From Okamejei kenojei (lineage: Eukaryota), in contig CM069151.1 of the NCBI GenBank assembly GCA_035221665.1, positions 32,736,001-32,800,000 of the forward strand: a DNA stretch of 64,000 bases. The letters run 5' to 3'. The position numbers and the translations under genes were made by a program. Positions 1-64,000 of this stretch are shown piece after piece; positions within the stretch are counted from its first letter, which is position 1, and every line of letters starts with the position of its first letter. The notes under the pieces are model-generated. The model did no database searches. It saw only the letters and a list, made by a program, of their open reading frames with translations, and had not been told where the DNA came from.

Positions 1-213
1 GTGGCTTAAACGTGGCTAATGAGGGAAATTAGAGATAGTGTTAAGAGTAAGGAGTAGGAATTAACGGGTTCTATTCAGAGTGGCAGCCAGTGACTCATGC
101 GGTGCCGCAAGGCTCAGTGCTGGGACACCAGTTATTGACAATATATATTAACTATTCAGATGAAGGAATTAAATGTATCATCTCCACTTTTGCGGATGAC
201 ACAAAGTTGGGGG
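1..213 (+). mobile_element. CR1/HER1-type LINE ORF2 (RT) fragment
   Basis: Degenerate ...VPQGSVLG...FADDTKLG RT motif (tttgcggatgacacaaagttggg) resembling the other CR1 copies in the window. Confidence 0.85.
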
Positions 214-723
214 TGGGGTTCTATTTGTGCAAAAACGATATGCGATAGTGCTATGATTTTTCACCAGGTTACTCACCATTCTCGTGTGCTGGGAGTGCAA
301 CAAGTTTTGTTCCGATCGGTGGTGTATTGTAAAAATTATCGAGGTTTAAAAATCATAAAAACCGCGCGTGCATATTCCTGCAGTCAGCGCCACGCAGATT
401 GGTCTCTTCTCCTGTCACTCAATGCCACAGCCGCGAAGGTGACGCCTCTTCCTGCGCTGCCGCGGCCTCTCCCGCCTCACTCGCAAACTCCTCTCTCCCC
501 TCCTCATAGCAAATTGTCTATCGTCTCCCCCACCACCACCAGCGGCCGCGCGGTGGGGGGGTTCAGTGGAGGCCTCTGTCTGTCTCTCCCACTCTCTCTC
601 CCACTCCCTCTCCCACTCTCTCTCCCACTCCCTCTCCCCCTCCCCCCCCCCCCCCTCTGCGGCAATCCGTCTCTCCGTCCCCCCCGGTCCGTCTCCTCCG
701 CTGCCGCCGTTGCGGTAACTCAC

Positions 724-786
724 CATCATGGCCCTCTCGAAGGAGATCTTCTCCACCAGCTCATCGAAACTCGTGGTGCCCACCGT
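724..786 (-). pseudogene. ALG13: Captured fragment of ALG13 exon 1 (TVGTTSFDELVEKISFERAMM) followed by donor GTGAGT
   Basis: Matches the recalled ALG13 N-terminus (MKCVFVTVGTTSFDDLIACVSAPDSLQ); high GC3; ends in phase 0 at GTGAGT (plus-strand actcac 718-723). Confidence 0.75.
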
Positions 787-1108
787 GCTCCATACCCCCC
801 CGCTGCCCGGCAACGGCAGCGAGCAGGCAGGTTGGTGGGTGGGCAGGGCAGGGACGGGACGAGCAGCAGTAGCGGGCGGTCGGACAGGACGGGACGGGGA
901 CGGGCCGAGCGACGGCTGAGCCAGAGTGGCCAGAGGGAGGGAGGGAGAGTCGGGTTGCAGGGTGGCCGAGCAGTTTGCGCGGAGTTTGAGTCACTCACAC
1001 ACACTCACACGATGCAAACTGGTCCAATCGTCAAGTCAACAGAATCTAAGCCACAGCTAACAATGAATGATCTGTGGAAGACTGAACTGCAGATGCTGCT
1101 TTTTATGG

Positions 1109-1562
1109 ATGGGGGGAGGGAGGGAGTGACTGAGGGTCGGGGAAAGGAGAGGGAGGGAGAGATGAGGGGGGGATTGGGGGAGGGAAGTCGGAGGGGGGAA
1201 AGATTCTGGGGAGGTGAGGAGGGAGTGTGTGGGGATTGAGGGAGAGGAAGTGGTAGGGAGGGAGAGGGGAAAAGTGGGGAAGGTGAGGAGAGTGGGGGAG
1301 GGGGGAATCAAGGGAGAGAGTAGGGAATGGAGAGGAGGGCAGGGGGGAGGTCAGGAGGGATAGTGGGGGGGATAGGGGGAGTGGAGGATAGAGGGATAGG
1401 AGGGGGGTGGGGAAAGGAGAGGAGTTATGGAGGGAGGGAGTGACTGAGGATAGGGGAAAGGAGAGGGAGCGAGAGGTGAGGGAGGAATTGGGGAGGGGAG
1501 GAGGAGAGGGGAAAGAAGAGGGAGGGTGAAGAGAGGAAGGGAGTGTTGGGGATGAGGGGAAA
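1109..1562 (+). repeat. Polypurine (G/A-rich) low-complexity tract inside the Helitron
   Basis: About 450 nt almost entirely G/A with many GGG(G) runs. Confidence 0.9.
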
Positions 1563-4500
1563 TGAGCCGTGCCTGCGCAGTTGGGGGCTCTGCGTGAATG
1601 GTGCAATATTGCGTTAGGGGGACGGATTGCATTGGGGAAAACGGGTGAGTGGTGGAATATTGCGTTTGGAAACGGGTTGCGTTGGGGGACCAGGCTTCCC
1701 ATGTGACAGGGACCCAACGGGTCCCACTTAGTCTAGTAATTCTTAAAACTAGGCTGTGTAAGCACTGAATGAGCCTACAAAGTTACTGGTCGAGAGCTTA
1801 GAAGTAGGAGTAATTGAAGTAGTTTTGGGCTACCTGAGTACATTGGACTGAATAGTCTCCTCTGTACCATAAATTTCTTTAGTATTCAGGTTCTTTGCTT
1901 AGCATTGTTCATACAATGCCTCAAATGAACAAAACATACAAAGGAATGAGAAGGCTGGCTTGCTTATTATGCTTATATTACAACCACTATTAATGTACTT
2001 GAATCATAGCTATACCTAACTTCTGTGAATTAGAATGATTGGAATAAATGAACAATGTACCCAGGATGAATAATAGATTGCATTTGTTCTTGATTAAGGT
2101 ATCATAAATAATTGACAAAGTATGTGGTAACACTCGGGAAGATGCAAACATTTATAAAGACAAAATCAGGACTGTGAATTTAATGGTAATCAGAAATTGA
2201 CTAGGGTTGGTTTCTGAAAAAATGTGGTAGAGGTGGAGCTCTGTTTGGGAGCAGGAGTATAAGGTGGGTAAGGACCACCATGTAAGAGCTAAAAAAAAGG
2301 CAGCATGTCTGGATAACATGGATAGGTGAGGTTTTTGGTCGGGACCCCTTTTCAGATCATGTAGGGAACACCAGGTAGGAGCCATTTTATCTCAATGCGT
2401 AATGACCTACCATAACAGAGCTTGGGAGGGTAACCCATTAAGGGATTCTGCAAATTCTCATCTTCTTTTGCTGCTTTCCTCCTCATTTTCTGAAACAGCT
2501 GCTCTGCTTCGTCCATTATCATTGACCACTCTCTGAACATGTGGTAAGGGACTCCGATGCGGATTACAAACATCTTCGGCTCCAATTGAAGAAAGCTATC
2601 TGGACTCTTTGAGGATGTTGGTAATGATCTAGTAGCAATGGTATCTGTATTATGTGGTCTTAATGAGTTTGGACAGATGTACCTTCAACAGGCATAAGAT
2701 CCCCAGCATCCAAACATTCATGGTCCTTTCAGGGCTGAGAATTGTATTACCAGAGGGCATTAAATATGTTTGGATTCAATCTGACAAGGGGGGGCAGCGT
2801 TTTTGAGTCAAACAGTCTAAAAGTGATAATGACCGGACTAGTGTGACAGTTGCTGATTAGAGTAAAATGCAGCTAGAATCATATCCATTCTCAGCTATCT
2901 TTTGATTATAGTTCATTTTACTAGGAAAGTATTCTGCTTGACAAAGCAGAACTTTTGACCTGTCACTCTCAGCTCCATTCGATTTCCATTTACCTGTTAT
3001 CAGTCATTTATTACTTTTGCAGAGATCATCAGCAACACTTTATCATCAAACCACCTGCAGATCTTTGAAATACAGTGAAATAGTTCTAAAAGTATTTCTG
3101 ATTAGACTGTCACATAGTAAAATATATATTGTGTTTGATTAGGTGGCTAAGCAATGCCATTCCCTGCTGTCCATTGACTTTAGCTCTATTTTCAACCATT
3201 GAATTGAGTGGTTAATCTTATGGATTGTTGTTGCTTTTTGTTTCAAATATTTCTACAACTCCAAAATAGCAATTAAAAGAACTACCAACTAAACTCTTGT
3301 TTTGCATTAGCTTTCTTTTTTCTCATAAACTTAATGGATTTTCAGCCTTATGGCTCTTTTTTGATTTCTGATCTTTGATTGCTGAATCTTTCGTAAAATG
3401 CAAAAAATTAATACATTTGGAGTTTATAGATGAAAGTTAATCCTCATTGTTGGCATGTTGACACTGTTTAGATCCAAATGCAGCCATTTCTTTCTGAATG
3501 CTGAGAGATTGCTTAATTTCTTGGACTGTAATTATGCAGAGCTGAATGCATAACGTTTATGGCTATGACTTTTTTTTTTTAGATATCAACACCCTAAAGG
3601 TACTGGTCACAAAATTCTAAAATTAATAACTTCCCATTGTACTGTGCCTGTAACACAACAAAAGAATGCAAGAAAGGTCAGTGGACCATTCCTGCCCTAT
3701 CTCATTGAACTAATTAAACTCAGTCAACACATTTGCAATCACTGGAAGCTAGTTTCAAAGACGGCATCTAATTGTTGATGCACAATATAATGCAATGACT
3801 ACCCACTGTGAATGGTGAACCCCTTCTCTCTCTCTTCCAGAAATGGTTTTGGCATCTGGTTAAGCCATGCTCCCATGTTTACAGGAATGAAAACTATAAA
3901 TCAGCTGCAATGATTCTGAAAATAGTCTTTGAAAAATATTCAATACCCTGTAATAGACATTCATGTAATAAAAAAATTAAACTGATTTTCAAAAATTAAG
4001 ACTAACAAATTAAACACTTTTTTAAAAATGGGGCTTGTTTAATTAAATTGAGTTACTAATTTAAAAACATTAAAAAAAACTCATGGAAATGAACAGAGTT
4101 GCAGAACTTATACTAGGTCGCTCGCGTTGGCATGATCAGACGACAGTGGCAAAGATCTCTTCGGAAGTTTGGGTCTTCCATGTTCCTGCAAGTGATTTGG
4201 AGTGTCAGTCCTGCCCTCTCGACAAAAGATTCCAACTCAATAATTTTGTTGAATGTCCCAAATATATTATGGATGTATATCAAATAAAATTGACACTGAT
4301 TATAAAAGAAAGGAACTTCTTCAAAGTTTTTAGCTGTTATTAGCATGACTAGTATTTATCACCCATGAGTTGGACATGTTCAGTTATAACCTTTACAGTC
4401 CTTCTGGTGAATGTAATCCCAAAGAGTTTCAGGATTAGAGCTTCTAGGATATTTACCTAGCAGAGATGAAGGAATACATGTCCAAAGTCAGAATGTCACC

Positions 4501-5067
4501 TGACTGATAGGGAATCTTGCTGCCTCCCCATGCATTTGCTGCTCTTGTCTGCCTTGATGGTGCTATATGCAGATTTTGGAGCTGTTCTTAAAGAATATTT
4601 GGCAAGTTACTGTTATATCTTTGGTAGACGCACTGCAACCAGAGTGTCTCTTTTGTTCAACCAAGACCTATATTCAGTGGGATTATCTCAGGTATGATAG
4701 CAATGGAATGCATTTGGCCACCTTCTTAGGCTATGAGGGAAAATTTCAAAGGGAAAATTCAAACCCATGAATGGTTTTGGTTTATGCACCAAATAGAACA
4801 TAGCAAACTTCCTTTGAGGTCAGATTGTGATTCAACACATGTATTGAAGTCTGAATTCTGAATCAAGTTTACTGAACCTATCTGAACTCAGTGCCTCTAC
4901 AAAAGGAAAAAAAATAGGTTTGAAACCAGAATGTTTTTAGAACTTTATTGGTCTCTCTGGGAATCCTGCATTACAGTTTGTGATTGAAGCTTGGTTGTAC
5001 CCAGGGAACCATTGAGTGTCTTAGTGAAAACTAATGAGTTTTATTTAATACTTTTTTAATCTGAGAA

Positions 5068-5187
5068 GTGTAGGAAGGAACTGCAGATGTTCGTTTAAAC
5101 TAAAGATAGACTAAAAATGCTGGAATAACTCAGCGGGACAGGCAGCATCTCTGGAGACAAGGAATGGGTGACGTTTCTTCTTCAGAC
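5068..5187 (-). mobile_element. Penelope-derived pLTR single arm
   Basis: gtgtaggaaggaactgcagatg...actcagcgggacaggcagcatctctggagacaaggaatgggtgacgtttc, same family as 38017-38432. Confidence 0.75.
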
Positions 5188-8100
5188 AATTTGAAAAGCC
5201 TGGATTTTATTGGATCTGCTCAATTTCTTTATCTAACAAGCCTGGAGTATGCAGTGCCCAGGAAGATTTCAAATGCAAACCTTGTGAATTGTGGTCGGAA
5301 ACTCTCACCCAAGGCACCTATGGTAGGAGGTAATTATTCAGAGAATTTCTGCAGCAGTCAGTATGTTGGAGCATGTACAATAATTGTGATGCTAAAGCAT
5401 ACTGAATTAGTCATTTGCCCCCAAATATTATTATTATTATTATTTGTCCTTTTTCATAGACATTTTTCTAGATTATTCCAGTATTTCAGGGCAAACTCCC
5501 TATTCAAGAAAATAAGTGCCAAGAAAAATGGGGAATACTAATAAGATAGTTTGTGTCTTATTTATAATCCTGGTATCCATTGTTATGTACTATTATAAGA
5601 CATTATAGATATGATTACATTCATAATGTGTGTGGATGCTGAAAATTTCCAATTTGCTTTCCATGTAATGGTAACGGCTGCATTTCTTGCTGCCATTTTA
5701 AGTAATCTGACTGATTTGCTATATTCTCCCAATTTTCTACAATTAATGATTCAGTAGTACAATGCACTGTGAGAAGTGAACCATAACATTGCTTGGAGTT
5801 TATTCAAATAACCTCATCAATAGCTATCCCTCGTTCTAAATGACACCATAATGCATTTCAAATCTATCAGAAAGAGGAAGATTTTTGAAGGTCACAATAC
5901 CATGTTCATTATTTTACTGACAATTATATACAAATGTTAACTCAGCAAGTAGGTAAGGTAGTACATTTTTAGATGATGGGACACAGCGTAACTGCAGCAC
6001 AGTGTAAATTAGTGAAGGGACCTTTATATCTGTGATCCAATATGAGAATTAAATGGATGATAACTGCAAAGGAAAAAACAATATTAAATTATGCCTTGAA
6101 TAGATTTCAAAGTGCATAGATGATCCATGAAAGCTCTTGGTGGTTTTAAACTCATAATATTGCCGTCACATCTATAATATTAACTTTATCCATGAACTGG
6201 TATATACCATATTAAAACTGTGAATTTTAAACAAAATTGCATAAAATATTTAGGATAGTAGAACTCATCAAATACATTTCGGATTGGTATTTTTCGAAAT
6301 AAACTTGTCAACTTAATTTTGTTAGCCATTTCAGATTGGTAGATTTTGTAAAAACAATATAATTTCCAGGTACAATGTCTGTTCTAAATTGCATAATGTT
6401 AATATTGCAATTGTTTGTAATTGTCTATTTAAAAAATCGTAACAATATTTGTAAACCTATTACTATTCATAAAGAATAATGAGTACAATCCTAATTTCTA
6501 TGGCCAGCAAATCACAAAAAAATATTGACAAGAACATAAGAAATAAATGAAGAACAATTAACATTATATACCTTTCACAGTCTCAGACTGAACATAAACT
6601 CTTTATAGACAGTCAAATATAATTTGCCAAAGCAGGATTAATTTCAATAATTGCGAGTTGGATCCTAAATCTAATTGTAAAATGTAGTCTGAAGGCAAAA
6701 CTATTGTGGCATTAACAGAAGAATATTATAGGGATAAGCATTAACATGATGTGATTTTGTCAAACAGCATAAACATTTTTTTGGTTCTATCTAATGTGTT
6801 TGTGCTTGCTCTTTTTGCAATATCCTTTTAAAATCTTATACTGAATTAATCCGAATGATTAAAATGCTGATTTTGACGCCAGAGGTTTCAGGACGCACTG
6901 CCCATTATGGTAATCTGTCAGTTTATTGGATCACACCATTGGCAATAGTTAAAGAAATATCTGAAGATTAGACACCCCCAACTGAGTGAGATGCATGGAG
7001 CTACAAAATGACTTGGTGGAGAAACCAATAGAAGACAGAAATCAAACAGCGCAGACTAACGTATAGTGCATAACTAAATGCATTCAGTGCATCCAGCTAT
7101 AATTACATTAGCTAGTCAACTTATGTGGTGTAAAGCTTTATCTTTGTTTTGCATGGAGTTACCAGAATTACATCTCCAACTGTGGTAGGGACACCACAGC
7201 TGGTTTTCTGTCCCAGGGTTAGGGAAGGGAGAATCAACATCGACCAAGAATTGGATTTATGTGGAGGTTGTCAGTGTTGGCTTAATTGGGCTTAACACTT
7301 AGATCCTCCAGGGAAATTGCTTGCCTGAATTTCTTGGTGATGAAAACAGAGTTGAGATGGAGAGAGGATGGGGCTGGGATTAGAAATGGCACGTGAAACT
7401 TACCAGAGTATTCAATTCAAAGTAGACTGAGAAATTCTAAGTATTTGTAAATACTTGGAAATTGGCATTTTTCAGCACCATCGAAGTCTATAGATCTGCC
7501 GTGATGTGGTCCAGGAAAGATGTTTTTATTGTGAGCCTGCCTCTTAAAATTTCAATAGCAACCAAGGCCTACAATGTTGTGCACAACAGAATGACTCTGA
7601 GGACTATGGGATCGTTGATCAGTGGTCAGATCCAGTGGTCAGCTCAGTCAGGGAATAGTGCCTTCGTGATTGGGGTCAAAGAGCATATGTTTGACATTAC
7701 ATACACAAAATTAATCGATACATACAAAAGCACCACAGCAGGTCTTAGCTGAAATTTTGAGACTTGTTTCAGCATTAATTAACGGGTTCTCAGTAACGTG
7801 GGGTCGATGTGGCTTCCGGGCAGATGACTTTCTTAAATTTTCATTGTTATTGCAGATCCAGCACCAGACTGCCACCACCTCAGAGCTGATATTGTTTGTC
7901 CAAATAGCCCCATCACCTGCCTGACCACCCCCAGTCATCAACCAGAATTACTCCTCCGAATATAACATCTGTCATATTTCTAGCCAAGTCTCGCTTCACT
8001 TGTGATGATGGAATAAACTGCCCATGGACTCTTGTGGCTTGTAAAAGTAGAATATTGTGTGCGCCAATCCATGAAGCATCACAGGTCATATTTGATGTGT

Positions 8101-8383
8101 GGGCCACAGTTTGGATGTCTTTGTGCTATGTGGTGCAGTCAGAAACAGTAATTTTTTTTTGGATGCCGAGCTCGAGGGCTTTCCCAATTTGAGAACTGTA
8201 GTTATTTTGCTGTTTCTCTGTAAAGCTCTCTGCTAGTGTATACATCCAGCATGAAGCTGCCGCTCATTCCAGACCTCCAGAGATTGCTTCTCTGATATGA
8301 CCTATATATAGAATGCACCAGCCCCAAACATACAAATAATTTCAACCCAATCATAAAGTCTGAATTGGGCTTTTAGGACAAAA

Positions 8384-9278
8384 CTAGACTAAGTGGGACC
8401 CATCAGGTCCCAGCTTCTCAAGGGAGGGCTGGTCCCCCAACACAATATTCCACAATAGTGCTTTCTGGAGCGCTAGCATGGTGAGGTGGGCCGAAGGGAC
8501 GGTTTCCATAGGGCTATTATGGACATTGTGAGCCAAATGGATTCTTGGGCTGGCAGCTCAGTCATTGAGACCACACACACACACACATACACTCACTGAC
8601 TCACACACCACATGAATGGCAGTAAACTTTCTTGAATACTCAAACAGCTGAGCGCGGTCTCTCCACTTTGGGGCTTCTGTAGTCAGCGGCACTTCCGCAA
8701 TCAACGTGACCTCTGCACTTACCGGCGATTACGCAATCAACGTGACCTCTGCACTCACTAGAAATTACGCAATCAGCGTGACTTGTCCACTAAGCGGAAG
8801 TCACGAAATGAGCGGGACTTTTGAACCAAACAGACGGAGCTAATAAAGCATTTATTCCTTCTAAACAGTCGGACCTAATAAAGCAATGCAGTTTCAAGCA
8901 CAGGCAGGGCAGCAGACCAAACAACTCATAGCATTGTCATTAAGGGCTAACAAATCATTTATTGCAAATACATTGCACAGTTCAGTTGATTCACAGCTTA
9001 GAATGAGTCGCGATCTTGCAGAATGACTGAGTCATGTCGAGGCATCCAGGGTTTTATAGTCCCCTCCCCCCGGAAGGGGTATTACCTTCATCGCGGTGAT
9101 TGACGTGAGAGGATCTCAGGTTTATTAATAACTTTTTTATTTTTCATTGATGTGAAAAAATCATCGGGGCCTGTGAGTAAGATGGCCAAAAATCATAGCG
9201 ATATGGTAGAGGATTTTTCTAAAATCAATATACAGCGCAGACAGGAAGTGGTCAAGATTAGACTTTTAATCATATAGA
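8384..9278 (-). mobile_element. Complete non-autonomous Helitron (895 bp)
   Basis: Minus strand reads A|TCTATATGATTAAAAGTC ... GGGACC-TGATG-GGTCCC hairpin ... ACTTAGTCTAG|T: TC 5' end, CTAG 3' end, A/T insertion site, no TSD. Confidence 0.88.
8690..8822. repeat. 36-bp minisatellite (about 4 copies) inside the Helitron
   Basis: cgcaatca recurs at 8696, 8732 and 8768, with a degenerate copy at 8804. Confidence 0.85.
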
Positions 9279-10584
9279 TATTTCTTGTATCCAGTCTCTC
9301 ACAGTCTGGAGATATATCAAGTGATACTTTTTGTTGAGAAAATTTCAGAATATTAATAGTGAATACTGGTAATGGTGTAATTGCTCCATTGATTACATCC
9401 TGCACTTTGAGAGATTCAGCAATATAGGTGTTCCTATCTCACTCCTTTCAGTATCGAGCGATTTAAGTTGCTGTTTTGCATACCTTGTCACAAACCTATG
9501 TCAAAGAAATGACATTTCTTACTGGTCTTAGCGGTCCTCAACTATAAGAGGCATAAAAGAAGAGAAATCAAACACCGAAAAATCATATGTTTCTATAATG
9601 ATAATTTCAAAATAAAAATGAGCTGTAATGATAAACTATCCATTGGTGTTATATCTTTTATTTCTTCCTAATTTCTTCTTCGCAATGGGAGCAGAAATTA
9701 TAATTTGAGCACTGCTGTGGACATTACTGCGCCCAGCACAGTATATGCTGCTGCTTCCCCAGAAGTATCTGGAAGCACATGGAGAGCATCAGGTTGAATT
9801 GCAGGTACATTGGTTGCATGGTAATACAGGTAGGTGGTATACTTACACTATTTTATTTTAATCTTTGTTTTAATTATCAGATATTTGTATTTTAAGTAAA
9901 ACCATACTTTAGTTTTCAAATGATATTTTTCAATTATTTACATTTATGTGGAATGGTTTTAAAAATCTCTGATCATCAGAGACTTTTACTGGTTGAAAGG
10001 ACATTGACAACAGCAAGCTACAAAAAGGCCATCATGGCTTTCTGTGAGTTCACTCAGGATCCAGTCTTTGCTTGCTCCACTTTGCAGAGTAGCTGCAGGG
10101 GCCAACCTTTGAGCTTAATTGGTACAGCAGAGCCAAAAAAGCTAAGCGCAGTCAATGGGAAAAAGTTGGGTAGCAGATGCAGTTAGAATATTGCTTTTTT
10201 ATTGTGTAGTTGCCTGACGTATATTAATAAAACTGAAAATAAGTATTTCAAAATAATGAGTAGCCTGATATTAGTCCTTAAATTGTATTAAACATCTTGA
10301 GCTCGTTAAAGTTTCATTTATTTGCTTTAAGGAAGCGATTACACAAATTAATTGTTTTCTTTAATAAAGCAGCTGAAGTTTGAAAGAATCTCCAAATATA
10401 TTGATGTGATAATGCAGTATTTATTAAATGAACTAAAAATCATTATGTCCAATTGCAGAGATGGCAGAGTGAAATATAGGAATCATAAAAATGCAGTTAT
10501 CTCTGCTCGGTTAAGAGAAATAATCAGCAAATGCATTGGATCCTGAAACGAGTTCTATTCATTCAAAACATGGGTTGAGCCAGG

Positions 10585-10790
10585 ATTTAATTGCTCATCC
10601 TTAGTTGCCCTTGGGAAAGCAATGGTGAGCTGCCTTCTTGAACTGTTGCTGTCCTTGAGGTGTGGGTATACCTATAATGCTGTTGGGGAGGGAGTTCCAG
10701 GATTCTGATCCAGCAACGATGAAGTAACAGTGAAATATTTCCAAGTCAGAATGGTTATTGATAGAACTTGGAAGTGGTGTATTTAAGTCA
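10585..10790 (-). mobile_element. Old CR1/L2-type LINE 3' region
   Basis: Minus-strand translation ...SESWNSLPNSIIGIPTPQGQQQFKKAAHH resembles a LINE ORF2 C-terminus. Confidence 0.6.
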
Positions 10791-10968
10791 AGTACAATAT
10801 TGAAAACTGGAGCAAAAATCTGTGGATGCTGAAAATTCAAAACAAAACTGAAAATGCCCAGAGCATTCAACAGGTCAGGCAGCATCCATGTGGTCATCAA
10901 TTTCCAAAGCTTGCATGATGTACATGAGTTTATGAAATTTGTTCCTTACTTCCAGTTTTCTCTTTCAG

Positions 10969-11205
10969 CTGGCTGTTTGATCTTGGGCTGCATGATCTTT
11001 CCAGATGGCTGGGATTCAGATGAAGTAAAACGCATGTGTGGGGAAAAAACAGACAAGTACACCCTTGGTGCCTGCTCTGTTCGCTGGGCCTACATTCTGG
11101 CAATTATTGGAATCCTAGACGCTCTCATCCTTTCATTTCTGGCATTCGTCCTAGGCAACAGGCAAGATGGTTTACTGCCAGATGACTTCAAAGTGGATGC
11201 CAAAG
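10969..11205 (+). CDS. LHFPL3: LHFPL tetraspan subfamily member 3, internal coding exon (TM3-TM4)
   Basis: tttctctttcag| acceptor and |gtatga donor, 237 nt, phase 1/1; [66 protein letters not shown] is nearly identical to recalled vertebrate LHFPL3; synteny with KMT2E. Confidence 0.95.
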
Positions 11206-12189
11206 GTATGATCTTTCTCAGTCACAGTAAATAGTTTGAATTTGTAGGGATCATTTATTCAAGAATTACTAATACATATTTAAATATGGTTGATTTTTTT
11301 ACCCTCGTATAGTTCTCATATATAATCCACAACTTACTTAAGTTTGAACGTTAACAGATCCATTAATAAATCCATTCTTAAAAATATTTAACGGTTAAAA
11401 ATATGTCCAGAATACATAACCATGAATGTTATTAAAACAATTACTGATCGACTTAGTAATGAAACTTTAGCTTAGTACTTTGCACATTAGATTTTAACAG
11501 AGAACTGATCAGCATTTGAAACAAATGCAACCAGTTGTGCAAGCAAATTTATGTGAATGACAAAATGTATTCCTGTATCTTCAGTAAGAAAATTTAGTGT
11601 TATCTCCATCTATTTTGGAAGTTGTTTTTAAGATGTAATGAGTGTACACAGACCAGACTTATTCAGTTGCATTGCAGATTGCGATGTTGCATTAGGTGTC
11701 CTTTACTGTGCACCCAGACAATATCAGACTTCTGTAGCAGGTGATATCAGTTGATAAATGAAAAATATGGCTTCAGTGCCCAAGGTTTGTGCTGATTTGA
11801 TTAGGATCAATGATAAATTGCTGATCTGATGGTGTAAGCTGACAACAGAATCTAGCTATAACAGGTTTCCAATCTGTATTATTGTGATAAATGTTGATTG
11901 TGGATTACAACTGGCAACCTGGCACAATGATTTATTAAATATTATAAAAAAATTGAGACCATCTCAATAAATTGATAAATGGATTTGCAAGATCCCAAAG
12001 GTCCAAACATTAGAATCCATATCTCCTGCATTAACACCTAAGCATTCATCCATCCTATCTTCCTACCCTCACTAGCACATGGCACCAGAATAACCCAGGT
12101 ATTACTACCCTTGAGATCCTGATTTTTAACCTTTTGCTTAACTCTTCGTATATTCACCGTGCGGGTGATAGATATAGATATGTCTTGTT

Positions 12190-12345
12190 ATAGATAAACA
12201 AGCAGAGATAGATTTTTGATGAGTACAGGTGTCAGTGGTAATGGGGAGAAGGCAGGAGAATGGGGTTAGGAGGAAGAGATAGATCAGTCATGGTTGAATG
12301 GCATTGTAGACTTGATGGGCCAAATGCCCTAATTCTACTTCTATC
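12190..12345 (+). mobile_element. CR1/HER1 LINE 3' end
   Basis: ...ggggagaaggcaggagaatgggg...gatgggccaaatgccctaattctact 3' tail. Confidence 0.75.
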
Positions 12346-13424
12346 ATGTGTCAAACCTTTGGCTTGACACGTGATAATCCATCCTGGAATCCTGTTTGCT
12401 GCCACATACTCTCCTATACGTGCTCTTAACTAATGAGTCTCCTTTCACTATAGCCCTCTCTTGACTTCATCCTACTCCAGTGTCTCAGAGCCAGGCCTGG
12501 TGCCACCAACCTAACTGTTGCTCTCCTCTGAACTGTCATCCCCCATCAATAGTATCCAAAAGGATATACTTGTTTGGAGGAACATGGCAACAGGGAATTC
12601 TTGCACTCTTTGCCATGCAGGAGGAGCATACTAATGGTCTAACTCCCAATTCTACTGCACTAAGATCAAGGAAGAGCAAGAAGATAACAGACATTATCTT
12701 ATTTTGTCATCTGATTAGTTTTGTGGCTGAAGTCTCATGAGCAAAATCTTCAGCGCTTACCCTCAAACATACCACTTGCACTTCCACACACAAAAGCAGA
12801 CTTGCTGTTTCTTTAATTGCCGCTAGCAGCTAAATAAATATCGGGAGATTTGATTACAAGATTATGACTGCCTTAGCATAGAGGAAAAAAAAAATCCCAA
12901 CGGCAAACGTTCCAAAGATATAGGATGCTTAGGTTTAAAGGAGGAAAGAGAGAATAGTTTTTAAAGACAATAGTTATGATCTGAATAATTTTGCAGGTAG
13001 ATTGTGCTGATAAGAACTGGTTAAATGCTCTCCTTCTGTGTTTTAACAATTGTATGATTCAGTGAATTACTACCATTGTACCCTTTATATTTGGAAAAAT
13101 TAAAAGAGCTGTATAGAAAATGTATTCATAAAACCCCATCAGCAAGAGGAGTGTAAAAACTGATACAAATATTCTTTTAACTCAAGTGCCAATCATTGTC
13201 ATTTAGTGTATCGCGTGCATAAAATCATAGTGATACATATTAAGACCTCCAGCACTCAGTAATGTCGACTCTCTTCAATACAGCATTATTAACTTCCCTG
13301 AGTTCCCTAGCATTCATGGCAAATTGAGTTTAATTCTGATAAATGTGATAAATCAGGACCGGCCTTAATGAGCAAGTGGTAGGGCCCCAGGAAGTGTTGT
13401 AGGACAGAGACCGAGCAGGGCGGG

Positions 13425-14210
13425 TCCACAGTTCTGTGAAAGTGGCCACATGTGTTGACCTTCATTGGTCAGGGTATTAAGTACAAGAATTAGGACATCA
13501 TGTTATAACTGTACAAGATGTTATTAAGGCCACAATTGAATACTGTTTATAGTTCTGATTGCCTTGCTATAGGAAATTTGTCACTAAGCTTGGAAGGGTG
13601 CTGAAAATATGAGGAAACAAGGAACTACAGATGATGGTTTACACAAAAGGACACAAAGTGCTTGAGTAACTAATCAAGTCAAGCAGCATCTCGTGAGAAG
13701 ATGGATAGGGTGCTGACCCGAAACATCACCCATCTATATTCTCCAGATTGCCGCTTGACCCACTGAGTTACCCCAGGACTTTGTATCCTAAGGATTCTGA
13801 AAAGGTTCAAGGGTCAGGAGGATTTCAATTTTAAGGAGAAACTGGATCAGCTGGGGTTGTTTTCCTTCGAGAGTAGGAAGCTAAGGGGTGACCTTACAGA
13901 GGTGTATAAAATCATCAAAGGCACAGATGGCTAAATATTCTCAGTTTTTTCCCCCAGTCAAAAACTAGTAAACATAGATTTAAGGTGGGAGAGAAAAGAT
14001 TGAAAAGAGAACCATTTTTCACATGGAGGCTGGTGCGTGCACAGAACGAGCTGCCAGATGATGTGGTACACATGGGTACAAGAGATGTTTGGACAGGTAC
14101 ATTGTTAGGAAACATCTGGAGGAATTGTGCGACTAGCTTGCTAGCCACTTAGTTACAAATGGACGAGATGGACTAAAGGCCTGCTTCCATGCTGTACAGC
14201 TCTATTACTC
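13425..14210 (+). mobile_element. Degenerate CR1 3' fragment interrupted by a fold-back Penelope-derived element (about 13612-13790)
   Basis: CR1 RT C-terminal remnants on both sides; internal inverted arms. Confidence 0.65.
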
Positions 14211-14774
14211 AGATTCTTAATATGGAAACTGAAAAGATCCTTGGGGTCAGGAGAAGAATAAATCAGTACATTGGAGTTTCATTTCTGGGACAAGCGTGAA
14301 TGACTTAAAATAAATAAAAAGATGATAATATTGTCTTTAAAAAAAGAATGAACATTGGCAATCTTTGCATGGTTCTTGGTTTTTATAGGTCCTTTTAATA
14401 ACTCTTTAAGATTGTTGTGGGAAATGGAAACATTTACAATGACACAAAAAAAGATTATGATCAGTATTGTTGAAATAAGATAGAGGAATCTCCACTGCAA
14501 TACTCTGGCTTTGCACATGACACATTAATACCCACCACAATATTGTGTTTGACACATCTTCTGCATTTTCAGATGGAAAGAGATGTACAGATGAGGCCCA
14601 TAAAATAAAAGCTCTGATTTCTGTGAAGTATTAATATCAGAGAATGTGATTCTGTAAATTATTGGTGAACATTAATAGCTTCACCAGCAGAAATTAACTA
14701 CGATTCGGAGTCCAGTGAATTCTGTCAACTCTGATATTATTGAATTAATTTGGAGTTATTTAAATGTCACATAC

Positions 14775-14870
14775 TCCTTTTCTCCAAAGATGCTGTCCGA
14801 CCCACTGAGCTACTCCAGCTTTTTGTGTATATCTTCGGTTTAAACCAGCATCTGCAGTTCCTGCCTACAC
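14775..14870 (+). mobile_element. Penelope-derived pLTR single arm
   Basis: ctccaaagatgctg...gtttaaaccagcatctgcagttcctgcctacac. Confidence 0.7.
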
Positions 14871-15829
14871 ATCAACCAACCATGTCTTGTAGTGGCGCAT
14901 TACAGAATGGTTAACAGTTCTGAGACAATTTCCCCAGAAATGCTTAGAATAATAAATGCAAAGTGCTTTGTTGCAGAACGCCTTTATGAAAGCTTGAGGA
15001 GAATTTAATGGAAGGCAGGCTTGTAATATGTAAAAACTGGAACTGTTCAAGCTCAGAGAACACTCAATTTGCTGTGAGTCTTTGTCAATGATCATTGTTA
15101 TTCCAAACATGAAAATGTGATGTCTGGCACAATTCGATGCCTAGTAGCTTTTAAATTATCATCCACTTGCAGGGCCTCCGAAACTTGTCATGCAATTTAG
15201 ATTTCCAGCTTTTTTTGCTTTGCTTTCCACTCAATCCATTTATACACCACACACTGTGTGAAAAAAAATGCCCCTTGGTTCCTATCCCATCTCACCTTAA
15301 AATACCACCTGATTCATCATTCCCCCACTCTCAGTAAAAGACTGTATTCACCCCATTTATCCCAGGAATTATTTTACACACCTCTGTAAGTTCACTCCTC
15401 AGCCTCCTGCGCTCCACGGAATAGCTGTGCTCAACCTTTCCTTCTAGCAGAGATATGTCCCAGAGGACATAGGTTTAAGGTGAAGGGGAAAATATTTAAT
15501 AGGAATCTGAGGGGTAACTTTTTCCACACAAAGGTGGGTGTATGGAACAAGTTGCCATGCTGGGTCCTGTCATTGTTGAAGATGGGAATATTTGTGGAAC
15601 CATCTCCTTTCGTTCAATATCTAGATGCTTTTAGGAGTCGAAAGTTTTGATCTCAGCTATTAGTTATAAGATTGTTTAGCTCTGTCTAGTGAAACTGTTT
15701 TTTGTTTAGCACCTAAGTGGTCCTGTATTAAGGAATTTAAGAGTCGACCATTTGGTATGATTCTGGAGTCGCATATCTGCCAAACTGGCATTTGTAATTT
15801 TGTGACATTCTGGTAATTTTATGGTCATA

Positions 15830-16060
15830 AAGGGAGCACTGAATACAGTGGACGAGGTTAGAGGAGGTGCACATCAACCTATCTCACCTGGAAGAACTGC
15901 TGAGGTCCCTGGATGGATGTGTGGGAGGATGTAAAGAGATAGGTGCTACATCTACGGTTTCAGGGAAACATAGTTGTGGAAGGTGTCGTTTGGGCAGGAA
16001 GGGATGAATGAACTAAGAAGTTAGAGGAAGTAGAAATGTGTGGGGATGGGGATGGTGGTT
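15830..16060 (-). mobile_element. Penelope-like element remnant
   Basis: Resembles 27128-27443 and 61260-61420 (gaggaggtgcac...ctcacctggaag). Confidence 0.6.
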
Positions 16061-16877
16061 TTCTCTGATAAACTACAATTTATTTTCATTTATTACAAAT
16101 ATTATATCGTCAAGTTATTTTGCTGAGATTACCACAGCTTGTTGGCTACTTTGGCTAACAGCCATTTGACAAAGTCAAGCTGCAAATCTTTATCATTTTT
16201 TCTACACTTTATCACTTATGGATTTTGCGTCATTCTCTGTCTATTTCCGGATTCTGTTCAACGAATTAGTGCAATATTAAAGGATATTAAATATTAAGAC
16301 ACTGATTTGAAATAAAATCGTTACCATTGGTCCATGTCAACAACGGAAAATCGTATGTTTTTACCAGCAGAAACAATTATTTTGTTTTATGACATATTTA
16401 GATTCTTGAATTCAATAACTGCTTAAATATGAATGTTTTATTCATTTACGTTTACTGTGAAGGTTACAAAAATTCTCACGTTGTCATTTTGAAATGTATA
16501 AGGCTGTGCCCCCTTATGGCAATTAGCAAAAACTGCATGTCAATTGAATACATTTTGGTTTAAAAAAAAGCATGATTTTTGATTGAAGAAGTTTTTTGTC
16601 CTTGAGATGTCCCAAAACATTTCATATCTAATTAGGTACATGTAAATGTTAATTAGTTTAGTAGTATCTGCTGAGATAGCAGCCAAAGCAACATCCAGCA
16701 TCTATTTGAAATAGATGCCGAGACATTTCTGGTCTGATGGTATTTGAGGAATAAAGATCTCTGGCTCATGGTCAGAGTCATGAATGGCAAGCGTTGTTAA
16801 TGTACTGACAACCACAAAATTCAGGCCCAAATTGCTGCTTGTAAGTAATTGACATTTAATATCTTATTGTTTTGCAG

Positions 16878-16894
16878 ATGATGGAAATGCGTAA
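16878..16894 (+). CDS. LHFPL3: LHFPL3 C-terminal micro-exon (DDGNA*)
   Basis: ttgttttgcag| acceptor in the correct phase; (G)AT GAT GGA AAT GCG TAA; donors GTAAGG (16899) and GTATGT (16904) follow; DDGNA ending recalled for LHFPL3 isoforms. Confidence 0.7.
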
Positions 16895-17649
16895 GAAAGT
16901 AAGGTATGTATTTTGTAATTATAGGTTTTGCAGGTTTTGTTTTATCCATATAAGATTTGCTTTCAGTCTGCATTCCTGGTTGACCATGAATACATTCATT
17001 GCAAATGCAAAGACCTACTTACAAGTCCAACATTTTCGGCACAATAATTAATTTCTATCATCAAACCTATGTAGGTTTATTTGTACCATAAGTTAATAAA
17101 CAAAAATATGTAGGGGTTCTCTGTATGACACTTGGGTTTGGCTTTTTCCTGACAAACAATTTAGATTACAAGGATTTAACAAACATTTTAAGTAAACAGT
17201 CCCCCAGAATTATACAATTATAGACGATTGCAGATGTTTTAAATGTGATATAAAACAGAAAATGCTGGAAATATTCAGCTGGTCATCTCGATTCCATTTC
17301 TCCCTACACAGTTATCACTTCGGTAAATCACCATTGTTAAGTATTAGTCCCATTACAAGAAATATAACAGAGGCAGGGGCCTGGAATTGTTAACGCCCAC
17401 TTGATGATCGAAGAGCAGTAGGGTCCGGAGACAAAACTTGATGCGGTTCAAGATCCTCTCTTTAATGCAGACAAGATCTTTGCCATTTAAAAAAAAAGGT
17501 TTGAACATCTGACAAGATCAGCATTTTTTTGCCTATCCATAAATTGTCCTCGAGAGGGTGGCAAGACATCTCTGTAGTTCTCTAATGCAGACATCCTCGC
17601 ATTCCTACTGGATAAAACATTGCATCGTTTTGGAATTATATAGTGTTGT

Positions 17650-17834
17650 GACAGGCAGCATCTCTGGAGAGAAGGAATGGGTGACGTTTCAGGTCGAGAC
17701 TTTGTCAGACTGAAGGGTCTCGACCCGAAACGTCACCCTTTCCTTCTCTCCAGAGATGATGCCTTGCTCCGCTGCATTACTCCAGCATTGTGTCTACCTT
17801 CGATTTAAACCAGCATCTGCAGTTCTTCCTACAC
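17650..17834. mobile_element. Fold-back Penelope-derived element
   Basis: Inverted arms around the tcagactga centre. Confidence 0.8.
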
Positions 17835-17864
17835 ATAGGAACATTGTGATATACTTCAAACTAA

Positions 17865-18051
17865 AGGGCCTGTCCCACTTTGGCGCCATTTGCACGCCAC
17901 GCAAATCCTGGGGCACCGCACCCGTCCGCACGTCGCTGCCTACGCCACGTCTCACCACGCGCGCATAATGCACGCGTCAATAATGTCACGTTGTGCGTCA
18001 CGTCACGTAACGTAAATGACGCACAAATAATGCCCAAGTGGGACAGGTCCT
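17865..18051. mobile_element. PIF/Harbinger-type MITE
   Basis: 16-bp TIRs AGGGCCTGTCCCACTT / AAGTGGGACAGGTCCT (one mismatch); 3-bp TSD TAA at 17862-64 and 18052-54; CpG-rich interior. Confidence 0.85.
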
Positions 18052-18597
18052 TAAGTCTGCTACATAAGAGTGTTCTGGTACATTTGCCACGTTTGTTCTT
18101 CTTGATGGTAGCATTTGTAGCTTTGGGAGAGGCTATTAGGGTAGCCTTTCAAGTACCCACAGTGCATTTTGTAGATGGTATACACTGCACGAGTTGCTGG
18201 TGCAGCAAGTTAATGTTTTGGGTTAGGTTATCAAAAAGATTGCTTTGCACTGTATGGGGACAAGGTTCTTCAGTGTTGTTATTACCTGCACTCAAGGCAA
18301 ATAATACTTCATATTGGTGTGCCTTGTGAATAGTGGTAACGTATTATGAGTGCTCAAAGACTCAATTGCCAAAGTGCCCAACGTATGAGCAGCTACATTA
18401 CTTGTGGCATATTAGTAACATTTCTGGCTCATGCTGGCCTGAAGGCTGTTAATTGGCAATGTCAATGTGATTGAATATTACAAATCTATGGCTATTTTTC
18501 TGCATGCAGATAGAAACTAGATTTGAGTTGAATGAAATCTCATATTGTAGAATCATCAGTATCCCCATTTTCATCCTTACAGGTGGTCATTGATGAA

Positions 18598-18704
18598 ACG
18601 TGTAGGAAGGAACAGCAGATGCTGGTTTAGACCCAAAACATCACCCATTCCTTCTCTCCAGAGATGCTGTCTGTCCCACTGAGTTACTACAGCATTTTGT
18701 GCCT
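18598..18704. mobile_element. Fold-back Penelope-derived element with 12-bp TSD
   Basis: Flanked by GTCATTGATGAA at 18586-18597 and 18705-18716. Confidence 0.85.
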
Positions 18705-18876
18705 GTCATTGATGAAGTAAATGAAGTTAGGTATACAAAGGCTGCCCAAGGAATCCCTGCTGTGAATTCTTGAAGCTGTGATGATTTCCTTCAGCAAGCA
18801 TAAACTGTTCTCCTTTGTGCAAGTAATAATCCAACCATTGGAGCTTTTTTAAAAGGACTGCAAGAAAATTTGGAAT

Positions 18877-19092
18877 GTAGACAGAAAATGCTGGAGTAAC
18901 TCAGAGGGACAAGTCACATTTCTGGAGAGAAGAAATGGGTGATGTTTTGGGTCAAGACCCTACTTCCGACAATATTGGTCCCAAAACATCACCCATTCTT
19001 TCTCTCCAGAGATGCTGCTTGTCCTGCTGAGTTACTCCTGCATTTTGTGTTTACCTTCGATTTAAACCAGCATCTGCAGTTCTTTCCTACAT
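18877..19092. mobile_element. Fold-back Penelope-derived element
   Basis: Inverted arms aaaatgctggagtaactcag... / ...ctgagttactcctgcattttg. Confidence 0.8.
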
Positions 19093-19259
19093 TACAAATT
19101 GGCAATATTTACCAGGTCAGGCAATGTCTGGGTAAAGAGAAACTTTATTTGCTCAGATCAATGCCTTGGACATAATCAGACAGATCATTTGCTGAAATGT
19201 CAACACAAAACATTAATTTTTTTTGCACAAATACTGCCCAATCATTTACAGCTATTTTA

Positions 19260-19345
19260 GTGGTAACAGTGGTGCAGCAGTAGAGTCGATGCACTCATAG
19301 CATCAGAGACTCGGGTTTCATACTTACTCGTAGCACTGTGCTCAC
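19260..19345 (+). mobile_element. tRNA-derived SINE head (HE1-like), degenerate
   Basis: A-box-like agtggtgcagcagtagag and a degenerate B-box. Confidence 0.55.
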
Positions 19346-21805
19346 CTTTGATTAATAACTGGCTGGTGACAATTAACTGGATGGGATTTCTTCAGAGGAT
19401 GTTTATGAACAATTTTCCATCTTGTTAGAAACATCAGGTTGAAACCGTGTTGAAGAAAATTGGCAGGAACTACAACAGATTCCAGAGCACAACTCTTCAA
19501 TACTCAATACTACAGCTGGAAAGTTAGAGTGCAAAAGCATTTGCTGTATTTGGTATTCTCAGCTATTTCTTGATATAATTAAGTGAATCAAATTGGTGGG
19601 AATCATGAGAAAACATTCATTCGGCTCTTACAGCCGAAACGGGTTTAAATGTTTCAGCCTTGTGTACAGCACACACATGCTGGACCACATGAGGATGCCA
19701 CAGTCTCCTCTTATGGTGTTCAACCCTATACCACCTTCCTAAATAGATGTGAACATACTGTAGTTTTGATCTGATGCATCAGTTGTGGATTGCTTACCTG
19801 TGTTACAGTTCAGCACATCTTTTTCAGATGGGTATGGTGAGAGAAGTACCAGCATTTACTCCCCAGTTTTGTTGCTGCTGTTGGACTAGTGTCTAAGGGA
19901 TGCTCAGTTGAGACATAACAAGTGTTCCAAGTCAGTCCTACAATTTGGTGGCTATACACAATGGGGAGCGAGTCCTTGGCTTGAACTCAGGACTCTATCT
20001 CCATGTGACTGCCGCAAGCACTTCTACAAGTGCTTGCATGGATAAATGTAAATGCAGCAAGTGGACCAATTGAGAAGGATAAGGTTAACTAGTCATTACC
20101 CTGGCACAATTGGTATGACTTCACCATGGTCAAACCACTTAATAGAAACCAATAACCCCTTTCTGGAGTATATTCTACACCCTATTACTTTCTACTATTT
20201 CCAACTCTTAACATAGCAAAGTACTCAGTTGCAGGAGGATTGGAGATAATAATCATGTTCAACTACTACAAAGACTACTACAAATAGGCCAATTAGGCTG
20301 AAAGCAATAGTGGCTAGATTGATAATTCTAGTTTTATCAGAAAGCCAAAAAGGAAATGCTATTTCATTATTTTTCATAAAAGTTATTTGCATAATCAAGC
20401 AACATTAGTACAGAGAGAAATAAGTCCTTGACCAGAAACATTGACTGTCAGAACCAAAAAATAGAAAATAGGCTGGACATTAAGATATTGCTTTTTGTGG
20501 GGCCTTGTTACTTGCAAATAGACTGCTCCCTTCTTGCATTATATCACTGACTAATACTTAGTTCATGAACTACAAAGCAGTTTGGAACATTTGAGGTTGT
20601 GATATTATCAGTGGCAGTCTTTTCCCTGCCTGCACTTAATGAACACAGCAGTACTGCAAAATGGTTGATCTTTTCATTGTAGATACAAATATTTACACAT
20701 GTAAATGTTTGAAATTCAACCAGCTTTTGTTCAGCCTTAAGAGTAAAATTCATATAAAAGTCTTTAATGTTTAATATTTTGAATGCAACATTTTATTTTA
20801 AAATATACATGTACATTTATGGCCAGATAACGATTAATGGGTGGAGAGCTCCCTTTAAAATTATGGTTGTTCTATTATAACATGATAGGTGCACAAGAAA
20901 TTCCACGTTATAGAAAATACACGTCATAATAGGGGGTAGAGTATTTCAGACTTGCAACACAATTTGTTTAAAGTTCTTTTGGCACTACTAGCTAAATAAG
21001 GTATGTTACAATGTTCAATATCCACCCACTGTTAAAGTAGAAGCTGTATTCTTAAGAGGCGATGGTGTTTGATTACTGCAAGGTTACATGGAAACAAGTT
21101 TCTCCCCAACTTTTGTTGGTCAAGTTCCAAAGTTATTTAACTAATTGTGTACCTGGTATTTACAATAAGCTTTTCACAGTACCCCAATTCTAACAGCAAG
21201 CTTTTACATCAAATGTCATATCCACACTTCCCACCCCATAAAGTCTGCACAAATTCAATTGCAAATGAAACACTACATTTAAAAAAAAATAGTACCCCTT
21301 CAGATCCAGGTAGTCAGACATTTGACTGCCAAGGTATGTCCACAGTATTAATGTTTATATTAGAATAGAAAAGCAACAAGATGAAACCCATGATCTACAG
21401 AAAGATTAATATAGGACACAGTAAAGAATAGATTCCAGGCTGACAGTTGAATGAGCACGATTTTGCACATTATAGTACAATTCATCTTCCTACTGGTAGC
21501 TCAACTGGGATAAGGTGAGAAAGCTCAAATTTGAAAACTAAAAGCCCTTCTTAGAATGCAACACCTTAACAAGATCTAGTTTCTGATGAACTGTTAAATT
21601 ACTTTTGTAAACCAAAAACTGAAAATATGAGAAAACAAAATCCTGATGTCAAGAATTGTAATTACTTAAATGTATTTTAATCCCCAAGCCAATTATACAA
21701 TTATTACCAAACTTTTGTAACTTGCATGATGAAATGCAACATGTACTTAAACTTCTTGTTGATACATAATGATCTATATTTTATTTTCTGTGCCAACTAC
21801 TTCAG

Positions 21806-22800
21806 GCAATTAAAGATAACTGCTAATTCTATCCACACCAAATAAAAAAAGGAAGCTCTACTGAAGATCTCAACTATTCCTGCAAACCGACAAAATATGG
21901 AGTAAATTGTTACAAGTTCAAGACACAAATTGTGGATTTGCAAGTGTGCCATCAACTTGAGTGCCACAAGAGATCATATTTACTTTGTTTTGCATTAAGA
22001 GTCTAGATTTTGCAGAGAAAGTTCCTTCCAGAAGAGAATGCATACCTACCTCCTGAGGTTAATTCTCTAAGATGAACAGTTGAGCTGTGCTGTGAATATT
22101 TTGTACATGCACAGCAACAAATTCAACAGGCGAAAGTTTGAAATCTAGGTTTGTTCTCCTTTCCAGTGATTGGATTTTGTATTGTTACAATTGTCAATAT
22201 TTTATGTTGTCTTTATGTAAGCAACCCTATGGCTTCTAATATCACAAAGGGAATGTATTTCACATCACATGTCAGTATGTTATACAACAGTTGCATATCC
22301 TGGTTTGTCACAGTATTTATGTAACCATACTGAACTCTAATATTGGTCTCTGGTGATTTGTCTTATTGATTTTTGCTTTTAAATATACCAACTTAGAGAT
22401 CAGCCTACCTCAATGTATTGTGAAAATGTGTATTACTAGACTTGTGACGTCTTTGGACAAATATTGCAGCTTACTCAACTGATAAAAGATTAGTGACTGT
22501 TCAAGCTATAAAGGGCAAATGTATTACAGAAGTTAAACATTTGTGGTTTTATTACAATACATGTCTGCAATAATCACCTTAATTTTCCAGAATTAAACTG
22601 ATCTTAATGTAGCAGCCATATTTGCACCTCTAAAAACGTTATCTAATTAATCAAAATGCTACAGTCAATAGTCAATTTAAAGGCAAAGTGCATATCAGAC
22701 TAGCAACACTTCAAGAGATGTTGTTATAGTAGATGGAGGAGTCATGGTAGACACTAAAATTTGTGTTTCTAGTGGTTTATTGGGGATTAGCACCAATAAA
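21806..22800 (+). other. LHFPL3: Probable LHFPL3 terminal (3'UTR) exon
   Basis: Pyrimidine-rich acceptor ...ctacttcag| at 21805; repeat-free AU-rich sequence; ATTAAA 22592 and AATAAA 22795; 3' end uncertain. Confidence 0.4.
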
Positions 22801-24544
22801 TTGATCTACAGGCATCCACGTGATAGTATGCAGGAACAAATATGTATAAGACATTTTGTTGATGAAGATTGTTCAGCAATTCAAAATACCATAATGTGCA
22901 AACTTAAATGACATTTGGAACAGATGAATCTGTCAATGTTTGTTGCATAACATTTGGGCTGATTTTAAGCTTAAATTAGTTTGTGTATGTGCCATTTACC
23001 TGTATGCCTTTACAGTGGCAGCTATAAAAATTGCTCTTTCGTCCTTGTAGTATGGCGTGTCAAGTTACTTGTGTTGCAGAGATCTTAGTGGCATCAAAAC
23101 CCAAACTTACGCTTAATATTTTACTGTTGTTTCATATCATATACCCACTTTAATAATGCGGGGCACCTTTGGATCTTCGTCCAAGGACAAAACATTAAAA
23201 ATTTGAAGCATAAATATTGTATCCAGATTTAGTAGTCTTAACTCTTTTCCCAGCAAGTATTGACAAACATCTTCAGTTGGGGAAAAGTAATTAAATAATT
23301 TGTAACCAGCCATGGATTTTACCATGATCTAAAAAAAGTTTAAAATGGCAATCAACAGCGTTTTAGAATCATTTACAGAACTGCCTTCATGTAATCTACC
23401 ACTAGCAACAGTTTTCTCATCAACCAAATACCTGTTTCACATCCAATTTCTCATTGCAACTGCCTGAAATCCAAAAAGGTTTGAGCCATGAACAGTGATA
23501 AATATTGAAAATTATGTTTCTTCCAAAAGCTGCGTGGTTAAATTTCAAATCATTCTTTGAAAAACAAATTTCCAGATTGCAACACAGACCTGCAATTCTG
23601 GAAATACAAATAATTTTATGTTCATATTATTATTCTGGAGGTCATGTGACAATTCGTAATTTAACTAGGGGAGAGTACTGGACCATGTTGCATTAATCTA
23701 CTCCAAATATCACTTACATAATTAGATTTAAAAGTGCATTAAAATATATATATTTTTAAAAACAAGATTTCAAAGTTGTGTACATTCCTTGTCCTCGTCC
23801 CAAATTAAGAAATATCTACTGCTAACATCTAGTGTTGCGGACTGCAATGTTCTTTGCTCAATGCAACTTTTCATGTTTTGTTGAAAGTAATGCTGTGGAT
23901 TAAATTGTGGCGTATTACTTCCTAAATGGTTGGTATTTTTTAGTGCGGGGAGAAGCAAGCAATTGTACACTAACTTTCTCTTAGCCATTTCCCAGTAACT
24001 CCCTGGTCTCAAATAAATGGAATATAGTTTCCTCCTAAAGCCTTCAATTATAATTGTATTCAGAATCTCTACACTGGGTGGAGAAAAAGCAGGGAACAAG
24101 CCTGTCATTCAGTCCAATTTTCAGAATACATGTAACTGTACATGTTGCAATCGTACACCAATTTCACTTGGATTGTGAATTCAGGACAAGAGATTCTTTT
24201 AAATGTCTTTTCCCCTCAAGTTTTTTAAAATTAATATAAAAGGTCCTCACTATATCCAGTTGTCAAGCATCTAAACACTAGTAATCTAAAAGCTCTTTCA
24301 GAATTTACATTTAAAGAAAAAACATCAGGTGTGTTAAACCTGGCAATTACAGGTTTTACCTGTAATCTACTGTTACTGCATTAAATTAAATTAATCTATT
24401 ACAAAAATAGACTGGAAAACCTCAGTCCAGGCATTTATGGAAAAAGAAACAGTACAGGTTCAGGTCAAAAACCCTTCCCCAGTTCAAAGAACCAGCAAGC
24501 AATACAAAGATAGTGGAGGGATAAATAGGTAGGTCAAAGAACAC

Positions 24545-25385
24545 CGATTCCCTACTCTGGGTAAAAGACAATGCCTTCATCTGATCCATTCCCCTCAAGA
24601 TCTTATACACCTCTCCATCACCTCCCTGCATTCCAAGGTTGTTGCCTGCCCAACCTCCCCCTATAACTCAAGACCTCAAGTCCTAGCAACAGCCACATAC
24701 ATAACCTTCTCTGCACTCTTTCCAGCTTAACATCTTTCCTATTGCAAGCTGACCAAAACTGAACACACTACTCTCCAACATCTTGTACAATAGTAACATC
24801 CCATCTTCTATACTCCAATACCCTGACTGATAAAGGACAATGTACCAAAAGCCTTCCTGACCACCTATTCTACCCGTAACACCAATTTCAAGAAACACTA
24901 ATCACGTTCCTTGATCATTCTGCTCTATAACACTCCCCTAGGGGCATTCACTGGGTAGGTCATGCCCTAGCTGGACTAACCAAAACATAACACTTATCTA
25001 CATTAATTCTTTATTAATCATTTCTTGGCTCACTTGTCCAACTGATCAAGATCATGCTGTAATTTGATAACCATCTTTGCTAGCTAAGATACCACTAACA
25101 TTTGCAAACTTGCTAATTATCTCTTCTACATTCCTATCCAAATAATTGTTATAAACTACAAACAATTGGCCCAGCATCGATCCCAGAGGCACATCACAAG
25201 TCAAAAGCGCCCAGTCTAATAAAATCCCTTCAGCTTTCACTCACGGCTACTTTCCATGAAACCATGTTGCTAGTTCTCCATGGATGCCATGCAATCTAAT
25301 GTTCCAGAGCAGCCTAACTTGCAGAAACATATCAAATGCCTTGCTGAAGTCTATATTGAGGGCTTTCCCCTCGTCAACCCAAAGC
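24545..25385 (-). mobile_element. Degenerate CR1/HER1 LINE RT fragment
   Basis: Minus-strand VPLGSMLGQLF...IISKFAN and LYKML...motifs. Confidence 0.75.
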
Positions 25386-26132
25386 AAGCTCGTAAAGTCA
25401 AATGACTTCTGCAGTATTTTTGTATTTGTTGGATATCCTGAAATAGTCTTGCTTTAGAGACCGATGCTGAGCATGATGCCCAGTTAGAAAGAATTACCAT
25501 ACCACAATTCACCCCACACCAGTTCTGCCATTTGTCTTAATGCCAAATATGCTTTTCAATGAATGAATTCCCAAATAGCATGGTAGCTCACATGCATTTG
25601 TGTATATTTTTACGTGCAGGTCCAAAGAACAGGGATTGTGAACTGTGTTTAATATACAAGAACGCACCATGCTTTAAAAGTAATTAATAACTCAGCTCTT
25701 GGAGAGTAGTATTTGGTTACTTACTGCAATTCTAGATAAAATAAATTATGCCGCATTTCACATCACGAGGAAGTATTTAAACAGTTACATGAAAGCATTT
25801 ACAATGTTTAATCCCAAATAATCCAATTTCACTTAAGGTTCTGTAGTTTTACTGCACAAATCTCTGCAAATTCAGTCAAGTACTGAGAAAACAACACTAT
25901 TTCCTCCTTCAATTCACAGTTTTTCCCAGTAGGGGGCACATATTCTTAAACTGAACGTGATAACCACCGTCTTGGCCATTCATCTTTGCCTAGAATTCCT
26001 TTGGTGATAAGAGTTTCATGCTACAAAAATTTGACAAGAGGCATTTTTGGTAAGGAAAGGGTGTAATTCAATGTTTCTGAGAAAATTCTAAGTTAAGTTA
26101 TAAGAAATAAACAAGTTAAATTTGCTCAACAT

Positions 26133-26320
26133 AGACAAAATGCTGGAGTAACGCAGGACAGGCAGCATCTCTGGAGAGAAGGAATGGGTAAAATTTTGGA
26201 TCAAGACCACTTCTTCAGACCCATCTTGACCCTCTCCAGAGATGCTGCCTGTCCCGCTGAGTTACTCCAGCATTTTGTACCTATCTTCGATTTAAACAAG
26301 CATCTGCAGTGTTTTCCTAT
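26133..26320. mobile_element. Fold-back Penelope-derived element
   Basis: Inverted arms caaaatgctggagtaac... / ...gttactccagcattttg. Confidence 0.8.
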
Positions 26321-27127
26321 TCAATTTCCTAGCAGCACAATAGGAAATTAAAATGAAATTTGCAGAAGGTATTTGACATGGAGATAGCCTGAACAATGCC
26401 CTTAAAAGCACCAGTCATAAAAGTCAGTATAAACAGATGTTTAGGCCAAAGAGGGTCAGTTGTGTTTCCTGGGTTCAAGTATTCTTTGATAATCAGCACT
26501 GTTTATATCACTTAGATTAATTTTGGGCAGAAAGGGCTTGTCTTACAAGATACAAAATCTGGCCCAAAAACAGAAAATTGCACTGAAAGCCAAAACAAAC
26601 TATTCTACTAAATTGGCCTAATTTTACAGTAATGGGATACTATATTTGACATTAAACTTTCATACATGATGCCTCCGATTCACATCTGTACTGTCATCAA
26701 ATAGGGTCATGGCAGATTCCGTATCTTCACATACCCCTTTACAAGATCTTCAGTTTCATCGAGAACATAATCAAAGACACTATGCAAGTACAAGCCAGAC
26801 CCTACCACTTTGCCCATTGTACAGTCACTTTATCCCAACTATCAGATCATCCAAATTGTTCCAACTTTCAGTACAAGAATATCCTTTCTCTATTAAGAAA
26901 CAAGACTGAAATTCCTATTTATCTGCCATGAAAATTGACTTTTGTACCCCTACACACCTTTCTGCTTGTTTGCAGTATCAGCGATCACGTTATCAACCCG
27001 AAAAAAAGATCCCTATTCCCAGTCTACTCATTTTTCTATTCTTCCTCATCCTACACCTTCCATTTTGGCCACTTGCTTATTAACTAGAAAAATAAGGGCA
27101 GCTGGTTGATTGTCAGTTAATTATCCA

Positions 27128-27443
27128 AAATTGGAGAATTTAATGCTTCTACCGCAAGGTTGTAAACTACCCAATGGAATAAGAGGTGTTCCTCCTGTTT
27201 GCATATGGCCTCACTGTGGCAATGGAGGCAGTCCTGCACAAAAAGGGCAGTTTAGGAACACAGGATTTAAAAATGGTTAGCAACCGGGAGATGCAGCAAG
27301 CCTCAGCAGACCGAGCACAAGTTTTGGTGAAACCATTACAGTGTACTCTAAAGGTCACATTAGGAGCACCAAATGCAGTAGTTGAGGTTAGGAGGTGCAC
27401 GTGAACCCGCCTCATCTGGAAGGACTGCTGGGGTTGCTGGATG
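27128..27443 (-). mobile_element. Penelope-like GIY-YIG endonuclease remnant
   Basis: Resembles the minus strand of 61130-61420 and the EQHLIF... terminus at 38017. Confidence 0.65.
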
Positions 27444-28123
27444 AAAAATATTTTATGGTTTGAATTCTGTCGAAATTATGATTTTGCAAGAAATTAAAAT
27501 AATTCAAAAAACAGTAAGTAAATGAGTGTTATAGGCTCAGCCTGGACAGATCAAAGCATCAAGAATATTTCACTTTCATTCTTAAAAACTGCACAAAATG
27601 TCAAAGTGATATTCAAGTAATATTCAACTGATAATTTGGAGTATAAATGGCACCTAGATGTGAAATTAATGCCTATTCATGCTCATACTTGCACCAACCT
27701 TTTAATTACCCAACTCTTATCTAATGAGATTAGAAAATACTGACATGTTGCATCCATTGGTTTCTTTTACTCAAAGTAACGTGTAGGCCACTAGGGCTCC
27801 CAAGCCTGCTCTCGAGATCAGCATGATCATGTTGAATCTTTGCCGACCATCCTCTTCAGTGCCATTTCCATTACCCATAATTTCTTAATCTTCCAAATAT
27901 TTATCTCCACATTAAACATATTTAATGATGCCTCTCAATATCTTCTGGGCCAGATAATGCAAAAAATTAACTACTTTAAGAAAATGTCTAGATTGGATAC
28001 ATAGCCTCTTAGTTGTACAACCTTATACCTAAAATTAGTTTGCCAAATCTAATTTGGACTCCTTCAAAAACAAGCAGTTTTAAAAAAAGAATATGACAAA
28101 GCTGTGCACAGTATTCCGGGTTC

Positions 28124-28249
28124 AAGAAGGAACTGCAGATGCTGGAAAATCTAAGGTAGACAATAAATGCTGGAAAAACTCAGCGGGTGTGGGAGCATCT
28201 AGGGAGCGAAGGAAATAGGCAACTTTTCGGGCCAAAACCCTTCTTCAGT
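28124..28249 (-). mobile_element. Penelope-derived arm inserted in a CR1 fragment
   Basis: aagaaggaactgcagatgctgg...ttttcgggccaaaacccttcttcag. Confidence 0.7.
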
Positions 28250-28499
28250 ATTTGAGGTGTGGCCTGGAACCACCCTCCACAACTGTGATAAAACCTCCCA
28301 AATTCTTAAGCTTCACAATAAAAGCAAATACACCATTTGTATTCTTAACTCTGATGGACCTGCCTGCTAGCTTTTCTTTTGCTACTCATGCATTAGAACA
28401 CATATTTCTCCAAACTCCAGAAAAGAGACCAAGTAGGATGAATAGGTCAAAAGTAGCAGGCACATCTTTCCAGAAGGGCAAACCAGATGGATGACACCA

Positions 28500-29135
28500 T
28501 TGTCAAGGGATTGGTCATACCAAAATCTGGTGTCCAATTTTGGGAGAAAAAGCAACTGCCCAGTGACCCTAGGGTTCATCAATATTTGTGACATTAGTGA
28601 ATGTGTGCTTAGAAACACTATACAATCAGGAAAAAAACTATACAGACTGCAAACTACTCCAAATCCACATGAACAGGAATTCCATTTGACAACTGTGCCA
28701 AAGTAAAGTACAACCTTCAGAGGGATGTGCAAATGGCATGGACAGAATAGAAATCCAAACTAATGCAGTGCTGCAAAAGAGTCACAAGTTTCAGAATCCA
28801 AGTACAAGAAATTGACACTTGATTGAATAACCACAGGTCACTTGTGATTGTGAGTACTAAAGACAAATCGTCATCTAATCTTTTATGTATCCCCTAAAAT
28901 AATGCTGCTACCACCAAGAGGAAAAAACAGCTTAACCATTCAAAGATTCAACTGGCATTTCAGACAACACAACCAACCACAGCATTGTTTCCACAGTATC
29001 ATGTGGCTCTTCAAGCCCACCATAATACCTGACATTTGGCCCTTGGCTTCTCCGATAGAAAATACTGGTTTTCCAGAATTATCAGGAACAAAGTATTCCT
29101 CCACAGAAAACATGACAGACAACAATTTCACTTGG
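28500..29135 (-). mobile_element. Possible ancient hAT (Charlie/SPIN-like) transposase relic
   Basis: Minus-strand VEEYFVPDNSGKPV...LKSH resembles the EEYFF..GKPVCLIC..NLKRH N-terminus; heavily decayed. Confidence 0.3.
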
Positions 29136-30599
29136 TTACCTTACAACTCAATAGCAGGACCATTAAATTCTCCAGTTTCAAGTCATACCCCCTCCCCTCT
29201 CTTTCCTGTGTCCCCCTCCACAGTGCACAGACAACCATCGCACAACACAACTTTAATGTTATTTAAGGCATAATGGTTGTTTTATCTACTAGCAATCCAT
29301 TGTTGAAGCAATGTACAGATAAAGCCAAGGTGTGTAGACACAGACAAGGTTAATTGCCAAGGTGTGTAGACACAGCATTTGCCACATATAGAACAGCTGT
29401 TCAGAAATACCCTCCACTCTCACACTGTAGGCCTGCCCAAAATTGGTGGACACTGCAATAGGTTTCCATTTGCCAAGTACCTGGAATATCAGGACTATTG
29501 AAGTTAGAATCTTCATCAGTCTTCCATTTTTTTTCCACAATAGACTTGAATAATTACAAATAGTACATTCAACCAATTGTGCAATATCAACATTAAATCT
29601 TACTAAACATTGCATGCTCGTTGTGCAGTTTAACATATACCTTCAAACTGCACACAATCTAATTTAACCACATTTACAACTTGTCTAGTTTTCTTCAGGT
29701 CAACTGAACTTAAAATTTTCAAATACAAATCAAATTTCAAATACAGATATTTATCTCCTTCCATCACAATTCACTTCCCATCCCACAGATGAAAAAAAGG
29801 CTCTCATTTTAGTTCAGGTGGAGGCGATCCAATCAATTAAAACAATAACAAAGTGTTCAGAAAATGTTGGAAACACTAGTCTAGCAGCACCTGTAGAAAG
29901 AGAAAAAAGTTAACATTTCCAGGTCAGAGACCTTTTAAAGCGAATGCAAACTATTTATAGATCAATGGAATAAATATGGTACCTCCATTAGAGCTACTAA
30001 ATATGGTACTATATTTAGTTCCATATTTCAGTTCAGAAATTGAATGCAGAACCCAGCCTTATAAGCGGAGTATAAGTTCGGTTTAATAACGATGCGGACA
30101 ATGACGAAAACTGGCTACAATTGAACATCACGACTAATTAGAAAACGCAAAAAAAGCGACGACCCATGTACATAAACTGGACTTCAAAATGGAGACGAAG
30201 GATTGTAGGTACCGAGAACCATGAGCAAAAATAAAAGTAACTCAGAGTAACTCAGCGTGTCAGGCAGCATCTGTGGAGGGAATGATTAGACATTTCCGAT
30301 TGAGACTCTTCTTCCGACACACTTTTAACAAGTTTCTACTTTAGAACTTCAAACTATTTTTGGAGATCAAAAATCCATAGCGAAATTTAAAAACGTTGTC
30401 ACACAAAGATACGAAACCCCGTGAACCTGTACATATTAATTGGGTGGGGTGCTTCAAAAAACGTTTTCGCCTTAATTAAACTAGGTGTCATGGAAACTAC
30501 TGCTCAGACGTCAGCCAGTCCCACAACCTTATTATGCAGCAGAGGAATTTATCCGATCACGTGGACTATCAAACGCGTAGGGTTAACCTGCGACAAACA

Positions 30600-31000
30600 A
30601 CATAACTGTCGCCATCTTGTTTTGACGCAGATTCAAGCACGATCACAAACTATTATTATTAACTTTTCGCAGGGCGACACTGATGGCCTAAAAGTAGACC
30701 TGTGCAGTAGAATAAGTCCTTTCCGAGTGCTCCAGGTCGAATGCGGTCGGCGGGATTCCCCCACAGGAGAGCGCCCATCCTGCCCCATAATGGCGTCCAT
30801 ATTGATGAACGCCGTCCTGACCAGAGATCTTGCGCTAGGCTCCACCTGCATGCAGTGGGAATAACGTCATTGACAGCCAATCGGAGGCCGGCATGCAGCT
30901 CCATGGCCAATGGCGAGTCTAGAAGGAGTTCACTCACAGAAAGACATGGAACACGCAACATTTATCTTTTTGACTGGAAAATGCGCCATTTTATAGAATT
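30600..31000 (+). promoter_or_regulatory. KMT2E: KMT2E promoter
   Basis: CpG-retaining region; CCAAT boxes (about 30877 and 30907), CRE-like TAACGTCA (30862), YY1-type motifs CGCCATCTT (30610), ATAATGGCG (about 30788), GCGCCATTTT (30983). Confidence 0.7.
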
Positions 31001-31579
31001 ATTATACATAGATATAACAGCAAAAAACGTTACCCAAACGTTAAAAAAAAATTGCACGCGCTTGACTCAACGCTAATACACAGTTTCACCTCTAACCACA
31101 AAGCAGTAGCACTGTACGTTAACCATGGTGATTTGTTTTCTTCAACGCGCTGCCACTACAGCCAAAAACGAAATGCCAATGCTACCAGGGGCTCCTTCAC
31201 TGCTTCTTTATACGCATGCGTGCTGGGCTCTCCGCCCTTCACCAACACCCGGCAAACCCCGTAGAACGACGTTCCGTAGCCGCCATTTTCCAAAGAAGGG
31301 GAGTAAATCGTACACAGAGATAGCAACAGATCCCACAGAGACTGTCTACAAAAACTAAAAACCTTTTTACTGCGGAATAGGATACCCTCTGATAGTTCCG
31401 CATTTATTCCTGTTTCTGAAGAAAGGTAGTTGAGTTTGAAATTACAGCCAACGCTGTGGTGTGATTAGAAATATAGGACTATTTGTATATTTACGTTGTG
31501 GTGGAGATTATATTGCATTGTTTTGGTTTGGCAAAACGAGTTTAACGGAGACTTTCTATCGGCTTGGTGGACCTTTCAG
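30930..31579 (+). other. KMT2E: Probable KMT2E non-coding exon 1 (start approximate)
   Basis: Downstream of the CCAAT boxes; contains GCCGCCATTTT; ends at consensus donor CAG|GTAAGA (31579/31580). Confidence 0.55.
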
Positions 31580-34500
31580 GTAAGACAATGTTACATGGCA
31601 TCTGTCCAAGATGTTTTATGAGGAAATGTCTAATTTAAACAATATATACGTTGAGTCTGTGGCGACCGAGGTGGTAGGTTTGGTTACTGACTGACAACGC
31701 GAAATATGGCGGGTTAGGGAAACCGTTTTTTTAAATTCAGGGAATCACAGTCCACAACAACACTTCACAACACGATATGTGTAAACGTAGGTGTATAGAA
31801 TATGTTCGTGTAATACATATATATCATGGCAATCTATATGAATTTTAAGTGTCATGTTTTGAGTCCCACCGTTCTTTAACTTTGGTTTTGCTGGGACTTT
31901 CATAAATAAACATTTCCGTTTTACTCCATTTTAGTTCTCAATATGAAAAGATACGTCTATGCCATATGTTCTCTGTTTAGTACATACTGTCATCTCTCTA
32001 ATTGTGACAGGAATTTAGCAAAGGCTAGAGATTTAGAAATATAGTACGTCGTTCACGCTAAAGTATTGCTTATTTTTTTGTCCTTTTTTCGGAGTGCTTC
32101 TTCAATAAATACAGTACCGTTATTTAGTCAATATTAAAAATTCTACTAAAATACGAATCACGTAAAATAACTACATTTAATATACAATCCAGGTAACGGA
32201 TAACGTACTTCGAATTCGAGAGGGAAGATGGACCACTGCAAACGTGGAACCACAACATATTGGGGGAGGGTGTATTTGTTTATCTTAGGAATTCGAGTGC
32301 ATTAGGATCGAGACGAAACTTTCTTTTGCACGATTCACTTTAGTTCTCATTGACAGTTTTTGTAAACACTTAAACATTCTAAATAGGTTTAGGTGCGGAA
32401 TCACAAAAATGGTTCCACCTTTTGGAAGGTTGGCAAAGGGAAGTTAATTTTTTTATCGTTTTTCTTAATATTTGTGATCAAAAGTGTTTAACAAAATCAA
32501 GATACATTACTTTCCAACTTTCTTCGTGATTTATTGAAAATTATATTCTTGACAGATCAACCTATGAGTACTTAAATCGATATGTTTTTCCTTTGGTACA
32601 GTCATATTTATCCTTAAACCCATCGCTGCTTAGTAAATAAGTAAAATGTGTTAAATGTTCCCAAAATGTCTTGGGGAAATTTGGTATTATGAACATAAAT
32701 ACTTAAAGTGTGCAAAGCAACTCTTTTGTCCTTAACGCTGTTAGGAAAAATGGCGGACAGTTGGTATTATAGTAAATCTAATCGACTTGAGTTCTCCACA
32801 CCCCATGCCGTGTTCGTTTTGTCTACCTTAAGTCATTGTATTAATAGAAGCACATTATAAACATATCTAATTGGTTTACTATAAATTAGCCTCAACTTGT
32901 ATTCCATTCTGAGGGTTTTAGAATTTTTTTTTTAAATTGTGAAGGTTTCAAAAAAGATGTTTCAGAATGTCATTCGGAAACTAGTCCAACATCTTTTGAT
33001 ATGATTATGTTAAAATGTTGTGTATTTTATTAACGATGTTTGTTTCATTCTTTAATGGTGAAAGTAAAAAGATAAGGGGGCTTAATGCTTAAAGGTACCT
33101 TAAGTTGCAGGTGAAGGTGCACTTGCAAAGTAATGTTCTGCGATTTAGTCATTGTAATAAATTGAAGTGGTCTATGTATTTATCTTTAGTCTGTGTGCCT
33201 AAACGAGCTTAAACAGAGCAAAAATATTTACCAGCAATCGCACAATCATGGAAATTATCTTTTGCCCCAAAAGTAAGGAAGTACGAGGTTGCATTTTTGA
33301 CAGCTTGGGTTTGACAATGTATCACATCTTGTTTTAATATAGTACAATGTCCTTTTTAATTGGATGTGCACGGAAGTACATATACAATGCGTTGAAATTT
33401 TAATGGGAATGAAGACAGAAAAGGAACACGGCAATCAAAAGTTCTTGGACACTATTTTGGATATGCATTTTTGAAGTAACATAAACTAATACCAATGGTT
33501 ATTTAGCTGCAGCTGTCCCCAAGTACAACAAAAACTGGTACAAATATGAAATTTTGTGCAGCACATTGTTATTTTTATCTTTAAAAATGGGACTGTGGTA
33601 GAAACAAACCATATATCAGCAGGAAGTCTTAAATCCCTTAACAAAAATCACACACAATAATGTCTCTGGTGAACAGGAAATATTTAAAAAAACTGGCAGT
33701 TTAAAGTCAAACAAATGACTGAATTTGTATTATATTTACAATTGAAATTTGAATTTTTGTCTCTCACACGTGGTCATATTTGAATTTTTACTTAATTAGA
33801 CCCAAATGCAAGGCACATGTATGCCATTAGCTTCTATCTGTTTACATTACCAGTTTACATTTTGATTTCTTGTATGATCTGACTTAAGGAGAGAGAGAGA
33901 GAATATCACATCTACTTCCTGCATGATGTCCAAACACCCATTTCTCATATTGGAAAACTGGTATTAATCATGTTTTAGATAGTATTTTGTCATCCCTGGT
34001 GTGCTTGGTTTGGTACCATGCCAGTGGTGCAGTTAGCCACCCAGCAAACTTGGAATCCCATTTACAGTTTGATGGACTACTGGACCTTGCAGCATTGCTG
34101 TAAGTTAATGTTTGCATATCCTTCAGCTCCAATTAACATTTTTAAATTTGCTGAATTATAAGACCAAAAACTTATTTCTGTAACCAATTAAGAATAGCAA
34201 ACAAAATGGAATAATCAAAGTACAGAACATAAGTATTTCTCATCCACATTAATCTGTTTTGGCCACATTTAGTCTGTATCCTTGTACACCATGCCTATTT
34301 AAGTGCCCTTAATAAACGTTTCTTAAACATTGTGATTTGGTCGAATTCCTTAATCTCTTCTGTCAATGAGTTCCAGATATCAGCCATTCAGTATATATTT
34401 TTATAAATCCCCTCAGATCTTACAAGTTAACAGAAAATTTTAGGATTAAAGAAGCAGTCAGCAGATTTGGTTGAGGCATAGTCAAGGGATGTGAAGATAT

Positions 34501-35269
34501 ATAACAATTTTATACATATAAGAGCCTGACAAACCGCACAAATAACTATAAGCACCTTTAATTGAAGAGCAGCATAGAAAACATAATATAGATAACAACT
34601 CGGTGTTTAACTGCTTGAACGAGAATCACACAACTTTATCCCACTTTCTGCGAAACATCCTAAATCTTGCAGGCCACGGTTCTTCAAGTGTAGAATAAAT
34701 GGGTGATGAAGATTTCTAGCTCTACCACTATGCTACCTTTTTGGTTGGGGGGAAAAGGTTTTATCTCTCTTCAAATACATCTATGTCCTTTTAATCTACG
34801 CCCTTTGGTTTTGACCCTCCTTGTGGGATTATGCTTCACATAATTCTACACACGTCAATGAAGTTTTCTTTACTCTTTCTTCCACCTCGCCTTTCATCTT
34901 TGCAAAGATGACAAACCTAGATTATCAACTTTTCTTGGCTACAGCTTTCCAGCATAGGCACCATTCTTCATAAATTGTGTCTACATCATTTCCTTTGCAA
35001 TCCCATTGTATCTGGACTAATAACTATTCAATTTTACATGTACAGATGTAGGTAAAATGTATAATTCAGTGGACAATAACTAACATAAATATTTATTAAA
35101 CTGATAGACTATATATTGTTTATTATTGCATCTTTATACACTTGGATCAATTACCAGAATTAAAAGTTCACTGCATAAGCTCTTATTTTCTTTTACATGG
35201 ATATTTATAAGCATCTGCTTTCAAAATATTACAGAATAGGTTTCACAAGACAAAGCTTGTCACTTGACA

Positions 35270-35480
35270 GAGGCACAGATAGTAGAGCTGCTGGCTCACT
35301 GCGCCAGAGGCCCGAGTTCGATCCTGACCTCAAGTGCTGTCTGTGTGGAGTCTGTACTGGCCTGTGTAAATTGCCCCCAGTGGATGAGAAAGTGGGAGAA
35401 CATAGAACTGCTGTGAATGGGTAGTCGATGGACACGGTGGGTCAAAGGACCTGTTTCTATGTTGTATCTCTAAATTAAAA
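35270..35480 (+). mobile_element. HE1-like tRNA-derived V-SINE (internally deleted)
   Basis: B-box GAGTTCGATCC; HER1-like tail ggacctgtttctatgttgtatctctaaa. Confidence 0.8.
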
Positions 35481-37104
35481 ACAAAACTTGTGCTGACCTA
35501 TCTCAGTATATAATTACAAAATATGACATTTTCAATTGTTAATGTACTCATGTCATCAGAAGCTCTTCATCAGTTCAAGTATTAGCTTTGTGGATGAAGA
35601 ATATATCTGGATATATTCCTGGATATTATATTCTATAAATAAACTAACCATGTCTTTCTGAATCACTGTATGGTAATGCAGTGAGAAGTTCAGTTGAAAT
35701 AAAAAAACACAAAAAAAATTAAATGATTATATTTTCCCACTAAATTTATTGAGTGTAAAATTACATGCAAGTGCAAAATTAGCAATGACAATAGCATAAG
35801 CTGCATTTGTTGTGGCATATTCAATAACCTTTTAGAGAGCTCATTTGGCAAGTTATTTATATGAAGAAGTATAAAATAGTTAAGTTACTGAGGTAGTTTT
35901 AGTATTTACCATAATTTACCAATACAATTAAAATAATGCAAATGTTGATCATCTAATATAAATATAGTGCTAGAAATACAAATATTGCCCTGTTAAGGGG
36001 AGAAAAGCATTGCAGAACATTGCACTTTTCAAACTACATTGCTGGCTCAAAGATGCATGTCCAAGGTGTCATAACTTGTGTTTTCTCTTTCCATTATCTA
36101 ACAGGGCAGCATTGTTCTACCAGTTCCAATTTTAAGACCAAGGATGAATCTAGGAAATGGAAATCCAGCATTTATTCCCCAAATGTTTGATTCTTAGTAA
36201 TTGTCTGTCCTTGTTACAATTTCCTCAGGTTATATTGTAATATATCTGGGGATGAGGCATGACATTAGTTGTCCAGCCAATGCCCTCCCTTAATCTGATA
36301 CAGCTGAACAGATAATGTGAAAGGGCTATTAACCTCCCAGGGAGTGAAGTATATCAGGATGATTAACTGCTTACAGATTTCTACTGTTTGAATTTTCATT
36401 CTGGCTGCTATGAATTCTTCTGGTGCTTCATTGTTTCTGTACTTTCAAATCGCAAAAGTGTACAGGGTATGATGGCAATTGCTGAAAGACTGCTTGCTGA
36501 CTTCAAGTTGCTTTGCAAAATCATTTGATTCCAGGCATTTAATGTATTAGGAGGCACTTGCCATAGGTGAACTTGCCATATAAGGGGTTTAGGGAGCAAT
36601 TATTCTATCTCAATAATAGAGAACAACATACAAGACAAAAGTGCATTGGCAAGGATATCTTCACATACCTTACACCTGCTAGAACCATCAGAGTAACATT
36701 AGTGCAGGGTTAGCATTCACATGGTGTAATGGTTGTGAAATGAATGAGTGAATATCTAGGGTGTTGATGGGTTGCCAATCTTTGCCTTGCTTGTCATTGA
36801 GCTTCTTGATTGTCCATGGAGCTGTACTCATCCAGCCAAGTGAAGAATATTCTATCGCACTCCTGTTTGATTCCTTGCAATTTAAGGTTTTGGTGTGTCA
36901 AGTGAATAACTTGCCCCTGGACATCCAACCTTTGATCTCCTTATGGCACAGTATTCCTGTTATATTTTTGCACAATGGTTGTGAACAGTAAATCTATGAT
37001 GGTAGTGCCAAGGGTGGGTGGTTAGACGCTCTCTTGTTGGAGTTGGTCATCGCCTGTGAAGAGAGACTTGGAGACAGTATTTCACCTTCTAACAGACAAT
37101 TAAA

Positions 37105-37327
37105 ATGAAAGTCAAAGTCAATTTTATTCGTCACATGCACCCGAAGGTGCAGTGAAATGAATTTGCCAGCAGTGATACACTTAAAAAGAACACACAATAA
37201 GAATTAACACAAACATCCACCACAGCATTCTTCACTGTGGTGGAAGGCAACAAAGTTCAGCCAGTCCTCCTCCTTTGTTCACCCGTGGTCGGGGCCATAA
37301 ATCCTTCGTAGTCGCCGCTACGGACAG

Positions 37328-37408
<81 letters not shown>

Positions 37409-37980
37409 CCCTCTCGTCGGGATGTTCAAAACTCCGACGTCGGGACAGTCAAACACACTTCGTGGCTTGGAGGTCCCAAATCGGCACATTCCTACCGGAG
37501 ACTGCGGCTTCAGGATGTTATAGGCCGCAGGCCGGCGGTCGGAGCTCTTCTCTGGCGATCCCCGGCAAGGGATCCCAGACTCCGGATGGTAATTCCATGC
37601 CCCGCCCGCGGCTAGAAGCTCCGCAGACCCCATGATGCCAGAGTCACCAGGCCAGCAACCGGAGCACTCTTCTCAGGCGACCCCTGGCAAGGGTTCGCCC
37701 GCTCCGCGATGGAAAGGTCCATGCTGCGCCTGCTGCTGATGCTCGGGGCCCATCTCCGGGAAAGGCTGTTCCAATGTAAGCTGTTAGGCCACGAGGGGGG
37801 GCGATGTGGAAAAAGTTGCCTCTTCGTCGCGGAGGTGACCAAAGGCGGTTCCCCCCACCACCCCCCACACACGACACACCAAGAGACACCTAAACTTACA
37901 TTAAACACACCAAAAAACCCCCCTAAAAGTCGAAATAACGAATTTGCTGCTGGCATGGCAGCTGGGTCGCAGCGCCCCCA
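37105..37980 (-). mobile_element. ORF-less bipartite retroposon (GC-rich 5' region plus LINE-like 3'UTR)
   Basis: Minus strand ends AATAAA-attgactttgactttc; shares a 3' hairpin and 5' motifs with 49427-50200. Confidence 0.65.
37332..37406. repeat. (AT)n microsatellite, about 37 units
   Basis: Perfect alternating AT. Confidence 0.98.
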
Positions 37981-38016
37981 CCGAATCCTAAATATTTGGG
38001 ACGAATGTTGGGGGTG

Positions 38017-38432
38017 AGAATGAACAGCACCTCATATTTTGCTTGGACAACTTGCAATGCAGCGGTATGAAAATTGATTTTTCTAACAATAAGTAACCCT
38101 TGCTTTCCCCCTCTTTCCGTCCCTCCCCATCCTAGTTTTCCGACTTGTTCTACTGTCCTGATTAAATATTAATGATTGTATGCCGCATTGTCATCTTCCC
38201 AATAGCTAACAATGAACTATTCTACATTTCCTTATCACCTGCCTTAGCCTGTTGTTTTCACACATTGCCCATCCATATTTCTAGACTCCCTCTCCCCTCT
38301 CAGTCTGAAGAAGGGTGCTGACCTGAAATGTCATCCATTCCTTCTCTCCAGTGATGCTGCCTGTCCCACTGAGTTACTCCAGCATTTTGTGTCTATCTTT
38401 GGTTGACTGCATCTGCAGTTCCTTCCTACACA
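38017..38432 (+). mobile_element. Penelope-like 3' end plus pLTR with hammerhead core
   Basis: EQHLIFCL.NLQ.SGMKIDFSN C-terminus; CTGAAGA-stem-GAAATGTC at 38305-38332. Confidence 0.8.
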
Positions 38433-41400
38433 TGTTAGGAGCAAGTCCTGATTGATATATATTTGTTCTTGAGTGATGGTTGTATAGTAAATTGAATAGT
38501 GACTCAGAACATTGGTGTAGGTGGTAGGTTTTAGCATTTGATATATGTAGTAATGGAACTTGTGAACTTCCAGTACCACATTCAGGTTCCCTTGGCGTGT
38601 CTCCTGGGATGGATCTCTATAATTAGCCATTATAGTTTCTTTTGAGCATGTGTGGCGGGCCTTGTGTCCATCTGTGGGTGCAGGTTAACTTTTATCCATT
38701 TCTTACCTTCATGGCCAAAGCTCCAATTAAGAATTTGTAAACTTGGGAGTGGCCTATCCCATTTAATGCCATTCTTCATGGTTTTTTAGTCTAGAACACC
38801 TGCGCTATGTATGATTCGACTTCCTTTTTAAGTTTTCATATTGGCTCCCTGGTGATCCAGCAGCTACCGAACAGTGTAATTAAGTCCAACTGGAAGCATA
38901 AATCATTTAAATTATACAGGCAGTATGAGGCTAGATTGCTGCCTGCATTGCAAATCCTATGTTTATTTTCTGGTGATTTTCACTTTTGGCTGAACTACTT
39001 GACAAATTGCATTGTATCATATGCTCCAAATTCCTCAGAAACAATTTCTATCATTTGTTTTTGTGGAGTCCTGTAGTTGAACTTAGCAGTTGGAGGCCTA
39101 ATGGGAAACAACATCCATCTTCATCATTTATGCCTTTCCTGAATCTACTTGCACAATCCATTTTTAATGTTGGCAAGTATCAGACTCCGCATTGTTAAGT
39201 TTTTGTTAAAAAGCAAGTTTCTTCTGCATTGTGTTTAACATCATTTACTTATATTGTTCTCTGAACAACATTCATCTATCCACTACATGTTCTTCAACTA
39301 CTGGAACCTCCTTTCATTTACACAACCCAATCCCCTTTTAATTTAAAATTCATACACTTAATCAGCTTTGAAATCCTTGTTTGCAAACTTGCATATGCCT
39401 CAGCTGCTGTAACTGATGCTAGGGTTGTGTATGAAATTGGGCCATCACCTGCATGCTTATTTCTGTCACTTACGTTTTGTTCTGCTGATGATCAGTGTAG
39501 CAGAATATAAAGCTAAAACAACTTTCATTCTTTAGTTATTGATGCTCAATACCATGAACAAATATATATGTAGGGGAGTGGAGGTAGTATGGATTGGTTG
39601 AAATTGTTGCATTTATAAATAAATCTTTTTGTCTGTATCCCATTCTACATTCTAGTAATTACAAATAATGTTAGCAATACTACTAATCTGCTAAGATCAC
39701 ACACAAATCCTCCCTCTTCATATTATCCTGTCAACTTGTAGTTCTATTCCCTTTTCTCTTGTCTTTAATACACACTATTCCCTTCAGCCAATTGATGCAA
39801 TTCTGATTTCCACATTCTTAGGATTCTGTGTAAAGATATGTTTAATAGAAATTCTATGTACCACTTTTAGAGAAGCATTTAAATTTGGATAAGAATTCCG
39901 GGTTATTCAGCATAAACAATGTGACGTCCTGGCCTTTAAGGGTGATGTGGAAAGAGGCGAATAGATTCATCACGTGCCAGCAGAATGCAGAGTTATTAGG
40001 TTTATGGAGCTGAATGATGTTATAAGGAGAATTTAAGATGAAAATTATGATTTTCAATTGTTACACAAGGATCTGGAGTAGTTCAACAAGGAAAATCTTT
40101 TTACAAGACAAGATGGACGTACAGGGTTTTGGGTGAGCTGATGTTTACAATGTGAGACCGATAGGAGGAAGATTAGATAAATAGCAGTTTTAGTTTGTCA
40201 ATGGTACCCCAGACCTTATTAGAAACATATGACTACAAGTAATGCAATGGCAGCACAAGGGAAATCATGGATAATAAGAAACTGGATAATTAAGGACTCC
40301 TATCTTAATCAAATCACAGAATAATTTCACTGTCAACTGCTTATTCAGAAGACTTCCTAATCATTGGGAAATTAATCTGAAATAGGATGTTTGTTTGTTT
40401 TAGGATTTCTGCATTGATTCAGACGCCATGAAGCTGTTGTCCAAAATATAATAGTTGATGTGAATTAGAACATTTTTGTTAGGACATGAATAGCAATGTT
40501 TTTAAGTGACTACTAATGGAGATTAGTAATGCAGAGGGGATGAAAAGTTACATTATGAGTAGCTAGAATAAGGTGTTATCGTTACAGACAGATCAGTCAT
40601 AATCATAGTTGAATGTTGGGGCATTTGGATGGGGTTTATTATCCAACCCCTGCTACTAATTCATATGTTTATAATCCAGAATTCTATGCTTGATAAAGAC
40701 ATTCTCAACTCACTTTTTACTCCAGGGTGTTGAATGAAAAGACAGAGTCACCACCATGAACTTCACTGTCTTACTGCAAATTTAATTTGAAGTCTTGGCT
40801 GTTAATGGCACATGGGAGGGATGTTATTATGCTGCATACATTTAAGCTCTTGACTGGGACTGATGAATCAGTTCAACCTGCACCAAATTGGATTGAACAA
40901 ATTTAAGAATACATACTGAAAACCAAGCTGCCAGAGGTCTATTTTCAGCTGTATTTCAATAATTTGAATGCTAATTAGTGAAATGTTTTTCTAAAATGGT
41001 GCACTTTATACTAACAATCGGTCTTTTATATTGAATTGAATTTGTTTACCACATAGTGTACAAAAGTCTACTCATATTTTAGAGAAATAAAAGGTAGCTT
41101 TTGATGATTTTTTAATGTCTGAAGATTGGCAAACATAAAAGAATTTAGTTCATGGTCTTGGGCAATTGAATATGATGTTATTTAGGATGCAGGTTTGAAG
41201 TCCACAAAATGTACCGTTATGAGAGTCTTTATCAAGCCTATGTCTATAAGAGCCCAAGAGACTAATTTTGGAAAGGAAAGCTCATTACATGTGGCATTGG
41301 AATCAAAAATGAAATGTTGTGTACCAGTTTATTATTAAGCTTTCTTCACCATAATGAGCCCTGGATTTATACATCTTATGGCAAATTTACCTCCCATAGT

Positions 41401-41831
41401 TATTTTATTGCTTTGCTGTATTATGTTGGAAATATGGTAAAAATGCTCTAGCTTTGCATGTTTGAAGAATAGGTAAACAGTGCAGACTTGCAGTTAGTAT
41501 TGATAAGTAACCGCACAAAGTTTCATTTAACTTTGCTAATAATGTTAAATCGTATTGACTATATGTTTGGATTCGAATGCTTTTCCTCTTATTATTCTTT
41601 ATTTCTCTCCCACTTCTTTCCCCTGTTGGCTGTCTTACCGTTTCCTGACGTTTCCCCTTTTCTGTAAGTTTTTCTTATTTCATGCCCTGCAGATACTTGC
41701 AAATATCTTGTTTCTTCATCTTGCATATTTCTTTATGAACTTACTTAGATTGTATTTGTTTTTTTTACGTTGCCTCCATATTGAATAGTTTAGGCATACA
41801 TAATGTGCAAATGAGAATTAAATCTAAGTTT

Positions 41832-42298
41832 ACAAGGTTAATTCCCGGGATGGCAGGACACATATGCTAAGAGAATGGAGCGGCTGGGATTGTATACTCT
41901 GGAGTTTAGAAGGATGAGAGGGGATCTTATTGAAGCACATAATGTTATTAAGGGTTTGGACACGCTAGAACCAGGAAACATGTTCCCGATGTTGGGGGAG
42001 TCCAGAACCAGGGGCCACAGTTTAAGAATAAGAATCATTTAGAATGGAGACGAGGAAACACTTTTTCTCACAGAGAGTTGTGAGTCTGTGGAATTCTCTG
42101 CCTCAGAGGGCGGTGGAGACTGGTTCTCTGGATACTTTCAAGAGAGAGCTAGATAGGGCTCTTAAAGATAGCGGAGTCAGGGGATATGGGGAGAAGGCAG
42201 GAACGGGATACTGATTGGGGATGATCAGCCATGATCACATTGAATGGCGATGCTGGCTCGAAGGGCCGAATGGCCTACTCGTGCACCTATTGTCTATT
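41832..42298 (+). mobile_element. CR1/HER1 LINE 3' fragment
   Basis: RLIPGMAG..YAKRMERLGLYTLEFRRMRGDLIE; 3' tail ctattgtctatt. Confidence 0.92.
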
Positions 42299-42313
42299 AT
42301 TGCAAGGAGATGC

Positions 42314-43060
42314 AGGAGATTAGGAAAAGGGGAGATGCAGCGAGACCTGGGTGTCATGGTACACCAGTCATTGAAAGTAGGCATGCAGGTGCAGCAGGCA
42401 GTGAAAAAAGCGAATGGTATGTTAGCTTTCATAGCAAAAGGATTTGAGTACAGGAGCAGGGAGGTTCTACTTCAGTTGTACAGGGTCTTGGTGAGACCAC
42501 ACCTGGAGTATTGCGTACAGTTTTGGTCTCCAAATCTGAGGAAGGACATTATTGCCATAGAGGGAGTGCAGAGAAGGTTCACCAGACTGATTCCTGGGAT
42601 GTCAGGACTGTCTTATGAAGAAAGACTGGATAGACTCGGTTTATACTCTCTGGAATTTAGGAGATTGAGAGGGGATCTTATAGAAACTTACAAAATTCTT
42701 AAGGGGTTGGACAGGCTAGATGCAGGAAGATTGTTCCCGATGTTGGGGAAGTCCAGGACAAGGGGTCACAGCTTAAGGATAAGGGGGAAATCCTTTAAGA
42801 CCGAGATGAGAAAGACTTTTTTCACACAGAGAGTGGTGAGTCTCTGGAACTCTCTGCCACAGAGGGTAGTTGAGGCCAGTTCATTGGCTATATTTAAGAG
42901 TGAGTTGGATGTGGCCCTTGTGGCTAAGGGGATCAGAGGGTATGGAGAGAAGGCAGGTACGGGATACTGAGTTGGATGATCAGCCATGATCATATTGAAT
43001 GGCGGTGCAGGCTCGAAGGGCTGAATGGCCTACTCCTGCACCTAATTTCTATGTTTCTAT
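42314..43060 (+). mobile_element. Young 5'-truncated CR1/HER1 LINE with intact ORF2 C-terminus
   Basis: Uninterrupted frame QRDLGVMVHQSLKV...RPHLEYCVQFWSP...GYGEKAGTGY*; (TTTCTATG)n tail; candidate TSD GAGATGC at 42307-13 and 43061-67. Confidence 0.95.
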
Positions 43061-44349
43061 GAGATGCTGTGGGTCAGAGTAATGGAGATAAATAGAGTAA
43101 GCTCCCTCAAAAACCTTGGACCCTGTGCTTGGCAGATTAGATTAGGTTACAAAATGATCCAAAATGTACTTAAACTGTGTGCATATGTATATTAAGGATA
43201 TATCAAGGACACTTGGACCAGCTTGGATGGGTCACCTTGGTCGACATAAACAAGTTAAGCCGAAGGGCCATGACATGCTGTATGACTATGTATATCATGG
43301 GAAAAATATAATTCAATCTCTTAAGTAGTGCTGTGTTGAGTAGAATTATTTAAGTAGAAACTGACTCATATTTCAAGTGATCGACTTTTCTTACTTTTCA
43401 ATGGAAAGGACCACTGACATAAGCATTTCCAATATACAGAAGACTCCTATGTTGGGGGAAATATGCTCTTAAGAATGAAGCCATATCAAAGTGAAACAAC
43501 ACAAAGTGCTGGATGTCACTTATCCATGTTCTCCAAAGATCCTTACCCACTGAATTGCTCCAACACTTTGTGTCCTTTTGTCTATTAACCATCATCTGCA
43601 GTCATTGGCAATAATGGACACCACACCCTTCGTTATGGTCCATTTATGGTAAACCTTTGTTATGACAGAAGTGGGGGAGGGGGAGGACAACTGGACAGAG
43701 CGACTGAGAAGCAGGTGATGGTGGTTGAGTGGGGAGCAGATAAAGCCATCACCGACAGCAAGAAAAAGGCGCCAGCAGCAGATGGGAGGGTCTAGCTGGT
43801 GCACCTGACGAGTCGGGAGTGGAGTTAGAAACCAGAACTAAATGGCCAGCTGGTAGCTGGGGATAGGTTGGCAGGGCATTGCATTCACATTCGGTGTACA
43901 TTTTATATTTATATTTTAAATTTCTGGCACTCCATGGTGCCTCAAGAGACACGGAAGAGGTGCCATTAGCGGGCCAGGGGTGTATTCTGGTTCAATAGTT
44001 GAGCTGGAAAAACGGATAATCCAGATAGGCTCTGGAACTGAGGGTGCTGGAAAATCTGTGTTCAAACTACTGTTATTTGAGTCAAATTACTGCTATTAAA
44101 GCGAGGCCCTGCTTGCCACCTTGGCTGGACATAAAATTTCTTAAGTACTTTTCAAACAACACTGGAAGCATCCTATGCTTTGGGTAAAAATGTATTGTTT
44201 AAATTTGTGTCATTAAAAGTGAATGTCTAGTTACTTTTCTTGATGCATGAATTGGTTTGCCTTGTTTTCCTGCACTATAACTGCTCTTTGGGAAGTACTT
44301 GACTGATTATGATGGGGCTTTGAGGAACCAGATATATTTTGTTTACATT

Positions 44350-45085
44350 ATAGGAGGCCATTTAGCCTATCGTGTCTATCTCAACAGTCCCATTCCTCAC
44401 ATCCAATTAATCTATTCTCTTTCTCTTGATTCTCCATCCACTCACCTATACTAGAGGTGATTTACAGTGATCTATCAACCTAACAACCAGTAAAAAACAA
44501 GCTGTTGGTCGAACTCAGTGGGTTCATGCAGCGTTTGTGTAGGGAAATGGACAGATGAGGTTGACACGTTTCTTCAGACGACTGATCAGAAGTTCCTCTT
44601 GCAGTTTTTTCACTCAAGATTCCAATACCTGCAGTCTCTTGTGTCTGCAATCTAACAACAAAGATGTTTAGTTTAGAGATACAGCGTGGAAACAGGCCCT
44701 TCGGCCCACCGAGTCCACGCCGACCAGCGATCCCCGCACATTAACACTATCTTACGCTCACTAGGGACAATTTTACATTTACACCAAGCCAATTAACCTA
44801 CATACCTGTACGTCTTTGGAATGTGGGAGGAAACCGAAGATCTCTGAGAAAACTCGCGTGGTCACGGGGAGAACATACAAACTTCGCCTGTTTGTAGACA
44901 GCACCTGTAGTTGGGATTGAACCCGGGTCTGGCACTGTAAGCGCAGTAAGACAGCAGCTCTACTGCTGCGCCACTGTCGCCCGTGATGTGTAAGGAAACA
45001 TGAGTACTCAGGGGAATTCCATGCAGTCACAAACAGCAGTGGAGGTCAGGATGGAACCCATCACAAGATTGTGAGCCATAACCTG
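44350..45085 (-). mobile_element. Old V-SINE interrupted by a fold-back Penelope element (about 44490-44650) and a young HE1-like SINE
   Basis: SINE tail at 44350-44490 resumes at 44984; cctaacaac/tctaacaac duplication flanks the fold-back insert. Confidence 0.6.
44666..44983 (-). mobile_element. Full-length HE1-like tRNA-derived V-SINE
   Basis: A-box TGGCGCAGCAGTAG; B-box GGTTCAATCCC; V-domain ttctccccgtgacc...ggtttcctcccaca; tail ggccgaagggcctgtttcc...ctaaactaaac. Confidence 0.9.
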
Positions 45086-46181
45086 TAATGAATTTTAGAG
45101 ACTCCTATTTTGAAAAATGGATTACGACTAATGATTGACAAATTGGTAACAATATAGTCTGTCCGGCATGGGTGTTTCCAGGTGAAATATTCTTAAAACA
45201 ATTGGGCAGATATGCAGCATGGGGTTCCAAATCAATAAAGGAACTTGGGCCTATTTTGATATCAGTTTACCAGTGACACAAAAATAATTCAGCATAACAA
45301 GAATAAATTGGCAATATGATAAATTATCAACCTTTTTTTTCATTTCATGAGTTAGATAAACAAGAAATTAAGTTAATGTACCCCATATTCCCTCTATAGC
45401 TGGAGAACAATTTAATGTTGTGAGGGGAGTTGTGAGATTAATGATGTCTTACTTTATATTTTATTGGTCCTGCATAACTATCTGCAAATAGTAGGAAGTA
45501 ATCGGAAAGATATGGAAATTTTTTTTATCTTTGTCTGAATAGTGAGGGAATGCTATTAGCATGAATGGTCTTAGAAGGTCTTGGAGAACATAAGTACATG
45601 TCAGCATTTAATCCAATCAGTGCCTCAGTAATGTGGAACTTGAGAAGTTATTTAATTAAAATTTGGGCTAATAGTTTTCCATGCCTCACCAAATTTAAAT
45701 GCAGTATATTGAGTTCAATTAAGGGTTTTCTGTATAAAAACGTACTATTCTACAGTTTACTTTCTTCAGCAATAAGTCACGTAAAGTTTTGAAAGAATGC
45801 TATTTTCACAGATCTGATCAAAATATTTACAACGGTGAATTTCTGCATTGGTACACCCTCTACTTTTGAGAGCGTGACTTTACTCCATTTCAAACTTAAC
45901 TTTTGCTGTGCATAATTTATTTGAGTGTATTTTGCCATTAGATGTTATCTTGGTTAAGCAGTGAACTGTACAAGGGAATGTTTATGCAGGAATGGAACAT
46001 AGCTTCACTTTGGAGAGAATGGCATCGCCTGTCATATTCAGATCCTGGGCCAGTTTCTAGTTCAAATGAAGGGCTTAAATCACAACTTATATGGTAATTC
46101 AGTCATTATACTTCTCAACAGAATGGTAATTCATTGCAGTGCTCTTGGTAGTATATTCCAAACATAGCTACCTACCTAGAT

Positions 46182-46312
46182 TCTGAAGAAGGGTCTCAAC
46201 CCGAAACGTCACCCATTCCTTCTTTCCAGAGATGCTGCCTGTCCCACTGAGTTACTCCAGCATTTTGTGTCTACCTTCGATTTAAACCAGCATCTGCTGT
46301 TCTTTCCTACAC
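46182..46312 (+). mobile_element. Penelope pLTR arm with intact hammerhead core
   Basis: CTGAAGA A GGGT CTCA ACCC GAAAC GTC at 46183-46210. Confidence 0.8.
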
Positions 46313-46805
46313 ATTAGTACCAACCTCAACTTTACCTTAAAAGCAATATTATCACACTGTGCACATGTTACAAGTCACTTGCCTTCTTTGGAAATCCACC
46401 AGCAATGAATTGCCCTATTACTTCGTGTACAAAGGCTGCACTGGGGCTAGTGTTGCAACAGGTAGAACAAGTGGTGCAGCTACTTAACATTGAAATGTGG
46501 AGCTCAGGGCTGCACTCTATCCAGCAACTGGGGGCTGAGTGACCACAGTACTTGTCGAGTGCCAGCTCTCACAGACAGTCTCACCAAACAATGCCATGGA
46601 GCAGTTCATTCCAGCTTCATGCCAGGTTTCAGCCATGGCAATGCATAGCGCATAGCAGAAGAGAGGATGGGGATTAGCAACAGCGTACAGGCCTCATGCA
46701 TTGTCAGTAATTCATTTTATTCTATAATAACTTAATTTATCACGGATTCCACTAGATCTCATTCCTGGAAATGCATCCTGCATGCCAAGTGAGATAATAA
46801 TGTAG

Positions 46806-47082
46806 TTAGACACAAAATGTTGGAGTAACTCAGCGGGACAAGCAGCATCAGTGGAGAGAAAGAATGGGTGACGTTTTGGGTCCAGACCCTTCTTCAGACT
46901 GAGTCAGGGGACAGGGAAAGTGGAGATATGGAAGGGTACAAAATGTAAGGTGTGAAAACGACAGAACAAAGCAGTTTCTGTCGTTTTCACACCTGAAGAA
47001 GAGTCCTGACCCGAAATGTCACGCATTCCTTCTCTCCTGAGATGCTGCTTCGGTGTAAACCAGCAACTGCAGTTCCTTCCTG
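46806..47082. mobile_element. Fold-back Penelope-derived element about 120 bp upstream of the KMT2E first coding exon
   Basis: Inverted arms with central hairpin ggtgtgaaaacgacagaac...ttctgtcgttttcacacc. Confidence 0.8.
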
Positions 47083-47204
47083 CAATTTGGGCAATTTTTG
47101 ATTTGTGAATTTATCAAGTAGAATCTAATTTAATGACTGATTTAAAAATATATTATGTAAATGCTGTTGAGTTCATGGGGTTTTTTTGTGCGGTTATTTT
47201 ACAG

Positions 47205-47318
47205 GCTTTGTGGATGCACTTAGATGTTTGCAATGAGCACTGTGGCTGGCATGCCCCAGTGTTTTGGATGCCAATGTGTAGGACTCCGTAGAAGTCGACT
47301 TTATCAGCAGCGAACGTC
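47205..47318 (+). promoter_or_regulatory. KMT2E: KMT2E 5'UTR part of the first coding exon, containing uORFs
   Basis: ttattttacag| acceptor at 47204; ATGs at 47214, 47224, 47233, 47251, 47268 and 47274 precede the main ATG. Confidence 0.85.
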
Positions 47319-47322
47319 ATGA
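47224..47322 (+). CDS. KMT2E uORF, 32 aa ([32 protein letters not shown])
   Basis: Open frame whose TGA (47320-22) overlaps the main ATG (47319-21). Confidence 0.55.
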
Positions 47323-47389
47323 GCATAGTGATTCCAATAGGATTTGACACAACGGAGACCTCTTATTTGGAAATGGCTGCAGGCTCAGA
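47319..47389 (+). CDS. KMT2E: Lysine methyltransferase 2E (MLL5), first coding exon
   Basis: [24 protein letters not shown] matches recalled [24 protein letters not shown]; 71 nt then |gtaaga donor; downstream of LHFPL3 as in other vertebrates. Confidence 0.95.
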
Positions 47390-48882
47390 GTAAGAAATTT
47401 TATGATTGATATTTATGTTTTGTAAATTCAACAATGTTCACCCCCCCCCCCCCAATTATGAATGATTTAAAATATTAACCAAATATGTACATGTCAGACA
47501 AGTCACTGTTACATTTTTCTTTAAAGTAATTTTGGATTAATAGTTTCTACAAAAAAAATTGTGTTTTAAAGAATTCATAGATACATTTTTAAATTGACTA
47601 CTGTCTTTAGTTCATTATTGCTGGTGCCATTTAGAAACCTATCTTAATCTCTCCAGTATGGATTGCACCTTATTTTGCTCTTCTCCCATAAAATACAGTA
47701 CATTTATCAAGTGGAAAGTGATGAAGTCTTATTTCATGCATTAGTTACTTGAATGGTCATGCATTGCATGAATTCTCATTGTTGTGTGTATTGTGGACGG
47801 GCACTTGTACTGAAATTCAAACTCAGCCTTGAACCAATGTACTTTTTTTTTAATCAATACTAGAGGAGCGCACAGGTATCTGAAATTGTGCAGTCAAGCC
47901 CAAAATAGCTGTGCACTTGAAGGGTCCAGAAATGTTGAAACGTATTTTTCAAAGGGGTCTTGCGTGTGATGTTCATAGATCCCTTCAACTCTGCTGGTCC
48001 ATTGAATTTAAGCAGCAGCAAGCTTGGAATTAAATAGGGTGGTGGCATAATACTGTAGTTAAGTTGGAGGCACAAAGAATTCTACCTGGACCCAGATTCA
48101 AGTAAAACAATGTTTAATAAGCAAAGAAATAGTCTCTTCTGGCCAGAGAATACCACTGTCTTGCTCTCGAAGGTGAGGGATTCCTCGGGAACATTTCTTA
48201 TGTGGCTCCCCATCTCTATTGGTGTAGTTATCCAGGGTTGTAGCACAGCAAGAATGGAATGAGCATTCCATGTAACCTTCTTGCTGGACAGGGTAGTGGA
48301 TAAAATGTGCCAAAGTATCTGTCAAAAAAGTTTTCCATTGCTTTGCAGGTGCTCAATGTATTCAATTTGAGAAACACAATCCCTTTTGAATCTAATTTTA
48401 CTATTGTAAATTATATCATTTCCACAATGTGTACACAGATTTTTAAATAAGAACATTTTTCAGTTGGATGTTATAATTGACATCTTATTTATTGCAGGTG
48501 GAAATGGTATCACGCAGAAGAAACTCTGCAGTCATGATCTATTCAAAACTTATTTATTTTATGTTTACTCTCAAAGATTGCCCTAATTCCTACAAATAAA
48601 AATGTTGCATGCTACATACAGTGTGCTACAAGGCGATGCTTTGTATTTTTGTACAATAAAGTAATATCAGTGTATGATAGGAGTTCACTAATTCCATCAC
48701 ATCTATACGGAGAAGAAAGATTGAAGTAAAAATAGTTCATTCCACACTTCCATACTACATTTGTCAAAAGGAAAATTAAGTTATTAATCTAATTCCCATT
48801 ATTTCATTTGAGGCATAAGTCTGATGGAAAAATCAGCGCAGTGGTATCTTTCTCCAAGTTTTATTATTTCCTTATGATATAC

Positions 48883-49160
48883 AAGGCCATTTAGCCCATC
48901 ACGCCAGTTCATAAATGTAATCTCTTTCTGCCAGCATTTTTCACTAACCGATTCTCCTCATGTTCCCATCATTTGCTGCCAGATTCTTCTGGTCACTTAC
49001 AAAATTGAGGAAATTTATATGGCCAATTAACTTAACAACTGTTTTTGGGATGTGGAGGGAAAAATCTGAGCATCTGGGGAAACATGCAAACTCTTCACTG
49101 ACAGCACCAGAGATCACTATTGATCCCAGGTTGCTGAAGCTGTGAAGCAGCAACTCCACA
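48883..49160 (-). mobile_element. Old V-SINE
   Basis: aaggccatttagccc tail; V-domain; B-box-like ctgggatcaatag on the minus strand. Confidence 0.7.
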
Positions 49161-49426
49161 AGTTTGTTCTGAATTTGCCCATCCTAGGAATTAACTTTTC
49201 TGCAGCAGATTTTGACAATTTTTATTCTTTAGTTAATTAGATAATACCCAAAATTAAGAATTCCAAGGAATTTCTGCATCCCGTTCATATAATTTAACAC
49301 TTTATACCCTGTAATTATGAACGTCCTAGAGTTGTATAGGATAGATAAAGGCTCTTTAATCCACCATGTTCATGCTGACCAACATTTAATACCAGAAAAC
49401 AACATTCTGGCAGGCAGGTTTAGTAC

Positions 49427-50200
49427 TAGAATAGAATAGAATGTCTTTTATTGTCATTCAAACAGATAAGGCTTGAACGAAATTTAATTCCTAAAGTCTT
49501 GACATTACAACAAAACAAAACCCAAGACACACACTTAACACAATTTACACAAACATCCATCACAGTGAATCTCCAACACCACCTCACTGTGATGGAAGTC
49601 AAAAGTCTTATCTCTTCCCTTTGTTCTTCTCCTGCGGTCCAGCAGTCCAACTGCAGCGTCGAGGCGACTGGGGCCCATGATGTTAAAGCCCCCGGCAGAC
49701 GATGGTAAGTCCCGCGGCCGTTTAAGCCGCTCCGGGCGATGTTAGGCCCCGCTCCGAGTCATTCAAACCCCGAGATTCCGGCGGGAGAAGTTGCCATTGC
49801 GGGAGCTCCGAAAAGCGGTCTCCCACCAGGGACCTGCGAGCCCCTGATGTTCCTGTCCACCGAGACTGCGGCCGGAGCCTCCGAAGCTCCAAGTCGGGTC
49901 GCAGCCACTCCGAAGTCCCCGCTCCGAAGTCAAAGATGGTGGCTCCGCGACTGGAGCCCTCGGGTTGGTTCCGGTTGGAGGCTGCTGCCGGCTCCATGAT
50001 GTTAGGCCCAAGGACACCGGGTCCCCGTACAGGGAAGAGATTAAACGGTTTCCCCCACCCCCCACCACACCCCCACCCCCCACACAGCTAAAAAATAATA
50101 AAAACTAGAATCAAAAACATATATTTAACAGGACATAAATTAAAAAAAAAAGACAGATAGACTGCAGTCGAGCCGCTGTCGTTAGGCGCCGCCACACTCC
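49427..50200 (-). mobile_element. ORF-less bipartite retroposon with (ATTCT)n tail
   Basis: Minus strand ends AATAAAagacattctattctattcta; candidate TSD AGTAC at 49422-26 and 50201-05; GC-rich 5' half. Confidence 0.7.
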
Positions 50201-50933
50201 AGTACAGGGTGGGTTTAAACAAAATAGTGGGGGCGTGGGGCCAACAACGTGGAAGCGTATGCGTGGAGTTAACTGGAAAGAGAGTGCAGGAAAGGAAGTC
50301 TCCAGAAATAACGGGAGAGAAAGGTTAAAAAGGGAGAAGAGAATAAGGTTGGGTAAAATCGGGACGGTTGTGAGAGTAGGGGTGGTCAACACCAAATTGA
50401 AGGTATTGTATTTGATGCATGTAGCATATGGAGCAAAGTGGATCAGCTTGTAGCGTAGTTGGAAATTGGCAGATATGATGTTGTAGGCATTACGGAGATG
50501 TGGCTGCAAGAGAATCGGAGCTGGGAACTGAATATTCAAGGTTAGAGGGGGTGGGGTAGCTCTGGAATGAAGTTCAGTCCTTAACGAGGTGTGACATAGG
50601 ATCAGAAGATGCAGAGTCATTGTGGATAGTGCTGAGAAATTACAAGGGTAAAATTACTCTAATGGAGTTATTTACAGGCCCCCAAACAGTAGCTAGGATA
50701 TAATCTTCCTGGAGATAAAATTGGCATGTAAAAAAAGGCAATGCTACGGTGGTCATATAAGATTTGCAGGTAGACTGGGAAAATCAGGTTGGTATTAAAC
50801 CCCAAGAAAGGGAATTTGTAAAGTGCCTCCGAGATGGATTCTTAGAGCAGCTTGTAGTGGAGCCTACCAGGGAAAAGGCAATTCTGGATTTAGTGTTAAG
50901 TCATGAACCGGATTTGATAAGGGAACTCGAGGT

Positions 50934-53023
50934 GTACGGCGCCGCTGAGTACGCCGCCCCAGCATGGTGCCGCAGCGCTCATAGTAGCAAGCTAGATGCC
51001 ATCCTCAACTGTTAAACTGAGTTCTTTTGTCAATCTAAAGGCAAGAAAACTTGACTTGCACACTTCTAGCTGTTGAAATCGATTATTTATTCAGCTGAGA
51101 CTAGTCTCTGAACCTTCCAACACAGAGCTGAAAGCTCTGGGGCAGGTCCAGAGAATTAGTGAATTTGATACAAACTCATTGCATTATATAAGTATTAAAC
51201 ATTTCATATACAGAGGGTATGACAAACTGAGGGTATAACCAATCATCTGAGTCCCTTTGGTGATTTACAACAGCAGTCACATGATTCCCCCTTCTCTGGC
51301 CTTATTTTACAACCTTTGTTTGCCTGTGGTTTAACTTTGTTTAGAATTATTTTATTTCAACACAGCAAAACCCCAGTAGGCTCAATTATCAAAGACCACT
51401 CCTCAAAATATAAGATACATATGTAATACAATGATCACACAAGTCATACAAACAAAATACACTTTCCATACCAAGAAGAAAGATATTTCTATAAATCTAA
51501 ACAAGGTCTAATGTTTACAATCCTACTTGGACACAATACATTTCATAAATGGTTTCACTACAATTTTACACAGTTTACTATGTATTAAAAACATTAATTA
51601 TATGAGTTCGCCGAATTCCACAGCTTCTAAGTTAAATTCAAAACCCACACACGCCTCCCAACTCCAAGCATACATGGGTCGTAAATCTGTCAACAATTGA
51701 TGATATGTGTTTTGTGCCAAGATGCAGCTTCATTCTAACTTGCAGCCTCCCCTTTTCCTGCTATCTCTGGGAGATGGATTTCCGATCTCATCTGCAAGGC
51801 ATTTTACAAATATTACAGAACAAAGGTAAATTTACAACTTCAGACCATTACCTCAAAAGTATATCTGCTTCTTCGACTTTCTATAAACAGAAGGAAGGTC
51901 ACATATCCATCAATCTGATTCTTTCCTCTCCAAACAGCCATCCCTTATCTCAACATCATTATAATTTAACATAGCCAAAGCTAACCACAGAGTCTATTAT
52001 CTCTCAGCCTTGAATTCTGTCTCGAACTCAGCATAAACAGCCATAACTCTTCATCTTTATACCACACTCAGAGCTCAGGAATGTGCCATAGAGAAAGAGC
52101 AGATGACCTCTGGCCTAAGAAGAGGCCCTATTCAGCTATCCATTCTTCGACACAAAATTATATCAAATATAATTTACTCCAGCGTTATAATTGCCTCACT
52201 TAAACTAAACTAAGCTAAGCTATGCAGGTTCAGATTAGCGTTTCTATGTTTTGATTCATCTGTTCCCTGTGTGTGTTTCTTTGTACTTTATTTCTTTAGG
52301 AGACACGTGTTTCTGAATACCTTAAGCTTTTCTCTTGCAAATTACCTAGCTTATATAAAAGTCACTATCCGAGCGGTTCTATTATATAATATTTCCTCAC
52401 AACGACACCATGCGGATCATCACCGGCTGCCTATGCCCTACTCTGATGGATCTTCTGCCGGTGCTCGCAGGTATCGCACCCGCCAAGCTTCGCAGAGAGT
52501 ATTTCACCCACAGGCTGGTGTGCAAGGCCCCATCCGACGCCAAACATCCTTTGCACCACATCGCCCAGGTCTCACAGCAACTGGGACCTCAATGCCTGTC
52601 ATCTTATCGCCCCTTCTCCCGTCACGCAGCGACCCTCAGTGGCTCCAAGGACACACTAGGAGCATGGAGAACCAGCTGGGAACAGACTTCACGACCTCCG
52701 CAATTCACTGTTGCACCGAACATCACAACCCCACCCGGCTTGGACCTGGCTCCGCAAAGAGTTGGTCACTCTGAACTGGCTCCGTACGGGGATTGGCCGG
52801 TTCAACGCTAACGTGCATCGCTGGGGGCTGCGTTCATCAGCAGCCTGCGTGTTTGGAGCAGAACAGCAAACAGCACAGCGTGTCATTTTCAACTGCGCTG
52901 TCCTCCGCCACCCTGGTGGAGGGGTAGACCTCACAGCCTCAACAACAGCACATTGAACTAGCTACATTGAACTGGAGGGCATTACATAACCTCTGCTTCC
53001 TCAAACGCAAGAAGAAGAAGAAA
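50934..53023 (+). mobile_element. RTE/RTE-X-type LINE 3' fragment split by an LTR
   Basis: VYGAAEYAAPAWCRSAHSSKLDAILN | DTMRIITGCL.PT...LPVLAGIAPAKLRR...LN.LRTGIGRF...C..G.EQQTA; (AAG)n tail at 53009-53023. Confidence 0.85.
51010..52399 (-). mobile_element. Solo LTR (1390 bp), ERV- or Gypsy-like
   Basis: Begins TG and ends CA; 4-bp TSD CAAC at 51006-09 and 52400-03 restores the RTE frame; minus-strand AATAAA near 51086 suggests orientation. Confidence 0.85.
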
Positions 53024-54154
53024 GTAAAGGAACCATTCGGATGTAGCGACCACAACATAAGTTTTAATCTGCAATTTGAGAGTGAGAAGGTGGAATCGGA
53101 TATGTCGGTATTGCAGCTGAGCAAAGGGGACTGCAGAAGCATGAGGGAGGAGATGGCCTAAATTGACTGGTAAGGGACCCCAGCAGGGTTGACGGTGAAA
53201 CAGCAATGGCAGGAATTTCTGGGAATTATCCAGAAGATGCAGATCTTTTCATTTCAAAGAGGAAGAAAGATCAGCAATGTGCCTGAAATTCAAGAGAGTC
53301 AGGGGGTGGAAGGTAGTTGAGTTGCTATTACCAGGGAGAAGGTGTTTGGGAAGCTGAAAGGGGTGAAGGTGGATGTTACCTGTACCAGATGGACTGCACC
53401 CTAGGGTTCTGAAAGAGGTGGCTTTGGAGATTGTGGAGGCATGGACAGTGATATTTCAAGAATCACTAGAGACAGGAAATGTCCCAGATGATTGGAAAAT
53501 TGACAATATTGCCCTGCTGCACAAGAACGGAGCAAAGCAGAATAGTGGGAACTATAGGCCGGTTAGTCTGACTTTGGTGGTTGGTAAGATTTTACAGTCC
53601 CTTATAAAGGATGAGGTTACAGAGTATTATGAAGTTGATGATAAAATAGGCCGGTCAGCATGGTTTTGTGAAGGGGAGGTCTTGTTTGACAAATTTGCTG
53701 GAATTCTTTGAAAAGGTAAATAGCAGTACAGACAAAGGAGATGTTGTTTGCTTAGATTTTCAGAAAGACTTTGATAAGTGCCACACGTGAAGCTACTAAG
53801 GAAGATGAGAGTCCAAGAGCAGATACTAGCAAGGATAGAAGGTTGGCTCGATGGCAGAAGACAAAGAGTGGCAATAAAGGGGGCTTTTTCTGGTTGGCTG
53901 CCAGTGACTAGCGGAGTTGCGCAGGGATCGGTGCCAGGGATGCTACTCTTTGCGTTGTACATTAATGATTTGGATGAGGGAATTGAATTTGTGCCAAGTT
54001 TGTGGATGATATGAAAATAGGTGGAAGGGCAGGTAGTGTAGAGAAAGCAAGGACTCTGCAGAAGGACTTGGACAGGTTGGGAGAGTGGGCAGAGAAATGG
54101 CAGATGGAATATAGTGTAACAAAATTTGGAGTCAAGCATTTTAGTAGTAGGAAT

Positions 54155-54388
54155 AAACATAGAAACACAGAAAATAGGTGCAGGAGTAGGCCATTCAGCC
54201 CTTTGAGCCAGCACTGCCATTCAATATTATCATGGCTGATAATCCAAAATCAGATCCCCATTCCTGCTTTCTACCCTTCTCCCTCGCTTCCGTTAGTCCT
54301 AAGAGTTCTGAACTCCTGCCAATATGGGGAACGTTTTCCTGCAACTAGCCTGTCCAATCTCTTAAGAATTTTATATGTTTCTTTAAGA
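54155..54388 (-). mobile_element. CR1 3' end, inverted
   Basis: aaacatagaaacac...gtgcaggagtaggccattcagccc is the reverse complement of the CR1 tail. Confidence 0.8.
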
Positions 54389-54399
54389 TCGGTTTCTGT

Positions 54400-55678
54400 A
54401 ACAGGATCGGTCCGAGTCAGCATGTATTTACGAAGGGGAAATCATACTTGACTAATCTTCTGGAGTTTTTTGAAGATGTAACTAGGAAAATGGACAAGGT
54501 AGAGCCAATGGATGTAGTGTTCCTGGACTTTCAGAAAACATTTGATAAGGTCCCACATAGAAGATTAGTGGGCAAAATTAGGGCACATGGTATTGGGGGT
54601 AGAGTGCTGACATGGATAGAGAAGTGGTTGGCAGACAGGAAACAAAGAGTAGGGATTAACGGGTCCCTTTCAGAATGGCAGGCAGTGACTAGTGGGGTAC
54701 CGCAAGGCTCGGTCTGAGACCGCAGATATTTACAATGTATATTAATGATTTAGATGAAGGGATTACAAGTAACATTAGCTAATTTGCAGATGACACAAAG
54801 CTGGATGGCAGTGTGAACTGTGAGAAGGATGCTACGAGAATTCACAGTGACTTGGGACAGGTTGGGTGAGTGGACAGATGCAGTTTAATGTGGATAAATG
54901 TGAGGTTATCCATTTTGGTAGCAAAAACAGGAAGGCAGATTATTATCTAAATGGTGTCAAGTTGGGATAGGGGAAGTGCAACGGGATCTGGGGGTCATTG
55001 TTCATCAGTCAATGAAAGTAAGCGTGCAGGTACAGCAGGTAGTGAAGAAAGCGAATGGCATGTTGGCCTTCATAACAAGGGAAGTTGAGTATAGGAGCAA
55101 AGAGGTCCTTCTACAGTTGTACAGGGCCCTAGTGAGACCACACCTGGAGTATTGTGTGCAATTTTGGTCTCCAAATTTGAGGAAGGACATTCTTGCTATT
55201 GAGGGAGTTAAGCATAGGTTCACAAGGTTAATTCCCGGGATGGGGGGTCTGTCATATGCTGAGAGAATGGAGCGGCTGGGCTTGTATACTCTGGAATTTA
55301 GAAGGATGAGAGGGGATCTTATTGAAACTTATAAGATTATGAGGGTTTGGACATGCTAGAGGCAGGAAACATGTTCGCGATGTTGGGGGAGTCCAGAACC
55401 AGGGGCCACAGTTTAAGAATAAGGGGTAAGCCATTTAGAACGGAGACGAGGAAACTATTTTTCACACATAGAGTTGTGAGTCTGTGGAATTCTGTCTCAG
55501 AGGGCGGTGGAGGCCAGTTGTCTGGAAACTTTCAAGAGAGAGCTAGATAGGGCTAGGGATATGGGGAGTCAGGGATATGGGGAGAAGGCAGGAACGGGGT
55601 ACTAATTGTGGATGATCAGCCATGATCACATTGAATGGCTTGAAGGGCTGTATGGCCTACTCCTGCACCTATTGTCTA
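54400..55678 (+). mobile_element. CR1/HER1 LINE RT to 3' end
   Basis: TNLLEFFEDVT...LDFQKTFDKVPH...TSGVPQGSV...FADDTKL...RPHLEYCVQFWSP. Confidence 0.92.
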
Positions 55679-56830
55679 AGATCCCCTCTCACCCATCTAA
55701 ATTCTAGTGAAAATATGCCCAGTCGGTCCATTCTTCCATCATATATTAGTCCCGCCATCCTAGGAATTAACCTGGTGAACCTCTACTGCACTCCCACAAT
55801 AGAAAAAAGTTGCCTTCCTCAAATTAGGAGACCAAAACTACATACGATACTCCAGATGTGGTCTCACCGGGGCCCTGAACAACTGCAGTAGGACCTCTTT
55901 GCTTCTACACTCAAATCCTCTCACTCTGAAGGCCAACATTCCATTTGCTTTCTTCACTGCCTGCTGTACCTGCATGCCTACTTTCAGTGACTGATGTACA
56001 AGGACATCCCCTTTTCCTAACCTGACACCATTCAGATAATAATCTGCCTCCTTGTTCTTGCCACCAAAGTGGCACCAAAGGCATAGACTATTTTCTAAAT
56101 CGGGAGAGAATCCAGAAATCGGAGGTGCAAAGGGACTTGGAAGTATTGGTGCAGCATTCCCAAGTCAAATCGGTAGTAAAGAAAGCAAACTCAATGTTAG
56201 CATTTATTTCAAGAGGGCATGTATACAAAAACAGTGATGTCGAGGCTCTATAAGGCGCTGGCACGGCTGCATTTAGAATATTGTGAGCAATTGTGGGCAC
56301 CATATCTGAGGAAGGATGTGCTGGCTCTGGAGGTAGTCCCGAGGAGGATTATAAGAATGATTCCAGGAATGAGTAGGTTAACCTATGATGAGCGTTTGTC
56401 GGCACTGGGCTTGTACTCACTGCAGTTTGGAAGAATGATGGGGGAACCTCATTGAAACATACAGAATAGTGAAAGGCTTGGATAGAGTGGATGTGGAGAG
56501 GATGTTTCCACTAGTGTGAGAGTCTAGGGCTTTGAGATCTAGCCTCAGAATTAGAGGGTGGATGAATTTGGAAGGAGATGAGGTGGAATTTCTTTAGTCA
56601 GAGGGTGGTGAATCTGAAATTCTTTGCCACTGAAGGCTGTGGAGGCCAAGTCAGTTGATATTTTTAAGGCAGAGATAGATAGATTCTTGATTAGTACAGG
56701 TGTCAGAGGTTATGGGGAGAAGGCTGGAGAATGTGGTTAGGAGGGAGAGGTAGATCAGCCATGATTGAATGGCAGAGAAGACTTGATGGGCTGAATGGCC
56801 GAATTCTACTACTATCACTTATGACCTTAA
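55679..56830. mobile_element. CR1 fragments: minus (55679-56070) then plus (56080-56830)
   Basis: RT C-terminal motifs in opposite orientations. Confidence 0.8.
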
Positions 56831-56859
56831 CACCTTTTGCCCTCATACTAATCTCATCT

Positions 56860-57645
56860 GTTTGCAATAGATTTTTGTATCCTTCTATGCCGTACCTATT
56901 TAAATTGCCCATCTAAATGTCTCTTAAACAGTGATTGTTTCTGACTTTACTAGCACCTCTGTCAGCTAATTCCAGTTGTCAATCACTCTGTTTTGGGGAA
57001 CATTTTCCCTTTAAATCCCCTTTAAAATCCTCTTCTCACCTTAAACATAGTCTTGTTTTTGTAACCCGTTGATTTTAAATAAAGATTCCAACTATCTACC
57101 CTGTAAATGTCTTCCCTATCTTGTAACTAAGCATCTCTATCAGGTCACCCCCTTAGCCCTCTTCGCTCCAGGGAAAACTATCCCTATCCATGTAATCTAG
57201 GAAACACCCTAGCGAATCTGCTCTACTCCCTCTCAGATATACATCCTTCCTATAGTGCAGAGACCAGAACTGTGGTCTAACCAGAGTTTTGTAAAGTTGC
57301 ATCGTAATTTCCCACATTTTTTGTTCTGATCCCTGACCCATGAAGTAAAGCTCCATGCCTTCTTTATTTTATCTATCCATGTCATCATTTTCAGGGAACA
57401 ATGGACTTGCATCCCAAGGACCCTTATTCCTCTGCATTCCTTATCTCTATTTACTGTATATGTCATACCCTGATTTCATAAAACACCTCGCCTTGCAATT
57501 GTTGGGATTAAATTCCATCTGACAAAGCTCTGCCCATCTTTCAATCTGAACTGCTTCGGCAACTATCCAATAAGTCAACTTTTGTATCATTTGCAAACTT
57601 ATTACTTGTAAGTTCTTCACCCAGATCCAAGTCTATAGATATCAA
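56860..57645 (-). mobile_element. Old CR1 3' fragment
   Basis: Minus-strand MQLYKTLVRPQ.WSLHYRKDV. Confidence 0.7.
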
Positions 57646-57660
57646 TGACTTTCATGTGAA

Positions 57661-57830
57661 AATGCAGATGTTGAAGTTTTGGGGAAAAAAATAAGAGTAA
57701 CACAGTGGGTCAGGCGGCATTTGTGGAGGGATTCAACAGACAATGTTTTGGGTCTAGACACTTCTTCAGTCTGATGTCTCCACAAGATGCTGCCCGACCC
57801 ACTGAAACACACCAGCACATTGTATTTTAC
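57661..57830. mobile_element. Fold-back Penelope-derived element with 13-bp TSD
   Basis: ACTTTCATGTGAA (57648-60) / ACTTTGATGTGAA (57831-43). Confidence 0.75.
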
Positions 57831-60714
57831 ACTTTGATGTGAACGAAGGAGATTAGCAAGTTTGATCAGCTCATAGAGCAGTCCCTTTCTGGCAATAATT
57901 GTTCCTCCGCTGATTCTTCTCACATTGTCATCAATTGTGGCCAGATTATGTCTCAGCAACCCTACAGACAGGCAGTAAAGCTGTAACATGTGCCTCCATA
58001 ACGTGAATTGGATATAACGTGATGGATAAATTAGGGAACACTATTTGTATTATCTGGGCTGAATTGTTTATAAAGCAATCTTGAGGGGGGTGGGGGGACG
58101 CCCAGGGAACAAAAAATACATGTAACCTCCCTGCAGGAATCAGAAATGTTGGCCTTTAAGAGCAGCTTGTCAGTTTCACCTTGGGTAGCCATTGAAATTG
58201 AGGAGCCATTACTTGCAGTAATAAAAATAAGCTTATGGCTATTGAAAATGTCTTTTATTTTTGAGAATCCTTTGGGGAGTAAAGAATGTTATTGAAAGTC
58301 TGAAGTTCTCCAGCCCCCAGCCCACTTATCCGCATTGACCCAATTATATTTATAATGTGAGGTTTCTTCGGAATACAACTACTGCATTATTGCAGAATAA
58401 CTTGTGCCCCACTGATCATAAACTTCAATGAGAAAAACATTCTAATGGAACTTAATATCCTTTGAGCTATGGCGTCTAAAACACCAACTCAGCACACAAG
58501 ATGAGGCCTGACCAAGGTTCTGCATAGATTCAACATGGCTTCCTCCCGTTTTATCACAAGCAATGTATACATTCTTAATGTAGTTTGTGATTTAGTATAC
58601 TCAACAATTAAATTTGATTTAATCCCATGAGAATAAGATGACAGTAGTGTTAGTTTATTTATTTCCATCTCCCTCTCCTGCGCAGAATAAATGCAGTGCT
58701 TTTATATTAGACTTTCATACTTACAGAATTTAGGAGGCTATTTGAGATTTTTAAATTGTTGTGCATAGTTACATCTGGAAGTTATGGTAGTTTCATTCAT
58801 TTCTTGGAACCTTTAATGATGAAGGTAGTCTAATACAACATAACATATTTGTATTGTTTGTCCTTTAACTTCCTCATGGACTATTGCTCGTGGTATATCA
58901 TAGAAACTATCAAAGGAAGTTATAGGGCCTATTATGTCAATTCTTCCGTCTGAAAGAACTATACTACATCCCTGCTCTTTGGCAATACCTTTACATTTTT
59001 TTAAACTACGTCTTCATTATCTCTATTTGAAATATATTTTCTCATACCTTTTCGGAAAATACATTCCTGGTCCTATGTAGTAAAGATGTAGTGTAATCTT
59101 ACCTTCTCTTTTGTGCCAGCATGAACAGTTGGCTGGGTGATCTTCCTAGACGATGAACATTAGTAATTTTTTTAGCAGTTTTTTAAATCTAATGGCTGGA
59201 TATCATCAATCCACCAGTGGAAACAATCTCTTCATTTATAAAAGTGCAACAAAAGGAACAATCACTGCATTCCCAGTCTCTTCATGTTACTGTAACCCTT
59301 GGTAGATTTTTCTGCTCTCCTCCAATCTGTGATATTAAAAGAGGGGCTGAAATTTCCTTCAGTGAACGATTGGAAAGACCAAATCCATTCTGGATTCTTC
59401 TGTGAATTTAATTGTCTAATCACAACTCTATTGCTACCCAGCAACTTTCCAAAACTGAACTAAATAATTTGTTGCTAGGCAAGATTTAGTCTATGTATCG
59501 TTCAATTTCAATTTAGTCTATGTATTATCAATTTCAATCTGCTATTGAATCTCATTTAAGTGTCTTTGTTACATCTAGATTATGTTATTCCAATTTATCC
59601 CTGACTAGTATCTGTGGTACTACTTAGTAGTCCACACATACTTTTGCTTGTCTTTTACTTTGTATCAGGCTTTTTTTCACTTGTCACCCAGGAATTTACT
59701 GACCTGTATTAGGTTTGTGACACAATTCTCATCCCTCCTGGCTTTGGCCCTGCCCATTTCTAATCTCTTAACGTGTTAAATTAGCTTAACTCCTTTTATT
59801 TTAGCTTTGTGTTCTTTGAATTTAATTGTTTTAATTAAAATAATTACTAATCATTGTAATTGTCAACGATTACTATCCAGATCTTCAACTGCTGATGGAC
59901 AAGAGACTGGAAATTGTCACATATTTATTTATTTATTTCTAACCTTGATTAAGACTTTAAAACTCACCATTTGACAAAGCCTTTGTTTTCTCCTAACATC
60001 CCTATGTGGCAGTGTCAGATTTTGATAATGTCACTTTTAAGAGTCTGAGGAAATTGTGGTCCATTTGCAGTAAATTTATGAAAAAGGTTACTGTTGAAAA
60101 TATGTATATGGATTGATATACTTTGTACACTGAAATCAATTCCATTCTGTTTCTACATCTTGAATTAAAAATGATCTTATAATTTAATGAGACATGTCCA
60201 CCTGAGATGCAGTAGCTTGAATATTCACATACCTATTTTGAGAAACTAAAGTTATAGAGAATAAATACTTTTCCCTGTGATTCTAATTTCAAATAACTAT
60301 CACTCTTATCCTTTTCGAATGTTTATACTATGGACCATTAATTACTTGAACTGGAAGCTTGTTTGTAACTTAATATGGTGGCATATACCAAGAAACAAAG
60401 GTTATTAAAAAAAAAATAATCTAGGAACGCAACAAATGTTCTAATGCAAGAAGTGGCTAGATTTACATAGCAGTATAGTTTGGCAAAACACTTAAGTGAT
60501 GTGTCATGTTATGACAATTTGAAAAGCAAATTCCCTGCATAGAATTTGAGCACCTAAAACAATATGACAGTGACACTTTTTGGAATGTGCAAACTATGTT
60601 TATATGTGATCATTTTTGTGATTATGTACGTAAAAGATATACAAGGTGAAAGACAAATTTGAAGGGATGGGGCCATGCACATTTTTCAACAGAGCTTCAC
60701 AAGTATGAAGCGTG

Positions 60715-62150
60715 CAATAAACAATCTGCTAGATGAACTGGATGCTGAATCAGCATATGCTAAAGGAAATAGTTGATGTGGGTTGGGGCCCTTCATCTGA
60801 ACTGAAAGAGTAGGGAAGAAATAGCCAGTATAAAGAAGTAAGGAGGAGGGCGGAGGAAGATCTGGCAAGCGATAGTTGGATCAAAGGTAGGGGCTTGATG
60901 AGCAAATGGGGTTGGGTGTGAGAGGAAATGGTGGAAATAGTTTTGGAGGTTGGAGGTGATAGGCAGAGTCAACAAAAGGCTGTGGATAATGCAATCTGAT
61001 CAGGAAGGAATGTGAAGCATGGAACCAAATAAAGGAGGCGAAGTGGGCAAATAGTAACGGGAGGGGGGGGGTAGAGGTGATAGAGTGCTAGGGTTGAAAA
61101 GAAAGATGTTGAAACTGGGAACTCCCGATTTGCCATGACAGACAGAACACGGGTGCTTGGAAAAGCAATCGTCTAAACTGCGTTTTGTCTCACAGATGTA
61201 CAAAAGGGGGGGGGGGGAGGGGTGTTGATATGTGTGAGAGAGAGAGAGAGGGGGGGAGGCCACGTTGAGAGCACGAGATGCAATGGACAAAGGTTGTAGG
61301 AAGTGCAAGTAAATCTCTGCCTCACCTGGAGGAACATTTTGCATCCCTGGATGGTGATAAGTTAGGGGGTGTGGGGACAGATGTTGCACTTCTTACAGTT
61401 GCAGGGGAAAGTGTCTGGCGAGGGGGAAGAATGGAGGGGGGTATGACCAAACTAGGGGGCCAAGGAGAGAATGATCATGATGGGTAGAGGAAGATGTGAC
61501 TAGTGGTGGCATCACCTGATAGCTGGCAAAAATATCAAAGGACAATATGGTGGACGCAGAGACTGGTGGGATGAACGGTAAGGATCGAGGGAACTATTCC
61601 TGTTCTGCCTTGGAGGAGGCGGGGATGACTGGAAGTGCAGGAAAGGGAGGACATGTGGGTGAGGGTTCTGCCTACCACAGTGAGGCAAAAGCCCATTTTC
61701 TTCAAAAAGGACACCTCGTATGTCCTGGTGTGGGATATCTCATCTCAAGAACAGATATGACAGATGGAGAAAACAACAAAAAGGGAGGTGACATCCTTGC
61801 AAGAGGGTGGGAGGAAATGTAGTTAATGTCAGTGGATACTGTGACTCCTTAGATGGATGAGAGATCAAGAAATGGGAGTGCAGTCATTTGTTGCCTCCAC
61901 GTATCACCTCCCAGGCTCTGTCACTACTTCCACCCTTCCTTCCCTACCTTGGACTATCTGCCAATCAATGCCTCCTCGCCTGGATCCATCTATTCCTTGC
62001 AAGCTTTTGCCCCACCCCTGCTTCGCCTCGCCTCTTTACATTGGTTTTCTCTCCCCTACTCTGTCAGTCCAGTTGAAGTGTCCTGACCTGAAATGTTGAC
62101 TCCACAAATGCTGCGCGATCTGCTGAATTCCTCCAGCATATTGTTTGCTG
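60715..62150 (-). mobile_element. Older Penelope-like element with GIY-YIG remnant and inverted terminal pLTR
   Basis: Minus-strand LLYICETKRSLDDCFSKH; pLTR on minus at 60715-61000 and on plus at 61900-62150. Confidence 0.75.
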
Positions 62151-62316
62151 TTCTAGGTAGTTTCACTGAAACATTCACCAATGTATTGATATTTAAGCTA
62201 CGAGCCTGTTAAGGTGCTGGATGCTGGCATTTTTATAATTATTCCAAATTAATTTTCAATTTTCAAGCAACTTTATTATGACCCTGAAATTAGCACTAAT
62301 AATCGAACAATTAACT

Positions 62317-62503
62317 GCTGGAGTAACTCAGCGGGACAGGCAACATCTCTGGAGAGAAGGAATGGGTGATGTTTCGGGTCGAGATCCTTCGTCAGTCTGA
62401 GGAAGAGTCTCGGCCCGAAACGTTGCTGCCTGTCCCGCTGAGTTACTTCAGCATTTTGTGTCTATCTTCGATTTAAACCAGCATCCGCAGTTCTTTCCTA
62501 CAC
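62317..62503. mobile_element. Fold-back Penelope-derived element with back-to-back hammerhead cores
   Basis: Plus CTGAGGA...GAAACGTT (62397-62424); minus CTGACGA...GAAACATC. Confidence 0.8.
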
Positions 62504-63174
62504 AAACTATAGTATGAAATTGACTTTATCAATTTCTGATGTTTCTGAAGAATTATCCATTTGATGCTTAGTGTTCCAATTAAGCATTTATCTTTTCTTA
62601 AGATGTTTGTAATTAAATTGAGATTGGTGACTTGTAGAGCAGATATGAGTACTCAATTGTCTCAGCCGCCATGGCATAAAGATACTGCACTCCCTCAACT
62701 CTATTTCCAATTCTACCTGTGTCAATGCCTAAAATAACTTGGTGATAGACTTCGATAACAAGGGAAGTGACCAGTTCATCACAGAGAATGCATTGTGTCG
62801 ATTGTATCCATAATGTTAGTTGGGATTTCATATCTGATCTTTTTATGTACATAATCTTGGCGTTTGCTGCTGAAAAGAAGACCAACTGTTGACGAGACCT
62901 TGGAGGATTTTGTTCAAAACTGAAGACTCGCGCTCGGTTGAGTTTTTGTAAAAACTATTTGAATGATGTATCATGTGGAGGGATATAAAATCATGAGGAT
63001 GATTTGAATATCTGATCTCTTCATTAGATATAGTGCTCAATAATCTCTAATCCACAGACGTGACAACTGACTCCTGTAGTGTAAAATCAGAGGGTTGATC
63101 CAGCTGGGAATGGTCAGAATGTTTGGAACATGGTCATCAATTCTAGTCTTAACTTATCATTAATGGAGTTGTAT

Positions 63175-64000
63175 TAGTCATACAGCATGGAAACCTTTCC
63201 TGTCCATGTACTTCTCTAAGTTTCTTTTAAATATTGTTGAAGTACCTGCCTCATCCACTTTGGCAGCTTGTTCCACATATGTACCACCCTCTGTGGAAAA
63301 GGTTGTTTGTCAGTTTTCTCCCCTTAAATTATCTTGTTCTTGATTTTTCCAACCATGTGTGATTCACACTATCCATGCCCCTCATGATTTTATATCCCTC
63401 CATAAGCTTACCCCTCAGTACCCTTCCTACGGTCGAAGGAATAACCAAATATAATAAACCAAATACAATACTCACCAATGCACCCTCACCAATGTCTTGT
63501 ACAGCTGCAACATCACATCCCAACCTCTATGCTCAATCTCCTTACTGATAAGTGTGCCAAAATTCATGGGCCTCCTATCCGAAAAACAACCTTCCACCAT
63601 CATCCTATGATATCTTTCAAGCTAAATATGTATTAGCAACCTAACATACGGAACACTGTCAAAGACATTGCTGACGTCCACATAGTCCACATTTAGTGCC
63701 TTGCCCTCGGCTTTCTCAAATCAAGTTTGTAAGACAAATTCCTGCGTACAAAACCATACGACTATTCCTAATCAACCCCGTCTTTCCAAATGCATATACA
63801 AGTTACCCCTCAAAATGCCTTCTTGCAAATCACTTACCACAAACGTCAGGATTATTGCTCAATAGTTCCCAGAATTTGTTTATATTTCATTGTAAAAAAG
63901 CCTCCTCACATATAGTTAACGATGATACAGATATCTCAGCCAGAGCCTCACAATTATTTTTCTTTAGCTTCCCTCAGTGTTCTCAGATATACATGATATC
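63175..64000 (-). mobile_element. Degenerate CR1/HER1 LINE
   Basis: Tail gtcatacagcatggaaac; minus-strand RGKLMEGYKIMRGMDSVN. Confidence 0.75.

Follow-up and report, generated by a model that had tools for sequence, protein, structure and literature searches.

A decayed non-autonomous Helitron carrying the 5′ end of ALG13 in the skate Okamejei kenojei, likely captured once at the DNA level

In vertebrates, capture of gene 5′ ends by Helitrons has been described in bats and, in 2025, in Xenopus (PMC4224331, PMC4778049, PMC12001565). According to the main accounts, HelibatN3 of Myotis carries the promoter, 5′ UTR, first exon and splice donor of NUBPL and is present in about a thousand copies (PMC4224331, PMC4778049). 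HelibatN217.1, also of Myotis, contains a 5′ fragment of TMBIM4 that is reversed relative to the Helitron (PMC4224331), and Heli1Xen1 of Xenopus laevis has mostly captured the 5′ ends of genes (17 of 19 fragments; PMC12001565). The comparison also took in PMC11417382, PMC2997563 and PMC5381603. No report of Helitron capture was found for cartilaginous fishes among the matching papers, which were general surveys and genome papers; Repbase or Dfam may contain the family unlabelled. No paper was found whose main text links Helitrons and ALG13; the supplementary gene lists of PMC4224331 and PMC12001565 could include the gene.

The element described here lies in a 64,000-nucleotide stretch of the O. 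kenojei genome (‘the window’; contig CM069151.1, positions 32,736,001–32,800,000). It is very probably a decayed copy of a non-autonomous Helitron subfamily with about 500 bp of the ALG13 5′ end, likely captured once at the DNA level, likely copied by a Rep-helicase acting in trans and likely a neutral passenger now. Its closest precedent is HelibatN3, which has the same architecture but differs in host lineage, in the gene taken, in carrying six codons rather than 27 and in having been shown to give chimeric transcripts (PMC4224331, PMC4778049). As in HelibatN217.1, the captured fragment is reversed; a related Helitron 3′ end lies beside the bat parent gene (PMC4224331), whereas none was found within 70 kb of ALG13. 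Heli1Xen1 is young and of low copy number, with 64 insertions in all (PMC12001565), whereas the skate subfamily has at least about 370 copies, 4–6% diverged at non-CpG sites. The capture of ALG13 by a skate Helitron is real and well supported; as far as the literature was searched, it has no precedent in the lineage or for the gene, and captures of this kind are already known from bats and frogs.

The cargo sits in a 1.5-kb non-autonomous Helitron at window positions 220–1736, which terminates in a hairpin and CTAG|T. On the minus strand, positions 786–724 translate as TVGTTSFDELVEKISFERAMM and are followed directly by GTGAGT at 723–718, exactly as an earlier note on this DNA had read them. 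The note's assignment to ALG13 exon 1 is borne out by an alignment of window 640–1102 with the species' ALG13 locus at C13:63,825,490–63,825,983, which crosses the exon 1–intron 1 junction (375/505 identities, 74% with gaps, E = 3e-87). The fragment had been placed at 660–790; its exon and splice-donor part stands, while its extent has to be revised, as the real piece measures about 460–500 bp and includes the 5′ UTR and upstream region. It consists of the 81-bp exon 1, flanked by approximately 95 bp of intron 1 on one side and by about 320 bp of DNA 5′ of the ATG on the other, and it is collinear with the host gene across the exon–intron junction, as in DNA-level capture of the HelibatN3 type. 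The presence of DNA from the beginning of intron 1 and from upstream of the gene excludes a retrocopy; the capture took place at the DNA level, in agreement with the note.

In the window copy, all three captured parts are on the minus strand. The start of intron 1, beginning with the donor site, occupies 640–723; the coding part of exon 1 occupies 724–793; and the 5′ UTR with the upstream, putative promoter region occupies 794–1102, holds a CA repeat and terminates at the shared breakpoint C13:63,825,983. The ATG (793–791) is kept, but an 11-bp deletion after codon 2 leaves the peptide quoted above out of frame with it, and the ATG frame stops after 10 codons. Positions 456–639 (plus strand) are a GC/CT-rich segment typical of the ALG13 subfamily. 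Its left part was assigned no origin; its right part shows weak similarity to the ~50 bp that follow in ALG13 intron 1, so that the captured intron may extend by that length beyond the 640 side of the cargo. A Pfam search with the 21-aa window peptide gave no match.

The parent gene can be taken as the ALG13 ortholog by its sequence. A search of the O. kenojei genome with the PF04101 profile gave 16 matches, ten loci were fetched, and an ALG13-like exon was found in one of them on C13 (L036). The other fetched loci were rejected as ALG13: they match profile positions ~71–155 only, and the one translated looked like a UGT. Within 70 kb around L036 there are three collinear minus-strand exons: exon 1 at C13:63,825,663–63,825,583 (81 bp, 27 codons) and, from the PF04101 search, exon 2 near 63,822,298 and exon 3 near 63,819,685. 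These cover profile positions 2–22 (a weak match, E = 0.087), 32–80 and 80–120. For exon 2, identity to ALG13 is 98% in Leucoraja and 78–91% in other sharks and rays (21 hits among 29 candidates from NCBI relatives), and the Leucoraja protein begins with the very 27 residues of the exon 1 peptide. The true locus that the note had expected, matching across the exon 1–intron 1 junction, is therefore found at C13. Sequence searches of the PDB with exons 1 and 2 found nothing, and an Atlas search returned generic PF04101 clusters only.

The note's statement that the first exon ends at this residue is corroborated by sequencing run X21, in which one contig leaves the window at position 726 with letters matching the start of ALG13 exon 2. 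The captured donor site is thus the site that ALG13 itself uses. The run is labelled ‘RNA?, probably DNA’, and this spliced junction argues for RNA. No Helitron ends were found within 70 kb of the donor locus, which scores at background. Its upstream end runs into a dispersed repeat, and intron 1 holds a CAG-rich minisatellite at C13:63,824,720–63,825,420 (L043), just past the captured part and absent from the copies.

The structure of the carrier is that of a canonical, non-autonomous Helitron of the HLE1 type. Its 3′ end at 1571–1736 (plus strand) contains a 7-bp hairpin stem at 1709–1725 (z −2.25) and CTAG at 1733–1736, followed by T. The motif GGGTCCCACTTAGTCTAG is found at 1719–1736 and again at 8384–8401 on the minus strand (two matches against 0.03 expected), and the Helitron 3′ end claimed earlier is thereby confirmed. 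Upstream of it lies a GA-rich low-complexity tail (1103–1570, plus strand), also present in sister subfamilies without ALG13, and the 5′ body common to all subfamilies occupies 220–455 (plus strand). The cargo is thus flanked by a 5′ body common to all subfamilies and by a GA-rich tail and 3′ end that sister subfamilies use. The family starts with A|TCTATACATAACTAAAAC and finishes with the 7-bp hairpin and CTAG|T. Among the scored 5′ ends, A|TC was seen in 25 of 44, TC in 33 and a preceding A in 27, under loose scoring; among the scored 3′ ends, 21 of 29 have CTAG and 26 have T as the next base. Insertion therefore takes place between A and T, and no target-site duplication was evident by eye in the flanks of the scored copies. 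Copies with both ends range from 0.7 to 2.1 kb, the least deleted being 1.5–1.6 kb (21 copies).

The window copy lacks the first ~54 bp of the 5′ body, including the family terminus. Position 220 (TC) was considered as the 5′ terminus and rejected, since the family reaches ~54 bp further out; the missing piece was not found in the 10 kb upstream. A LINE fragment, which we take to be of the CR1 type, adjoins the element at 53–213 (plus strand; it matches an RT-coding repeat in L131 at 79.8% over 168 bp) and is missing its 3′ continuation; the repeat normally extends past 211–213, where loose contig ends are seen. The 5′ end was thus lost together with adjoining LINE sequence, and after this deletion the copy would be unable to move.

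Related Rep-helicase elements are present in the same genome. A PF14214 profile search gave 101 matches, and in the six regions fetched, Rep and helicase remnants (PF14214, E = 3e-53; PIF1, E = 1e-52) are followed by the same 3′ end on C5, C11 and C13. In the C5 element, Rep and helicase are flanked by a related 5′ end on one side and by the identical hairpin–CTAG|T end on the other. The 3′ end is shared exactly, whereas the 5′ ends are similar rather than identical, and all six elements examined are broken. A Rep remnant on C1 that seemed paired with the exact 5′ end of the ALG13 carriers was discarded, as the end in question is part of a nested non-autonomous copy of ~1 kb. The window holds a second non-autonomous Helitron at 8384–9278 (minus strand; ~0.9 kb), with both ends and without ALG13 cargo. 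Its 5′, internal and 3′ sequences recur in the remnants on C5, C11 and C13, so it is likely a deletion derivative of these.

The carrier has been spread widely through the genome, as the earlier note had anticipated. A 20-mer from the exon, allowing at most one mismatch, gave 374 hits genome-wide and none for the control, a lower bound that should include the ALG13 donor; a 111-bp search gave 560 first-look candidates, of which 40 were scored. The 58 copies examined form a biased sample (30 chosen by similarity to the window copy and 28 by the exact exon 20-mer on C1–C3, with two duplicates dropped), and 57 of them carry Helitron ends. Both the 5′ body and the 3′ end lie within 1.5 kb in 40 copies, the 5′ body alone in 14, the 3′ end alone in three and neither in one. 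The cargo has therefore been amplified inside the element ends, while the parent locus is free of them. The Helitron 5′ motif gave 2,196 hits, and ALG13 cargo was present within 1.5 kb at 4 of 30 such loci, which makes the ALG13 carrier one subfamily among several.

Copies were also seen in other species. DNA runs of organisms C and I each gave about 95 contigs over the ALG13 exon end, and in organism I contigs connect the Helitron body with the ALG13 piece; at 80% likeness, such junctions are weak evidence. No piece spanning the window 219/220 junction was present among the matches listed for either organism. With so many copies in both, the capture probably predates the split of these species.

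Comparison of the copies with each other and with the donor points to a single capture followed by amplification, as the breakpoints and founder changes are shared. The upstream breakpoint lies exactly at C13:63,825,983 in 32 of the 58 copies, and the intron-side end falls within 63,825,440–495 in 49, with none lower. Six copies that seemed to cross the upstream breakpoint proved to be separate matches to the dispersed repeat. All 30 aligned copies have a 3-bp indel relative to the donor just after GTGAGTT, and codon 19 is AAG (Lys) in 56 of 58 copies (28 of them selected on it), compared with Glu in the donor, Leucoraja, Mobula, Pristis and Narcine. Measured against the column majority, non-CpG sites have diverged by 4.3% in the exon and intron, by 4.0% in the distal part of the upstream region and by 6.2% in the body of the Helitron; 4 of 121 non-CpG sites distinguish the donor from the copy majority.

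Among 88 loci there are 65 clean 5′ ends, of which 32 are preceded by TCTA-type repeats and six directly by the CTAG of another copy, which suggests that the element reinserts into its own TCTA^T. Long (TCTA)n tracts stand at the 5′ ends of L003, L015, L016, L017, L023 and L025, and head-to-tail tandem copies with a junction lacking the first TCTA occur in L010, L013, L024, L111 and L120. Self-insertion of this kind may make the element a source of microsatellites and compound elements.

The best fit to these data is end bypass or compound transposition at an unfixed insertion in the ALG13 CpG island, with template switching as the alternative. A Helitron at or near the open CpG island would have run past its terminator or switched template, taking in the antisense strand of the ALG13 promoter and exon and acquiring the GA-rich tail and 3′ end of the sister subfamilies. 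Because the donor has no Helitron ends now, the founder insertion would never have been fixed, and with no capture trace at the donor, end bypass, compound transposition and gap-repair capture look alike. Bats are similar in this respect, as most of their parent loci have no Helitron nearby (26 cases without, against three with one; PMC4224331). The 6.9-fold preference of Helraiser for CpG islands (PMC4778049) would explain the choice of ALG13 as a target. A Rep-helicase supplied in trans would then have amplified the element, the copies would have been methylated in the germ line and left to drift, and the window copy would later have lost its 5′ terminus.

The host gene of the window copy belongs to the LHFPL family. 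PF10242 exon 1 at C21:32,689,825 and exon 2 at window 10962–11162, both on the plus strand, enclose the element, which lies within the ~57-kb intron 1 and has its ALG13 piece in antisense orientation. The earlier placement in an LHFPL3 intron thus holds at the family level, the paralog being presumably LHFPL3.

Under the reading that best survives beside neutral passage, the origin would be the same, but some copies would act as portable promoters or exon traps: the ALG13 promoter would fire and the donor would splice to downstream host or cryptic acceptors, as with HelibatN3 in bats. This is possible, if on the unlikely side. It is plausible that a few of the several hundred copies are active, and in the 58 copies the ATG is kept in 40, the exact GTGAGT in 40 and ATG, frame and GT together in 27. 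The bat NUBPL case was shown in cells and in three endogenous transcripts (PMC4778049). In the skate, however, decay is neutral and CpG loss family-wide. Outside CpG sites and probe columns, the exon has 152 non-synonymous and 32 synonymous changes (pN/pS 1.18), so there is no coding constraint on it, and CpG sites are 19% diverged against 4% elsewhere, with 274 of 356 CpG changes being transitions, the pattern expected of methylated copies. The CpG observed/expected ratio is 0.75 in the window copy, 0.66 in the copy mean and 0.85 in the donor. The captured 320 bp may hold less than the full promoter. The window copy, frameshifted and antisense to the host gene, cannot splice into LHFPL exon 2, though it could give an antisense transcript. 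No RNA record was listed over window 200–1800, which has no bearing on expression. Among the 24 matches listed from assembled contigs of two small same-species runs of uncertain type (1,353 more lie beyond the listing), the one loose end at the donor site is ALG13 exon 2, and none is chimeric. Given the 27 intact copies and the above-average CpG content of the window copy, inertness is not proven copy by copy; the ALG13 fragments, the window copy included, are nevertheless likely inert passengers.

The reverse direction, in which a transposon donated the first exon or promoter to ALG13, is highly improbable. The donor's upstream end does run into a dispersed repeat, but 20 of 21 relatives, ranging from sharks to an insect, conserve the peptide of exon 1, which refutes this origin for the exon; moreover, the donor is without Helitron ends and the copies carry derived changes absent from it. 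Processed pseudogenes or plain segmental duplicates of ALG13 lying near Helitrons by chance would account for the similarity to ALG13 and nothing beyond it, a practically negligible prospect refuted by the exon–intron junction with upstream DNA, a donor match confined to a ~500-bp stretch around exon 1, flanks that differ between copies right outside the Helitron ends, and ends in fixed position at 57 of 58 copies.

Behind the same 5′ end, other subfamilies carry different internal sequences. Of 30 loci carrying the 5′ end of the family, 17 contain module B, a GC-rich exon-like segment with a GTGAGT end (L092:950–1209, minus strand; L094:1866–1945; L149:1496–1580, minus strand) that has 1,994 first-look candidates. 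One of its frames is open, and it is possibly an older first-exon capture. A second GC-rich cargo, module C, lies downstream of B (L120:891–1007 and L092:797–921, both minus strand) in 3 of 30 loci, with 662 candidates. No donor was found for either module: in each search the best 30 loci all seemed to be copies of the family, and none of 50 candidates scored when one frame of module B was searched as protein. DcpS, guessed as a sister-cargo donor, gave no match, its controls being silent too. Further internal sequences, including GC-rich repeats, are found in L107, L108 and L116; a tandem array among them also occurs near the 3′ end of Rep-helicase remnants.

In skates, the fragments can interfere with the annotation of ALG13, with primers and with the mapping of reads. 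Since their donor is known and hundreds of them occur over several species, they provide a test set for how often captured promoters stay active. A far-reaching and rather doubtful proposal is that a skate Helitron lineage numbering more than 2,000 copies has picked up one CpG-island first exon and promoter after another (ALG13, plus two more GC-rich exon-like cargoes) and scattered them as working promoter or exon-trap cassettes; if true, this would add a third vertebrate case, independent of the other two, and would supply transcripts specific to skates. The present case from a cartilaginous fish, clean and high in copy number, suggests that a bias towards promoters and first exons is general to vertebrate Helitrons, in line with the 6.9-fold CpG-island preference reported for Helraiser (PMC4778049).
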